The notes: generated by a model from the sequence alone, not told the origin. DNA of 64,000 bases from an uncultured Acidobacteriota bacterium (GCA_963777605.1 CAVZRV010000031.1:320001-384000), one strand, 5' to 3'. Counted from the stretch's first letter, positions 1 through 64,000 are shown. Program-made: numbers and translations.

Positions 1-72
1 GTTACGCAGTTTTTCCTCTACACATTCCAGACGCTCGGTGTGAATGATGGCTGTAATCTTTTTCCAATTCAT
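1..72 (-). CDS. P-II family regulator, N-terminus only (runs off the window)
   Basis: Not in the ORF track. Minus strand ATG at 72 with a GAGGA RBS gives MNWKKITAIIHTERLECVEEKLRN, matching the P-II start pattern KKI.AII..E.LE.V...L. Divergent from copA. Confidence 0.75.
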   Translation of the reverse strand, partial: MNWKKITAIIHTERLECVEEKLRN

Positions 73-95
73 GGATGTCCTCGAAATCGTTGTGC

Positions 96-111
96 AGCAA
101 TACCTGTTCCA
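96..111 (-). promoter_or_regulatory. sigma54 -24/-12 promoter for the P-II-like gene
   Basis: TGGAAC-AGGTA-TTGCT on the minus strand, versus consensus TGGCAC-N5-TTGCW, 23 nt upstream of the ATG. Confidence 0.65.
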
Positions 112-137
112 ATGGATCTTAGGCCAAGAGCCGTTGG

Positions 138-153
138 TGGAACACAAATTGCT
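138..153 (+). promoter_or_regulatory. sigma54 -24/-12 promoter for copA
   Basis: TGGAAC-ACAAA-TTGCT, 44 nt upstream of the ATG at 198. Confidence 0.65.
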
Positions 154-197
154 CCAGAAAGTAAGAGTTGAGGAAGGTAGAAAGACGAAGGCTAAGA

Positions 198-2654
198 ATG
201 AATATGCAAGCAACCCCAGAATCCGCAAGAGCTGTGAAGGACCCGGTCTGCGGCATGACGGTGGACCCGGAACAGACCGAATTCCGCTCCGAATTTGCCG
301 GAGAACCGGTCTACTTCTGCAGTCAATCGTGCATGGTTAGATTCCGCGAAGACCCGGCAAAGTTCCTGGCAACCGACCAGGATCGGGATCAGGCCGGAAA
401 GCAGCCCTCGAGCGGAGCAAATCTGGAGACGGGGTCCTACACCTGCCCCATGCACCCGGGAATCGAAGAAGAAAGCCCGGGTTCCTGCGTCGAATGCGGG
501 ATGGCCCTGGAGCCCAGGAATCCAACGAACTCAGTTTCCCGAGTTCAATACACCTGCCCGATGCACCCCGAGATCGTCCAGGACGGCCCCGGCACCTGTC
601 CGAAATGCGGGATGGCCCTGGAACCGATGACCGTTGAGGCGGGGGAAGAAGACGACTCCGAACTGCGAGATATGATTCATCGTTTCAAGTTCGCCGTCGC
701 ACTCGCGATACCCGTCCTGTTTCTGGCCATGGGACCGATGATCGGCATTCCGGTGCATCGCTGGATTTCGGCAAGAATCTCCAACTGGCTTGAACTGGCG
801 ATTGCAACACCGGCGATCCTCTGGGCGGGTTGGCCTTTCTTCGTTCGAGGATACTTCTCGGTAAAGAGGATGAACCTGAACATGTTCACCCTCATCGCAC
901 TGGGCACGGGGGTCGCCTGGACCTACAGCGTGGTCGCCACGGTTGCACCGGGGATTTTTCCGGCCGCATTTCGTCACGAAGGTGGTTCGGTTCCCGTCTA
1001 CTTCGAAGCCGCGGCCCTTATCGTCACCCTGGTCCTGCTCGGGCAGGTCCTCGAACTGCGGGCTCGCAAATCGACCAGCGGCGCCATCACGGCCCTATTG
1101 GGACTGGCCGCCAAGACTGCCCGTGTGGTTCACGATGATGGATCCGAAGAGGATATTCCTTTCGAATCGGTCAAGATCGGTAATCACCTGCGAGTGCGCC
1201 CCGGCGAGAAGGTGCCAGTTGACGGCAGAGTGGTTGAAGGAAGGACAACCGTCGATGAGTCCATGATCACCGGAGAGCCGATTCCCGTCGAAAAGAATCC
1301 GGGAGACGAAGTCGTCGGGGCAACCGTCAATCAGACCGGAAGCGTAGTCATAGTCGCGGAGAAAATCGGAAACGATACTGTCCTTGCCCGGATCGTCCAG
1401 ATGGTCAGCGAGGCCCAGCGGAGCCGGGCGCCGATTCAGCGACTGGCCGATCTGGTCGCAGCCTACTTTGTCCCGATTGTTGTCTCAGCCTCGGTAATTA
1501 CATTCATCGTGTGGTCGATCTGGGGCCCCCGTCCGGCCATGGCGTACGCCCTGGTCAATGCCGTTGCCGTCCTGATCATCGCTTGTCCCTGTGCGCTCGG
1601 ACTGGCCACGCCCATGTCGGTCATGGTGGGCGTGGGCAAAGGCGCCCAGAACGGGGTTCTGATCAAGAACGCCGAGGCCCTCGAAGTGATGGAGCAGATC
1701 GACACCCTGGTCGTTGACAAGACCGGAACTCTCACCGAAGGGCGCCCAAAGCTGGTGACGGTTCAGAGTGCCGGTGGGAGATCGGAACAGGAACTGCTTC
1801 GCCTCGCCGCCAGCCTGGAGCGAAATAGTGAACATCCCCTGGCCGCCGCCATCGTCCATGGGGCCGAGGAACAGGGCCTCACCCTGGTCAAAGCGGAGGA
1901 ATTTGACTCGATCACGGGTAAGGGTGTCAAGGGCAATGTCGATGGCCACGCGGTTGCCCTCGGTAACACGAAGATGCTGGAGGAAGTGAACGTCGATCCA
2001 TCTTCCCTCCAGGAAGTTGCGGATCGGCTTCGCGCTGATGGGCAAACTGTCATGTTCGTCTCCGTCGATGGAAAGGCAGCCGGCCTGCTGGGCGTTGCCG
2101 ACCCGATCAAGGAGTCGACTCCCGAAGCGGTCCAACATCTTCACGAGCTTGGCATTGAAATCATCATGCTCACTGGAGACAACCGGACGACCGCAGAAGC
2201 CGTAGCCCACAAGCTGGGAATCGATCGAGTCGAGGCCGAAGTGCTGCCCGATCAAAAAAACCAGGTGGTGCGGAAACTGCAGGCCGAAGGCCGAAAGGTG
2301 GGGATGGCGGGAGACGGCATCAACGATGCCCCGGCACTCGCCCAGGCCGATGTCGGGATCGCCATGGGGAGCGGGACCGACGTGGCGATGGAAAGCGCGG
2401 GAGTCACCTTAATGAAGGGAGACCTTCGAGGCATCTCCAAGGCGACGCAGCTGAGCCGGGCCACCATGCGAAACATTCGCCAGAATCTCTTTTTCGCGTT
2501 TATCTACAATTCCGTAGGTGTGCCGATCGCGGCCGGAGTCCTCTATCCCTTTTTCGGTATTTTGCTCAGCCCGATTATTGCGGCCGCGGCCATGAGCTTC
2601 AGTTCAGTATCAGTCGTGGGCAACGCACTCCGCCTCCGGAACCTGAGGCTCTGA
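198..2654 (+). CDS. copA: Cu(I)-translocating P1B-type ATPase with a YHS domain and two YTCPMHP metal-binding domains
   Basis: DPVCGM..YFCS (YHS); two YTCPMHP..CxxCGMAL motifs; TGE, CPC, DKTGT, HP, GDGIND, YN and MxxSS motifs. Confidence 0.96.
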
Positions 2655-2732
2655 GCCCAACGTCGCTCAACAATTGCCTGCAAAACCGTATCCGAAAACC
2701 GAAACGAATCAAACAGGGAGCTGAATTCAATC

Positions 2733-3664
2733 ATGAGAACCATCAAATTGCTGATCTTCGTCAATCTTCCTATTTCCATCTGACCACCGCTGCATTCGCC
2801 CAGATGGGAGGAGGCATGGGACCCGGAGGAGAGCCCGGTTCTTTCTACGGATGGCAGGGACACGAGTTGCAGGACAACGTGATCCTGCCCCAGATCGCCG
2901 TGGGCGAATCGGTGAGCATGACCCTTATCTTCAGCAACATGGGCAGCCCCCAGCAAATGGGCTGGCTCGTCGATGAACAGGACTACACGGTTCACGCGAC
3001 CCTGAGGTTCTTCGCCAGCAATGGTGGTCCGCTGACCGTCAAAGTGAACGGGGTGACGGATTCGGAGTTCCCCCTCACGTTGGGCCCCTCCGGAATCTCC
3101 TACATGGATGTTTCAGCCCCGGCCGGAAGTGACATCCAAAAGGGTTGGCTCCTCGTGGAGGCTGATGACTCGAACCAGAGTAATTGGGGATACATGGACG
3201 GGCAGGGCATGTTCCGCGGCCGGCGCATCATGGTTTCGGCCTACTACTCGATCTTCGGACCCTCGGGTGACCTCTTGAGTCAGGTCGCCGTCCGGCCGAC
3301 CACTTTCGTCCATGGGACCTTCAGCAATTCAACCATGCCGGCACAGCTCAGACAGACCACGAGCGGGCTTGTCCGTACCGGGATCGCGATCGTCAACACG
3401 AGCGCTGACGATGCCGTTGTCAATCTGAGACTGATCGGGACTGACGGCCAGGAAGTCGCCACCACCGCGATCAGCATCCCGGCCGGAGGTCAGCTGGCCC
3501 GGTTCCTTGACGAATTGTTCGCATCGGTTCCAGCTGCTTTCCAGGGAGCCCTCGAATTATCAACCGATGGTGACGGGATTGTGACCATGGGACTCCTGCA
3601 GACTGGCCTGGTCACGACATCCCTCCCAGTTCATCACTACGGGAGCTGGACAGCCACCCAGTGA
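2733..3664 (+). CDS. Secreted protein with a Met/Gly-rich N-terminus and a beta-sandwich domain; apparent frameshift in the signal peptide
   Basis: GGGAG RBS and ATG at 2733 (MRTIKLLIFV), which joins ..TTAAFAQ-MGGGMG after a one-base shift near 2760-2780. Body corresponds to ORF 2804..3664. Confidence 0.7.
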
Positions 3665-4289
3665 GGACCGCTGAAGAAATCGATCGCAGCGAAACCCGCG
3701 GGGGCGCGTCCTTTCGCATGGCCCGCCAGGGTCGCACATCGAAAAAGCCGACTCCGACGACCGTGAGAAGGATGGAGATCACGACAAGCCCGGAGAGGGA
3801 GACGAAAACCGCTTTTCGAAGCTGAGCTGCGGTATCCTGACGCCGCCGATGCTCCAGCCACCCGGCAAGGACCGCGGCACTGAACGCCACGATCCAGGCG
3901 ATGCCGATTTCGGGCTGGTTCTTGCCCAGGAAGTACTCGTGAACCGTGGGCAGGGTGTTGCGGATGAAGATGTAAACGAGAATGTCCGTCACCCATCAAA
4001 AGGCGAGCAAATATCCTCCCAAGACCACGCCGTGTCGCAAAGGTCGCTTCGTATTGATCCACCTGAAATAAAGAAGGCGGGCGAACAGATTCACCCCGAT
4101 GACGTCGAGGAGATTGATCACGCCATAGTAAACGAACAGGTCCGAGGTTTTGAGGTAAGTGAGGCCATTGACTTTCTGGACGGGAAAGACGAACCACAAA
4201 TAGAATCCCGCAACCCCCAGGATTCCTGCAATCGCCAGGACCACCAGCGTCATCAAGCAGAGCTTCTTCCAGAGGGGATCGTCCTCCAT
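3612..4289 (-). CDS. Polytopic membrane protein interrupted by an in-frame TGA at 3996-3998
   Basis: GAGGAG RBS and ATG at 4289. ORFs 3996..4403 and 3612..3992 share a frame: LLAF-TGA-W-VTDILVY. Hydrophobic helices continue on both sides. Confidence 0.65.
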
Positions 4290-4353
4290 TATCTGTTCTC
4301 CTCGCGTCAGTCGCGACTGCCATCCGAAGCGGCGGTCGACTCTCCGGCTGGAC

Positions 4354-5325
4354 TCAATCGTTGGTGTGGCCGAGGGTCTCCTGGATCTGTCGCCACGTGA
4401 CAAGCGTGATATTCTCCCGGCGCAGGAGTTCGCCGAACTCGACGCTGGTCAGGTAGTCCAGTTCCTGTTGTCTCCACGAAGCGCCATAATCGGAGTCACC
4501 CGCAATTCCCCTCAGTTCCTGATCGTCCGTGCCCAGGTGGACAATGAGTTGGGACACCCCCGGTCGCAGGCCCCCAATTGCACGCCTGTAGTAGGCAGGC
4601 CAGCCGCTCGCTGCTTCTTCGGGGGTTATCGACAGGACATCGTCGATCAGAACATCGCCGGGCTCGAGAAAGGACTCCCAGTCGGGAGCCGCAACGGCCA
4701 CCCGCTGACGGATCATTGCGAAGATCTGTTTCGAAAGCAGGATCGGTACTCCCGTTTCCCGCCCGACCTTCAGGTAGGCCTGAAACAGACCCGATCGAAG
4801 GAATAGTAGAAACTGATGCGAGTCCAGGTGGGTGGGCTCGATGCCGATGGTCCGAGCCAGGCCGACTTGCGCCCTGAGCTCGGTTTCCGCTTCGTGCGGA
4901 TCGATCTGGGCCAGCGCCTCGCGAATCGGGAGGAAATAGCCGAATGGGTTGATCAGGCTGGTGACATCAGTTTTTGAGGCCACAGGACCCCATTTGAAAG
5001 GATGCCATTCGCTGGTCAACGTCAGATGAAGGCCCACATCCGTCCCGGGATTGTCTCCGACGTAGTCTGCGACCTCCGGAAGCCAGGGACAGGGCACCAT
5101 GACGCTTGCCGAAGTCACGCGGCCCGATTCCAGGGCGCGGAACGTTGCCGTGTTTACCGCGTGGGCAACCCCGACATCGTCGGCATGAACAATGAGAAGC
5201 TTGTCACTACGCGAATAGCCCAATCGTTCTGCCAGGCTCGATTCGCGCGCCTGAGCCAGGGACGGGCCCATCAGGCTTACCGCGACAACGAAAATGATGG
5301 CGTTGGGCGAGATTCTCTTCTTCAC
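4354..5325 (-). CDS. YdjC/ChbG-family carbohydrate deacetylase, secreted
   Basis: LIVHADDVG, SASVMVPCPW, DVGLHLTLTSEW, PTHLDSH motifs; signal peptide from the GTG at 5325. Confidence 0.88.
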   Translation of the reverse strand: MKKRISPNAIIFVVAVSLMGPSLAQARESSLAERLGYSRSDKLLIVHADDVGVAHAVNTATFRALESGRVTSASVMVPCPWLPEVADYVGDNPGTDVGLHLTLTSEWHPFKWGPVASKTDVTSLINPFGYFLPIREALAQIDPHEAETELRAQVGLARTIGIEPTHLDSHQFLLFLRSGLFQAYLKVGRETGVPILLSKQIFAMIRQRVAVAAPDWESFLEPGDVLIDDVLSITPEEAASGWPAYYRRAIGGLRPGVSQLIVHLGTDDQELRGIAGDSDYGASWRQQELDYLTSVEFGELLRRENITLVTWRQIQETLGHTND

Positions 5326-5347
5326 AGCGTCACCTCCCTGAACCGAA

Positions 5348-5842
5348 TCACTCCTGTCTTTCGAAGACCAGTTCTTGCTGGTCTTCACCGGACATGGCGA
5401 GCAGCCGGCGGGTGATCGTGAGTTTCCGGCCGTCTTCCGACAGGGTCCAGCGATCCACTAACTCGGGATAGAAAGGATCCATCGCCAGGCTGCTCCTGAC
5501 CACGAGTACGTCGCCGTCCCAGGCCAGCTTGCTGGTCAGAATGTACCCTTCGAGTTCATTGCGACACTCGGAGCCATCCGTGAGGTAGGTCAGATCCGCG
5601 CGGATCTCGCCCGAACCGCCCTGCTGGACCAACTCGATCTTGAGGACGGATCCGGCGTGATCGATGGTCTGGATCACTTCGTAAGGACCGAACAGCGTCC
5701 CCGATTCCTTCAGGAAGCCCAGGGCACTTTCCTGAGGGTTCATTCTCCATGTACCAGTGTAATTGGGTTCGGCAAGTGCGGCGACAGTCATCGTGTGGAG
5801 GGTTGTGAGGATAAGGAGGGCCTTGATTCTGGTGATCATCAT
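5348..5842 (-). CDS. Secreted hypothetical protein (lipocalin-like beta-barrel)
   Basis: Signal peptide; NYTGTW..N and WTLSEDGRKLTI patterns. Confidence 0.65.
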   Translation of the reverse strand: MMITRIKALLILTTLHTMTVAALAEPNYTGTWRMNPQESALGFLKESGTLFGPYEVIQTIDHAGSVLKIELVQQGGSGEIRADLTYLTDGSECRNELEGYILTSKLAWDGDVLVVRSSLAMDPFYPELVDRWTLSEDGRKLTITRRLLAMSGEDQQELVFERQE

Positions 5843-6233
5843 TCTCGGCTCCAGTTCTTCGGTCTCAAGAAAGACTTCCAGGTCTCCCTCGAAGCTTTCC
5901 TACTCTCTAAACGTTCAGTTTGCCTATTCATTAACAACAAATAGATAAGTGAAATGACGAACAGGCCGCGCATGACTGATGGAATCAGGTGGCGTCTTGG
6001 GACAACGAGAACGAGGCTCTTGAAGAGCGATTCGGACGAAGGAACTATTCAATGGTCTTGATACAGCGGAAAATGAGTCTGGGCCTTCGGCGAGAGATTC
6101 CAACGGGCAGGTTACCGGGGGCAAGATCCCGAAGCCGTCACGCCATCCGGACGGCTGCAAACCATCCAATTCTCCCGATCCAAATTATCCAGGTTCTCCA
6201 GTTCAGCCAGGGTTTCCAAATTGGCGTTTCAGG

Positions 6234-6883
6234 TCAAACCAGGCCGGGGACGATCAGAAAAAACAGGACCACAACCAACCCAACTGCAACCGCAAATATC
6301 CCGGTGACACCCGTTCTCGCCGCCCTGCAGCGATCCATAGATAGAACCCGCTCAAGGCCCAGAAAATGAGTGCGGCGGAAAGCAGATCCATGGTGGCCGT
6401 CCACGCGCTGGTTACAATCCAGTCGCGCTCTCGGCCACCGTTCTCGAGATCAACCCCGTTGAAGGTGTGAAGCATGGAGACGAGTCCGAAACTATCCGTC
6501 GACGTTTCGTCGATCTCGACAAGTCCGGCGGCCTTATCAATCACGATCCGCGTAATGAAAGCCGGGCGGGCGACGGTGAGGCTATACCCGTCTGTGTTTG
6601 AGGACCAGGAGATCGACTCGAGTTCACCGGATATGCCCAACGCATTCATGAGCTCCACGGCGCGATCTTCGTCCTTTGCGGCCGTCAACTCCGGCAGGGG
6701 GACTCGGCGGTGGGTGGTTGTTCTCCTCCCCCAGAACTGGGATATCTGCCACTGGGGATGATTCAACATCAAGCCCGAGAACACAAAGATCCAAAGTTCC
6801 GCGAGCAGAAAGAGACCAACCAGGTAATGAAACCGCCTGGCCTGAACGAACAGTTTGCGAGAGCTCTTGATTGCCATGATCAA
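6234..6883 (-). CDS. PepSY-associated TM helix protein (C-terminal frameshift near 6310)
   Basis: HYLVGLF..SGLMLNH, MLHTF, DL..ALSGFYLW. The final TM helix VTGIFAVAVGLVVVLFFLIVPGLV* lies in the adjacent frame. Confidence 0.75.
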
Positions 6884-6886
6884 AGG

Positions 6887-7561
6887 TCATCCGAGCATCA
6901 GGACGAGGAGTACGTTCAGCGCCACTATTCCGAGAAACGCGAAGACGAGGCCGAGCCTCCTTTCACCAGGCAGACGAATCCAGAGGTAGATCCCGGTGAA
7001 AGACAGTAGGAAGACGCCGACCACCGAAAAATCGGTCACGTCCCGCCAGATTTTCAAAACCCACCAGTTGCCTCGAATTGACGCAACGTGGGGACCGGGC
7101 CGTTTGTGAAGGTATAGGATCCGGTCCAGTGCAGAGATTTTCCGTGTCAGGATTCGCGCCTTCCGATTCCTGGTGTCAACCCGAATCTCTATCCGCTGGG
7201 TCGGCTTCGACATCATCACCAGGACCTCTGCCTGCGCCGGACGCTTCTGGATCCAGTCCACCTCACCGTCGACTCCGGCCTGGGCCGCTACGGCCTGCGC
7301 CAATGGGAGACCGTCGAGGTCGGGCACGGTCAGGTTGGATACCGTTCTGACTCGAGGCTCATCAACCGTTTGCGACTCACCTGGATGGTTCAGGATGAGT
7401 GTGCTGAGGGCAAAAACAAGAAGAACAGGCGCCAGCACCAAACCCAAATGACGATGGACTCGAAGAGACCAGATTCGGACAAAACTGCGCACACCCGGTT
7501 GACTCAAATCGATTCCAGTATTGGATGCTCCGAAACTCGCCGACCCCGACGGACATTGCAC
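6887..7561 (-). CDS. PepSY-associated TM helix protein (start uncertain)
   Basis: HRHLGL..STLILNH, LHKRPGPH, TGIYLW; paralog of the downstream gene. Confidence 0.75.
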   Translation of the reverse strand: MQCPSGSASFGASNTGIDLSQPGVRSFVRIWSLRVHRHLGLVLAPVLLVFALSTLILNHPGESQTVDEPRVRTVSNLTVPDLDGLPLAQAVAAQAGVDGEVDWIQKRPAQAEVLVMMSKPTQRIEIRVDTRNRKARILTRKISALDRILYLHKRPGPHVASIRGNWWVLKIWRDVTDFSVVGVFLLSFTGIYLWIRLPGERRLGLVFAFLGIVALNVLLVLMLG

Positions 7562-7603
7562 GCAGTTAGCGCGTCGTGGATCCGCAACCCAGGGCTGAAC
7601 AAC

Positions 7604-8326
7604 TTACTTCGACGCGACCACTTCAGCTCCGAGAACCCTTGGGTTCTTGGAGCGAGCGTTTCGAAACGTCCTCAGCAGTCGAGCCTCGCGGAAGCCGGCT
7701 CGTTTGAACTCTTCGAGGAAGGCTCCGCCTTCCCTGGCACCGGCGATTCAGGAGAACCAGTTTTCCGGTGCTGCCTCCACGGGAGCGGATGCCCCGTCTA
7801 TTGCGATCAACTCCGCCGCGAATACCTGTCCACCCGGCTTGACGACCCGGCCCAGTTCACGAAAGATACTGCTTCGATCCAGGTTCAGGTTGAAGATCCC
7901 GTTGACGAGAACCACGTCCACGGATTCGCTCGCGATCGGAAGAGATTCCGCGTCACCCGCCAGAAAATCCAGGTTCTGAATCCCAAGATCCTGCGCCGAA
8001 GCCCCTGCCTTGCGAACCATCGCCCTGCTGAAGTCGAGTCCAATTACGTGCCCCCCGGGACCAACCCTGCCAGCGGTCACGAAGGAATCCAGGCCCGCTC
8101 CGCATCCCAGATCCAGCACCGTCGAACATTCACTGATTTCAGCGACGATCGCGATATTGGAGACTCCTGTGAACGAAGCCTTTACCTGGTCAGGCAAGGC
8201 ATCAAGAACCTCCTGCGGATACCCAACGCTCGCCGCAAACCATTCTCCGCAGGGAAACGGCTGCTTCTTCGAGGGCTCGTCCGCTACCTCGGAATAAACG
8301 TCTCTGACTTGTTGTCGAATGCTCAT
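7604..8326 (-). CDS. ArsM-fold SAM methyltransferase, probable selenoprotein (UGA at 7748-7750 read as Sec)
   Basis: VLDLGCGAGLD SAM motif. Reading through TGA gives NWFS-U-IAGA..FLEEFKRAGF..VVASK* (47 more codons to TAA at 7604), aligning with the ArsM C-IAGA..AGF segment. A hairpin follows the UGA. Confidence 0.85.
7714..7750 (-). promoter_or_regulatory. Bacterial SECIS-like stem-loop
   Basis: UGA-AUCGCCGGUGCCAG-GGAAGGC-GGA-GCCUUCC: a 7-bp stem whose G-starting apical loop lies 21 nt after the UGA. Confidence 0.7.
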
Positions 8327-8872
8327 TCCCTTTGTCACGACTTTCGAAACACGCACACTCCCAGTGAGCTGAAATTCAGAACTGGATGATCGGTGAATTG
8401 GGACCACCGATTGGATCAGTTTAACAAACAGATCTAAATCACACGCTGCAGGAGACAGACCACGCCGTCTCGAAACTCCGGCCTGGGACAGAAAACATGA
8501 CCTGCTGCGAAGTCAACCTGGCGGAGTCATCGTCAGAGCCCCTTCGCACCGCGCCGCAAAGAGATCATTCAGAGGGCGAAGCTGACTACCCTCCCGTTCG
8601 ATTGCAAATGCCATTTCGCCCTCCGGGCTTTAGCCCCCAATCGTCCATCGTCGTCGTGGAACGCGGAAGCTTCTCCCTGAAACTCGAAGATCGGTACCAC
8701 GCGGCTCCCGATACTGAACTCACCACTCCCCTAGAAGAAGGCAGGTGTTCAACCCCAGAATCCTCTAGGTTCTCCAGTTCATCCGAACCGAAGTTCCAGA
8801 GGGACCACGGAAGCACAACCCTGTTGGATTTGCTGGTGAACATTGCTGCATATCCAACAGTGCCTCCTTGAC

Positions 8873-8984
8873 GGACAAGTGTCCAAAAGGACTCGCCGTC
8901 GAACCTTCAAAGACATAAGACATTCAAAATCAATTGTTTAATCGAAGGTACGAAGGAGAGGACGTATTTGGTACAGGCATTGCA
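8873..8984 (+). promoter_or_regulatory. sigma54 promoter with an IHF site and upstream activator-like palindromes
   Basis: GGACA-AG-TGTCC and GTCC-AAAA-GGAC (8873-8892); AATCAATTGTTTA = WATCAAN4TTR (8928-8940); TGGTAC-AGGCA-TTGCA (8969-8984). Confidence 0.75.
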
Positions 8985-9085
8985 ACCTTTGATCCCGAGT
9001 ATCGAACACGGCCCCGGGACGCTGCCTCAGTGAAAAACACGTTCCTCGGGCTCCGGTTCAAAACAGAATTCTCAGGAGAACACAG

Positions 9086-9559
9086 ATGAAGCAAAGATCG
9101 GTGAAGCGAACCCTGATGGCATTAGCAGTTCTCGCGTCGGTCAGCCTGGCCTGGGCCGAACCTGCAGACAAGTCAGTGGACATGATCCTTGGTGACTACT
9201 TCAAGATTCAGTCGGCCCTGGCTCAAGACAATACGACCGGCATTGACGGTGCCGCCCAGGCGATTCAGAAGACCGCCGAATCGGTCGAGACAACAGATCC
9301 TGAGGTCAAGACCCTGGTGACGCAAATCCAGTCAGCCGCCGAGAAAATCCAGGGGCAAAACCTGGAGGCGGCTCGAGGAACCTTCTTCGAACTGACCCGA
9401 CCGCTTCTCGCATACCTCAACAAGTTCCATTCGAGTAAAGACAGCTACTACCGCTTCTTCTGCCCAATGGCCAAGAAAGCGTGGATCCAGTCCGACAACG
9501 ATACCCGCAACCCGTACTACGGCAGTTCCATGCTCAAGTGTGGCCAGCTGATCACGTAA
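9086..9559 (+). CDS. DUF3347-type periplasmic metal-binding protein
   Basis: Signal peptide; Y..IQ.ALA.D; FCPMA..W.Q..RNPYYGSSMLKCG. Confidence 0.85.
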   Translation: MKQRSVKRTLMALAVLASVSLAWAEPADKSVDMILGDYFKIQSALAQDNTTGIDGAAQAIQKTAESVETTDPEVKTLVTQIQSAAEKIQGQNLEAARGTFFELTRPLLAYLNKFHSSKDSYYRFFCPMAKKAWIQSDNDTRNPYYGSSMLKCGQLIT

Positions 9560-9659
9560 TCAACGCGATTCTTCGGCTCTGAGGGCCGGGCTGACTTAAA
9601 ACTTCATTTTGGAGCTTGGACACTGGGTCGACTTGAAACGTGGAATGGCACGGACACAG

Positions 9660-10230
9660 AGCCGGGGGTAAGGCGAAGCCGCGCCCCCGGGTGCGCGGAC
9701 CCAGTTTCACTCTCTGAATGATCCGCGCAGGGCGCGGGGGCGGGGCTGGCCTGAGGCTTCAATTTGATGAACTGGAAATCCTGGATGATTTGGACGCGTT
9801 TGGATGGAAATTGGGCGATCGGTGGAGAGCCAGGGACGCGGTTATCGGCTGGCTCCTGGATCCTGGCCCGGTGCCAGACGTGGATGAGTGATGATCACAG
9901 GATCGGCGCCGGGCTGGCCCCTGAAGGGGGCCTGTTTCCAGGCCCACCCATCAAGAATCCAGCCCTGAAGGGGGCCTGTTTCCGGCCCACCCATCAAGAA
10001 TCCAGCCCTGAAGGGCTGACACTCGTCGGACGGGGTGAATCCGGGGCGCGACCTTACAGGCCGCAAACGAAGTGCGGGACCACAGACCCAGGGCAAGCCC
10101 TGGGCTGAAACCAAGGCGCCTTCAGCGCCCGACCCAGTTTCACTTTGCGAATGGTTTGGCGCCGCCCGGCCCAGTTTCACTCTCTGAATGGTTTCCGCGC
10201 GCGGAGGGGGCCGGGCTGAGACGGCAGCGC
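9660..10230. repeat. REP/MITE-like repeat cluster
   Basis: A 43-44 bp tandem unit CCCTGAAGGGGGCCTGTTTCC(A)GGCCCACCCATCAAGAATCCAG x2 plus a third start (about 9920-10016); CCCAGGGC-AA-GCCCTGGG hairpin; CCCAGTTTCACT..GAATG x3 (about 9700, 10133, 10170). Confidence 0.7.
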
Positions 10231-10316
10231 CCAAAACGTGAGGTGACAGCCCGCCGCTCCCGGAATTTGGTTATTGGTACTTCACGAATCCACGTTGGAT
10301 ACTTGAAGCAGTGAAA

Positions 10317-11654
10317 ATGAAGAACTTGCAGACGATGATTAGCCTGCTCCGGTCTCTTGCCCTGATAGGTTCGATCTTTTCCCTCGGGATCGGATCACTT
10401 TGCGCTGCCGGTTCCGACGATCCGGTGACAAGCGACTACTTCGTGGACAACCCTCAGCTGGGGGAGTACATCGAGAGGTCGCTGACGCATCACCCCGGTC
10501 TGCAGGAAGTACTGGCCCGGTACCGCGCAGCACTTCAAAAGGCGCCTCAGGTCGATTCCCTTCCCGACCCGATGCTCAATTTCACCCAGTTCGTCCGCAG
10601 CGTGGAAACCCGGGTCGGCCCCCAGGTCAACATCGTCAACCTGAGCCAGAAGTTCCCCTGGTTCGGAAAGCTCGACCTTCAGGGACAAATCGCAATCAAG
10701 CAGGCCGTCGTTGACTACCAACAGTACCGGGCGCTCGAACGCGACCTGATCGCCCAGGTCAAAGCCGCCTATTACGAACTGCTCTACGTCGATCGCGCCC
10801 TGCGAATCACGGCGGAAGAGCAATCACTGCACGATCATTATGAGAAGCTGGCCCAGTCCCGTTACGCCAGCGGCGACGGCCTCCAGCAGGGCGTGATCAA
10901 GATCCAGACCGAGCTCACCAAGCTGGTCGACCGGACCAAGCTGCTGACGCTGCAGCGGGGGTCGGTCATCGCCCAGCTCAATACGCTGATGGATCGGCCA
11001 CCGGAATCCGCGATTGCGGTCTCGGACACGTCCCAGCTTCCCAAGGTCAGCCTCAACCTGGAGGAGTTGTACCACCTCGGTGAGTTTCACCGACCGGAGT
11101 TGAAGGCGTCGATGGCCCGGATCGAGAAGAGCGAACGGGCCGTCGCACTGGAGAAAAAGAGCTACTGGCCCGACGTCACAGTGGGGGCCGGGTTCATCAA
11201 TGTTCAGGGTCGCGAGGACGCGGCCGGCATTGCCCAGCCTCCGCCCGACAACGGCAAGAATGCCTTCAACTTTTCGGTCGGCATCAACATTCCGATCTGG
11301 CGCGACAAGTACCGGGCCGGGGTGGTGGAGGCGGCCGAGAACCTGATCGCCAGTAAAAAGAATTACGCCAACATCCGCAACAACATCAAACTGTCGATCC
11401 TCGACCAGGTTCTTCGCCTGCAGACACTCGAAGAACAGATCGGCCTCTATCGGGACGTACTGATTCCCCAGGCCGAGGAATCACTCAAATCGACCGAATC
11501 GGCCTATGAAACGGGCCAGGTCAAGGTCCTGGACTTACTCGACAGCGAGCGCCTGCTGTTGTCTTCGCGACTGATGCAGGAACGCTATCGCATAGACTAC
11601 CTGAAAGCGCTCTCGGAACTGGAGCGGGCGGTGGGAACCCGGTTTCCCCGCTAA
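10317..11654 (+). CDS. cusC: TolC/CusC-family outer membrane efflux protein
   Basis: Signal peptide; LPDP..SQKFPWFGKL; YWPD..GINIPIW; AYETG..LDLLDSER. Confidence 0.88.
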   Translation: MKNLQTMISLLRSLALIGSIFSLGIGSLCAAGSDDPVTSDYFVDNPQLGEYIERSLTHHPGLQEVLARYRAALQKAPQVDSLPDPMLNFTQFVRSVETRVGPQVNIVNLSQKFPWFGKLDLQGQIAIKQAVVDYQQYRALERDLIAQVKAAYYELLYVDRALRITAEEQSLHDHYEKLAQSRYASGDGLQQGVIKIQTELTKLVDRTKLLTLQRGSVIAQLNTLMDRPPESAIAVSDTSQLPKVSLNLEELYHLGEFHRPELKASMARIEKSERAVALEKKSYWPDVTVGAGFINVQGREDAAGIAQPPPDNGKNAFNFSVGINIPIWRDKYRAGVVEAAENLIASKKNYANIRNNIKLSILDQVLRLQTLEEQIGLYRDVLIPQAEESLKSTESAYETGQVKVLDLLDSERLLLSSRLMQERYRIDYLKALSELERAVGTRFPR

Positions 11655-11670
11655 CGAGGGATCGCACACC

Positions 11671-13240
11671 ATGAAGAAAGGAATTCTGATCGGCTTGCTG
11701 TCGTTCCTGCTGGGAATCACGGCGGCTGTGGTCATATTACTGAACCCGATGGGCTGGTCCTGGGCCGGCAGTGCCCATCACTACGTGCTGGCCGCACTGC
11801 AAAAGGTGGAACCCGCCGGAGCCGAAGGAGAATCCGGACAACTCTACACCTGCGGCATGCACCCCCAGGTCATCCAGGACCATCCGGGGACCTGCCCCAT
11901 CTGCGGAATGGACCTCATCCCCCTGAAGTCGTCGACCGGCGGCGCCGGGGCCGCAGCCGAGAAAACCGAGTCGTCCGGCGAGCGGAAGATCCTTTACTAC
12001 CGCGCACCGATGGACCCGACCTACACCTCGGACAAACCGGGCAAGTCCCCTATGGGGATGGACCTGGTCCCGGTCTACGCCGATGAGCAAGGTGCTGAAG
12101 AGCCGAAGAACACAGTCCACATCGACCCCTCGTTCGTCCAGACGATCGGGGTCCAGACCGCGGTGGTCAAACGCCAGGACATCCCCTACACGGTCCGCAC
12201 GGTCGGCAACATCACCTACAACGACGAGCAACTCCACTGGGTCACCACCAAGTACGAGGGCTGGATCGAGAAGGTCTACGTCAACTACGTAGGGCGAGCC
12301 GGTCGAAAAGGGACAGAGGCTCTTCGAGATCTACAGCCCGCAACTGGTGACGACCCAGAAGGAGTACCTGGATGCCCTGGAGTACGCCGAGCGCCTGAGC
12401 ACCGGCGATTACGAGGACGTCAAGAGACGTGCACGGGCGCTCCTCGAGTCAACGCGGGAACGGCTTGCCTACTGGGATATCAGCGCCGAACAGATCGAAG
12501 ACCTGGAGAAAACTCGCAAACTCCGGCGAACCCTGACGGTCTTCTCGCCGACCGGGGGCCTGGTGGTCGAGAAGATGAACCAGTCGCTCGAGGGGATGTT
12601 CGTCAAACCCGGCATGAACCTCTACAAGATCGTCGATCTGTCGACCATCTGGGTTGAAGCAGAGGTCTTCGAGAACCAGATTCCCTGGCTGAAGATCGGG
12701 CAGTCGGCCCTGCTCGAGTTTCCCTATCAACCGGGGCGCAAGTACCGGGCCCGGGTGCGCTTCATCTACCCCTACTTCAACGACAAGACGAGGACGATGA
12801 AGCTCTCCCTGTCGCTGCCCAATCCCGGATTCGAGTTTCGCAAGGACATGTACGTGGACGTGACGTTCAACGTTCCGAGCGCCCACAACGTCATTGCGGT
12901 TCCGGATGAGGCGGTGATCTTCTCCGGCACCCGCAACCTGGTCGTGACCAGCGTCGGAGAGGGCGAGTTTCAGGTCAAGGAAGTGACCCTGGGCCTGCAC
13001 GGCGAGGGCCTGTACGAAGTCAAGGAGGGCCTCAAGGAAGGGGAGACCATCGTCACCTCATCCCAGTTCCTGATCGATTCGGAAAGCAGCCTGAAGGAGG
13101 CGATCCAGAAGCTGGTGGCAGTCCGGAAAACCGGACAGGCCGATTCAAAGGCCACCGGCCAGGAATCGCCTGAAACTTCCAAGGCTCCCATGAAGATGCC
13201 CATGCCGAAGGAAGAGCAGAAAACGCCGCAGCAGCGGTAA
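11671..13240 (+). CDS. cusB: CusB-like RND membrane fusion protein with metal-binding domains (frameshift near 12293)
   Basis: YTCGMHP..CPICGMDL; YYRAPMDP..PGKSPMGMDL; removing one G restores GEPVEKGQRLFEIYSP; SQFLIDSES. Confidence 0.88.
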
Positions 13241-13291
13241 TCGCCACGTCCGGGCGGTCAATCCGCCGGCACTCGCAATTAGAAGAGACTC

Positions 13292-16200
13292 ATGCTCGAA
13301 AAAATCATTGACTGGTCGATACGGAACAAGTTCTTCGTCATCCTCGCGACCCTTTTCGCAGTGCTGGCGGGCATCTATTCGATCCAGAACACGCCCGCTC
13401 GACGCCATTCCGGATCTGTCCGACGTCCAGGTCATCATCTACACCGATTATCCCGGCCAGGCCCCCCAGGTCGTCGAAGACCAGATCACCTACCCGATCA
13501 CGACCCAGATGCTGGCGGTGCCATTCGCGAAGGTGGTCCGCGGCTACTCCTTTTTCGGGTTCTCCTTCGTCTACATCATCTTCGAGGACGGAACCGACAT
13601 GTACTGGGCGCGCAGCCGGGTCCTGGAATACCTGAACTACGTTTCAGGACGGCTGCCCAAAGGGATTACCCCGTCACTCGGACCCGATGCCACCGGGGTG
13701 GGCTGGGCCTACATGTACGCCCTGAAGTCGAAGACCCGCAACCTGGCCGAACTGCGCAGCATCCAGGACTGGTTTCTGAAGTACGAGTTGACCTCGGTTG
13801 ACGGCGTCTCCGAGGTCGCCAGCATCGGCGGCTTCGTCAAGCAATACCAGATCACGGTCGATCCCAACAAACTGCGGGCCTACAACATTTCGATCTCCAA
13901 GATCCGCAACGCCGTCCAGCGGAGCAACAGCGACGTGGGCGGCCGGGTGCTGGAGATGGCCGAAACCGAGTTCATGATCCGGGGCCTGGGCTACATCGAA
14001 AACGCGGAGGACATCAAGGATATCGTCCTCGGCGTCGACCCCTCCGGGATCCCGATCCTGATGAGGGACGTCGCCATCGTCCAGATCGGCCCCGACATCC
14101 GCCGGGGCCTGGCCGAACTGGACGGTAAGGGGGAAACCGTTGGGGGGATCATCGTCGTTCGCTACGGCGCCAATGCGTACCAGGTCATCCAGGACGTCAA
14201 ACAGAAGATCGAGGATCTGAAACAGGGGCTGCCGAAAGACGTCGAGATCGTCCCGGTCTATGACCGGACCAACCTGATCGAGCGATCGGTTAGCACGCTG
14301 AAGGAGAAGCTGATCGAGGAGGGCCTGGCGGTTGCCCTGATCTGCATCCTCTTCCTGCTCCACTTCCGCTCCTCCCTGGTCGCCATCATCACGCTCCCGA
14401 TCGCCGTCCTGATGGCCTTCACCATCATGCACTACCAGGGCATCAACGCGAACATCATGTCGCTGGGGGGGATTGCCATCGCTGTGGGGGCCATGGTCGA
14501 TGCCGCCATCATCATGATCGAGAATGCCCACAAGCACCTCGAACAGGACCAGGGGAAGAAGGATCACTGGCAGATCATTGCCGATTCCGCCAAGGAAGTG
14601 GGCCCGACGCTGTTCTTCGCCCTCCTGGTCATCACCGTGTCCTTCGCCCCCGTCTTCACCCTGGAAGCCCAGGAAGGCCGTCTCTTCAAGCCCCTGGCCT
14701 ACACCAAGACTTACTCCATGGCGATGGCCTCGATTCTGGCGGTCACCATCGTGCCGGTGCTGATGGGCTACTGGATCCGGGGGAAGATCCGCTCGGAGGA
14801 ACGGAACCCGATCAGCCGGTTGCTGATTTGGATCTACGATCCGTTGCTTCACTTCATGCTCCGCTGGAAGTGGGTCGTCCTCCTGGTGGCGCTGTTAATC
14901 GTGGTCTCGATCTACATTCCCTACACCCATATCGGCTCGGAGTTCATGCCGCCGCTCTGGGAAGGGGACCTGCTCTACATGCCGACCACACTGCCCGGCA
15001 TTTCGATCACCAAGGCCCGAGAACTGCTCCAGCAGACCGACAAGATCATCGCGACGTTCCCCGAGGTGGAACGCGTCTTCGGCAAGGTCGGCCGGGCCGA
15101 CACGGCGACCGATCCCGCGCCCTTGTCCATGATTGAAACCACCATCACGCTCAAGCCCGAGGAGGAGTGGCGGCCGGGGATGACTCCGAAGAAACTGATC
15201 GCCGAGATGAACCAGGCCATCCAGTTCCCGGGCGTCACCAACGCCTGGACGATGCCCATCAAGACGCGCATCGACATGCTGTCGACCGGAATCAAGACAC
15301 CGGTCGGCATCAAGCTTTCAGGGCCGAATCTCCAGGTGTTGGAGGATGTCGGCAAGGAGGTTGAAGCCGTCGTCCGCAAGGTCCCCGGGACACTGTCGGT
15401 CTACGCGGAACGGGTCATGGGGGGCAACTTCCTCGACTTCGACATCGATCGGAAGGCGCTGGCCCGCTACGGTTTGACCGTGGGCGATGTCCAGGACGTG
15501 ATCCAGTCGGCTATCGGTGGGATGAACCTGACCACGACCGTGGAAGGACTGGAACGCTATCCGGTCAATCTCCGCTACAGCCGGGAACTGCGCGACAACA
15601 TCCAGGATCTGAAGGAGGTCCTGGTCGTCGACGCCCAACGGCGCCCAGGTGCCCCTCGGCTACCTGGCCAAAGTCGAGATCAAGAAGGGCGCTCCGTCGA
15701 TCAAGACCGAAAACTCGCGGCCCAATGCCTGGATCTACGTGGACATCTCCGACGTCGACGTCGGCACCTACGTCACCATGGCCCGTCGGGCCGTCGCCGA
15801 GCAGGTCCAGATCCCGGCCGGCTACAACCTGGTCTGGAGCGGACAGTTCGAGTACATGCAGCGGGCCCAGAAGCGCCTCATGTACGTGATTCCGATGACG
15901 CTGATGATCATCTTCGTCATCATCTATCTCAACACACAATCGGTGTTCGAAACCCTGATCGTCTTTCTCGCGGTGCCCTTCTCGCTGGTCGGGTGCATTC
16001 TGGTTCATCTGGCTATTGGGCTACGACATGAGTATCGCCGTCTGGGTGGGAATCATCGCGCTCGCAGGCCTTGACGCGGAGACTGGCGTGGTCATGCTCC
16101 TCTACCTGGACGTGGCTCACGAGAAGATGGTCAAGGAAGGTCGCATGAACTGGTTGCGGGACCTGGTCGAGGCCATCTACCACGGCGCCGTGCACCGGGT

Positions 16201-16435
16201 GCGGCCCAAGATCATGACCGCCAGCGTCATCCTGGCCGGGCTGCTCCCCATCATGTGGAGCCACGGCACGGGGGCCGACGTCATGAAACGCATCGCCGCC
16301 CCCATGGTGGGGGGCGTCGTGACCTCGGTCATCATGGAACTGGGCGTCTACCCGGTCATTTACTACATCTGGAAAGGATGGAAGCTGAAAGATGCTCCCG
16401 ACGAACCGGTTCAGGAAGAATCCGTTGTTGTATAG
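13292..16435 (+). CDS. cusA: CusA/SilA heavy-metal RND permease (frameshifts near 13395, 15627 and 15992)
   Basis: LDAIPDLSDVQV, SLGPDATGVGW, GAMVDAAIIMIEN, LYMPTT, PLSMIET, WTMPIKTRIDM, RVRPKIMT. Four ORF pieces join when single bases are removed. Confidence 0.93.
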
Positions 16436-17126
16436 ATTGTTTTGGGCGGTCGTCACCGTCGGGTTTCTGAGTGTCGGCGGCGCAGCAGCCGCCGGATCGA
16501 TCCACGTCCGCCATGATCACGATCCGTGGGGTGGATGTGAAGGAGAACTCACCGTCGATGATTCCGGCATCCAGTACCACAGTGAAGAAAAGCCGGAACA
16601 CGACCGGGACTGGACCTGGCTCGATATCCAGGCCGTGGATCGACGCTCCCCGGATCGCTTTATGATCCTGACTTACAAGGCTCAGAAATGGCTGCTGGGA
16701 AGAGACCGTCCCTGGGATTTCAACGTGCTGGATCCAGACTCCGCAGGACTCAGTGACGACCTGTTCCGCATCATCATGACCCGCCTGGAACGGCCCGTGG
16801 TCAACCGCGAGGCGCGACCGATCGACGTCCTCTACGAGGTGCCGGTCAAGCACCTGCACACCTTTGGCGGCTGCGAGGGCACGCTCCGGTTTGGAAAGGA
16901 CTGGATCGTCTATGCCACCGATCACGCGGAGGATCAGCGATCCTGGCGCCGCAACGTGGAAATCGCCAACCTGTGGTCCACGGGGAGGTATGATTTAGAG
17001 ATCGAGGTCTACGAAAAAGAAGGGGAAGACCTTCTGCGAACCCGCTCCTTTCGCTTCGAGTTGAAACGCCCTTTGGACGAGGACTTTTACGAGCAACTCA
17101 AGCGGGAGATGCTGCCTTCGAGGTAA
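16425..17126 (+). CDS. Secreted protein with two HxH-x2/3-GGCEG repeats
   Basis: TTG start overlapping the cusA end; signal peptide; VRHDHDPWGGCEGELTV and VKHLHTFGGCEGTLRF. Confidence 0.75.
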   Translation: MLYRLFWAVVTVGFLSVGGAAAAGSIHVRHDHDPWGGCEGELTVDDSGIQYHSEEKPEHDRDWTWLDIQAVDRRSPDRFMILTYKAQKWLLGRDRPWDFNVLDPDSAGLSDDLFRIIMTRLERPVVNREARPIDVLYEVPVKHLHTFGGCEGTLRFGKDWIVYATDHAEDQRSWRRNVEIANLWSTGRYDLEIEVYEKEGEDLLRTRSFRFELKRPLDEDFYEQLKREMLPSR

Positions 17127-17129
17127 ACC

Positions 17130-17621
17130 ATGTGGAAACAAATCCTTGCCGGCGTTGTGATCCTGGCCCTGGCCGGGGCCGCCGCCTACCGGTACTGGCC
17201 CGAGGAGATGCCGGTCTGCCAGATCTGCCGCCGTCCCATGCATGCATCGACCTCGTTTTTCGTGACCCTCCAGGACGGGCAGGAAGTGGAACTTTGCTGC
17301 CCCCGATGTGGGCTCCGTTTCCAGCAGGGACGCGACGATGTCCGTTCGATTGAAGTCACCGACTACCTGAGCCACCGCCGCCTCCAGGCTTCAGATGCGA
17401 TCTATGTCTCAGGGAGCTCCGTTCATCCCTGCTGCTCTCCGGAGGAGATCCTCAAAGACCAGGCCGGGATCGAGTACGAAAGGACCTGGGATCGCTGCCT
17501 CCCCAGCGTCATTGCCTTCAGTTCGCGAAAAGACGCCGAGGACTTCCGACTCGAACACGGCGGCGAACTCAGGACCTACGCAGAACTCCAGGCAGAGGAA
17601 TCCAACAACAGCGGGGTTTAG
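17130..17621 (+). CDS. NosL-like Cys-rich membrane-anchored metal chaperone
   Basis: CQICRRPMH, CCPRC, VTDY..A.YV.GS, AF..A..F..HGG (NosL-like pattern). Confidence 0.72.
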   Translation: MWKQILAGVVILALAGAAAYRYWPEEMPVCQICRRPMHASTSFFVTLQDGQEVELCCPRCGLRFQQGRDDVRSIEVTDYLSHRRLQASDAIYVSGSSVHPCCSPEEILKDQAGIEYERTWDRCLPSVIAFSSRKDAEDFRLEHGGELRTYAELQAEESNNSGV

Positions 17622-17746
17622 TCGGCGGTCAGACCGGTCCGACTCGACCGAAAGGTCGGACAGGTCAGGCCAGTTGTCAGCCCTGTCAGGCGAAGCTCCT
17701 GTTTCCATCCACACCCTGTCCTGCCGGCCAATCTAAAAATTACTCT

Positions 17747-17784
17747 TGCACTTTGCGCAAAAGCGTTGATAATAATATTAATAA
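17747..17784 (+). promoter_or_regulatory. Putative sigma70 promoter with an overlapping Fur-family-like AT-rich box
   Basis: TTGCAC..TG-A-TAATAA; TTGATAATAATATTAATAA. Confidence 0.35.
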
Positions 17785-18105
17785 GCCAATGTAGCGATCA
17801 CTATTGTGTAATCATCGCCGCCCCGAGGCAACGCGATCTTCCCTCCCGGATCCCGAATTCTGCCGGTGGTCCATTGGCCGATCGTTTCCATGTGATCCCA
17901 TTCTCCGGCGATTCAGGAGCACAGAATCCCGGAATCCGGCGTGATTGAGGTCCTTGCCTGCCGGGTGCAGCAGCAATCACAACCCGTCACCGGAGATCGC
18001 AGCCTTCGCTTTCAGCCGATTTCGGCCGGGCTTCGATTCTCTTGAGCGGCATTAAGCCGCGGAACGATGATACTTAGCAGGACTCCAGATTCGAGAGGAA
18101 AAACC

Positions 18106-19491
18106 ATGATAGACATGGAACCATACCAACCGGGCAACCACCAATTCCCCATCCTTGCTGCGCAACTCCAGCCGGAGCAAACGCCGGCTCATCGGCAACT
18201 CAGAGGGGGCGAGTTCTGGAGACAGATTCCAGCCTACCGGGACATAGCCGAATCTCAATTCAACGACCATGCGTGGCAGTTGAAGCATTCGGTCACGAAC
18301 ACACGCGAGTTGTTCGAAACCGTACAAGGTATGGCGGACCCCGCCTTCCTTCAGGACGCGGCCGCAGGATTCCTCAATGCCCCCATGGCGATCCGGGTGA
18401 CCCCGTACCTGATCGGGCTGATCGACTGGAACGATCCCTATCGCGATCCACTTCGGAAACAGTACATTCCCGTCTCGTCCGAGCAGAGGTTCGACCATCC
18501 GGAACTCGAGATGGATTCGCTGCACGAACAGGCCGGCTCTCCGGTTGCGGGCCTGACTCACCGATATCCGGACAAAGTCCTCCTGCTGGCACTGGATCAC
18601 TGTCCGGTCTACTGTCGCTATTGCACCCGGAGCTACGCCGTCGGGGGAAGTACCGGTACCGTGGAAAAGCGGAAACTCGGCCGGGCGAAGGACCGGCTCG
18701 AATCAGCGTTTGCCTACATTGCATCCCGGCCGGAAATCGAGGATGTGGTCGTCAGCGGAGGCGACACTGCGATGCTCCGTCCGGAGAGGATCAGGTGGAT
18801 AGGGGAAACTTTGCTCGGAATGGAAAACATCTGCCGGATCCGCTTCGCGACCAAGGCTCCCGCGATCCTTCCTCAGAAGATCCTGACCGATCTCGAGTGG
18901 TACCGTGCCATCGCGGACGTTCACCGGCTTGGCCGACAGCTTCATAAGGAAGTCTGCGTCCATACCCATTTCAGCCATCCAAACGAGGTCACTGAGATCT
19001 CCCAGAGGGCAATGAACCGGTTTATGGAAGACGGAATCACCGTCCGGAATCAGGCTGTTCTTCAGCGCAACGTCAATGACAGTGCCGAAACCATGATTCT
19101 CTTGATCCGCAGGTTGTCTTACCTGAACGTTCAGCCTTACTACGTGTACATGCACGACCTCGTCAAAGGCGTCGAAGACCTCCGCACTCCTCTTTCGGCG
19201 GGAATCAACATCGAGAAGCGCGTCCGTGGAACGACCGCCGGGTTCAACACTCCCTCCTTTGTTGTCGATCTCCCCGGGGGCGGAGGAAAGCGATCCGTTC
19301 ACAGTTTCGAGCACTACAATCGGGAGACCGGGATCTCGGTGTTCATCTCGCCCAGCGTCAACGGTGAGAAGCTGTTCCTCTATTACGACCCGGTACATGC
19401 CCTTTCTCCCGCAATCCAGCGGGACTGGTTCGACTCGGATCGACGACGGGAAATGATCGCCGCAGCCCTGGAGGCATTTGAGTGTCTATAA
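18106..19491 (+). CDS. kamA: KamA-family radical SAM aminomutase (lysine 2,3-aminomutase-like)
   Basis: THRYPDKVL, CPVYCRYCTR, VVSGGD, NQAVL, PYY, PGGGGK (PLP lysine). Confidence 0.9.
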   Translation: MIDMEPYQPGNHQFPILAAQLQPEQTPAHRQLRGGEFWRQIPAYRDIAESQFNDHAWQLKHSVTNTRELFETVQGMADPAFLQDAAAGFLNAPMAIRVTPYLIGLIDWNDPYRDPLRKQYIPVSSEQRFDHPELEMDSLHEQAGSPVAGLTHRYPDKVLLLALDHCPVYCRYCTRSYAVGGSTGTVEKRKLGRAKDRLESAFAYIASRPEIEDVVVSGGDTAMLRPERIRWIGETLLGMENICRIRFATKAPAILPQKILTDLEWYRAIADVHRLGRQLHKEVCVHTHFSHPNEVTEISQRAMNRFMEDGITVRNQAVLQRNVNDSAETMILLIRRLSYLNVQPYYVYMHDLVKGVEDLRTPLSAGINIEKRVRGTTAGFNTPSFVVDLPGGGGKRSVHSFEHYNRETGISVFISPSVNGEKLFLYYDPVHALSPAIQRDWFDSDRRREMIAAALEAFECL

Positions 19492-19529
19492 TGGGCGCAC
19501 GAGCCTCTTAAACCACTTGGAGTGCTGCA

Positions 19530-20024
19530 ATGACCAAAAAGAAGGTCGCCATGATCGGGGCCTACGCGGTCGGCAAGACCAGCCTCGTTCGTCAGTTCGT
19601 GCGCTCACTTTTCGATGAGAAGTACCACAGCACGATCGGAGTGAAAATCGACGAGAAGGAGGTCCGAATCGGAGAGACCGAGGTCAAGCTGATGATCTGG
19701 GATATCGCCGGCGCCGAGGACCGTTTTTCGGTCCCCCTTTCCTACGTTCGGGGAACCTCCGGAATCCTTCTGGTAATCGACGGAACGAGACCCGAGACCC
19801 TGGACCGGGCGTTGGATCTCGTCGAGGAGATTGAGTCCGACATGGATCGCGTCCCCATCGTCGTCGTGCTCAACAAGAGTGATTTGACCGGCGACTGGAA
19901 ATTGGGACAGCAGGAACTGACCAGGCTCGACGTGCTCGACTGTCCACATTACCTGGGAAGCGCCAAGACGGGTGCTGGAGTTGAGGCTGCCTTCCGGGAT
20001 TTGGCCCGGCAAATCATCGACTAG
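19530..20024 (+). CDS. Ras-superfamily, Rab-like small GTPase
   Basis: G1 GAYAVGKT, G2 STIGV, G3 WDIAG, G4 NKSD, G5 SAK. Confidence 0.92.
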   Translation: MTKKKVAMIGAYAVGKTSLVRQFVRSLFDEKYHSTIGVKIDEKEVRIGETEVKLMIWDIAGAEDRFSVPLSYVRGTSGILLVIDGTRPETLDRALDLVEEIESDMDRVPIVVVLNKSDLTGDWKLGQQELTRLDVLDCPHYLGSAKTGAGVEAAFRDLARQIID

Positions 20025-21208
20025 AGTTCGACGACTGTCTCGGCGCAGGCCAATTCAAGACGACAGCCGCCGTCCAGGTTGCGTTGCAGTGCCTCATCAA
20101 TCCAGTTGCGTTCCGACCAATCCCGGTTCGGGTCATGGTGGCCAATGAGGGTCCGTTTCACGCGACAGCTTCGTGCCATCTCCTGAACGTCCTCGATGCA
20201 ACTGTGCCCCCAGTCCTGCCTCGGGACTGCGGAGGAGCTGCTGACACCTTTGATCCCGTCGTATTCAGCGCGCAGGAATTGCCCATCGCGGTAGAGGAGA
20301 TCGACGTCCATCGAGTTCCGGACGACTCGCTCTTCCGCTTCGAGGCTGGCCTTCTGCAAGGGGTCGTCGGAATCACCTCCCCGCCGGAGTTCATGATCCG
20401 TGCAAAACACGAAGACCTTTCCGCCGCGTTCGATTCGGTAGGCCAGACAGGGCGCCGGGTGAAAAACCTCGAAGGGGGCAATTCGGGTTTGACCCAACTG
20501 GATCGGGTCATGCAGGTGGTGGAAGCGCTGCGTGAGGCGGTCGCCCTTCCCGGGCGGCGTCTGTTCGAGATCACGAATCTCACAGGCTTCAAATTTCGTC
20601 GGCATCAGGCTGAAGAAGAGCGGGGTCTGAACCCCCTTCAAGGTCTCGTCGACATGTTTCGAGAAAATGCCCAGGTTGGTGTCCAACGATTTCAGAAACT
20701 GCCGGTTTCCGTGGATGTGCAGGGTGTTCCTCGGGTCAAAGCAAACGGCGGCCTGGTCAAATCCCTCGGTGTGGTCCAGGTGCGAATGGCTACCAAAGAT
20801 GTACAGTTCCCGCCCTGGACGATCAGCCCACTTGGCCTGGAGGTCCTTGGCGCAGTTGCGAAATCCGCTCCCGCAATCGAGCACGATATCGTAGCCGTCA
20901 GCGGTTTCAATTCGGACGCAGGTTGTCCAGCCCCCGTAGCTCCGGATTACGCGTCGGTCGAACCGGTTCCGGTAGGCCCGCAGGTTCCGTCGATTCACCG
21001 GCCCTCCGAGAAGGTCCTCAATTCGGAAGCGGATTTCCCCGGAAGTGGGTTCGGTGAATCGACTGAGATCGTTGAATACGGTTTGCAGTAGCTCGGTCTC
21101 GAGAAGTTCGCGCTGTGCAGCCCTCTCCGCCTGGTCAGGAAAGACAGACCCGCTGCCCTGGGTTCCGTAGAATCGAATCCGTAAGTTCAAAATCGGCTCA
21201 CTTACCAT
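20021..21208 (-). CDS. MBL-fold metallo-hydrolase (RNase Z / cyclic nucleotide phosphodiesterase-like)
   Basis: FYGTQGS, GGWTTCV, LDCGSG, HSHLDH, TDHE, WGHS, HHDP. Confidence 0.85.
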   Translation of the reverse strand: MVSEPILNLRIRFYGTQGSGSVFPDQAERAAQRELLETELLQTVFNDLSRFTEPTSGEIRFRIEDLLGGPVNRRNLRAYRNRFDRRVIRSYGGWTTCVRIETADGYDIVLDCGSGFRNCAKDLQAKWADRPGRELYIFGSHSHLDHTEGFDQAAVCFDPRNTLHIHGNRQFLKSLDTNLGIFSKHVDETLKGVQTPLFFSLMPTKFEACEIRDLEQTPPGKGDRLTQRFHHLHDPIQLGQTRIAPFEVFHPAPCLAYRIERGGKVFVFCTDHELRRGGDSDDPLQKASLEAEERVVRNSMDVDLLYRDGQFLRAEYDGIKGVSSSSAVPRQDWGHSCIEDVQEMARSCRVKRTLIGHHDPNRDWSERNWIDEALQRNLDGGCRLELACAETVVEL

Positions 21209-21322
21209 TGCTACCTCAATTTCCCGTTGAGTCCACTTCCCAAAGCACCCAGACTCGCAACGCCCGTCCGGGCAGAACGCCCTGGGACTTCCTCTGAAAA
21301 GGTCGAGTCAGCGACCCGACGA

Positions 21323-22228
21323 TCAGAGTCCGCTTCCGGAACGCGACACGGTGACGCGGACCTCGTTGCCACAACCCAGATACTTCAGAGTTTTAAAGCT
21401 CAACATCCGCGCCATCGCGATGCCTCGGCCATGGGCATCGAACGCACGATCCGGATCAAACTGGAGGAACGGCTTCCAGTCGAACCCCTTTCCCTGGTCC
21501 TTGATCCGGATGGCGATTTCATCATCCGCACCCTGAAAGAACACTTCCACAAACTTGTCCCGGTTGGAAGGCATTTGGAGGCGGCGCTCCACCTCCGTAT
21601 GCCAGCCGTCCCGCTGGAACAGGCACGTCTTCTCTGCGTAAGTGATTCCCAGGTTTCCATGTTCAACCGCGTTGACGAGCAGTTCGGAAAGGCCGGTCAC
21701 GACGAACTCCGGAGCCGGGCAGGCGTTTGACAGAAAGACAGCAAGATTGTCGGCTTCATCCAAATTCTGGTAGCGAAAGTAGCCCTCCCGCATCAGACCG
21801 CAAACCCGGGCGCTCTTCTTCTGTTGATCGTGCAATTCCTGGTAGCGGCGATACTCGGTAACTGCCGACCTCACAATCGGGCACAACAAGCTGACGTCAA
21901 ACGGCTTCACGAGGTAGTAATACGCCCCTGCCTCAAGGCCGGCCAGCACGTCCTCCCGCTCGCCGGCGGACGTAACCACAATGACCGGGATCGGAGCGAG
22001 CAACGGGTGGTCTTTGATGCGCGCCAGCAACTCCAGCCCATCCAGGTCAGGCATCGTGCGGTCGAGGATGATCGCCTGGAATCGACCCGGAGAGGCTTTA
22101 AGCTTTTCCCAGGCAGGCAGGCCTCGATCGACTGCCTCCAGTTGATAGTCCTCATCGATCAGGATTTCGGTGATGATTTCAACGCTGATGGGCTCGTCGT
22201 CAACGATCAAAACGCTCGGCTTCTTCAT
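21323..22228 (-). CDS. Receiver domain fused to an RsbW-like HATPase (anti-sigma kinase)
   Basis: VLIVDD..LDRTMP..YLVKP; ELLVNAVEHGN, DQGKGF, HGRGI. Confidence 0.88.
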   Translation of the reverse strand: MKKPSVLIVDDEPISVEIITEILIDEDYQLEAVDRGLPAWEKLKASPGRFQAIILDRTMPDLDGLELLARIKDHPLLAPIPVIVVTSAGEREDVLAGLEAGAYYYLVKPFDVSLLCPIVRSAVTEYRRYQELHDQQKKSARVCGLMREGYFRYQNLDEADNLAVFLSNACPAPEFVVTGLSELLVNAVEHGNLGITYAEKTCLFQRDGWHTEVERRLQMPSNRDKFVEVFFQGADDEIAIRIKDQGKGFDWKPFLQFDPDRAFDAHGRGIAMARMLSFKTLKYLGCGNEVRVTVSRSGSGL

Positions 22229-22518
22229 GACCAGCAAGGCACTCCCAGAACCTTGCGAAACGCCGGAACAGAGTCACTCCGCGACATAAATCTGGATCCG
22301 GTCGACCCGCAGGCAGATTGCCGAGATAATACCGTGTTTCGTTTCGAAAGGCCTCCTCCCGTGAAATTGTAGCAACGGCTAACGCTGTTGATCGATATCC
22401 GGTAGAATTCGGGTAATTGAAGATGAGCCTTTCCTCGGTTTGAGCATTTTGTGACCGTCGTTAAGGTGCAAACACAGTTTGACTCATACGTTCCCAGGTA
22501 AAAGCAAGGAGTGCGCAT

Positions 22519-23109
22519 ATGGCTAGAAAGCAAGAAGAAGCCAAAGCTGGAACTACTCCGTCAGATGCCGCTTCGATCGACGGGCCCAGTTTGACCGGAT
22601 CGGGTGTGGAGCGGATCCGGGAAATCCTGTTCGGGGCCCAGATGGAGGACTATGATGCCCGCTTTTCGGGGCTCGAGAACAGCCTGAAGGACGCCGCAGC
22701 GGCGCTCCGCGGAGCAATATCCCAAGGGCTTTCAGCACTTCAAGAGGATGTCTCCGGAAAGAGTTCGAACCTGAACAGTCAGTTGGCGGAAACCGAGAGG
22801 GCCCTTCGTGAAGACGCCGGCAAACTATCGGAGCGGCAGAAGCAGGATTCGACACGGCTGGCGGAGACCATCGAGCAGGTACACACCACACTGGACAGCA
22901 AGATCGAGGCCGTCGTCGCGAGATTTGAGGAAGCCATCGCTACTCTGAGCAGTCAGATGGAGGCCCGGAATTCCGAAATGCTGAAGACCCTCGATACTCG
23001 CGTCAAGGAACTGAGTGCGGTGAAAGCAGACCGGGCAACGCTGGCTACGCTGCTCACCGACCTGGCCGGAAATCTGACCTCGGATTCCGAATCCCGGGAT
23101 AAAGAATAG
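22519..23109 (+). CDS. Coiled-coil protein with an IREILFG motif
   Basis: AAGGAG RBS; VERIREILFGAQMEDYDARF; heptad-rich body; DRATLATLL near the C-terminus. Confidence 0.75.
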   Translation: MARKQEEAKAGTTPSDAASIDGPSLTGSGVERIREILFGAQMEDYDARFSGLENSLKDAAAALRGAISQGLSALQEDVSGKSSNLNSQLAETERALREDAGKLSERQKQDSTRLAETIEQVHTTLDSKIEAVVARFEEAIATLSSQMEARNSEMLKTLDTRVKELSAVKADRATLATLLTDLAGNLTSDSESRDKE

Positions 23110-23157
23110 GTAGCACCTGCCGGTCTTCAAAGGACTGAGGCCGCTGCGGTACTCACG

Positions 23158-24903
23158 ATGGGCAAGTCAAAGCCTCAACTTGAATGTGACAAGCAACCCG
23201 AACCGGGCTCCTCGAACGAGGGTCTCGAAGAGCTCCGGAGGATTCTGCTCGACCCGGATCGAGAAAGGCTTGCCCGGCTCGCGCGGCGGGTTGAGGGCCA
23301 TGAAGACCGGGCCAGCGACGTTGGCGAAGTATTCGTCGAAGCCCTCGAACTCAGAGATGCGGCGGACCAGACGGTAACCGAGGCGCTGTCGCCTCGCATC
23401 GAGGACGCTCTTCGCCGGACGATCCGGCGCAATCCCAGAATCCTGGTCGATATTCTCTTCCCGATTATCGGCCCGATGATCCGCAAGGCGATTTCCGAGT
23501 CCTTTCGTCGGCTTCTGGAATCGTTCAACGAAGGCCTTGAACACAGTTTCACTCTCCGGGGATTGCGCTGGCGATGGGAAGCCTGGAGATCGGGACGTCC
23601 ATTTTCCGAGGTCGTGCTGCTTCACACTCTGGAGTACCGGGTGGAGCAGGTCTTCCTTATACACAGTGAGAGTGGCCTCCTGATCGATCATGCAGCGATC
23701 GAGACGGTCATTGCTGAGAATCCTGATCTTGTTTCAGGAATGTTTACGGCACTCCGTGATTTCGTGAAAGATTCCTTTCGAGTAGACGAATCAGGATCAG
23801 TAGGAGAGCTCCAGGTGGGGGATCTCACAATCTGGGCGGAATCAGCGCCTTACACGACCTTGGCGGCAGTTATTCGCGGAACGGCCCCCAGCGAGTTAAG
23901 AGACTTGCTGCAAGACACCTCCGGGAGAATCCACCAGAGGTTGGGTACGGAACTGGCAAATTTCGACAGAGATCAATCGATCGGAAGCCAGGCCCATCCC
24001 TATTTGCAGGACTGCCTGCTGCAGAAGAGGGCTCCGAAGCAGAAGCCCGTGCTGGCCTGGGCACTTCTCAGCGCCATCGCCCTCGTTCTCCTGACCATTT
24101 TCGGATACTTCGCCGTCAGCCATTACCTTGACGGTCAAAAATTCGAGCAGTACCTCGAAACCCTGAGACGGGAACCCGGAATTGTGGTAACCCAGGCGGG
24201 CAGGGAGGGAGGAAAGTACCAGGTCGTCGGGCTGCGCGATCCGCTGGCCGTTGAGCCCGATACCGTTGCCCGGTCGGTCGGACTGACAGCGGACGAGCTT
24301 CAGACTTTCTGGAAGTCTTACGTTTCGACCGAAGATCTGCTTGTGGCGGCGCGCGTCCGGCAGGTCCTCCACGCACCCGATACGGTTCGTCTTGAGGTCT
24401 CCGAGGGAGTACTTCACATTTCTGGTTCCGCCGATCCGGACTGGCTCAGCCGGGCGGAGGATCTCATTCGACTCGTACCGGGAGTCGGTGTCGTCGACTT
24501 GACCGGTTTGAGCACATTGAACTCGCAGTGGTTTCGTGGGCTGAAAGATTCCATGGAGGGGACCCGGATCTTCTTCGAACCCGGGTCGCGGGAAATTTCT
24601 CCGGACGAGATTTCCAAATTGGAGTCTGCTGCCCAGGTGCTGACCCGGTTGCTGGCCGGTGCGATTCCACGGTCCGCCGTGCGGATCGAAGTCCTCGGGA
24701 TGGCTGACAGCGAGGGTGAAACCGAGTTCAACCAGAAGTTGAGTGAAGAGAGGGCCGAAGCCGTGAGACGTCAACTCGTTACGCTCGGGCTGGATGGCGA
24801 CAGCCTGATCGCCGTCGGACAAGGCGAGGGCGGGAGTGTAGTTTCGGCCCGGCGGGTCGGATTTCAGATCGTTGTGGCCTCCCCAGAACCTGCCGGTGAA
24901 TGA
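23158..24903 (+). CDS. Inner-membrane protein with a large cytoplasmic domain, BON-like and OmpA-C domains
   Basis: LFPIIGP.IRKAI, YRVEQVFLIHSESGLL, VSGMFTA..FVKDSF, one TM helix, G.AD..G..N..LS..RA..V (OmpA-C). Confidence 0.85.
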   Translation: MGKSKPQLECDKQPEPGSSNEGLEELRRILLDPDRERLARLARRVEGHEDRASDVGEVFVEALELRDAADQTVTEALSPRIEDALRRTIRRNPRILVDILFPIIGPMIRKAISESFRRLLESFNEGLEHSFTLRGLRWRWEAWRSGRPFSEVVLLHTLEYRVEQVFLIHSESGLLIDHAAIETVIAENPDLVSGMFTALRDFVKDSFRVDESGSVGELQVGDLTIWAESAPYTTLAAVIRGTAPSELRDLLQDTSGRIHQRLGTELANFDRDQSIGSQAHPYLQDCLLQKRAPKQKPVLAWALLSAIALVLLTIFGYFAVSHYLDGQKFEQYLETLRREPGIVVTQAGREGGKYQVVGLRDPLAVEPDTVARSVGLTADELQTFWKSYVSTEDLLVAARVRQVLHAPDTVRLEVSEGVLHISGSADPDWLSRAEDLIRLVPGVGVVDLTGLSTLNSQWFRGLKDSMEGTRIFFEPGSREISPDEISKLESAAQVLTRLLAGAIPRSAVRIEVLGMADSEGETEFNQKLSEERAEAVRRQLVTLGLDGDSLIAVGQGEGGSVVSARRVGFQIVVASPEPAGE

Positions 24904-25171
24904 TCGATGCAAAAGACCGAACTGCCGGGCGGGGCAATCAATCCTGTGAACGGGCGCGAGGCTTCTGAGAACCAGTATGCCCACACCAACCTGCACAATA
25001 CTAACGAATTTTCGTGGGCTTCTGAGGGCCGTATCGATGCAGGAAGGGTTCCGACTCAGGCGCTTTCAGCCCGGAGTCGGCATCTGCCTGGCTCCGGCAT
25101 GAGGAGCGCCGCAGCGTTCATCGAATCGATCCAAACTTGAAGTAGGCCTCGCGCCATACTCCAATGAAGAA

Positions 25172-26251
25172 ATGGATTTCGCTCAAATCTGGAACCAAGT
25201 GCCCGATCCCGAAGTGATCCTGATGCCGGTCGCAGCCATCCTGGCGGCGATCGTCCTCGGCCTTCTGACTTACTTCGTCCTCTTCAGAATTCTGAATCGG
25301 TTCGCTTCGCGCACCCGGACGTTGGCGGACGATGCTTTCGTCAAACATTGTTCCCGGTCGGCGAAGTTGTTTCTCCCGCTCCTCTTCGTCTGGTTGAGCC
25401 TACCCTTCTTCAAGTCCGACTCCTCGGCGTTTGCGTTCGTCAGCCATCTCCTGGAGATCCTGGTGGTCGTGACTCTGACCATGATGCTCATCGATCTGAC
25501 GGGTGTTCTCCAGGACATTGTTCTGAGCCATGTCCGAATGGACGTTGAAGACAACCTGAGAGCCCGAAAAATCTGGACCCAGATCGACCTGTTGAGAAAG
25601 ATCTCGGTCGTCGTGATCGTCATCCTCGGAGCAGCTGCGATTCTGATGAGTTACGACCGGCTCAGACAGTTGGGAACGGGACTGCTCGCATCTGCCGGAG
25701 TGGCGGGGTTGATTATCGGCTTCGCCGCGCAGAAGACAATCGCCAACATGTTGGCAGGCCTGCAGATCGCCATCACCCAGCCGATCCGCATCGACGACGT
25801 GGTGGTCGTGGAAGGCGAATGGGGCCGCATCGAAGAGATCACCCTGACTTACGTGGTCGTCTGCATCTGGGATCTGAGGCGGCTGGTCCTGCCGATCAGC
25901 TACTTCATCGAGAAACCCTTTCAAAACTGGACGCGGGTGTCTGCGGACATCCTCGGAACCGTGTTCCTCTACGTCGATTACTCCATGCCCATCGAGGAAC
26001 TGCGGCAGGAACTCGGGCGAATAGTGGAGGGAAGCGACCACTGGAATCACGAGGTGTGGCGCCTGCACGTAACGAGCGCCACCGAGAAGACCGTTGAACT
26101 GCGGGCACTGATGAGTGCGGCTGACTCCCCGACGGCCTGGGAACTTCGTTGCGAAGTGCGTGAAAAGCTGATCACGTTCGTCCAGGAAAGATTCCCCGAT
26201 TGCCTGCCCCGGTTTCGCGCCGAACTCGACCCGCGGGGAGGGAACCAATAA
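25172..26251 (+). CDS. mscS: Small-conductance mechanosensitive channel
   Basis: LLASAGVAGLIIGFAAQ, PIRIDD, WGRIEEITLTY, FQNWT. Confidence 0.92.
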   Translation: MDFAQIWNQVPDPEVILMPVAAILAAIVLGLLTYFVLFRILNRFASRTRTLADDAFVKHCSRSAKLFLPLLFVWLSLPFFKSDSSAFAFVSHLLEILVVVTLTMMLIDLTGVLQDIVLSHVRMDVEDNLRARKIWTQIDLLRKISVVVIVILGAAAILMSYDRLRQLGTGLLASAGVAGLIIGFAAQKTIANMLAGLQIAITQPIRIDDVVVVEGEWGRIEEITLTYVVVCIWDLRRLVLPISYFIEKPFQNWTRVSADILGTVFLYVDYSMPIEELRQELGRIVEGSDHWNHEVWRLHVTSATEKTVELRALMSAADSPTAWELRCEVREKLITFVQERFPDCLPRFRAELDPRGGNQ

Positions 26252-26286
26252 GATATGGGACAATCAGCCCTCAGGAGGACACGATC

Positions 26287-26778
26287 ATGGCTATCTCTGA
26301 TTCTCTGATTGCAGAACTGAAACACGAAGTGATCGCTACCCGCAAGGTTCTGGAGCGGGTACCCGACGACCGGCTCGAATGGAGGCCCCACGCGAAATCC
26401 TGGGATTTCATTCACCTTGCTTCCCACGTTGCCACCATTCTCGAGTGGGTCGAGCCGACGCTGGATCTGGAGGAGATGATCCTGCCCGAGAACTACAAAC
26501 CTTGGCTGGGAACCTCGAGCGCGGAATTGGTCGCGAAATTCGACGAGAGCGTCGCCAAAGCGATCAAACATCTTTCCGGTTACCAGGACAGCGAACTGAT
26601 GAAACCCTGGAGCCTGAGGGACGCTCAGCAGGTCTATTTCACGCTGCCCAGGGTTGCGGTCCTCCGGTCGTTCGTGATGAACCACCTCGTCCACCACCGC
26701 GGTCAACTGACAATCTACCTTCGACTGAATGACATCCCAATGCCCGCGATCTACGGCCCGTCCGCCGACGAGTCCTGA
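26287..26778 (+). CDS. DinB family protein
   Basis: AGGAGG RBS; WRPH.KS..LASH; NHLVHHRGQL..YLR..P.IYGP. Confidence 0.9.
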   Translation: MAISDSLIAELKHEVIATRKVLERVPDDRLEWRPHAKSWDFIHLASHVATILEWVEPTLDLEEMILPENYKPWLGTSSAELVAKFDESVAKAIKHLSGYQDSELMKPWSLRDAQQVYFTLPRVAVLRSFVMNHLVHHRGQLTIYLRLNDIPMPAIYGPSADES

Positions 26779-26796
26779 ACCGGAGACTGCGTCAAC

Positions 26797-29202
26797 TCAA
26801 CGGGGGTGCAGCTCGGTCTTCGATTCCGCCCCGGCTTCAATCCTGTCCCGGGAATAGAGGAGCGGAAAGTACTCCCCGCCGGCCCAGGGCCGAGCCAGAT
26901 CCCGGTAGTGGGGGCTGTCGGGGTCGCCCGACTGCCCCGGCGAGTTGGTCCCGACGCTTCGATCCCAGTCATCCAGGTCGACGATGACTCGGAAGGATGC
27001 CCCCGACACCTGAAGATCCTGGCTGTTGGTCATGTTCACGGTCGATGCGCTCCCTCCCCGGGAGAGCGGGCCGACATCCAGCGTGCCGCGTCTGGACTCG
27101 CGAACGGAGGAACTGAGCGCGTGCTCGAACTCGATGTGATGGAGCGCCGGGTCCCCCCAACGCCACGATTTGTGATCCGGCCCGAATCGCTTCGTCAGGT
27201 CAGCGACCGACGCCTGGAGGCATTCCAGCAGCAGGCGGTCACGCCCCTCCAGCGGTTTGCTGCCGAATGCTGCGTCCGGGGCGAGGAGCCAGTCGATCGC
27301 TTTTCGGAGCGACCTGGAATCGAACGACTCCCGGATTTCATCGGGCAGGTGGAGGTCCCAGACCCGCTCGCTCAGCGTTCTCTCCCAGACCATGTAGAGG
27401 GCTGCCGCGGCGGAGTCCGGTTTGAGCCGAAAATCCCAACCTTCCAGCAGGGTCTTCACCTCCTGAATTGCCGGATCCGGGCTCTCCAGGTTCCGAAGCA
27501 GCGGCACCAGCCAGCGGGCCGGGAGGCTGAGGTAGTCCTGCTGCAATGACATCATGTCAGCCATCGACAAGAGCCGGCCCGAACCCAGGACTTCCTGGAT
27601 CCGGGCGTAGCGGAACGGCTCCGCCCACTGCACTCCCAGTGGGAACGGGTAACTGCGTGGAAGATTCTCCTGGTTGGCCGTGGCCAGAAACCCTTCTGGA
27701 GGATTGATTCGGTGGGGCAGTTCGCTGACCGGCAGAAAGCCGTTCCACTCGAAGCGCCCGTCTCCGGGGACCGGGAGCAGCCCGTTCCAGTTGGGTCGGA
27801 GCGGGGCGATGCCGGTTGCCTGCCAACCGATGTTTCCGTTCCGGTCGGCCCACACCATGTTCTCCGATGGCGCCAGAAAGAAGTCGCACGCTGCCTTAAA
27901 CTCATCCCACGAGTGCGCCTGGTCGAATCTGAGACTGGCAAGGTAGGGCGCGGTGCCCGGTTCAAGCCAGGCCGCCCTCAACGCGTAGGCCCGGTGATTC
28001 TGCTCGTCCTGGTAAAGAACCGGGCCGTGGCGAGTGAATCGCAGCTTAACCCTGCGGGCTTCACTGCCCTTGACAGGAATTGTTTCCTCCAATTCCCGCA
28101 TCTGCTCCCAACCATCCCGGTAACGATAGCGAAGAGGGTTCGCCGGGTCGGTTTCGTAGACGTAGAGGTCCTCCTGATCGATGGAAAAGATCGTGAGTCC
28201 CCACGCCCCGTTGTCGTTGTGCCCGATGGAGACTCCGGGCAGAGCCGGTTCGCCACCGCCGATCACGTTCCATTGATCCGAAACCAGGTGGACAAAGTAG
28301 CGAAGTGACGGCACCTGCTGGGAACGGTGAGGATCGTTGGCAAGAAATGCCGACCGGGTCAGCGTTCGGGACGGACTGATCGCCCAGTTGTTGCTGCCAA
28401 GGTTTAGCCCTTCGAGGCGATCGAACGGCCTCCGAATCAAGGCGGTCTCGCCTGCCTGCTGAGGATTTCTCCAATCCGGGTCCACGATGTCTCCGGGCTT
28501 TGGCGAGAATTCGGAACGGGATGCCCGGTAGAGGTCGAGGATGGAGTCATTGATCAGGCCGAGCTTCAGCCCGTCGGGAACCTCGATCCGGTGGCGGCCC
28601 GGTTCCAGGGTCAGCAAAGCGCTCATGCGGTCCGCTCCGATCTTCGAAGTCCATTGGGCCAGCTTCACTTCGACCGAAGCATTGCGAAACAGCCCGTTGT
28701 GCCGTGAGACCACCACCTCGGGAGTCCATTTGCCCGGTTTGATCCCGAGCAGCTGAAACTCGATCGGCAACTTTCCGGGCTGCTGGTCGAGGAGATCGAT
28801 GTACGCATTGATTCCCCGAACGAAAGCTCCGACGATTCGTTCACCGCGGGGATGGTAATGCTTGAGTTCACTTGAAAGGTCACCGCGAAAACTCAACAAC
28901 CGAGCCCCAATGTCTTGTTGGAGTGCCTTCTCTCCAAGGACCTCGGAGACCGTGCCGGTCGCCGCCCGCCTCCAGACCTCCAGCTGAAAGAGCCGGTCCC
29001 GGGCGGCATTGAACCCCTGGGCAAAAAAGAGATCATCTTCGGAGGAAGCGTAGATATGGGAAATCCCCCAGGGATCCCGGACGATTTCGACCGAATCCCC
29101 GATTCCATCGATTGAAATGTTCTCGAGGGCCGGGTCCCTGGAGAGGAACCCGGTCCCGGCTACCAGCGAAAACAGAAGGAGGGCGAGAGAAAAACGCTTC
29201 AT
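26797..29202 (-). CDS. Penicillin acylase family (Ntn hydrolase, S45)
   Basis: RDPWGISHIYA, GSNNW, LANDPH, TRHGPV, PGQSG.P.SPHY.D. Confidence 0.93.
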   Translation of the reverse strand: MKRFSLALLLFSLVAGTGFLSRDPALENISIDGIGDSVEIVRDPWGISHIYASSEDDLFFAQGFNAARDRLFQLEVWRRAATGTVSEVLGEKALQQDIGARLLSFRGDLSSELKHYHPRGERIVGAFVRGINAYIDLLDQQPGKLPIEFQLLGIKPGKWTPEVVVSRHNGLFRNASVEVKLAQWTSKIGADRMSALLTLEPGRHRIEVPDGLKLGLINDSILDLYRASRSEFSPKPGDIVDPDWRNPQQAGETALIRRPFDRLEGLNLGSNNWAISPSRTLTRSAFLANDPHRSQQVPSLRYFVHLVSDQWNVIGGGEPALPGVSIGHNDNGAWGLTIFSIDQEDLYVYETDPANPLRYRYRDGWEQMRELEETIPVKGSEARRVKLRFTRHGPVLYQDEQNHRAYALRAAWLEPGTAPYLASLRFDQAHSWDEFKAACDFFLAPSENMVWADRNGNIGWQATGIAPLRPNWNGLLPVPGDGRFEWNGFLPVSELPHRINPPEGFLATANQENLPRSYPFPLGVQWAEPFRYARIQEVLGSGRLLSMADMMSLQQDYLSLPARWLVPLLRNLESPDPAIQEVKTLLEGWDFRLKPDSAAAALYMVWERTLSERVWDLHLPDEIRESFDSRSLRKAIDWLLAPDAAFGSKPLEGRDRLLLECLQASVADLTKRFGPDHKSWRWGDPALHHIEFEHALSSSVRESRRGTLDVGPLSRGGSASTVNMTNSQDLQVSGASFRVIVDLDDWDRSVGTNSPGQSGDPDSPHYRDLARPWAGGEYFPLLYSRDRIEAGAESKTELHPR

Positions 29203-29311
29203 TCCTCTTCTCTACCCAACCCGTTCCGGAAACGCAAGCACTCCGTCATCGGGACGGGGTGCAACTCAGACCGACTGGTTTTGGGTTTGGAGAGTTCGTC
29301 ATATGCTCAGG

Positions 29312-29330
29312 GTCGGGGACGGACCCCGAC
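29312..29330. repeat. GGGGACGGACCCC-core REP-like hairpin
   Basis: GTCGGGG-ACGGA-CCCCGAC, intergenic. Confidence 0.6.
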
Positions 29331-29368
29331 GGGTGGTGAGACAGGAGACACCCTCTTGGAAGATTGTC

Positions 29369-30619
29369 CTACGGTGCCTGGTTGCCGACACGGAGAACGT
29401 AGGCCTGGCGGCTTCCCGTGAAGGTGGAGTTGAAACCGATTTGGCGGCCGCTGGAACTCCAGCGAGGATGGAGGTCGCATCGCCATTCGCCGCCGAACGG
29501 CTCCGGCTCGACGAACCGGCCCACCGGGAGGACCGCTTCAGACTCCATGTCCATCAGGAAGAGGTGCTGTTCCCGAAGCTTGTTGGGATAGGTGTCGGTC
29601 ACCATCCACTTTCCGTCCGGCGAGAAGGTCCCGTGCCCGTCATAGTCCAGCAACCCACGTCCCAACCTGCGGTAGTTCTGACGGCCCACGGTGAACAGTA
29701 CGTGGCTCCATATCTTGCCCTCGAACAGACTGGTGATCATCAGGTTCTCTCCGTCGAGCCAGTCGAAGTGCGAGCCGCTCCAGCCGTCCGGGAAACAACG
29801 CCGCAACCCGGTCCCATCGACGTTCACGGTCAAAGCCGTCGTGTTCCGCTCGGGGATGGCACGGGCAAGCCAGAAGACCTTGCTGCCGTCACGGCTGAAG
29901 AGAGTGTGGTTGAAGTATTCGAGGCCATCCTCCGGGACATCGGGCACGAGTTCCTTTACGTCCGCGATCGAGACGAGGAGTCGCCTCGTCCCGGTTTCCA
30001 GGTCCACCAGGAAGAGGCCATCGTCGCCGGGGAATATTTCGCCTTCACGCGGAGCCTGCCCCCGTCCGCCATAACCGTAGTCGGGCCGGGTCCTTCTCAG
30101 GCGCGCAAAGTTGATACTGACCGCCCGGGTTCCGTCCGGAGAAACCGCACTCACCGGCCAGGGGATCACCCGGAGCTCCTTGCGGGTGCGGATATCGAAT
30201 ATGACTGAAACGAACTTTCCATCACGGAGATCGTTGAAAATCAGTTGCGACTCCGGATCGGTTCCCAGCCAGTGCGCCATGCAACCCTGCTGGAAATTCC
30301 AGGCCCGGGTCTCGAGCAGTGGCAGGAATTGCTTCGTCTCCATGTCCACGAGTCCGAGAGTCGCAGGGTCCGCATCGCTCGGCAGCCGGTCCCGGATCGA
30401 CGTCTCGAGGACGGTCGCATATCGTTCGGAACGATTCCACGAGTTGATCCCGTAGTAACTCGCGTAGAAATGCTCTTGTGGACCGTCCGTAACCGCTTCA
30501 TACCCCGCGACCCGGGGAAATCGAACAATCGTCTCCGGCCTCTCCGGCTGGCTGATCCCGGCCGGCACAAACAACAACGCAAAGAATGAGAGGCATACGG
30601 AGATCGAGCCCACCTTCAT
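29369..30619 (-). CDS. Secreted TolB-like beta-propeller (oligogalacturonate lyase-like)
   Basis: Signal peptide; AWNFQQG, NHTLFS.DG, SHFDW, DGH.TFSPDG..VTDTYP, RCDLHPRWS. Confidence 0.75.
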   Translation of the reverse strand: MKVGSISVCLSFFALLFVPAGISQPERPETIVRFPRVAGYEAVTDGPQEHFYASYYGINSWNRSERYATVLETSIRDRLPSDADPATLGLVDMETKQFLPLLETRAWNFQQGCMAHWLGTDPESQLIFNDLRDGKFVSVIFDIRTRKELRVIPWPVSAVSPDGTRAVSINFARLRRTRPDYGYGGRGQAPREGEIFPGDDGLFLVDLETGTRRLLVSIADVKELVPDVPEDGLEYFNHTLFSRDGSKVFWLARAIPERNTTALTVNVDGTGLRRCFPDGWSGSHFDWLDGENLMITSLFEGKIWSHVLFTVGRQNYRRLGRGLLDYDGHGTFSPDGKWMVTDTYPNKLREQHLFLMDMESEAVLPVGRFVEPEPFGGEWRCDLHPRWSSSGRQIGFNSTFTGSRQAYVLRVGNQAP

Positions 30620-30761
30620 AACGACTCCTCAGTTGGTTTCCCGGCCTGACCGATCAAACCTCCGTCGGCCAAAGACGAAAGTCCATCACCCGGTGCAATC
30701 ATCCGGTCTCTAAGACTACCGCGTTGAGGAGTCGCCCGCACTCAAAGAAAACCGCAAACAC

Positions 30762-33593
30762 CTACGGGATCGGTGTGACCGGCAGGGTCGTAAACTCGCC
30801 TGGCGCCGTCCCAAGTTCCAGGGCAGTGGCGACAATTAGGCCATTCAGGCTTCCCGTCGTCACGGTGATGGTCCCCTCGAAGTTAGTCAGGTCCGCGTTC
30901 GGGAACAGCTCGTCTATGAACTTGGCCAGGTGCTCTCCGGCAGCGAGGGCCAGGCTCCGAAGACCACCCTGAACCTGGAGTCCGTCAAGTCCCCGAAGCC
31001 TCAGCGTGACGCCAATTTGTTCCCCCAGGGGATTCGCGACAGCGATTCCCGTGTTGACCGCCTGCTTGCGGACCGGGGTAATGAAACCTCGCACGAGCTG
31101 ACTCGAGCCAACGCCGGCGGTCCCGAACGGAGTGAGTCTGAATCGGATTACCCCACCCAAAGGGTTGTCGAACGCCACGGTTACCGACCCTGTGAGCAGT
31201 TCTCCCAGCCCGTCCGTGGCTATCCGAACAGCTCCGAGCGCGGCTACCGTAACGTCCAACTGGCTTACTTCAGACTGCTGCTCGGCGGTTCCCGGATCGC
31301 CTGTCACCGTCAGGTTCAATGGAAAAGGGCTCCCGTCGTCCCGGCGCAGGGTCACTGTTGCATGGGACGGAGATGCCTCGGACGAGTTGGTGAGAAGGAT
31401 TTCCGAGACCACGTTGGAGGCGCCCGCCCCACCATTACCGAACTGGGCAAAGTAAAGTGTCCCGGCATCGGATATCTCGACGAGAAAGCCGTCCTCGCTT
31501 CCCTTGAGTTGCGGCTGCACCGCGTTCAAGACGGGGAGGGTGCCCGTTGACAGATTGCCGGCCGCGAAAACACGGGTCCCAAACGTTGCGACAACGATAT
31601 CGGGGTCAGCTCCGCCGATCGGAGTCGAATAGACTAATTCCGAACCGTCCGGACTGAGTTTCGCCACGTAATTCTTGAGCCCGTCAAATGCACGGAAGGG
31701 GTCCCGGACCGGAAAATTGGCCGAGGCGTTGCCGGCCACGATCACCCTTCCCAGAGTGTCGAGAGCAATGTCGCCCGCGGTGTCTCCACCCGTTCCGCCC
31801 AGGTAAGTGGAAAATGAGAGGGTCTCACCTTGAGGCGCGATTTTGGCTACAAACGCGTCTCCAATTCCGGTCCCCCCACCGTAGGCAGCCTGGAACGGAT
31901 TGACCGTCGGGAAATCCGAAGAAAGCGTATTCCCCGCAACATAGGCATTTCCGGCCGCATCAGCGAAGATTCCCTGCCCGCTATCGTCTGCGCTGCCCCC
32001 CAGGTAAGTCGAATGGATCAGCGCTCCCTGCCCGCTGAACTTGGCGACGTACGCATCATCCTCACCCTGCAGTCCCGACTGAACCGCCTTGAGTACGGGG
32101 AAATCGGCCGATGGAGTGCGGCCAACGACATAGATGTTTCCGGATGGATCGAGTGCGACATCCTGTCGTCCGGAGAGATTGTCGTCTCCGCTGCCCCCGA
32201 GGTAAGTCGAAAAGACCAGGCCCGAACCATCTGATAGTTGAGCTTCGACACAAAGCCGTCCCATCCGCCCGCACGAGTTCGGCTGAAATGCGCTTTTCAC
32301 CGGGAAGTCCGAACTCGACGTTCGGCCCGTGATCACGGCACTGCCATCCGAATCGACCGCGACTGCGGCTCCGTAACCCCGGCCGACGAACGTGGAATAG
32401 ACCAGCTGCGAGCCGTCCGAACCGAGTTTCACAACAAAGGGACACTGGCCGGAGCAGTCAGTCTGGTAGGAACCGTTTGTCGCCGGGAAGTCGGCCGAGA
32501 AATGTGGTACCGGTGACGAACGACTTCTCCGTCCGAGTCCACCGCGATATCGCGGGCGATGTCGGTTCCAGATCCTCCTATATAGGTCGAATAAATGATC
32601 GAGGACCCGCTCGGATCCAACTTAGTGACGAAGAGATCACCGTTGGGCGTTCCGCCACCTGCGAATTCCTCCTGGGCCGGGTTCCTCAGAGGGAAAGTCC
32701 GTGGAACCCGTGGAGCCGGCGACATAGAGATAACCATCCCGGTCCACCGCCACCGCAGCCGGCACATCCCCCGACGATCCGCCCCAATAGGTCGAGAACT
32801 CCAGCACCGGGTCAATGATCAATTCGCGACTCCGGTCATAGGATGGATCGACTTCAATCGAAACCCTGTCGTCGGGGCCAAGCTGAAACCGCCCTTCTAC
32901 GCTTTGTTGGCGGCCGTCCACCAGTTGGTAGATGCGGGGGGAGTGCTGCCGAATCACTGAAGAGCCCAGGCTCAAAACGAGTTCTCCGTGCCGGCCGAGC
33001 TCCAGGGAATCGGCCCCGGTGAATCTCAGCTGGATTCGGGACGCATCGGCCAAGGGAGACACCACGAAATCGAATTCGAGCTGCTGCCGATCCCCGTGAA
33101 ACCGCAGGTCGATGCCGGGATAGACATTCGGATAGCGGACACTTAGAACGTTGCGAGCCGTGCTGGGCTGAGTCCCGGCAGAGGGTCCGACGCCGATGTA
33201 GGTGGTGCGACCCACCAGTTCCCCTTCTCCCCGGGGAGCAACTCCCGGAGTACTGTCAACAAGCTCCATCCGAATCCGGGGTGAACCGGTACTCGATTGC
33301 GCAACCGTGTGGTTCGGGAACTCTGCAGGTGCCCTTTCGACCCAAACGATCTCATCCCGGCTCAACATCATCGTAAACCCGGGAAGACGAACCCGGAAGC
33401 CCGGGTTGAAAGAAGCCTGCCGAATGTCTTCCTCAAAAGCGAACGGCCGCACCAGATCACGGGTGCGGTAATGGGTTGTTGTCCCCGCACCAAGGACGGA
33501 GTCACTTGACGGCAGGCCCAGCAAAAGAAGGGTTGTCGCAATCCAGGCGGACAGGAAAACCGGTTTCAGAGAAGGCTTGTTGACTGGTCGCAT
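30762..33593 (-). CDS. Secreted SBBP-repeat protein with a C-terminal beta-sandwich domain (several frameshifts at 32430-32700)
   Basis: YPGIDL..LEFDFVV.P, LIIDP..STY.GG; repeated G.T.S.DFP..DAFV.K..STYLGG; pieces 32637..33875, 32429..32815 and 30762..32432. Confidence 0.85.
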
Positions 33594-33799
33594 GAAGCCT
33601 CTATTCCACGGTTGCGAGATGGAGTCAGGAAGACCGGCGCAGGGAGGTCCGGGAGCCGGAACCTCTTTTCCATCTCTGATTATAGGAAGTGTTTTATTTA
33701 CTTTACCGGAACTTCCTTCAGTGGGTCCAGAGGTTTCTCGTGGATCGCTCTGTCTGGTCTGCCGTGCCCGCGTCCAGTATCCGCTTGTCAGACTCTTTC

Positions 33800-34060
33800 T
33801 TGGAATCTCAATCGACCGGAATTGGCCCGATCGTGAAAGCGCTGCATGGCATGGCGGAAAGGATTCCCGGATCAAGGCTCACCTGGATCTGGGGTTTGTA
33901 TACCGAGGTCACGACGTGGTTCGTCTTCTTTGCAGTCGTCTCAGGTTCGGCTCTCTGGGTAACGCGAAGACGCAGGAGAAGGAACGGAGTGATCCTCGGG
34001 CTTGGTGCGTTGATCCTCCCTCTACCAGACGTAGTTACTCGGGCGCCTTCCTCGATTTGA
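33800..34060 (+). pseudogene. C-terminal remnant of a PepSY-associated TM protein
   Basis: ALHGM..WGLYTEVTTWFVFFAVVSGSALW resembles the LH..W..D..SG.YLW end of the genes at 6234-7561; no N-terminal half. Confidence 0.5.
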
Positions 34061-35435
34061 GGAACGCGACGACTTGGTCCAGTTCCTTGGCGGACAATAT
34101 CCCGCCGAAACCCGGCATGTTGTATCCACCGTTGAGCACGCGGATGATCATTTGCTGCTCGGTCAGGCGATCTCCGACCGTCGTCAGATCGGGTCCCCGC
34201 CGGCCACCGTATCCCGATACTCTGTGGCAGTAGAGGCACCCCCGAGTCGCAAACAGCCCCGCTCCCAGGTGAACTGGTCCTGCCGCGGCGCCGATCACCG
34301 AGTCCGGAAGGGGCTGGGCGCTGAAATCCGGCGACCAGTCCGCCTGGACTCCCGCCCGCCAAAGCACGGCGACCGAAACAACGATGGCCAGGACGCTGGC
34401 TACGGCCCAAGGTCGCTTTCGAGGACTCCGTTCCCCCGTTGGAAAGACGATCGGAAGAAGGAGCAGGACGAGGACCGCCAGGAGGGGCCCGAGAATAATC
34501 ACGTAGTCTTCGGCTCCATGGGGAAGCAGTGCCAGCACCGCGAAATACCAGAGCAGGTACCAGTCCGGCCTCGGCTGAGCATCGATGATGGTGGGATCGG
34601 GCGGCCGGCCAATCACCGGAGGTCCGATCCACCAGGCGAGGAAGACGACTCCGAGCAGCACGACGACCCCGAAAATCACGTCTCTCCAAGCCGCACCGGG
34701 CCAGAACGGGATCCCTTTCGACTCCAACATCGAGGTGTACCAGACCCGGTAACTCCGCTGGTCGACCAGCCTTCCCGGGACCGGCGGTTCGGAGATCCCA
34801 TTCCGAATCACCATATAAATGTGAAATCCAACCGTCGCGATGATGACCCCTGGGAGCACGAAAACGTGGATCACGAAGAACCGGCTCAGGGTAATGCTGC
34901 TGAGGGTTCCCCCTGCCAGGAGAAGACGTGCCAGCCAGTCACCGACCAACGGAGCACGACCGGCCTGTTCGGCCCCTACGACAATCGACCAGACAGCGTT
35001 CTGGTCCCAACGCAGCAACTGCCCGGTGAACCCCATGCCCACCGTCAGGAAGAGCAGACCGACGCCGCTGATCCAGCTCATCTCGCGAGGAAACTTGTAG
35101 GAGCCGGTCAAAAAGACCCGGATCATGTGGGCACCAATGAAGAGGATCATCGCCGATGCTCCCCAGTAGTGCATGCCTCGGACTATGGCTCCGAGTGTCG
35201 CGGTATCCGTAATGAATTTCAGACTCTGGTAGGCCTCTGACGAGGAGGGTACATACAAGGTTGCCAGGACCACGCCGGTTACCATCTGAATGACAAAGGA
35301 AATCAGTACTGCACTGCCGAAAACATAACTCCAGCCCGTGTTCGGAGGCACAGGGTGGCTGGCAAGTGGCGCCAGCATATCAACAAGACCGGTCCGGTCG
35401 TTCAGCCAATCCAGAACCGTCTTCAAGATCCCCAT
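34035..35435 (-). CDS. qcrB: Cytochrome b (Rieske/cytochrome b complex) fused to a C-terminal cytochrome c
   Basis: RGMHYWGAS..HM.RVF.GSYK.PRE, RFF..H..H, PDWYLLW (PEWY-like), CLYCH..GPDL..MP. Confidence 0.92.
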   Translation of the reverse strand: MGILKTVLDWLNDRTGLVDMLAPLASHPVPPNTGWSYVFGSAVLISFVIQMVTGVVLATLYVPSSSEAYQSLKFITDTATLGAIVRGMHYWGASAMILFIGAHMIRVFLTGSYKFPREMSWISGVGLLFLTVGMGFTGQLLRWDQNAVWSIVVGAEQAGRAPLVGDWLARLLLAGGTLSSITLSRFFVIHVFVLPGVIIATVGFHIYMVIRNGISEPPVPGRLVDQRSYRVWYTSMLESKGIPFWPGAAWRDVIFGVVVLLGVVFLAWWIGPPVIGRPPDPTIIDAQPRPDWYLLWYFAVLALLPHGAEDYVIILGPLLAVLVLLLLPIVFPTGERSPRKRPWAVASVLAIVVSVAVLWRAGVQADWSPDFSAQPLPDSVIGAAAGPVHLGAGLFATRGCLYCHRVSGYGGRRGPDLTTVGDRLTEQQMIIRVLNGGYNMPGFGGILSAKELDQVVAFLKSRKAPE

Positions 35436-35472
35436 AAATACCGTTTCCCTTCCCCTCGAAACAGGATCGTCC

Positions 35473-35985
35473 TCAAGTGATCGGAATTGGACTCGACTGA
35501 ACCTGGACCTTTCCGTTCCGCACTCTCACCGGATACTCTTGAAGCGGCTTCGGCGGCGGCCCGGCTGCCACATTGCCATCGATGTAGTAGACCCCTCCGT
35601 GGCATGGACACATGAAAAGCTTCGCACTCGACTCCCATCTAACCGGGCAGCCCAAATGAGTGCAATTTAGCGAATAAACGACGAAATCTTCTTCACCACG
35701 CCGGTACAGCCAGGCTCCGGTCTTGGCTGTCACGCCAGACCAGGGAACCGTCGAGACATCCTCAATGCTGATCTCAACGATTTTCCCAACTTCGAACTGC
35801 CCCATGCGCCCAACCTCTCGCCAGGCCCCGGGCAATTTCCTGAACAGCGGTGCAAACAGGAAACCGACGACCGGGACGGCCAAGACGGCTCCGCCGACTG
35901 CTCCGGCAACTGCGCTCAGGTAGGTGAAGAATCTCCTCCTCGACGCTGACTGCAGGGGTTTACTGTGATCGGCGTTAGTTGTCAC
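35473..35985 (-). CDS. qcrA: Rieske 2Fe-2S subunit
   Basis: Tat signal SRRRFF; CTHLGC; CPCHGG. Confidence 0.95.
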   Translation of the reverse strand: MTTNADHSKPLQSASRRRFFTYLSAVAGAVGGAVLAVPVVGFLFAPLFRKLPGAWREVGRMGQFEVGKIVEISIEDVSTVPWSGVTAKTGAWLYRRGEEDFVVYSLNCTHLGCPVRWESSAKLFMCPCHGGVYYIDGNVAAGPPPKPLQEYPVRVRNGKVQVQSSPIPIT

Positions 35986-36226
35986 TATTCAGTTCTCCAA
36001 TCCAGTGATATAGGGAAATCGCAAATCCGATGAGCCCCACTACTGAAATGACCCAGGAAGTCAGAAAGCCGAACAACAGAACGACGGAGGTTAAAGCCGC
36101 AATGGCGGGCCAATAGGTTGGATCCGGCACCTCGGGAGACCGGGGTTCGGTCCAATCCTCTCGACTCTTGGTCTCTGCTACCCCACGAACTGCCCGGAGT
36201 CCATTTCGATCCTCAGTCACGCTCAC
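35975..36226 (-). CDS. Small oxidase subunit IV-like membrane protein
   Basis: P.PTYWP motif plus two TM helices ending WI.E; operon context. Confidence 0.6.
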   Translation of the reverse strand: MSVTEDRNGLRAVRGVAETKSREDWTEPRSPEVPDPTYWPAIAALTSVVLLFGFLTSWVISVVGLIGFAISLYHWIGELNSDN

Positions 36227-36259
36227 AACTTCCTTTCCCGTCCTGTCTCTCCCGTTCTC

Positions 36260-37084
36260 TCATTCTCGTCCTCCATCGGGCACGCCGCCTCCCGACGACT
36301 GGAGTTCGGGAGTGCCGTACCATCGCCCGAGGACAATCATGAGTGCTGTCAGAAAAAAAATGCCTCCCAGGACCCACATGAGAACACCACCCAATTGCTG
36401 ATCGTCGGCCGCATCAAGTCCCCAGGTGTTTCGAATCAGATTCAACGCGTGGTAGGGGTCCTCGGGGTTCAGATAGTAGGGATAGAACCCGGCAGGGGCA
36501 AAGGTCAACAGGACTCCAAGCAATGTGTTGGTCAGAGCTCCCAATCCGAGATAAGTCACTGCCGTTGCAGTCTGATATCGATACTCGTCGAGTGGAGTGA
36601 AAATCGGCCACCAAAAGATCGCGCCCGTTACGAGAAAGGTCAGATGCTCAAAAATGTGGATACGCTCGTCGACAAGCGTGGCGTTGTAGAGAAACGGAAG
36701 GTGCCAGATCCAAAGGGTTCCAATCCCCAGTAACCATGCAAGGCGAGGCTCCGAAAGTATGGCCTGTAACCGGCTGACCCAACCGTGCCGAAGGGCGGAT
36801 CGGAGCTCCGCCTTCGGCAGACCCGAAATCATCAGGGGTGGAACCAACAGAACCAGCAGGAGGTGCTGCATCATGTGAGCGCTGAACAGGTAGGTGTCGC
36901 CCAGTTCATCCAAGGGCGACACCAGTGCAAGGAGAAGGAACAATACCCCCGACCCATAAAGCAGGACAGAACGGAGCGGCCGCCCCCGCGCGACAACCAG
37001 ATGCCCCACAAAGAGCAGCGCACAGCCCACCAGGATTGATGGTTCGGGCTCCCAGGTCGACTCAAGCAGTTCCAGTGTCGTCAT
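36260..37084 (-). CDS. ctaG: CtaG (caa3-type) oxidase assembly factor
   Basis: SPLD..YLFSAHMMQHLLL, WHLP, EH, DQQLGG.LMW. Confidence 0.9.
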   Translation of the reverse strand: MTTLELLESTWEPEPSILVGCALLFVGHLVVARGRPLRSVLLYGSGVLFLLLALVSPLDELGDTYLFSAHMMQHLLLVLLVPPLMISGLPKAELRSALRHGWVSRLQAILSEPRLAWLLGIGTLWIWHLPFLYNATLVDERIHIFEHLTFLVTGAIFWWPIFTPLDEYRYQTATAVTYLGLGALTNTLLGVLLTFAPAGFYPYYLNPEDPYHALNLIRNTWGLDAADDQQLGGVLMWVLGGIFFLTALMIVLGRWYGTPELQSSGGGVPDGGRE

Positions 37085-37088
37085 AGCA

Positions 37089-37649
37089 TCATCCAAGAAA
37101 GGCCCACAGGTAGATGACGCCGAAGATGAAGACCCAGACCACGTCGACGAAATGCCAGTACATAGAGACGGCCTCAACTGCGACCAACTTTGGCTTCTCG
37201 AGTCCGCTCCGCGCTCCCATCCAGAAAACCACCGCGAGCATGATCAGCCCGACTGTCACGTGCAGCCCATGAAATCCAGTCACCGTGAAAAAAGTAGTCC
37301 CGAAAAGATCCCGGCTGATGGTGACATGCTGTCGAATGAGATCCGCATACTCCAGACCCTGGCCCACAAGGAATGTCAGCCCAAAGAGTATCGTCAGTGC
37401 CAGCCAGCCCAACGCCTTTCGCGAGCGATTCGCCTTCCGGACCTGTACGCCCGCTTGCCAGACCGTAAAACTGCTCGCAAACAGAAACAAGGAAAAGACT
37501 CCCGTCTTGTAGATATTTAAACTGCTGGCCGCGGTCGGGCCATTGCCGTGAGTCCGGTGGTAGGTCACGTAGGCGAGGATGAGGAGCAGGAAGAACACCG
37601 CCTCAGACAACAGAAAGAGGCTCATCGCCAGCTTGTTCTTTTCACTCAT
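37089..37649 (-). CDS. ctaE: Cytochrome c oxidase subunit III (short form)
   Basis: FLLSE..FF; FF..TGFHGLHV; YWHFVD.VW. Confidence 0.93.
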   Translation of the reverse strand: MSEKNKLAMSLFLLSEAVFFLLLILAYVTYHRTHGNGPTAASSLNIYKTGVFSLFLFASSFTVWQAGVQVRKANRSRKALGWLALTILFGLTFLVGQGLEYADLIRQHVTISRDLFGTTFFTVTGFHGLHVTVGLIMLAVVFWMGARSGLEKPKLVAVEAVSMYWHFVDVVWVFIFGVIYLWAFLG

Positions 37650-37658
37650 GGCAGGACC

Positions 37659-39323
37659 TCACGCTCCTCCCTCATGTTTCCAGTCGGGATCATCGGGATG
37701 CTCAAGGTCCCAGAGGGGTCGCCGGCTTCGAACCGGCGGGAGGCTCTCAAAATTCTCTACCGGTGGCGGAGAAGCGGTAGCCCATTCCAAGGTCCAACCC
37801 TGCCAGGGATTGGGCCCGGCGAGTTCACCTCGGAACGCGCTGTAGGCTAGGTTCACGCCGAAGATGAGCATCGAGATTGCCAGCAGGTAGGCGCTCAACG
37901 TCGAGATCTCGTTGAGGACACCGAGATAGGGCAGATCCGGGTACGTAAACACTCGCCGCGGCATCCCGAGCAGTCCCATAAAGTGCATGACGAAGAAGGT
38001 TCCGTTGAAGCCAATTACGATGAGCCAGAAATGGACCTTTCCCAGCCGCTCCGACAGCATCCGCCCGGTCATCTTCGGAAACCAGTAGTAAATGGCGGAG
38101 AAGAGCGTGAAGAGCGCGCCGCCGAAGAGGACATAGTGGAAGTGAGCCACCACGAAGTAGGTGTCGGTCAACTCCCAGTCGATCGGCACCGCTGCGAATG
38201 CCACCCCGCTGAGGCCACCGATCGTGAACTGGATGATGAACGCAGAGGCAAACAGCATCGGGGTTGAAAACCGGATCTTGCCACCCCACATCGTGGCAAG
38301 CCAGTTGAAGATCTTGATCCCGGTGGGCACGGCAATCAGCATGCTGGCGCCGGCAAACACGTAGTAAATCGGAAATCCGAGGCCGGTCGCAAACATGTGG
38401 TGGACCCAGACGCCGAAACTCAGGAAGGCGATGGCGACCGTTGACATTGCCATGAACCCATAGCCGTAGATGGTCTTGCGAGAGAACACCGGAATCACCT
38501 CGGAGACCATGCCGAAACCGGGGAGGATCATGATGTAGACTTCCGGGTGTCCGAAGAACCAGAAGTAGTTCTGCCACAACAGGGCCGACCCTCCCGCCTG
38601 GGGCTGAAAGAAGAGCGCGTTCAACTGGCGGTCGGCCAGTAGCATCACCAGGGCGGCATTCAGGGCGGGCATCGCAAGGATGATCAGGAAGCCGTTGACG
38701 AAGGTCATCCAGACGAACAGCGGAAGCCGGCGCATGGTCATTCCCGGAGCCCGGAGAGTAATCACGGTAACAACAATATTGATCGCCGACGCGACCGTGC
38801 CGACGCCAACTGCCAGAAGGGCAAGTGCCCAGTAGTCTTCACCAGGACTGAATGAGTAGGCCTTCTCGGTCAACGGAGCGTAGGCGAACCAGCCCGCAGC
38901 CGGGGCGCCCCCAGCGACAATACTGAAATAGAGGAGCAATCCTCCTGCGACCGTAATCCAGAATCCAAAAGCATTCAGCCTTGGAAAGGCCATGTCCCTC
39001 GCCCCAATCATCAGGGGAATGAAATACATCGCAAAACCCAACAGGGACGGTACGACCACCAGGAAGATCATCGTGGTGCCGTGCATGGTGAACACCTGGT
39101 TGTAAGTGTCTGGAGACAGCCAATTGTTCTCAGGCCTGATCAACTGGGTGCGCATGATCAGAGCTTCCGTCAGGCCAACCAGGAAAAAGAACCCGGCCGA
39201 CAGGAGGTACATGATCCCAATCTGCTTGTGATCGACGGAACTCACCCAGCTCAACAGTCCTCGATACTCGGGGACATCCCAGATCGAACCTCCCTTTTCC
39301 AGATGACGCACGCTCTCGCTCAT
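37659..39323 (-). CDS. ctaD: Cytochrome c oxidase subunit I, type A1
   Basis: DHK.IG, TMHGT.M, GHPEVY, WVHHM, VVAHFHY, GMPRR. Confidence 0.97.
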   Translation of the reverse strand: MSESVRHLEKGGSIWDVPEYRGLLSWVSSVDHKQIGIMYLLSAGFFFLVGLTEALIMRTQLIRPENNWLSPDTYNQVFTMHGTTMIFLVVVPSLLGFAMYFIPLMIGARDMAFPRLNAFGFWITVAGGLLLYFSIVAGGAPAAGWFAYAPLTEKAYSFSPGEDYWALALLAVGVGTVASAINIVVTVITLRAPGMTMRRLPLFVWMTFVNGFLIILAMPALNAALVMLLADRQLNALFFQPQAGGSALLWQNYFWFFGHPEVYIMILPGFGMVSEVIPVFSRKTIYGYGFMAMSTVAIAFLSFGVWVHHMFATGLGFPIYYVFAGASMLIAVPTGIKIFNWLATMWGGKIRFSTPMLFASAFIIQFTIGGLSGVAFAAVPIDWELTDTYFVVAHFHYVLFGGALFTLFSAIYYWFPKMTGRMLSERLGKVHFWLIVIGFNGTFFVMHFMGLLGMPRRVFTYPDLPYLGVLNEISTLSAYLLAISMLIFGVNLAYSAFRGELAGPNPWQGWTLEWATASPPPVENFESLPPVRSRRPLWDLEHPDDPDWKHEGGA

Positions 39324-40252
39324 TGCAACTCCTCGAGATAGTTCGCGATTTCCTCGAATGCCTTCCGATCCAGGTTCAGCCGGGGCATGTGAGAGCCCGG
39401 TTTGTACTTCTGGGGATCGGTGATCCAGTTGAGGAGGTTTTCCCGGGTGTTGTAAAAGACTCCGGCTGCCAGGGTCTGGCGAGAGCCCACGTGCGTGAGA
39501 TCGGGACCGACGGTTCCCTTGGCTTTGGTCCCCCGGATGGTGTGACAGCTCGAACAGGTCTCCTGCTCGAATAGCCGGGCCCCTTCGCGGGCATCGGCCC
39601 CCGTGGGTTCGTGCGCCGCAACCGACTGCTCTTCAATCCAGGTATTGAAGGCCGCTTCCGGTTCGGCGATGACCCGGATGCGCATCCAGGCGTGCCCCGC
39701 CCCACAGAATTCGGCACAACTTCCCAGGTAGGTGCCCGGTTCGAGGACGTCGTACCAGGCGTAGTTGGGGTGGTTGGGAATGGCATCGACCTTTTGGCCC
39801 AGCGCTGGCACCCAGAAGTCATGAACGACGTCCGCCGATCGCACCTGGAACAAGAGATCCCGGCCAACCGGAATATGAATCTCGTTGGCCGTAGTGACTC
39901 CGCCAGGAAGGTAGTGGACTTCCCACCACCATTGGTGAGCCACGATCTCGACATCGGGCGGCTTACCGGCCGGCTTCGGGTCTACCGCGTGCATCACCTT
40001 GACCGTGTAGATGAACAGTCCCGTCACGATGAGCAGAGGAACAATGGTCCAGATCCACTCCAGCGTCTCGTTGCCGAAGTCCTGGACCGGGACGAAATCA
40101 GGGGGTTGCCTCCGGTTGCGAACGATGATCGCAACAACCAGGCCGGCGACCACCAGGAGAATTGCCCCGGCAATGACCAGGTTGACGTAGAAAAGCCTCG
40201 CGATTTCCTCCGCCTGGGCAGAGGAAGGTAGCAGCGGGCTGACAACATCCAT
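39320..40252 (-). CDS. ctaC: Cytochrome c oxidase subunit II with fused cytochrome c (caa3 type)
   Basis: QWWW, DVVH.FW, CAEFCGAGHAWM (CuA), CSSCH..GPDLTH..MP. Confidence 0.95.
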   Translation of the reverse strand: MDVVSPLLPSSAQAEEIARLFYVNLVIAGAILLVVAGLVVAIIVRNRRQPPDFVPVQDFGNETLEWIWTIVPLLIVTGLFIYTVKVMHAVDPKPAGKPPDVEIVAHQWWWEVHYLPGGVTTANEIHIPVGRDLLFQVRSADVVHDFWVPALGQKVDAIPNHPNYAWYDVLEPGTYLGSCAEFCGAGHAWMRIRVIAEPEAAFNTWIEEQSVAAHEPTGADAREGARLFEQETCSSCHTIRGTKAKGTVGPDLTHVGSRQTLAAGVFYNTRENLLNWITDPQKYKPGSHMPRLNLDRKAFEEIANYLEELQ

Positions 40253-40275
40253 TTTCGTCAAACCAATCAGTTGAA

Positions 40276-40554
40276 TCAGAGCCGCGATCTCAAGATCAGA
40301 CTCAGTATCGCGACAAAAAGCGCAGACCCAATGATCGACCAGATGATCGGGAACGAATTCCCTCCAACCTGGACAGCCAGAACCCCTCCGAGACCAAGAA
40401 TCCGGGCGAGCCAGCTCCCGATCAGAGCTCCGACGAAACCGAGGGCGATTGAGCCAAGACATCCCGTGTGGGAGTAGCCGACGAGGCTCTGGCCGAGGGT
40501 ACCGCAGACGCCGGCAATCAGCAAGAGCAACAGGAACTCAACCAGTGTCACCAA
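40276..40554 (-). CDS. GlsB/YeaQ/YmgE family membrane protein
   Basis: LGFVGALIGSWL..IWSIIGS; three TM helices. Confidence 0.8.
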   Translation of the reverse strand: MVTLVEFLLLLLIAGVCGTLGQSLVGYSHTGCLGSIALGFVGALIGSWLARILGLGGVLAVQVGGNSFPIIWSIIGSALFVAILSLILRSRL

Positions 40555-41009
40555 TCCTCCCCGGGATCATCTCGGACGCGGAAACCCATGCAACTCCTCA
40601 TGTCCCAAACCGGACCATGAACCCCAATCCGAAGTTACGGAAGCCGGCGAAAAGCCGCAATCGGCTCAGGTCCGAGATTTATCTAGGGATTTTACTTAGC
40701 ATGTGCGCAAAGAACTTTCGGGGCACGGAGAAACGTCGGTTCAGCAGCCGGGCTGGTCACCCCCTTCGACTTCGATTGCGTCAGGCACCGGAGCCAGACC
40801 CCCTGATCTTTGGTCTGCCAGGTTCGCAGATTTCGGCTCGATCGGAGCGCTAACGCTTTGAGTTGCGAGTGACGACTTTCGGGTTTCGAGTGTTTGATTC
40901 TCCTTGACGGGCGGTTTCCCGGGGTGTATTCAGGAAGACAACCACCCGCCTCCGGGGCCGACCATCCCGGACCTCGAGATGGCTGGTTCACTTCACTCTG
41001 GCTGGGGAA

Positions 41010-42260
41010 ATGAAAGGAACATGCCACGGTTGGGCCGGAACAGCAGTCGCCGTCGGAATCCTTTTCCTCGAACCGGGCCTGTGCCAGGTCAAGCCCACCG
41101 GCTCACCTGACTCCCGGTCACCTACCGTGACTCACCACCGCCGGGATTTGTCCAGCAGTTCGGTCAACCTGATCGGGAAAGTGGTCACGGAGACCGGTGA
41201 GGCGCCCAGCCAGTTGGTCCAGGTTGACCTGGTCTGTAATGGAAGGATCAAGCTGCAGACCCTGACCCTGCCCGACGGCAGCTTCTCCATGGACCTCGGT
41301 GCTCCCCGCAATAATGACTGGCTGGACCCGAGCATGGGAGGCAGCTATGACGGTACGCTTCAGACGGTCGGCTCTCTCGCCAACCCGGGTGCCGGTCGAG
41401 TGCTGAATCGCGGGGAACCGAGTGCGCCGGACCGGGTCGAACTGGGAGGCTGCGAGCTGCACGTAGCACCGAAGGCCGGCTTCACCTCGGACTCGATACC
41501 CTTGCGATCGCGCGATCCCATGGAAAACCCGGATGTCGGGGTTCTGGTCCTGAGACGCATTTCCGGGACAGGTGCGACAACGGTGAGTCTCAACACCTTG
41601 TCGGCTCCAGGCAAATCCCAGGAGGGATTCCGAAAGGCGATCGAGGAGCTTGACCGCGACAAACCCGATCTGAAGAAGGCTTCCCAGCTTCTCGATGACG
41701 CGATCGACAAGTATCCCCGCTTCTCGGCAGCCTGGGAGTTGCTGGCGCGCATCCAGCTCGCTCAGGACAAAAACTCGGAAGCGCGAAGCTCCCTGTTGAA
41801 AGCAATCGAAGCTGAACCCGGTTTCCTTTCTCCCTACCTGGTGCTCGCCCAGATCTCGATTCAACACAGTGACTGGTCGGAAACTGTGGATTGGACCGGC
41901 AAGGTACTGTCCCTTGACGGCAGCCACCCAACCGCACTCTATTGGAACGGCCTTGCCCATTACTACCTGGGCCGATTGAACCGCGCGGAGCAACCGCTGT
42001 CCCGGCTTTACGCCGGGAGCAGCGAAATGGAACTCAAATATCCTTTCGGCCTTCTTCCCTTGGGAGTAATTCATGCCAACCAGGGCCGGATCCAGGAGGC
42101 TGGACGGGAACTGAATCGGTATCTGGAGGTCATGCCTCCGGAACGGATCTCGCCTGAACAACGAAGGCAGCTCACAACCCAAATCGCATCGTGGGAAAGC
42201 GCAGGTCTCCTGGAAACGGAGACGCCGGAAAGCACGGTCGCCCAGACTTCCCCGAAATAG
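41010..42260 (+). CDS. Secreted TPR-repeat protein with an N-terminal beta-sandwich
   Basis: GKVV..G..V.LVC..DG.F followed by AI.KYPRF..AW..L and further TPR-like helices. Confidence 0.75.
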   Translation: MKGTCHGWAGTAVAVGILFLEPGLCQVKPTGSPDSRSPTVTHHRRDLSSSSVNLIGKVVTETGEAPSQLVQVDLVCNGRIKLQTLTLPDGSFSMDLGAPRNNDWLDPSMGGSYDGTLQTVGSLANPGAGRVLNRGEPSAPDRVELGGCELHVAPKAGFTSDSIPLRSRDPMENPDVGVLVLRRISGTGATTVSLNTLSAPGKSQEGFRKAIEELDRDKPDLKKASQLLDDAIDKYPRFSAAWELLARIQLAQDKNSEARSSLLKAIEAEPGFLSPYLVLAQISIQHSDWSETVDWTGKVLSLDGSHPTALYWNGLAHYYLGRLNRAEQPLSRLYAGSSEMELKYPFGLLPLGVIHANQGRIQEAGRELNRYLEVMPPERISPEQRRQLTTQIASWESAGLLETETPESTVAQTSPK

Positions 42261-42275
42261 TGCAGGATTGATCAT

Positions 42276-44701
42276 TCAATCTTGGTCAATCGCAGGCTTC
42301 GGGCCGCCCATCCGGGCACCCTTAAACACCACCTCGGGGCCCATTCCCTCGGGCACCTCCCATAACGGATCCCCGGACTCCGTTTCGACGACTTCCTCGG
42401 CTCTCGTGCCGGTGACGCAGTCGAACCAGATCAGCTGGTAATTCCCCTTGGGGAGACCTTTCAAGCCGAGTCGGCCTCCAGCATTCGAGGAATAGGCTAT
42501 GAATCGGCCGTCCGCGGCCGCCAGGACGTATTCAGTAGTACCAAGGGCGCGTTCATCCCGGGGTTCGAGCCCGGTAAGATCAACCGCTTCAAAAAAGCGG
42601 GCCAGGTTGCCGAGATCGAGCAGGGCTTCCGGCTCAGTGGTTTGGACATCCATACCCAACACCATGACGTAGGCCCCTCCCATCGCTGCCGCCCAGCTTC
42701 GCAGCCGTGCATTCTCCCGGTCTCCCGGCCGATAGTGTCCAGCCAGTTCCGACATGTTCAGGTTGAATTTGCCTCCGGCGGCATTCCAGGCTTCGACAAC
42801 CTTCTCGTGGACTGCTTTTGGATCGAGGGCCGTCTTGCCGGTCTCTCCGAGCTGCATGGCGAACTGGTCAATCGACGGCTCTCCCGCAAACTCGCTGAAG
42901 TCGGTACCCGTGAGCTTGTGAACAGCGATCGGGTGTCCGAAGCGGTCGATCGACCGGATCAGCCGGGTCACCTGGACCACCTGGTCGGGTGTAAACCCCT
43001 CCTGGTACTCCTCCGCCACGCACCAGATCAGGTTGCGATGGTATTGGAAGCGATTTACCAGGGTTCGGATCAGGCCAAGTTCCTCCTCGGACAGCGGGGC
43101 CCGGGGGCCGGCGATCCGCGCATTGTCATCGAACAGAATGAAGAAGGTGGTCACCCCGCTCCGATCGAGGAGCGTGAACCACCGATCCCACTGATCGAGA
43201 ACGGCCTGGTTGATTCCCTTCGAAGGGTCGTGATCGATGAAGGGATTCTGGGTTTCGTCGCCGTCACCGCCGTGAGACCGGACAGCCATCACGTATATGG
43301 AATTGGCTCCAGTCCCGGTCATCTTTGCGATCAGCTCCATCTGGTCCCCGGTGCGGGTCCCGTCCGGATTGAGTTCTCCCCGATAGAGAAAGCCCTCCGG
43401 ATCACCGGGTCCGGCCATAAAGAAAGGACTCCCGTTTCGGCGAGTCAGCCAGGATGGCCGGGCCGGATCGGGAACGATCTCGTTATGCCCCGGCTCCGGG
43501 CCCGTCCCCTGCCATTCCTTCGGATCCACTGCCGCAAACAACTTTGCCAGGAAAGTCTGTTCCACCTCGTTCCACGTCCGATTGTCGGAACGAGCCGCCC
43601 GGAGCGCGATCAAGTTGAGTTCCGGAACGACAAATGCCCAGTTCAGCCCGGACCCGGCGATTCGGAACATGGTCGCCGGGTACCGGCCGAAGAACCCGTC
43701 CACGTTCGAGCGGAGATTCGGATAGCGGCTGGAGAGCCGGAACCGCTGGATCCACCCGTCCGGAACCAGTTGTTTCGCCGTCCCACTCGCCGTCATGAAG
43801 CAGGAAATAGGCGAACCGGGCGTAGTCCCTCGGAGTCATGCGCAGTCCGCCGGCGCTGAACCATTTCAGGTCGTCGCTGGGAGGGGCGTGAAAGTCGATG
43901 CCCGAGAAGCCGATCGGCTGGAGCAGCCGGTCCCACAGAAATTGGTGAGCCGGAATCCCGTAGACGTTGCTCAAGACCAGTCCGATGTGCCCAAATCCGA
44001 CACTGGAGTAGCCACCCGAATACTCGCCCCAGACTTCCTTCCCGGCCCACCCCTCCGGATGTCCCGGAGTAAAGTAGATCTTTCCCGGTGGAAGGCCAGT
44101 GGGCATCATGTCCCACGATCCATTCCCGGTAGTCGGTCCACTCGTTGCGGCCCTGTTCAATGGCTTCGCCCGTGCCGGTCCGTTCGGGACAGAGCCCAGA
44201 GGTGTGCCGGAAGATCTCTTCGAAGGTAATCCCCGCTTTTTGCGGATCGGACAGGGGAAACCCTTCCGGCAGCCAGCGCTTGTCGTAAACCCGGTCTTCC
44301 GGATAGATCTTCAGATCGATCTTGCTGGTCTGGCTGTCGCGGACCATGATCCCGAAACAGCTCATCGCAAAGGATTTGCCGTTTGAAGAAATGTAGGTCT
44401 TGAAGTCGCGGGCCTCTGGGGTGTTGTACCACTCGCCGATGATCCAACCGTCCTTGATGACGATCGTCCCCTTGTAGTCGCTGTAGGGCTTCCAATTGCC
44501 GTTGGGGACGGACTGGCTGTAGCGTCCCAGTTCCTCCAGTCGTTCGGGATCGATACCGAGCGACCGGATGAAATCAGGATCGGTATTCTTCCTCCATCCC
44601 CCGTCATGCTCGGACGGGGGATAATACACCGCGTCCCCGCACGAGGTTCCCACGAAGAGCGCAACCAAGAACAACATCGTCAAGAACCGCAACCACACCA
44701 T
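42276..44701 (-). CDS. Serine hydrolase (beta-lactamase fold) fused to a glycoside-hydrolase-like barrel and a C-terminal beta domain (frameshifts near 44080 and 43780)
   Basis: SNGK (SxxK), HTSGL, YSS.G, GGL.MT.RD.ARF..L..GEW; then IW.VAEE, .AVH and Y..IWFD..TG. Confidence 0.7.
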
Positions 44702-44849
44702 TCATTAACTCCCGGACACTAAAGATGGCACAAGCAGAATCACGGGAAACGCTCCCCATCAAAAAGCCATTTCCCGAACTTATCGAGCAGGACTCATCAA
44801 AAATACCGCAAAGAACGAACGGCGCAAGCAGGACACAGGCGAGCCCTAT

Positions 44850-45110
44850 GTGCCGGAAGCGGAAGCTTCCGCTTTTGCCAGTCCGCAGCTACCACCGGAC
44901 ACGGGAAGGAAGCGAAGGCTTCCGTTGCCTCCCTAGGCTCGCACTTCGGTTTCGCCCTTCGACATTCGCCATTCGCGTTCGGAATTCCAAATTCCACACG
45001 ACGGGGCCGAACGACTGGAAAGTTCGCTCGAAGGGGTCAGCGCGAGGGAAGCTCTCGCTTCCCCGGTAACGGGCCGGGGGCGGCAAAACGGAAGCTGTCG
45101 TTTCCGCACT
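44850..45110. repeat. REPIN-like element, copy 1
   Basis: Terminal inverted repeats GTGCCGGAAGC..GCTTCCGCTTTTGCC and GGCAAAACGGAAGC..TTTCCGCAC; four GGAAGC-N4-GCTTCC-type hairpins; internal TTCG heptamer run. Confidence 0.75.
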
Positions 45111-46158
45111 TCTCCACATGGTGGGGGGACAGACCGCTGGAGGTTGCCGATGGGGAAGAACGGAGACTCTCGATGAAGTCCGCTTTCATCCAGTATATGT
45201 CACGACTGCCCCCTCCGGGCATGCTGCCGGCAGGGGGAATCCCCGGGGGTAGTTGCACGTTGGTGACCCGATTGCTGGTGAAGAAGAAGTAGCGGCCCTC
45301 AATGGTGATCGAAGGGTGACTTTCCTCGGCATCACTGTTGATCCGGGGACCAAGATTCACCGCAACTCCCCAACTGCCCGAGTCGTCGCGGAAGCTGATG
45401 TATAAGTCACCTTCGCCGCAGCCTCCCTCCCGGTCGGAGACAAAGATCAGGCAGCTCTCGTCGGGAGCGACGAATGGTGAATACTCCCGATACTCGCTGT
45501 TAACCGGTTCCGGCAGGCGGACTGCGGACTTGAATTCAGATTCGAGCCACCGAGCGACATAGAGGTCGCCATCAGACAGGTTCGAGGGGTCACTTCGGGC
45601 AAAGTAGAGGTCGCCTGATCGAGTCAGCGACGGGTTGCTTTCACTCTGTCGCGAGTTGACCGCCGAACCCAAAAGCGCCGGATCGCCCCACTCGCCGGAT
45701 TCGAAGCGACTCTTCCAGATTTCCTCGCCGGCCCCATCCGGCTGCAATGATTTCGCAGTCAGATAGAACCACTCTCCGTCGGGAGCCAAGGCGAGATCCA
45801 GGATGATGGAGCCTGGTCCGAGAGGTTGAAGCGGGACTGGAGGCTGCCACCTTCCGTCCCGGTCTTCGAGCAACAAGACCTTACCGACCCCGTCCTGCAC
45901 GGTCCGCCAAAGAAAAGTGCGGGCTCCCTGTACGAAGATCGAGCAACCCTCGTCGGCGCCCGTGGATATCTTGCCCGGCAGAAAAATGGAAGGGGCGTCT
46001 CCGGCAACCTGCCCCATATAGGGACCGCGGAGGGGGTGAAAGCGTTCCTGCCCTCGAGGTTCGGAACCTTGCGGCTCGCTGACCGCACTCTGAGCCACAA
46101 CCAACGAACTCGATGCCGCGAGGATGGTTCCAAAGACAAAGCCGGAGACAAGCCGCAT
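45037..46158 (-). CDS. Secreted PD40/TolB-like beta-propeller protein
   Basis: GPY.GQ..P.IF.PG.IS; repeated VNS..E..P..PD..L.F.S.R; DLY. Confidence 0.85.
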   Translation of the reverse strand: MRLVSGFVFGTILAASSSLVVAQSAVSEPQGSEPRGQERFHPLRGPYMGQVAGDAPSIFLPGKISTGADEGCSIFVQGARTFLWRTVQDGVGKVLLLEDRDGRWQPPVPLQPLGPGSIILDLALAPDGEWFYLTAKSLQPDGAGEEIWKSRFESGEWGDPALLGSAVNSRQSESNPSLTRSGDLYFARSDPSNLSDGDLYVARWLESEFKSAVRLPEPVNSEYREYSPFVAPDESCLIFVSDREGGCGEGDLYISFRDDSGSWGVAVNLGPRINSDAEESHPSITIEGRYFFFTSNRVTNVQLPPGIPPAGSMPGGGSRDIYWMKADFIESLRSSPSATSSGLSPHHVEKCGNDSFRFAAPGPLPGKRELPSR

Positions 46159-46247
46159 TCTTACCTCCCTCAACCATTCCACGAATCCGGGAAGCAATAG
46201 TTCCGATCACCGGCGTTTGCGACCCCGCGAAGCCGCTCCCCCCATAT

Positions 46248-46516
46248 GGAGTGTCGGAAGCGACAGCTTCCGCTTTTTCCGCTCACGAAAAGTCAACAGA
46301 CACAGCCAGGAAGCGATAGCTTCCGTTGCCACCCTTTGTCGTTCGCACTTCGCACTTCGGTTTCCCACTTCGCCTTCGTCCTTCGACTTCGCCGTTCACC
46401 ATTCAAACTTCCCACGTTCCACACGGCGGGAGCACGGCATTACTGAAAGGGAAGCTCTCGCTTCCCCGGCAACGGGCCGGGGACGGCAAAGCGGAACCTC
46501 TCGGTTCCGCACCCCA
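46248..46516. repeat. REPIN-like element, copy 2
   Basis: Same layout as copy 1, including the near-identical block AGGGAAGCTCTCGCTTCCCCGGYAACGGGCCGGGGRCGGCAAA. Confidence 0.75.
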
Positions 46517-46542
46517 AATGGTTCGGTGGCAAATCCCGGCTT

Positions 46543-46575
46543 GGGGACGGACCCCCACGGATGGGGACGGACCCC
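46543..46575. repeat. Two GGGGACGGACCCC REP-like cores, 20-nt period
   Basis: 46543-46555 and 46563-46575. Confidence 0.65.
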
Positions 46576-46597
46576 GGCGGCAGGAGAACGGTTCGCC

Positions 46598-47161
46598 CTA
46601 ACTCTGCTTGGGATCGCCGAATGAACGCTGGAACATCTCTCGGAGCGCCTGGCGGCCATCCTCGCTCAGGTTCCGGGTCCCGGTTCCGGCAAACGTCTTG
46701 TCCCGGATGACCGGCTCTTCGGGCACCCACTGGTGATCTTGCCAGGCGTACCAGGCCTGAGATCCCTGATCATAGAGGTGCAGCGGACGGTTGAAGAGCT
46801 TGGCCAGTTCGACACCCCACCCGGTGCCGCCCTTGACCGTGTTGTCCGGCTGTTTCCAGCCCACGGCGATGACATGGTAGCCATTGTTGACCATATGAAA
46901 GATGGACTGGATCACCTTGCGAATCTTGTCCGCCCGGCTGTAGTTTCGTTTCATTCGAGTGGAGACAATAGCCATGCTCACGTCGCCCCGGTCCAGTTCT
47001 TCCGTGGTCAATTGCCGAATCCCGCGGGTGCGCTCCATCTGATGACCTTCAAAGGAGAAATTCACTTCGGCGATTCCCCACTCTTCGGCCAGCCTGCCGA
47101 ATTCCGCCTCGGCCCCTTTGTGAGCTCCACTAAAAAGAGTGACTTCTGAACGATTTACCAT
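46598..47161 (-). CDS. Conserved hypothetical protein, possible SLOG-like fold
   Basis: GGAG RBS; SGA.KGAE..FG; KGGTGW.VE.AK; FAGTGTR. Confidence 0.7.
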   Translation of the reverse strand: MVNRSEVTLFSGAHKGAEAEFGRLAEEWGIAEVNFSFEGHQMERTRGIRQLTTEELDRGDVSMAIVSTRMKRNYSRADKIRKVIQSIFHMVNNGYHVIAVGWKQPDNTVKGGTGWGVELAKLFNRPLHLYDQGSQAWYAWQDHQWVPEEPVIRDKTFAGTGTRNLSEDGRQALREMFQRSFGDPKQS

Positions 47162-47385
47162 GATTAATTCTCCAAATTCACAATTCCGGACGAGTATGCA
47201 CACGTCCGGCTGTCTAACCTTTTTCTCTTCCTGGAACAGTATGAACCCCGGGCGCCTGCACGGGAACTGTTCGAAGGCACGGGACCTTTCCAATCCCGCT
47301 TTCGAAAACGGCGGCGCCAGATAAACGAACAGCGGCCGCGAGGAAAACAAGTATTATACGCCCATTGGTGATCCGATGCGACAAG

Positions 47386-47700
47386 TGGCACCTTCCATCG
47401 GGAACCGGGGCAGTCGACAACGCGGTAGGATCCGCCACCGTTATGGAGGCGGTGCGGATTCTCAAGGCCCCGGCATCCAGCCTCGCCGGGCCATCCGAAT
47501 CGCGCTCTGGGGAGGAGAGGAACAGGGCTACTAAGGATTACAGATTGCGTGAAGGCACATTCCGTGAACCCGGGAGCGCTCGCGGAAGCCCTCCAGCAGG
47601 CCGCCGGGATCATCGCGGGTTCGTCTACCAGACCGCGATGCGGAACGAGATACTGCCCCGCGCATCTCTTCCCAAACCCGCGCCGAAGCCTCGATCGCCC
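47386..47700 (+). pseudogene. M28 peptidase remnant with an internal deletion
   Basis: WH..GTGAVDNAVGSATVMEAVRILKA..SGEE, closely followed by the C-terminal-like QQAAGIIA/FVYQTAMRNEILPR. Confidence 0.65.
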
Positions 47701-47811
47701 ACCGGGTCCCGGCACATCGTTGCCTCGATTGGCGTTTTTGCCGGGTAGGGTGGAGAATGGGGTCCAGGCAGGACCGTGACCTGCCCTCTGGGAGCGAATC
47801 ACCGGGCGGCG

Positions 47812-48489
47812 ATGAGACAATATCGGGCGAAGTACTACGATTGGTTCTCCCATTTCTATGATCGCTTCGTGGCACTCCACTCGCACGATCGGCAGGGAAC
47901 GCTGCGAAAGGAGTTGGCTTCCGCAACGGGCCTGAGACCTGGCGAACTGGTTTTGGATTTGTGCACGGGAACGGGAGCGCAACTTCCGGAACTGCTCACC
48001 CAGGTCGCTGCTGACGGTCGGGTGATCGGACTCGATTTCTCGAGGGGAATGCTGGCTCGCGCGCAATCCAAGTCATGGAACCAACTCGCCGTCTGCCTTG
48101 TGCAGGCCGACGTGGCGGCTCTCCCTTTTGAACCTTGTGTTTTTGACGCCGTCACCTGCTCACATGCCTTCTACGAACTCTCGGGTGAGGCTTCGGCGCG
48201 CAGCTTGCGCGAGGTGAAGCGTGTCCTCAAGCCGGGCAAGCCGTTCTTGATGGCGGAACATGACATCCCGGCCGGACGAATCACCCGGATCCTCTTCTAC
48301 ATCCGGATCTATTCAATGGGCCGGCGGCGGTCGCTTGAAATCCTGCAAGATGAAGAGGGCTTCTTTCGGAAATACTTCGGTCGCGTGAAGAAGATCACCC
48401 CACCGGGGGGGAGGTCAAAGATCCTGATCTGCACTACGGCTCCAAGGAGTGAAGCAGCAGGAGTTCCCAGCACTGGGAACTCCACGTAG
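47812..48489 (+). CDS. Class I SAM methyltransferase (UbiE-like)
   Basis: VLDLCTGTG, GLDFS.GML, LPF..FD, RVLKPG. Confidence 0.85.
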   Translation: MRQYRAKYYDWFSHFYDRFVALHSHDRQGTLRKELASATGLRPGELVLDLCTGTGAQLPELLTQVAADGRVIGLDFSRGMLARAQSKSWNQLAVCLVQADVAALPFEPCVFDAVTCSHAFYELSGEASARSLREVKRVLKPGKPFLMAEHDIPAGRITRILFYIRIYSMGRRRSLEILQDEEGFFRKYFGRVKKITPPGGRSKILICTTAPRSEAAGVPSTGNST

Positions 48490-48582
48490 AATCGGTGCGG
48501 AGAACCGGCGGATAACGGGCAGGCACAGTACCAAGGGGCGTCGGCTACGGTCCGGCGGAACTGGGCAAGGGGCAACCGATCC

Positions 48583-50340
48583 ATGAAAAACTTTGCAGTG
48601 CTCGCTTTCGTCTCGCTTTTCCTGTTGGCTTGTTCCGGTCGAAGCCCCAGTCCCAAGCCGAACATCGTCCTCATCCTGTCGGATGACCAGGGCTGGGGGG
48701 ATTTGAGTGTCAGCGGGAACCGCAATCTCGAGACCCCCAATATCGATCGCCTCGCCCAATCCGGAGTCACTTTCGATCGGTTCTACGTCAGCCCGGTCTG
48801 CTCGCCGACTCGCGCAGAACTGTTGACGGGCCGATATCACGTGAGGGGGGGAGTCTACTCAACCTCCGCCGGCGGCGAGCGCCTGGACCTTGACGAGACA
48901 ACCATCGCAGAAGTCTTCAAGAGTGCGGGCTACGCGACGGCGGCATACGGAAAATGGCATAACGGGATGCAGCCCCCTTATCACCCCAATGCACGCGGAT
49001 TTGACGACTTCTACGGATTCTGCTCGGGCCACTGGGGCAACTACTTCGGCCCGATGCTCGAACACAACGGACAAATCGTGAGGGGGAGCGGATTCATTAC
49101 CGACGATCTCTTCGATCACGGAATCCGGTTCATCGAAGAGCACCGGGGGGGACCCTTCCTGCTCTACCTGCCGCTGAACACACCGCACAGCCCGATGCAG
49201 GTTCCCGATCAGTGGTGGGAGAAGTTCGAATCCAGGGAACTCCAACAACGGCACCGCGATCCTGAGAAGGAAGATGTTCAGTTCACCCGAGCGGCCCTTG
49301 CCATGTGCGAAAACATAGACTGGAACGTCGGGCGGCTCTTGGCGAGGATCGACGAGCTGGGTATTTCGGAACAGACGATTGTCGTCTACTTTTCCGACAA
49401 CGGGCCGAACAGCTGGCGCTGGAACGGGGGCATGAAAGGCAGAAAAGGCTCCACAGATGAAGGGGGCGTCCGATCTCCCCTGATCATCAGGTGGAACGGC
49501 CATTTGCAGCCAGGAAAGACAATCACGGAGATAGCAGCCGCAATGGACCTGCTGCCGACCCTGGTCGATATGGCCGGCCTTGATCTCACAACGCCAAAGC
49601 CGCTCGACGGAATCAGTTTGAAGCCCCTCTTATCGGGAAAGTCACCCAACTGGCCCGATCGTTTGATCGTGAGTCACTGGGGCAACCGGACCAGCGTCCG
49701 CAGCCGGCAATTCAGATTGGACGACCAGGATCGGCTCTTCGATATGCAGCGGGATCCAGGTCAGGGTTCCGACGTCTCATCCCGATTTCCGACTGTTGCG
49801 CAGCGCCTGATCCGGGGGAAAGCAGAATGGGAAAGCTCGGTACTCAGCGAACTCCCCGAACATGACGCCCGCCCGTTTCCGATCGGTCATCCCGATTTCA
49901 CCTTCACCCAGTTACCCGCCCGCGATGGTGTCGCTCACGGAAACATCAAGCGATCGAACCAGTTTCCCAACTGCAGTTTCTTTACGAACTGGATCAGCAC
50001 CGAAGACAGCATTGCGTGGGATGTCGAAGTTTTAGAGGAAGGTGACTTCGAGGTGGAACTCCACTACACCTGCCCTGCCCGGGATACTGGTGCAACGATC
50101 GAGTTCAGCCTGGGAACTGCCAAACTGGTCGGAACGGTAACGGACGCTCACGACCCCCCGCTGGAAGGGATGGAAAATGATCGAGTGCCGAGAGGGGAGT
50201 CCTACGTAAAGGATTTCAGGCCGCTGCGGTTGGGCACGATCCACCTCCCAAAAGGGACGGGCACTTTGTCTCTTCGGGCGTTGGAAATCCCCGGGACCCA
50301 AGCCATGGATTTCCGCTTGATCATGTTGCGACGGCTGTAG
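48583..50340 (+). CDS. Arylsulfatase family lipoprotein
   Basis: LLAC lipobox; PNIV.ILSDDQG; CSPTRA.LLTGR; GKWH; SDNG. Confidence 0.93.
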   Translation: MKNFAVLAFVSLFLLACSGRSPSPKPNIVLILSDDQGWGDLSVSGNRNLETPNIDRLAQSGVTFDRFYVSPVCSPTRAELLTGRYHVRGGVYSTSAGGERLDLDETTIAEVFKSAGYATAAYGKWHNGMQPPYHPNARGFDDFYGFCSGHWGNYFGPMLEHNGQIVRGSGFITDDLFDHGIRFIEEHRGGPFLLYLPLNTPHSPMQVPDQWWEKFESRELQQRHRDPEKEDVQFTRAALAMCENIDWNVGRLLARIDELGISEQTIVVYFSDNGPNSWRWNGGMKGRKGSTDEGGVRSPLIIRWNGHLQPGKTITEIAAAMDLLPTLVDMAGLDLTTPKPLDGISLKPLLSGKSPNWPDRLIVSHWGNRTSVRSRQFRLDDQDRLFDMQRDPGQGSDVSSRFPTVAQRLIRGKAEWESSVLSELPEHDARPFPIGHPDFTFTQLPARDGVAHGNIKRSNQFPNCSFFTNWISTEDSIAWDVEVLEEGDFEVELHYTCPARDTGATIEFSLGTAKLVGTVTDAHDPPLEGMENDRVPRGESYVKDFRPLRLGTIHLPKGTGTLSLRALEIPGTQAMDFRLIMLRRL

Positions 50341-50485
50341 GCGGGGCCTGTTCCTGCGCGTCTCGACCGGGCAGGGTCCGGAAGGAGCGGAAGCCCCAAA
50401 CTGTTGCCCAGATCGAGGGCAACGATGAATTACTTCCCCAAAATTCCCTTTCGGAAGGTACAATTCGGGAAACCGGGAGGACACC

Positions 50486-51673
50486 ATGCATCTCTTGTAC
50501 GGCGAGACACGTGCGTTCAGAGGAGAAAATCGCAGGCGAGAAAATCGCCGCGAATGGCTGCAGCGCGTCATTGCCGCCGGAATGGTCGCTCCTTTTGTGG
50601 CCCGCGTTCCGGCATTCGCCAGTTCGACATTCGGTGTTTCGCAACGTACCCGATGGTCGATGCCCGGCCTTTTCCCCGGCCGAGTCTCCTCGGTCTACCA
50701 CCCCTTCTCGATCGTCGATCGACAATACCAGGGGGGACCGGTCCGGGAGATGATTCGCCGTTGCATGATGGACCTGACCGGAGCCCCCCACTGGGTAGAC
50801 GCCTGGCGGATGTTCTTTGAGCCCGGTGAGGTGGTAGGGATCAAACTCAACCCCTCCAGCCGTCCCTATGTAATCTCGGCGCCCGAGGTTGTCCAGGAAA
50901 TCATCTTCGGCCTGATCGAGGCAGGGATCAGGCGCCAGGACATCGTGGTCTACGACCGTTACAAGGACATGTTCTTCTCGGCGGGCTTCGACCGCTGGCT
51001 TCCGGACGGCGTTCGCATCGCCTGGGCGACAGACTACTCCGACCCGACCCAGCAGCGGCTCGACGGCTACGACCCCGACCACTGGATGGACATGCAGTTG
51101 ACGCTTCCGGGGTTTTCCTTCGACAACGAACGGGCCCGGCGCTCCTACGTTGCCCGGTTCCTGACCAGGGACGTGGACAAACTGATCAATCTCTGTCTCC
51201 TCAAGCACCACCAATCGGCCGGAATCACCAACGCGCTCAAGAACCTCTCCCACGGCCTGGTCAACAACGTCAATCGCAGTCACTCCTCGCCGATCCTGAA
51301 CGCTTGCGGAACATTCATCCCGACATCCGTGTCGATCCCCGTCATTCGCGACAAGACCGTTCTTCACCTATGCGACGCGATTCAAGCGTTGGCCCACGGT
51401 GGTCCCGTCATGAAGCCTGAGGCCACCCGGTTCATCTGGATGCACAAGCGGATCTACGCCTCCACCGACCCGGTGGCGATGGACAAGGTAGGCTGGGACG
51501 TACTGGACCAGCGACGGGTTGCCACCGGAATGCGTCCCCTGGCGGAGGCCTTGATGGACGAGTTCAGCGGGTACGTCAGGATGCAGCCGGAACACGTTGA
51601 CATCGCCGGCGCCCTGGGCCTGGGGATTGCAGAAAGAGAACGAATCGACCTGCTCGAGCTCAACCTCTCCTGA
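50486..51673 (+). CDS. DUF362 domain protein with a Tat-like signal
   Basis: NRREWL; VGIK.N; IN..LK.H..AG.T.ALKN..G; S.DPVA.D. Confidence 0.85.
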   Translation: MHLLYGETRAFRGENRRRENRREWLQRVIAAGMVAPFVARVPAFASSTFGVSQRTRWSMPGLFPGRVSSVYHPFSIVDRQYQGGPVREMIRRCMMDLTGAPHWVDAWRMFFEPGEVVGIKLNPSSRPYVISAPEVVQEIIFGLIEAGIRRQDIVVYDRYKDMFFSAGFDRWLPDGVRIAWATDYSDPTQQRLDGYDPDHWMDMQLTLPGFSFDNERARRSYVARFLTRDVDKLINLCLLKHHQSAGITNALKNLSHGLVNNVNRSHSSPILNACGTFIPTSVSIPVIRDKTVLHLCDAIQALAHGGPVMKPEATRFIWMHKRIYASTDPVAMDKVGWDVLDQRRVATGMRPLAEALMDEFSGYVRMQPEHVDIAGALGLGIAERERIDLLELNLS

Positions 51674-51721
51674 CCGACCCCGTAAGTCAGCCCAGTCGCG
51701 GGGAGACATCCATCCTCAGTG

Positions 51722-52857
51722 TCAGTGATTCGCCGGGCCGCGTCGAACTCCCCTGAATCCGGTGATACCGCCTTCCTTGATGGGAAGGCTGGTGGCTCCA
51801 CTGATGGCATCGACTGCGGTCCCGGTGGAGCGCCACGAGCCTCCCCGGACCATTCGGATTCCGTCGAGTCCGGCGTGGTATTCCGTGGTATACCAATCGA
51901 GAGTCCATTCGGCGACGTTGCCGGCGAGGTCGCAGATTCCGTAAGGGGAATTGTATTGAGCGAAGCTGCAGACCGGGGCAGTGCCTGCGAATCCGTCCTC
52001 CGAGCCCCGTGCATTACAGCGAAACACTCCGCCCTCATCAGGCGTCCTCGTCTCCCCATGGATAGACACGTTCGGGAAGGGGGTTCGGCTGCTGGGTGGA
52101 GTCGTCTCCGTCGAGGAACCGCCCTCCGCGATACGCCTTTTCCCATTCAGCCTCGGTCGGCAGGCTTAGCCCGCACCAGGAAAGAAATGCGGATGCGTCG
52201 TACCAGGATACTTCGGTGATCGGGAGATTCTCGGTTCCCGGTTTCAGCGAATAGCGTGAGGGTCGGGCTCTGGCCGGTGCGCCCCAGTCCGGCCTTCTCC
52301 ATGCGGGGATTCCAGCCGATCCCGGCTCCGCCGACCTCGTTCAGGTAGTCGACGTACATGGAATTGGTCGTCTCGCTGATCGCCATGTAGTAAGTGGGCA
52401 ACTCCGATACCCGGTTCTTGACTCGCTCCCGATCGAAACCACCGCCAGGTACGCTCTTCATCACGAACTCGCCACCAGGGACTCGGGCCATCCGGATCGC
52501 ACGAACCGCAAATTTGACGTCCTCCAGGCTCTCGAAGGTGGTCTCAGCAGTGCCCCACCACTCAATCTCTTTGGAGCCGGGGCTTTCGACCAGGCCCACT
52601 CCAGAGCCGATCAATTCCGATTCCGGCAGCATCCGCCAGGGATTCCCGGGACCCTTGCTCCAGCGAACAAAGACATATGCCGGCGTCGCCGGTGTGATCG
52701 TCGAATTCGACAGCCTGTAATCCAGCACGACCACCGGACCTCCTAACTTGGTTTCTTTCAGGGCGGCTTTCACCGGGCCGACTGAAAGCCACTGTCCCCA
52801 GAGGACAGCGTTCGAGAAGGCGATCGAGAACACGATCGAGAGAGCAAACCTGAGCAC
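51722..52857 (-). CDS. FGE-sulfatase (SUMF1-like) domain protein (frameshifts near 52250 and 52048)
   Basis: ETTN..Y..YL; VSWYDA..LPTEAEWEKA.RG..YPWG in an adjacent frame; SPYG..DLAGNVAEW..DWY; RGGSW; GFR. Confidence 0.82.
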
Positions 52858-52887
52858 GAGTTCACCTCACATCAAGCTGACGGCGAA

Positions 52888-54213
52888 TCAGACTTCTTCC
52901 GGCACGACCCAAGGAGCCCGATATTCACGGCGCAAGAAACGGTTCGCGTCCGCATCGGCCCGGAACTCCTGCTTCTGTGAATCGAACTGGAGCTTTCGGT
53001 TTCCGACGCGGTAGGAGACGTTGGCGAGGTGGCAGAAGATGGAGGACTTGTGCCCTTCTTCCACGTCGGCCGCCGGGCGCTGGCGCGACCGGATGCAGGA
53101 AACGAAGTTCTGCAAGTGCTGCTGGTCGCTCTGACGCCCCGGTTGCGACCTGACCAGCTCTCCTTTGGAATCGTAGGCTTGCCACCCGCCACCCTGCCGA
53201 CCAAAGTTCATGAAGCCCTCCGTGCCGAAGACTTCGACCTTTGTGCAGGTGAAGGGCCAATCCGGGAACTCGTCCGAATCCCGGACAGAGTTGGGTATTT
53301 TCTTCATATAGGGCGCCCACAGTGCTCCTTCCAGGGTTAGAGTCAGTCCCGGATATTCGAACGCCGCGATTTGGGTATCGGGAATCTCGCGGCCATCCTT
53401 GTGTGCGTATACCCCTCCTGTATGGGAAACCGTCTCCGGATACCCCAGGCCGAGAAGCATCCGGGTCAAGTCGAGCTGGTGGACCGACTCGGCCGCGATG
53501 AACCCGCAGCCGAAGTCCCAGTAATTCTGGTACCAGGTGCCCGGCCGGTAGGAAACCAGCGGCGCCGGGCCGCACCAGAGGTCCCAGTCAAACCCGGAAG
53601 GCGGGCCGTCAACCGCAACATCCTGGTCGGCCGCGTAGTAAGTCTGGTTGTTCACCCGAACCAGGTGGACGTCACCCAGGTTGCCCTGGCGGATGTACTC
53701 GATTGCCAGCTGGACGTACTCGGCGCTGTGGGTCTGGGAGCCGACCTGCACGATGCGCTGGTACTTGCGGGCCGCCGCGATCATCTGATTCCCCTCCCAG
53801 ATGTCGTGGCTCAAGGGCTTCTCGACGTAGACGTCTTTGCCCGCCTGGCAGGCCATGATGGTCGAGAGCGCGTGCCAGTGATCCGGAGTGGCGCTGACCA
53901 GTCCATCGACGTCCTTGTCGTCCAAAATGCGACGAAAATCCTTCACCAACTCGGGCGACCTCTCCTGAACCTGTTCGACACCCTCGAGGGCCCAATCAAA
54001 CCGCCGTTCATTGACGTCACACAGGTAGGCAACCTCGACTCCCGGCAATGCGGCGAACCACTTTGCGAGGAGGGATCCCCGCCCGCCACACCCCATCACA
54101 CCGAGTATGACCTTGTCGTTGGCTGCCACCAGGCGTTTCGATGGTGCCGCCGAGAGCGCGGCTGCCGCGCCCAGAGAAGTTCTCAAGAGTTCCCTCCGTG
54201 AATATCGGCCCAT
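52888..54213 (-). CDS. Gfo/Idh/MocA oxidoreductase with a Tat signal
   Basis: SRRELL; G.GGRG; ATPDHWH; GKDVYVEKP; WDLW.GPAP. Confidence 0.93.
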   Translation of the reverse strand: MGRYSRRELLRTSLGAAAALSAAPSKRLVAANDKVILGVMGCGGRGSLLAKWFAALPGVEVAYLCDVNERRFDWALEGVEQVQERSPELVKDFRRILDDKDVDGLVSATPDHWHALSTIMACQAGKDVYVEKPLSHDIWEGNQMIAAARKYQRIVQVGSQTHSAEYVQLAIEYIRQGNLGDVHLVRVNNQTYYAADQDVAVDGPPSGFDWDLWCGPAPLVSYRPGTWYQNYWDFGCGFIAAESVHQLDLTRMLLGLGYPETVSHTGGVYAHKDGREIPDTQIAAFEYPGLTLTLEGALWAPYMKKIPNSVRDSDEFPDWPFTCTKVEVFGTEGFMNFGRQGGGWQAYDSKGELVRSQPGRQSDQQHLQNFVSCIRSRQRPAADVEEGHKSSIFCHLANVSYRVGNRKLQFDSQKQEFRADADANRFLRREYRAPWVVPEEV

Positions 54214-54554
54214 TTTCACGACCTCGCTTTCCTGAAGTGATGATCGGGATTTCTGGATCGGCCCAGAATCTGAGTCTAGTCCAAGCGACCAGGAATGAAC
54301 ACCGATTCTCGTCGGGCGAACTGAATTGAGCGAGCCTGTCCGACTCCCGCGGACGCAGGGCCGTTGAGGACCTGCGTCTGAGTGTTCGGCAGTCCCGGAG
54401 CGTTCACTCACACACAGAGGCGGCGGTAAGGCAAAGCCGCGCCACTGGGTCCGGGGGCCGAGTCTTTTCGGTCCTCAAGCTGCTGGTCCGACCCGGATCG
54501 ATTCACTCGCGGGCCTTGTCGGCGCCGATCCAGTAGAATAGAAGTCACAGCGGT

Positions 54555-55130
54555 ATGAGTGACAAGCATCGCGTCTGTCCCTGGTGGCTGGGCTACTTCC
54601 TCATGAGCCCGCTTCGCCGGCTCTACGAGGATCCCGGACGCATCCTCGCTCCCTACATCCGGGAGCGGATGACCGTCCTCGAACCGGGAAGCGGGATGGG
54701 ATATTTCACGAAAGAGATCGCCCGCCTGGTCGGCCCTTCGGGTCGCGTGGTGGCGGTGGACATCCAACCGAAGATGCTGGCCGGACTCCGGCGGCGGATG
54801 AAGCGTGCCGGCTTGCTGGATCGGGTTGATGCGCGCCTGACTGGTCCCGATTCATTGGGAATTGACGACCTCGCCGGCAAGGTCGACCTGGCGGTTCTGT
54901 TCCACGTCGTTCACGAGATGCCCGATCAATCCAGACTGTTTCGCGAGCTCCTGGCGGTCCTGAAACCCGGCAGCGAACCTCCTCGTAGCGGAACCTCGAG
55001 GGCATGTTTCCGAGGAAGACTTCGCGGTCTCCCTGGACAAGGCGGAGAACGCCGGCTTCGAGCTCGTTGACCACCCCAGGATCGGCTCGAACCGAACCGC
55101 CCTGCTTCGAAGGGGGTTCCCGATCGGACT
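54555..55130 (+). CDS. Class I SAM methyltransferase (frameshift near 54975; end approximate)
   Basis: HRVCPWW..L..PLR; VLEPGSGMGYFT; AVDIQP.ML; continues LLVAEPRGHV..AGF in another frame. Confidence 0.8.
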
Positions 55131-55131
55131 T

Positions 55132-55520
55132 CTAGGAGATCAAATCACCGGTCCAACGGTCTCGGTCCTTCCAGAAAGGGCACTGAGGGCAACTCTCCCC
55201 ATCAGGGTAGTCTATCCCTTCTTCATGAGGGCACCCGATAATCCGGTCTGTCATCACCACGGAACGGACCTTGTTCGCCTTCATGAATTCGACGATCTCT
55301 GCACCGATCAACGGGTCGGTCCTCACGTCATGTCCGTCGGCGATCCATCTCCTCATGTCATCCGCATCAGCGCCTTCGCCAGGAACGATTCCGACTGCGA
55401 CCTTGGAAGCCGTTCGATCAAATCGCCGGGCAGTAAGGGGCCGCGGTCCGGGCAATCGGGCAAGCCCTTGAACCTCTCGGTCGAGCTTTCCACTGGGGAT
55501 TGCCTTCCCTACTCTTGTCA
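55132..55520 (-). CDS. Small Cys-motif protein (N-terminus apparently frameshifted)
   Basis: ASKVAVGI..IIGCPHEEGIDYP.GE.CP.CPFW..RDRW. Confidence 0.6.
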
Positions 55521-55647
55521 GAGCTCCTCCTGCAGTAGCGTTCCGCTCTTGCCCCGAAAAGTACGAACGGACGCGACAGCTTCCGATCTGCCGTGCCGGA
55601 GAACGAGACCCTCCTCAGGCGATCGACACAGGGAACCAGGAGGTCAT

Positions 55648-56584
55648 TCAGAGTGCGTCGACGGTCGGGATTTCCGAGCAGATCGGGCAACTCGGTTGCC
55701 GCATTGAACAGGATCGGATAATAGGTTCCGCCCATCCTCTCCCCCTTCGGGACGACCGGGTAATTGTCGGCACCGGGGGCGTTTGGCGAATCGTCCTCGC
55801 GGTTCGAGACGACGCCGTCCGCGAACACATTGATCAAGGTCGCCCGACGAGGCCGGTCGGAGCGGTTCTCATAAGAGCCGTGCATCAGGCACGGATGATG
55901 AAAACTCGCCTCGCCCGCCTTCAACTCGATCGGAACCCGTCGCTCAAAGCACTCCAGTTGTTCCTCGGTGAGAACACTGCGCACCGCATCCATGTCACCG
56001 GCCAACCCCGTCTTCTCCAACAGTCCCCACGAGTGGCTTCCGGGCACGTAGTACATACAGCCGTTCTTCGTGTCCACGTCGTCAAGAGCGATCCATGCAG
56101 TGAGATGCGCCATGGGAGAAGTCCAGGTCCAGTACGAGAAGTCCTGGTGCCAGGCAACGACTCCGCCGTGTCGTGCCGGCTTGCTGAATAACTGATCGTG
56201 GAATAAGCGGTAGCTCTTTCCAAGAAGCTGGTAGGCAGGCATCCGGAAGCCGGGAGCCCACAGGACGTCGTGGAAGGCAGGTGTGACGCGCCAAGCGCCG
56301 AGAGCGTGAAAGAGAACCGTGCCGGGATCCTCCGACTCGTTGCTGTGGTACTCGTAGAAGAACTCATTTCCCGGATTGTTGCGATTCGTCACCTTTTCCA
56401 GGTCGCTTCGCAAAGTGTCAAGTTGTCTCTCATCGAGCACTTTGACGCCGCTGACAAAGCCATCCACCCTGAAATGCTCCAACTGATCTTCGCTCAGGGT
56501 GTAAGCCATCCATTCAGCCGGGCTCTTGGGCTGAGGAAACAGATTCGTGATGGGCTCACCGAACACACCTAGATCTTGTGACAC
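55648..56584 (-). CDS. Phytanoyl-CoA dioxygenase (PhyH) family Fe/2OG enzyme
   Basis: HDQLF.KP, WHQD, NGCM.YVPGSH, FHH..HGS..N.S..PRR; probable frameshift near 55680. Confidence 0.9.
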
Positions 56585-56743
56585 TGACTTTCCTTTCCGA
56601 TTTGCAGGCCGGCCGGAGAGGCTCCGACCAGCTTGTATCGATTCTAATCAATGTGTCCAGAATTGGCTCCAACAAAACGCCCTTGACGCAATTTCAGGCA
56701 ACCCACCCTGAACCAACCCTTTATAATCATTGTTGGGAGGACG

Positions 56744-57772
56744 ATGAGCAGACAAATCCCAATGGGCCGTCATAAACTCAGGGCCGCCGCTCTTCTGATT
56801 GTCACCATTCTCGTCTCGACAATGGCGCTGAACGCACAAGAAAAGGAACGGACGATCAAAATACTGGAAGTAAGAAAGATTTGGGACAAAGCGCCTCACA
56901 ATGCGTTCACTGATCTTATTCGATTTGAGAATCAATGGTATTGCGCTTTTCGGGAAGGCCGCAGCCATCTTTCCGACGACGGTCGACTCCGGGTGATCCG
57001 GTCTGAAAACGGCGACGTGTGGACATCCGTCGCGCTCATGGAGTGGGACGGCGGCGATCTGCGAGACGCGAAACTTTCAATCTCCGCACAGGGTCAACTC
57101 ATGCTGAACGGTGCGGTACGTTTCCTGAAACCGGCAGATCGGAATAGCCACCAGTCGGTCACGTGGCTGACTCGCGATGGCGAACACTGGAGTGGACCTT
57201 TCTCGTGCCCGACCGGTTTGGGGACTTGGCGCTGGAGCACCACGTGGCACAAGGGTACCGCTTACAGCTTCGGGTACGGCGGCAAGGATCAGCAGGGCTG
57301 CCTGTACCGTTCCGAAGACGGCAGCACTTGGGACATCGTGAAAGACGACGTCTTTCCCGATGCCCAGACATACGGCAATGAGACGTCACTCGTCTTTCTG
57401 AGGGACGACACGGCCTATTGTCTTCTGCGGCGAGACAAGGGAAGCTGCAGCGCGATGCTCGGCGTTTCTCAACCGCCCTATATCGACTGGAAGTGGAGCG
57501 ACCTTGGAACACGCATAGGCGGGCCAAAGATGATTTCGTTTGGCAAGAACCGTTTTCTGGCGGCGGTTCGTCTTTACGATGGAACTCAGCGGACATCCCT
57601 CTGCTGGATTGATCCCCAGACAGCCACACTCACTGAGGCAGTCAAGCTCCCGTCCGGGGGTGATTCGAGCTACGCAGGCATTGTGCGCCAAGACGATGTG
57701 CTTTGGGTCAGTTATTACTCATCTCACGAAGGCAAAGCGGCGATCTACCTGGCAAAGCTCAAGATCGACTAG
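56744..57772 (+). CDS. Secreted sialidase-like (BNR repeat) beta-propeller
   Basis: HNAFTDL.RF, FREG..H, S.DG..W repeats, SGGDSSY.G, SYYSSHEG. Confidence 0.8.
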   Translation: MSRQIPMGRHKLRAAALLIVTILVSTMALNAQEKERTIKILEVRKIWDKAPHNAFTDLIRFENQWYCAFREGRSHLSDDGRLRVIRSENGDVWTSVALMEWDGGDLRDAKLSISAQGQLMLNGAVRFLKPADRNSHQSVTWLTRDGEHWSGPFSCPTGLGTWRWSTTWHKGTAYSFGYGGKDQQGCLYRSEDGSTWDIVKDDVFPDAQTYGNETSLVFLRDDTAYCLLRRDKGSCSAMLGVSQPPYIDWKWSDLGTRIGGPKMISFGKNRFLAAVRLYDGTQRTSLCWIDPQTATLTEAVKLPSGGDSSYAGIVRQDDVLWVSYYSSHEGKAAIYLAKLKID

Positions 57773-57787
57773 AAGATCCTCCATGAC

Positions 57788-57918
57788 TCAAGAAATGAGT
57801 GTGAACGGGTGATGGAGCCACACTGCATGGCGGATGATCTCAGCGGGGAAACAATGCCCGCGATAGCTGGGTTTCATTCCCTGGTTCGTCACCGAACAAC
57901 GCTCAACTTGACAGTACC
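57788..57918 (-). mobile_element. IS6-family remnant (left IR plus truncated transposase)
   Basis: IR GGTACTGTCAAGTTG, then MKPSYRGHCFPAEIIRHAVWLHHPFTLIS*, which resembles the IS6 N-terminus (Y..H.FP.EII..AVWLY.RF.LS). Confidence 0.75.
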
Positions 57919-58236
57919 CTGAGGACCTTGGGTGGCCGCCCGCAACCAGTGAAAGCGCCAGACATGCAGACCTGAAATTGGTTCTGGATGAATTTGAGAA
58001 TCTGTATCTGGAGCGTTGGACGACGGCACTGTCGGCATCGGAACGACATGCATTCTGTGAATTCCCGGCGCAGCGTTGGTCAGCGCCCTGTCGCGGCGCG
58101 CCCCCCCAGTCGTGCGGCGGGAGATGCGCAATCACCCACGGTTCCGGAAGCCTCCCTCGGAACAACCTATGAACCCGACTCGGAGCCGGCATCTTACTGT
58201 CCCAGGAGACAGCGCAAGCAATCAACCAGAACCCGC

Positions 58237-59184
58237 TCATCGAAAACCGAGGTCGGTCTCACGAAGCGCCTTTGCTCGAGACCTCTGGGGCCTCAGAACG
58301 TTCCAGGATCCGGCGGCCACCGGAACGGGTTGGTGGAGACGGCGATATATTCCGCGGCGTCTCAACTCGTCAAGCCACTCAAGGACCAAGGCCCTTGGAC
58401 CAATCACCACCCCCCGAGTCAACTCCTGCCGTTGCTCAAGGTAAGTCCCGGCTTGGAGTCCGCGTTCCAACTCGGCATTAACAACTTGCACCGGAATCGC
58501 CGCCTGACCCTCTTTGCTGGGGATCGCTCCGCGCCAGTAGAGTCTCCACCGGTACTCGTGGACACACTCGTCAACAGGCGTGTTGAGTAATATCTCAGCG
58601 AGAGGGACCAAGTATCCGTCCTTCCGCTCCAACCGAGCCCGAACAGAACCGACCTCCCAATCCTCAGGGCGCTTCACCAGCCCTGCACGGACCGGATTCA
58701 GATCGATATACAGCATGACGTCGATCACCGCCTTTGGGTCGGTGATCATTACGGACTTAAATCGTCCCGCAAACAGCGAACCCCGGCGGTGGAACCGCCG
58801 ATTGAACCAGGTTGCGAAATCGCCGTTGACGTTTCGCATTAATTCACTGACGTCGAAGAGTCGGTGGTTGAACCGACGCCACTCGCGCCGAGTCTTTGGT
58901 CGGTCGGTTGTCCTCGGATAGAAGCGTTCGGCAATCGACTCCAACCGGCGTTGCGAAAGCCGACGATAGGCTTCGAATCGCAAGCCTGTGTGGGAATGGT
59001 CGCCCATGAGAGACCAGGCCCAGAGTCGGCAGAAATAGAGTTCAACGTATCGGAAGAGAATTCGGCGATATTCCCACTGTACCACCGGGTCGTGAAGCGG
59101 ATACCAGTCTAAGGGTCCCACGATACGGGAACACACGTGGTAATCGGTTTGCCTATCAAGGGTCTTCAGCCTTGGAAGTCGCAT
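58237..59184 (-). mobile_element. REP-associated tyrosine transposase (RAYT, HUH Y1)
   Basis: YHV.SR, M.DHSH (HUH), FN.R..R.G.LF.GRFKS, YIDLNPVRAGLV..PEDW..S. Confidence 0.88.
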
Positions 59185-59369
59185 TCTCAGTCCCCTGCTG
59201 CGCTAGAACGAAATTCGGGTCAACCGCGCCATTGAGAGCCCGTTTTCTGGCCCCTCATTGGAATAGAACGTTCCAGAAGCGAAAACTGCGAGCAACCGGA
59301 GAGAGTAAACTCATTCGTCAGCGAGGCTCAGACCGATTTCACGGAAGCATTTGACGCTGTGAGATCAGC

Positions 59370-59419
59370 CCAAGGTGGTCAGGGTCCGTCCCCACCAAGG
59401 TGGTCAGGGTCCGTCCCCA
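59370..59419. repeat. 25-bp perfect tandem duplication containing the GGGGACGGACCC core
   Basis: CCAAGGTGGTCAGGGTCCGTCCCCA x2, upstream of the RAYT gene. Confidence 0.85.
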
Positions 59420-59527
59420 CTACGCCAAGTGTCGGTGGCTTGAGCGATCAAATTGCGGGTTAACCGTGCGAACGGAATCAGGTCGGCCCGTGCGAGTGTC
59501 CAGGGAGGGTGAACTGGCTTTCTGCCC

Positions 59528-59920
59528 TTAGGCTCCATTGTTTCCCAGTGCAGTGCGGACCACTTCGGACAACTGGTCAGCGGTACACGGTTTCGGCATA
59601 AACCAGACTCCGTCCACGTTCTTCTGCGTCGAGGCCTCCCGCCAGTCTGAGAGGACGATGATCGGGATATCCGGTCGGGTTCCCCAAGTCCGGGCGGAAA
59701 GGACAATACCGCCAGACTGCTGGGCATCAAGGTCAATCAGGATCATGTCATACCTCCCTTGGTACAGGATCGAGAAAGCCTCTTCCACCTTGGTGACAAC
59801 CTCGGTGAGATGGCCAAGCTCGTCCAGTAGTCGCCGTCCTTCTTCCAGGATGGAGGACTTTCCAAATATCAGAAGGGCTGACTTTTGATCGAAGCGCGGT
59901 AAACAATTTGCAGCACTCAT
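59528..59920 (-). CDS. Stand-alone atypical receiver domain
   Basis: YDMILID..G..L..P..PIIVLS..KP; lacks the acidic pair after beta1. Confidence 0.65.
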   Translation of the reverse strand: MSAANCLPRFDQKSALLIFGKSSILEEGRRLLDELGHLTEVVTKVEEAFSILYQGRYDMILIDLDAQQSGGIVLSARTWGTRPDIPIIVLSDWREASTQKNVDGVWFMPKPCTADQLSEVVRTALGNNGA

Positions 59921-60263
59921 TAGCGCTTCAAATCCTCATTTGAACACTCGTCGAAAAATTGCTGTCGGTCGCGATAACGCTTGACTTGCCATTCACCGTC
60001 CGGAACGTATCGAATATTCTGAGTGAAATTGGAAATGTCCACTAATTGAAATATCGTCAATGCTGCCTGTTTCTTTAGAGCCCCGTAGGAGTTTTCCTAT
60101 CTGTTGGGCAATTGAATTCGTAGAGGTTGAGTGGGAGCATCTCCCCAAGACAGGAAGCTCAGCGGAGGGAAATCCTGCACCTTGAGGGTCAAAGTAGAGC
60201 CAGCCGAATCCCGAATGCAACAGAAATTCGGTTCGGGACACTACCGACAGGTTTCGGGAGGAT

Positions 60264-61340
60264 TCAGTCGACCGACTGCAAGGCAGCCGGACCGTTCACG
60301 GATTCTCCACACGCCCGAAGAGCCATGACGGAAAATGCTGTTCCAGGATTGGAGACGTAGTGCTTCTCATCTTTTTCCATTGAAGGTGTGAACCACCTGC
60401 CACTGGCCCGCTGGTTCCCTTTCAGCCAATTGATCCCCTTTTGAATCCTCGGATCCTGGGCCGGAACCCCGGCCGCACGCAATACATAGATCACGAAGCC
60501 GGTTCCATACCCGTCACTGGTCGCAAAATTCTGAGGCGATCCATCAGCTCGTTTCCAGTTCCGGCCAAGCGTCGCCAACCCCCATCCCCCGTCAGGCTGC
60601 TGAGAAGCAAAAAGCGCCTCGACGGTCTCGTCACGACTAGCCCTGTCCATAATCCCGCTGACATGGAGCGAAGCCAGCAACCGCATTGCACGGTTGTGCA
60701 GGTTCACTGGTGGGTTCTCCCGAAGATAGGATCGTATGCGCTGAAGGCCTTTCCGCGCCCGGGGTGTTTCGGCATACCCACCGGGGGCGAGGCCAACGCC
60801 GAGTGCAGCCATGGTTACGCCATAGTCGTCGTCAATCTCAGAAGGAGGCTTGTTGTTGTGAATCCAGTCCCATCCTCCGTCATCTCGTTGCGATTCCCAC
60901 ATACGAGCCAAAGCCAAGCGTGTTGACGAGTCGAGCACTCCTGAGGTGCGGGAATCGTACATGGCCAGAACCGAAGCTACCATCACTGCTTCCGCGGGCA
61001 TAAACGTCGATTCTCTAGGATGGACGGCAAGGTTCCTTGCTGCTTCGAGCACCGCCTGTTCTGCAGGGCCAGCGGTCGAAACCATTGACCGTACCATCAG
61101 CAATGAATAGCTTGCGTGACAGGAGAGGCAAGTGTTCTCCCGTCCCCATCGCAGGGCCTCATCGTCCAGCGCTTCCAGCGCCGCCTCAAGCGAGAACGTC
61201 TCCCTGAGAGGTTCATCGGGACGGTTCTCGACTTCCTGGTCCGATGCTTCCGTGCGGGCGGAATGAAAAACCGACAACGGGGAGAAACTCAGAAAAGCCA
61301 GCCCAGCCAGTATCAAAAAAAACGACCGCCGCACAATCAT
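60264..61340 (-). CDS. Secreted prenyltransferase/squalene cyclase-like alpha-alpha barrel protein
   Basis: QW repeats (QRDDGGW, QQPDGGW, QRASGRW); CLSCH; SDGYGTG; signal peptide. Confidence 0.8.
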   Translation of the reverse strand: MIVRRSFFLILAGLAFLSFSPLSVFHSARTEASDQEVENRPDEPLRETFSLEAALEALDDEALRWGRENTCLSCHASYSLLMVRSMVSTAGPAEQAVLEAARNLAVHPRESTFMPAEAVMVASVLAMYDSRTSGVLDSSTRLALARMWESQRDDGGWDWIHNNKPPSEIDDDYGVTMAALGVGLAPGGYAETPRARKGLQRIRSYLRENPPVNLHNRAMRLLASLHVSGIMDRASRDETVEALFASQQPDGGWGLATLGRNWKRADGSPQNFATSDGYGTGFVIYVLRAAGVPAQDPRIQKGINWLKGNQRASGRWFTPSMEKDEKHYVSNPGTAFSVMALRACGESVNGPAALQSVD

Positions 61341-61467
61341 GATGTCTGTACCAATACTAGCTCTAATCAAGTGCGGCGCATATCCCTGTCACACAAGGGT
61401 GAGCAGCGCAAGTCAATTGGTTTCAGGATGCCTCCAGGAGTGGGATCATAAGCGCGCCAAGACAGGG

Positions 61468-62307
61468 TCAGTGGATCTTTTCCAAGTGTTCGGCTGCCCT
61501 CTGAATTGACACCTCGGAGGTCTCAACTTCACTCAACACCTCTCCGCTACCAGAGGCCTCGTTCCGACCGATTTTGACGAGTCTTCGGAGGTCGGCTTCA
61601 ACACCTTGCAGGACTCGCAAGACTCTTCCATCTATGGCTGGAGGAGCCGGTTTCTGGGCCTCGATCAACGTGGCGTCCGTCTTCCTGAACCACTCGGCTT
61701 GCCCGAAAAGTTCACCTCTAATTGACTCCCATTCTGAGCGGGCGCGACTCAGCTCGGGAATCCCGTAGCCAACGCCAAGCTCCTCGTCGACCCTGGCGGA
61801 CCAGAGAAAGATCCGTTGGCCCAGTTGCTGCCGAACTGCATGTGGGTCAGTTGTTCGGATCTTTTCGGCGAGCAACCGAGCGGCACGTTCCAGCCTGGAA
61901 ACGTCCTCGAGTCGGATTGGAAAGGATTGGTAAAGAACGCTTTCCACTCCTCCAATTTCAGTCCGATAGCTCTCGGCATGGAGTCTGGCCAGACCACCGA
62001 TAGAGCTTTTATTGTTGAGACCCGGCAAGTCACCGACCTCGACGATGTCGTTCGCGAGACTGCCCACTTCACCTGACTGATCCAGTGGAACCCCGACATT
62101 GAAATACCAGAGCGCGGCAAGAATCAGAACAATAAGTAGTGCGACAGGCGCCATACGATGCAAGGACCGGTTTCCCGGGCCAGAGGATGATCGACTGCGC
62201 ATGCAAAGCGCACATCCGGGCAATGACGGGTTGTAGTGCAGGCCGTGGAGTTCACAGTAGGCCGCCTGCAGTCCTGAATCCAAAAATCGCTCGTCTTTCC
62301 TTTCCAT
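61468..62307 (-). CDS. Membrane-anchored hypothetical protein with an N-terminal C..HG..GC..C motif
   Basis: CELHGLHYNP..GCALC, then a TM helix and a helical domain. Confidence 0.55.
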   Translation of the reverse strand: MERKDERFLDSGLQAAYCELHGLHYNPSLPGCALCMRSRSSSGPGNRSLHRMAPVALLIVLILAALWYFNVGVPLDQSGEVGSLANDIVEVGDLPGLNNKSSIGGLARLHAESYRTEIGGVESVLYQSFPIRLEDVSRLERAARLLAEKIRTTDPHAVRQQLGQRIFLWSARVDEELGVGYGIPELSRARSEWESIRGELFGQAEWFRKTDATLIEAQKPAPPAIDGRVLRVLQGVEADLRRLVKIGRNEASGSGEVLSEVETSEVSIQRAAEHLEKIH

Positions 62308-62605
62308 TCTTGTCCGCCGGTCAGTCAATCCGGAAGCAACTTGTTGAACAGGCCATGAACCTGCATCTAGCTTCTAATCGGCGAGAAGTCGGCAATGCTT
62401 GAGAAACAGGTCAGAAGTCCTTGTTGTTTTCTGAATTGGGATTTGCCGGAGAATCACTTCAACACACACTGCTGATCCTCATTTGCGCCACGATCAATCG
62501 CAAATCAAGCCGAAGACGGTCGGCAATCTGGTCAGATACTTTAATTACTGGCGGGGCCATCCGGAATAGAGAAAAGGAAGCCTGCGGTCCAGGATTGGAT
62601 TTGAA

Positions 62606-64000
62606 ATGCGCCATTATTCACTACTCTGGTTTGTCTTATGCTCGTTGGTCGCATCCGTGCCGGCTCAGGAGAAGGTTGACGTGCACCCTTCCCGGGGAGT
62701 TGCCGGAAACTTCGGTACCTGGCGCGTGATTTACACGGTCGGCCGGGAAGGTATGGACAAGGGAGGAGGTATTCGGGTTCAGCTTCCCGATTCATGGCAC
62801 GCCGGACCAAGGAACTCCGCCAATGCCCTTCAGGCCACCAAACCATCAGAAGATCACTACGTGGCGGCCTATTCTTCGAATCCAAGCGTTTCCCTTAAGG
62901 TCGAGGTCGAGGGAGAGAGCGACGATATTCTCGTCAAGAGCGCGCGTCTGGGACTCGACAACCGGCTGGAACGCTATGTTTTCGTCGTCCGAGTTGAGGT
63001 CCAATCCGGTCAACTGGGAGAGGGAGACCAACTCGCAGTCGTCTACGGGGACACCACCGGTGGAAGCCGGGGGATGAGAGCTTCGGTGATTTCCACTGAG
63101 CCGGAGCCGATCCTGGTTGCAGTTGACCGGGCGGGGACCGATGATTGGGAATTGTTGTCGGACTTGCCGACGATTCAGTCGATCTCCGGACCGGCCCACG
63201 AACTGAAGATCGTTGGCCCCTCTCAGGTTGTGGTGGGACAAGATTCGCCCCTGAAAATTGCGATCGTCGACGAGAACGCCAACCCTGTCTCAGGATTTCA
63301 CGGATCCATCGAACTGAAAGTCAGCCAGGGTTCTGCCGACATCCCAACAAAGACCGCGGTCGATTTCGCAAATGGCTGGGGGAAACTGCCCTTCACCGCC
63401 CGGAAAGAAGGAATCATCCGGATCTCGGCAACAGCGCTGGACGGCCTGCTGGAGGCCGACTCCAATCCGATTCAGGCACTCGAATCCATGCCTCGAGAGC
63501 GGATCCTATGGGGAGACCTCCATTCCCACAGCCATTACAGTTGGGATGGAGTGGGACATCAGCCGTTCGATTATGCCCGATACGTTTCGGGACTCGATTT
63601 CTACGCGCTGACCGATCACTCCCAGGCACCCAAGGACGGGCACAGTCGAGGCCTCGGATTGCCCGTGTGGGATGAGTACAATTCGCTGACCGAAAAGCAT
63701 TATGCCCCAGGTGAGTTCGTTACCCTTCACGCCTACGAGGTTTCGTTTGGAGCCCCATACGGACACCACAATGTCTTCTTTCGGGGCAGCCCCGGAGAGC
63801 TCGTGCCAGTCGACGGCACTACGCTTCCACAGCTCTGGCAGGCCCTGGTCAAAGGCGAAGCACTGACGATTCCCCATCATACGGGGAAGTTTCCCAGCCC
63901 GGTTCGGTGGGACGTTCAAGATCCGGAACTTCGGCGCAACATTGAGATCTACTCCGCCCACGGTCTCAGTGAAGCGTACGATCCCTCTCATCCCCTGGCC
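62606..64000 (+). CDS. Secreted PHP-fold metallohydrolase (DUF3604/CehA-McbA-like), runs off the window
   Basis: Not in the ORF track. MRHYSLLWFV.. signal peptide; WGDLHSHS..S.DG, LDF.ALTDH, YE..GHHNV, IPHH, IEIYS.HG. Confidence 0.85.
   Translation, partial: MRHYSLLWFVLCSLVASVPAQEKVDVHPSRGVAGNFGTWRVIYTVGREGMDKGGGIRVQLPDSWHAGPRNSANALQATKPSEDHYVAAYSSNPSVSLKVEVEGESDDILVKSARLGLDNRLERYVFVVRVEVQSGQLGEGDQLAVVYGDTTGGSRGMRASVISTEPEPILVAVDRAGTDDWELLSDLPTIQSISGPAHELKIVGPSQVVVGQDSPLKIAIVDENANPVSGFHGSIELKVSQGSADIPTKTAVDFANGWGKLPFTARKEGIIRISATALDGLLEADSNPIQALESMPRERILWGDLHSHSHYSWDGVGHQPFDYARYVSGLDFYALTDHSQAPKDGHSRGLGLPVWDEYNSLTEKHYAPGEFVTLHAYEVSFGAPYGHHNVFFRGSPGELVPVDGTTLPQLWQALVKGEALTIPHHTGKFPSPVRWDVQDPELRRNIEIYSAHGLSEAYDPSHPLA

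Follow-up and report, generated by a model that had tools for sequence, protein, structure and literature searches.

We found that the reading frame at positions 7604 to 8326 (minus strand) of a 64,000-nucleotide stretch of DNA from an uncultured Acidobacteriota bacterium, here called the window, is very probably a genuine selenoprotein gene. Judging from sequence comparisons, its UGA codon 193 would be decoded as selenocysteine (Sec), and the protein is almost certainly the 240-residue product, not the 192-residue fragment of gene callers. The best explanation as a whole is a real selenoprotein gene for a 240-residue methyltransferase with the fold of arsenite methyltransferases (ArsM), in which Sec would hold the substrate; this fuller reading is likely, if somewhat less firm than the selenoprotein assignment itself. 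The window is C31:320001-384000 of genome G000, and it contains these relevant features:

7604..8326, minus strand: complete coding sequence of the predicted selenoprotein methyltransferase, with the ATG at 8326, 240 codons and the TAA at 7604-7606, translated with TGA as U
7748..7750, minus strand: UGA in frame, codon 193, read as selenocysteine (UIAG, a UxxG motif)
7716..7734, minus strand: SECIS-like hairpin, a stem of 8 bp with the 3-nt loop GGA (7724-7726)
7607..7747, minus strand: 47 codons past Sec, omitted by gene callers and predicted to form a helix and the final two beta-strands of the methyltransferase core
6887..7561, minus strand: PepSY_TM-like membrane protein 1 (Pfam PF16357/PF03929, E about 1.1e-7), 43 nt downstream
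6254..6883, minus strand: PepSY_TM-like membrane protein 2 (Pfam PF16357, E 3.5e-8), directly behind protein 1

From the ATG at 8326, the minus-strand frame has 192 sense codons that end in ..PENWFS, followed by the TGA at 7750..7748. After this TGA come 47 more sense codons, IAGAREGGAFLEEFKRAGF...VVASK (full stretch IAGAREGGAFLEEFKRAGFREARLLRTFRNARSKNPRVLGAEVVASK), and then the TAA at 7606..7604. The TGA is the only one inside the 240-codon frame 8326..7604. A table-11 ORF list has an ORF at 7748..8407 that ends at NWFS. The initial annotation had described this stop and a frame running on for 47 codons, and both the coordinates and the codon count are correct. At the other end of the protein, the N-termini of the family align from residue 2-3.

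The UGA is retained in relatives from distant lineages. A pattern scan covering one genome per prokaryotic species yielded at least 597 matches, at least 523 of which encode a relative. We used the best 80 of these at least 523 related loci, which are 49-58% identical to the window protein and match it through residue 228-240. Based on their record titles, the best 80 loci belong to Acidobacteriota, Nitrospirota, Planctomycetota, Chloroflexota, Verrucomicrobiota and Deltaproteobacteria/Syntrophorhabdus, and further to Rokubacteria, Methylomirabilota, Gemmatimonadota, Binataceae and Myxococcota, thus spanning at least 10 phylum-level groups. TGA is kept at the Sec codon in all 80 (79 by the pattern and L046 by inspection). 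A six-frame search of 61 related genomes, whose tallies here and for selA below include the unpublished genome G018, found four orthologs in the same taxonomic family (G006, G009, G013 and G014), with 52-54% identity over residues 2-239. Each of the four has exactly one in-frame TGA, and each read-through has the form NWFA-U-[IV][AT]GA[RK][ED]GGAFL.EF..AGF....

The sequence after the TGA is conserved as a protein. Over the 44 codons that follow it in 81 sequences, the column entropy is 0.70, 0.54 and 1.55 bits at codon positions 1, 2 and 3, which argues for a translated, constrained frame under purifying selection. The 20 codons before the TGA are looser (1.19/0.94/1.57). The gene ends exactly 47 codons past Sec in 70 of the 81 genes. 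In 20 of the 81, TGA is also the terminal stop, such that one triplet would have two readings within those mRNAs. The UGA position also shows the Cys/Sec pairing: it is occupied by Cys in 32 NG-type and 38 canonical representatives of the superfamily (both types are defined below), as well as in the relative P0140, which aligns there without gaps. A check proposed at the outset, namely whether homologs have Cys or TGA at this codon and stay conserved beyond it, therefore gave TGA at the best 80 loci and in the four orthologs, Cys in sister clades and conservation downstream. The sole DNA match, with a share of 0.24, is to a soil metagenome, in which two contigs cover 7303-7453 and 7793-7976, both outside the TGA; RNA data sets gave no match.

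Genome G000 encodes the Sec machinery. Its selB (354 bits), selA (528 bits) and selD (363 bits) all score above curated cut-offs, and its selD itself has one in-frame TGA. A tRNA-Sec scores 70.5 bits and is called by ARAGORN as tRNA-SeC with the anticodon TCA. Each of selA, selB, selC and selD, for which a genome search had been suggested, is thus present. Because TGA is the stop of 7 of the 13 other genes in the window and of the 20 family genes mentioned above, it is not reassigned genome-wide. Among the ortholog genomes, three of four have selA, which was not found in G009 (91% complete). With selA in 55 of the 61 relatives, the gene is too common for a co-occurrence signal. Given the TGA in the best 80 loci and the four orthologs, the constrained frame downstream and the Sec machinery in the genome, the initial annotation of a hidden selenoprotein holds up well.

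The bSECISearch model looks for a stem-loop shortly 3′ of the UGA with a G in the apical loop. Both are found here, in the hairpin GGGAAGGC-GGA-GCCUUCCU at 7734..7716, whose stem begins 13 nt after the UGA and whose loop lies 21 nt after its A, as had been noticed from the window alone. Folding energy was considered as SECIS evidence and dropped: that of the 66-nt stretch is ordinary for G+C-rich DNA (z = -0.20, not significant), being equalled or surpassed by 73 of 200 shuffles. Since the energy alone is unremarkable, we draw support for the hairpin from comparison, using an ungapped alignment of 81 sequences over 69 nt from the TGA, with the stem in columns 17-24/28-35. In these sequences, 89.8% of stem cells are paired, versus 48-65% after a shift of the 3′ partner by 1-3 columns. 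Two-sided changes occur in four of the eight hairpin pairs (6 cells), and the covariation score was reached by 2 of 500 shuffles. All 81 sequences have G as the first loop base (G25), in a loop of the form GGN. The covariation in this alignment is modest, and protein constraint may account for part of the conservation of the stem, which also encodes the conserved KEGGAFL.

The encoded protein resembles arsenite methyltransferases in its fold. Pfam classifies it as a class I SAM methyltransferase, with matches to Methyltransf_31 (1.5e-26), Methyltransf_25 and Methyltransf_11. We built an AlphaFold2 model from 64 read-through homologs; its mean pLDDT is 90.5 and its pTM 0.90. Downstream of Sec, this model has a helix (200-209) and two strands of the core sheet (214-221 and 231-239), so a 192-residue product would be missing part of the fold. 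ArsM/AS3MT structures take all of the first 12 places in a Foldseek comparison, with a TMq of 0.64-0.72, and the best sequence matches among solved structures are algal ArsMs (E about 5e-19). The model therefore predicts a two-domain ArsM/AS3MT fold, composed of the class I SAM fold and the ArsM N-terminal lid.

Alignment by phmmer to the algal enzyme CmArsM (4fr0) places U193 on Cys224 (..GEC-LGGA). Of the residues in CmArsM, we take Cys72, Cys174 and Cys224 to be the conserved As(III)-binding or catalytic cysteines, which is consistent with the titles of the PDB entries. The match between the UGA and the C-terminal Cys of ArsM (C-I-A-G-A), pointed out in the initial annotation, is reproduced by this alignment and by the UxxG motif. 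Two other ArsM Cys sites had been described as replaced (GVSN and NGI), and they are: V55 of FTGVSN falls on Cys72 of FYGCGS, and G143 of VNGIFNL on Cys174 of SNCVCNL. The equivalents of Cys72 and Cys174 are Val and Gly throughout the clade. C26 aligns with CmArsM Cys44; C26 (for Val) and Q22 (for His) are the two nearly invariant sites at which the window protein deviates from its family. In the rest of the family, His22 is part of an HPFPVG motif and a candidate second ligand. As read from these alignments, the predicted Sec193 is the sole conserved chalcogen residue of the protein.

Curated family models place the protein close to ArsM and outside each existing family. Its best NCBIfam models are all of the ArsM type, and it scores under every cut-off: 181.8 bits versus 460 for NF047649 (methyltransferase/UXPK-star double selenoprotein), 177.8 versus 510 for NF041537 (ArsM/AhpD selenoprotein), 165.8 versus 263 for NF008823 (arsenite methyltransferase) and 162.4 versus 575 for NF041536 (ArsM/DUF2284 selenoprotein). 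As a candidate arsenite methyltransferase, then, it is under the NF008823 cut-off and keeps only the third of the three cysteines, as Sec. The same genome has two canonical all-Cys ArsM paralogs (C11:6398-6946 and C31:200778-201308), both with GCGNP, SNCVINL and WIGCVAGA and no internal stop.

Protein databases contain this family mainly in truncated form. A homolog search gave 2159 proteins at E<=1e-10, and we inspected the best 120. Of these, 113 are 190-225 aa long, cover 72-80% of the query and end at the UGA, the product of the window gene itself among them. The 7 longer ones have C (three), W (two) or R (one) at the site, or are frame-shifted (one). 'Methyltransferase domain-containing protein' is the NCBI name seen for truncated members.

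We also searched 1.84 billion cluster representatives with a profile, which gave 1171 matches at E<=1e-30. The best 150 of these, which we realigned to the profile, form a sample that the query biases toward the NG-type. Canonical representatives, with Asn-Cys at the Cys174 position (n=39), have Cys at the Sec site in 38 cases and a gap in 1, and none ends there. NG-type representatives, with Asn-Gly at the Cys174 position (n=105), comprise 32 with Cys, 53 that end exactly at the site, 3 with G, 1 with R, 1 with W and 15 fragments. The other 6 of the 150 are unclassifiable. All 53 proteins that end at the Sec site are thus NG-type, versus 0 of 39 canonical ones, and candidate Sec forms are limited, in this best-150 sample, to the lineage without Cys72 and Cys174. 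The NG lineage has at least three Sec-using sub-clades: that of the window protein (GVSN/NGIFNLN/NWFA-U), a group ending in ..DWFR, and a third with GxGNP/SNGVLNL/LWTG-U, for which read-through is confirmed in L029.

The gene lies within a copper-efflux region, with a heavy-metal P-type ATPase (HMBD and YHS domains) on one side and DUF3347, OEP, HlyD and ACR_tran efflux genes on the other. The first PepSY_TM-like gene starts 43 nt downstream on the same strand, and the gap has no terminator-like site, making local co-transcription of the methyltransferase and PepSY-TM genes possible. The initial annotation had the gene heading a PepSY-TM pair and suggested examining this synteny elsewhere. The arrangement stands locally, but it is not a family trait, since it occurs at 0 of 84 related loci: tblastn (E<=1e-3) detected no homolog of the PepSY-TM, YdjC, DUF3347 or 164-aa ORF genes at distances of up to about 6 kb from the gene, either at the best 80 loci or at the 4 enlarged ortholog loci. 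At related loci, 43 of 75 downstream neighbours are on the opposite strand.

A Pfam run on the immediate neighbours (75 downstream and 77 upstream, 152 in all) detected neither the PepSY family nor ars genes (arsB/acr3/arsC) among them. A search for conserved synteny, in which 938 ORFs from 81 loci were clustered, gave no conserved partner; the largest non-self clusters are antisense-ORF artefacts or lineage-specific phosphonate-type ABC genes of one genus. Metal homeostasis is a theme among the neighbours, with ZnuA, ZIP, CDF (in 2), MerR, P-type ATPase, RND, OEP, Cu/Zn-SOD and YtkA. ArsR-family regulators adjoin the gene in plain form in L046, L068 and L072, and as an ArsR-rhodanese fusion in 4 of the best 80 loci (L094, L108, L113 and L122). 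Other recurrent neighbours are a divergent LysR in 4 loci, PNP_UDP_1 phosphorylases in 5 and further methyltransferases in 4. Linkage to selD was considered and rejected, with selD near the gene in just 1 of the best 80 loci. A desulfurase is near the gene in 1 of these 80, and TusA likewise in 1.

We propose the following mechanism. SelB with Sec-tRNA(Sec) would bind the hairpin that starts 13 nt past UGA193, leading to the insertion of selenocysteine and to a 240-residue class I SAM-dependent methyltransferase. The selenolate of Sec193 would hold a soft, nucleophilic substrate beside the methyl group of SAM, and the substrate would be methylated. In one form of this mechanism, sulfane sulfur or selenium from a persulfide carrier would attach as Sec-Se-S(e)-, accept the methyl group and leave as a methylated chalcogenide.

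The suggestion of a chalcogen substrate comes from fused relatives. Thirteen homologs are longer (421-2000 aa, E<=1e-20), and 6 of them, of about 645-650 aa, are fused to a PF00266 cysteine desulfurase, with 39-42% identity over 93-99% of the query. P0140 is a seventh desulfurase fusion: it aligns over 238 gap-free residues with 39% identity, with Cys facing U193, and matches NifS with 425 bits in its N-terminal half. Among 24 long relatives that were scanned, 3 have a C-terminal TusA and 2 an N-terminal thioredoxin/DsbA-like domain; other domains are ArsR (1), MerC (1), CMD (1) and DUF2652 (2). The desulfurase, TusA and thioredoxin fusions sit in Cys-type sister clades, outside the Sec clade. 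Sulfane sulfur is handed from one cysteine to another by desulfurases, TusA and rhodanese, and the ArsR-rhodanese fusion beside the gene at 4 of the best 80 loci hints at such a relay too. Enzymes of the NifS type accept selenocysteine as well.

Given the sulfur-relay fusions of the Cys-type relatives, we propose that the Sec or Cys receives sulfane S or Se, which is then methylated. That the substrate is a sulfane S or Se atom carried on Sec/Cys is a tentative proposal, and the metal-related neighbours fit a metal(loid) substrate equally well, which is a serious if less favoured rival. A more specific version is slightly more doubtful: instead of arsenic enzymes, the clade could consist of persulfide/perselenide methyltransferases, to which a desulfurase, TusA or rhodanese-type carrier hands over S or Se, with methanethiol or methylselenol being released. 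If true, soil bacteria would have a selenium-dependent route of S/Se volatilisation or detoxification that had gone unrecognised. Our search of the literature for ArsM-like sulfide or selenium methyltransferases turned up the unrelated Mdd and TMT enzymes alone.

A substrate other than arsenite, as the initial annotation supposed, is plausible, and the substrate is probably not inorganic arsenite handled in the canonical way, because one selenolate is not enough to build an As(III) site of three thiolates. The alternative is a working arsenite or methylarsenite methyltransferase in which the single Sec, perhaps together with glutathione-type thiols or Cys26, replaces the three-cysteine site. 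Such an enzyme would explain why the best structural and sequence matches are ArsM/AS3MT, why the best NCBIfam matches are ArsM-type models and why Sec takes the As-binding Cys224 position, and it would agree with the ArsR-family regulators beside the gene in several loci. One longer relative is moreover fused to an aquaporin-type channel and an acetyltransferase, an arsenic-like context. However, the whole clade has Val and Gly in place of Cys72 and Cys174, the score is below the NF008823 cut-off, and no arsB, acr3 or arsC occurs among the 152 immediate neighbours. Cys26, despite its alignment with CmArsM Cys44, is Val in nearly all relatives. In addition, the two canonical ArsM genes already in the genome fit a different role for the Sec protein. 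We therefore regard arsenite or methylarsenite methylation as unlikely, and favour a Sec-held substrate of another kind.

The remaining alternatives concern the UGA itself. If it were a true stop, the gene would encode a 192-residue protein or be a pseudogene, and the downstream frame would be open by chance. Public gene callers do end there, as do the 113 of 120 best homologs with lengths of 190-225 aa. This reading is nevertheless very improbable: the TGA and the constrained frame beyond it persist in 80 of 80 best loci across phyla, the final two core beta-strands would be lost, and Cys-containing relatives continue through the site to the same C-terminus. More improbable still is that a suppressor tRNA or a reassigned code places Trp, Cys or Gly at the UGA. 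A few entries (P0006, P0007 and P0266) do have W at the site, evidently having been translated under a TGA=W code, but TGA is a normal stop in 7 of 13 neighbouring genes and 20 of 81 family genes, and the genome encodes a complete Sec machinery. Cys, the usual partner of Sec, is moreover the residue aligned to the site, and a conserved hairpin lies at SECIS distance.

Selenocysteine decoding of UGA193 has consequences for annotation. The clade of ArsM-like proteins to which the window protein belongs is widespread, since the scan of one genome per species gave at least 523 related loci, and it would use Sec almost obligately. Databases hold the family almost entirely as fragments of about 196 aa without two core strands, and no NCBIfam model rescues fragments cut at the UGA. 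Counting the clade as 'arsM' in surveys of arsenic cycling is probably wrong, because it keeps Sec alone of the three ArsM ligands and coexists with canonical ArsM. The value of the present analysis is an annotation correction and a testable lead to a non-arsenic methylation substrate, a lead that follows from the near-exclusive use of Sec together with the relatives fused to sulfur-relay domains.

ArsM-like methyltransferases are already known as selenoproteins, and the window protein represents no new class or principle. An entry in PMC13188914 reads 'Arsenite methyltransferase, NF008823, UxxG, 1 Sec, WP_011987699.1' and is credited to Fomenko et al. 2007 (Science), in agreement with the statement in the initial annotation that Sec-containing methyltransferases of this fold had been reported. 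The Sec arsenite methyltransferase family is also in a table of the earlier review PMC9312934, and a table of Peng et al. 2016 (PMC5029168) gives 41 proteins of the family in 39 organisms. The fused families NF047649, NF041537 and NF041536 are credited by an entry in PMC13188914 to Haft & Tolstoy 2025. Published lists of Sec-containing ArsM may already include the Cys-poor clade.

The Sec arsenite methyltransferase family (NF008823/PRK11873), which we compared by its description, shares with the window protein the fold, a UxxG Sec at the Cys224-equivalent position and a SECIS just downstream. In contrast to that family, the window protein scores 165.8 against a cut-off of 263 and lacks the equivalents of Cys72 and Cys174. 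Like other selenoprotein genes, the window gene is cut by gene callers at the UGA. The models NF047649, NF041537 and NF041536 are among the best-scoring curated ones and have the same UxxG Sec site in their methyltransferase domain. Unlike NF047649, however, the window protein has one Sec, a C-terminus of VVASK-TAA and no UXPK motif, and unlike NF041537 and NF041536 it has no AhpD or DUF2284 domain. Its predicted Sec site and these scores would make it a member of a broad Sec-containing ArsM-like group, outside the arsenite methyltransferases proper and the three fused families.

Canonical ArsM/AS3MT enzymes (CmArsM 4fr0/4fs8/6cx6, CrArsM 5evj and human AS3MT 8xt7) superpose on the model in their N-terminal and SAM/As-binding domains, with a TMq of 0.64-0.72 and 24-27% sequence identity. 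The DLGCGxG SAM motif is present, and so is a reactive residue at the Cys224 position. The differences are Cys72 to Val, Cys174 to Gly and Cys224 to Sec, and the window protein, with 240 aa versus about 320-380, is without the C-terminal third domain.

The H2S/methanethiol S-methyltransferases MddH and MddM1/2, as presented in parts of PMC11445057 and PMC12904073, are likewise small cytosolic class I SAM methyltransferases, and they methylate chalcogenides. They belong to the UbiE/UbiG families and are not ArsM-like, and the descriptions in those parts, by which we set them apart, mention no Sec or catalytic Cys. The likeness is thus one of functional analogy alone. An excerpt of PMC11445057 places mddH among multicopper-oxidase and metal-resistance genes, a setting that resembles the copper-efflux surroundings of the window gene, although the enzymes are unrelated.

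In 20 of the 81 family genes (the window's gene and those of the best 80 of at least 523 related loci), the true terminator, about 47 codons past the selenocysteine codon, is itself TGA. Therefore, a single mRNA reads UGA both as selenocysteine and as stop. The methyltransferase gene is also covered by an ORF on the opposite strand:

window 7370-8389, plus strand: antisense ORF of 339 codons, overlapping the entire methyltransferase gene

Comparable antisense ORFs were found again in 17 and 32 related loci, and antisense ORFs beat the TGA-truncated true ORF when the longest ORF was picked at such loci. Gene callers can therefore be misled by this G+C-rich artefact.

The selD gene of the window's genome (locus L011) has an in-frame TGA as well, which makes the selenophosphate synthetase of this genome a selenoprotein too:

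contig C7, 931111-932034, minus strand: selD, reading ..VKCAG-U-ASKL..

At locus L046 (5600-7834), from a Nitrospirota MAG, an ArsR-family regulator is followed by the Sec-methyltransferase and then by a Sec-containing selD, whose site reads SCAG-U-AAK. Among the best 80 of at least 523 related loci, this is the only one in which selD adjoins the Sec-methyltransferase.

Two genes for efflux proteins occur in the window, and both look frame-shifted or interrupted:

window 11671-12657, plus strand: CusB-like ORF, matching HlyD_D23 at profile positions 5-47 of 214 only, with a low-complexity translation beyond about residue 220
window 13308-16031, plus strand: ACR_tran ORF, its match spanning profile positions 30-782 of 1021

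Relatives with Cys at the Sec193 position are fused to cysteine desulfurase in seven proteins (P0140, P0273-P0276, P0278, P0279), to TusA in three (P0171, P0198, P0201), to a thioredoxin/DsbA-like domain in two (P0188, P0247), and to MerC (P0181) or an ArsR HTH (P0137) in one each.

The window's genome also encodes two canonical, all-Cys ArsM paralogs, each with a Cys-rich N-terminus and the motifs GCGNP, SNCVINL and WIGCVAGA; the second shares the window's contig, about 120 kb away:

contig C11, 6398-6946, minus strand: paralog 1
contig C31, 200778-201308, plus strand: paralog 2

A second ArsM-like clade, about 33% identical, has the motifs FAGIGNP, SNGVLNL and LWTG-U-IAGA. Its in-frame TGA likewise falls at the Sec193 site, and the frame stays open past it. 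Genome G014 contains both Sec clades. Loci of this second clade include:

G040, contig C502: L029
G045, contig C12, 1938-2603
G014, contig C8, 422928-423563

In the stretch that includes codons 22-26 (window 8249-8263), the window protein reads QPFPCG where the family has HPFPVG. Its Q22 and C26 replace a His and a Val present in more than 90% of the family, and C26 aligns to Cys44 of CmArsM, the algal arsenite methyltransferase of solved structure (4fr0).
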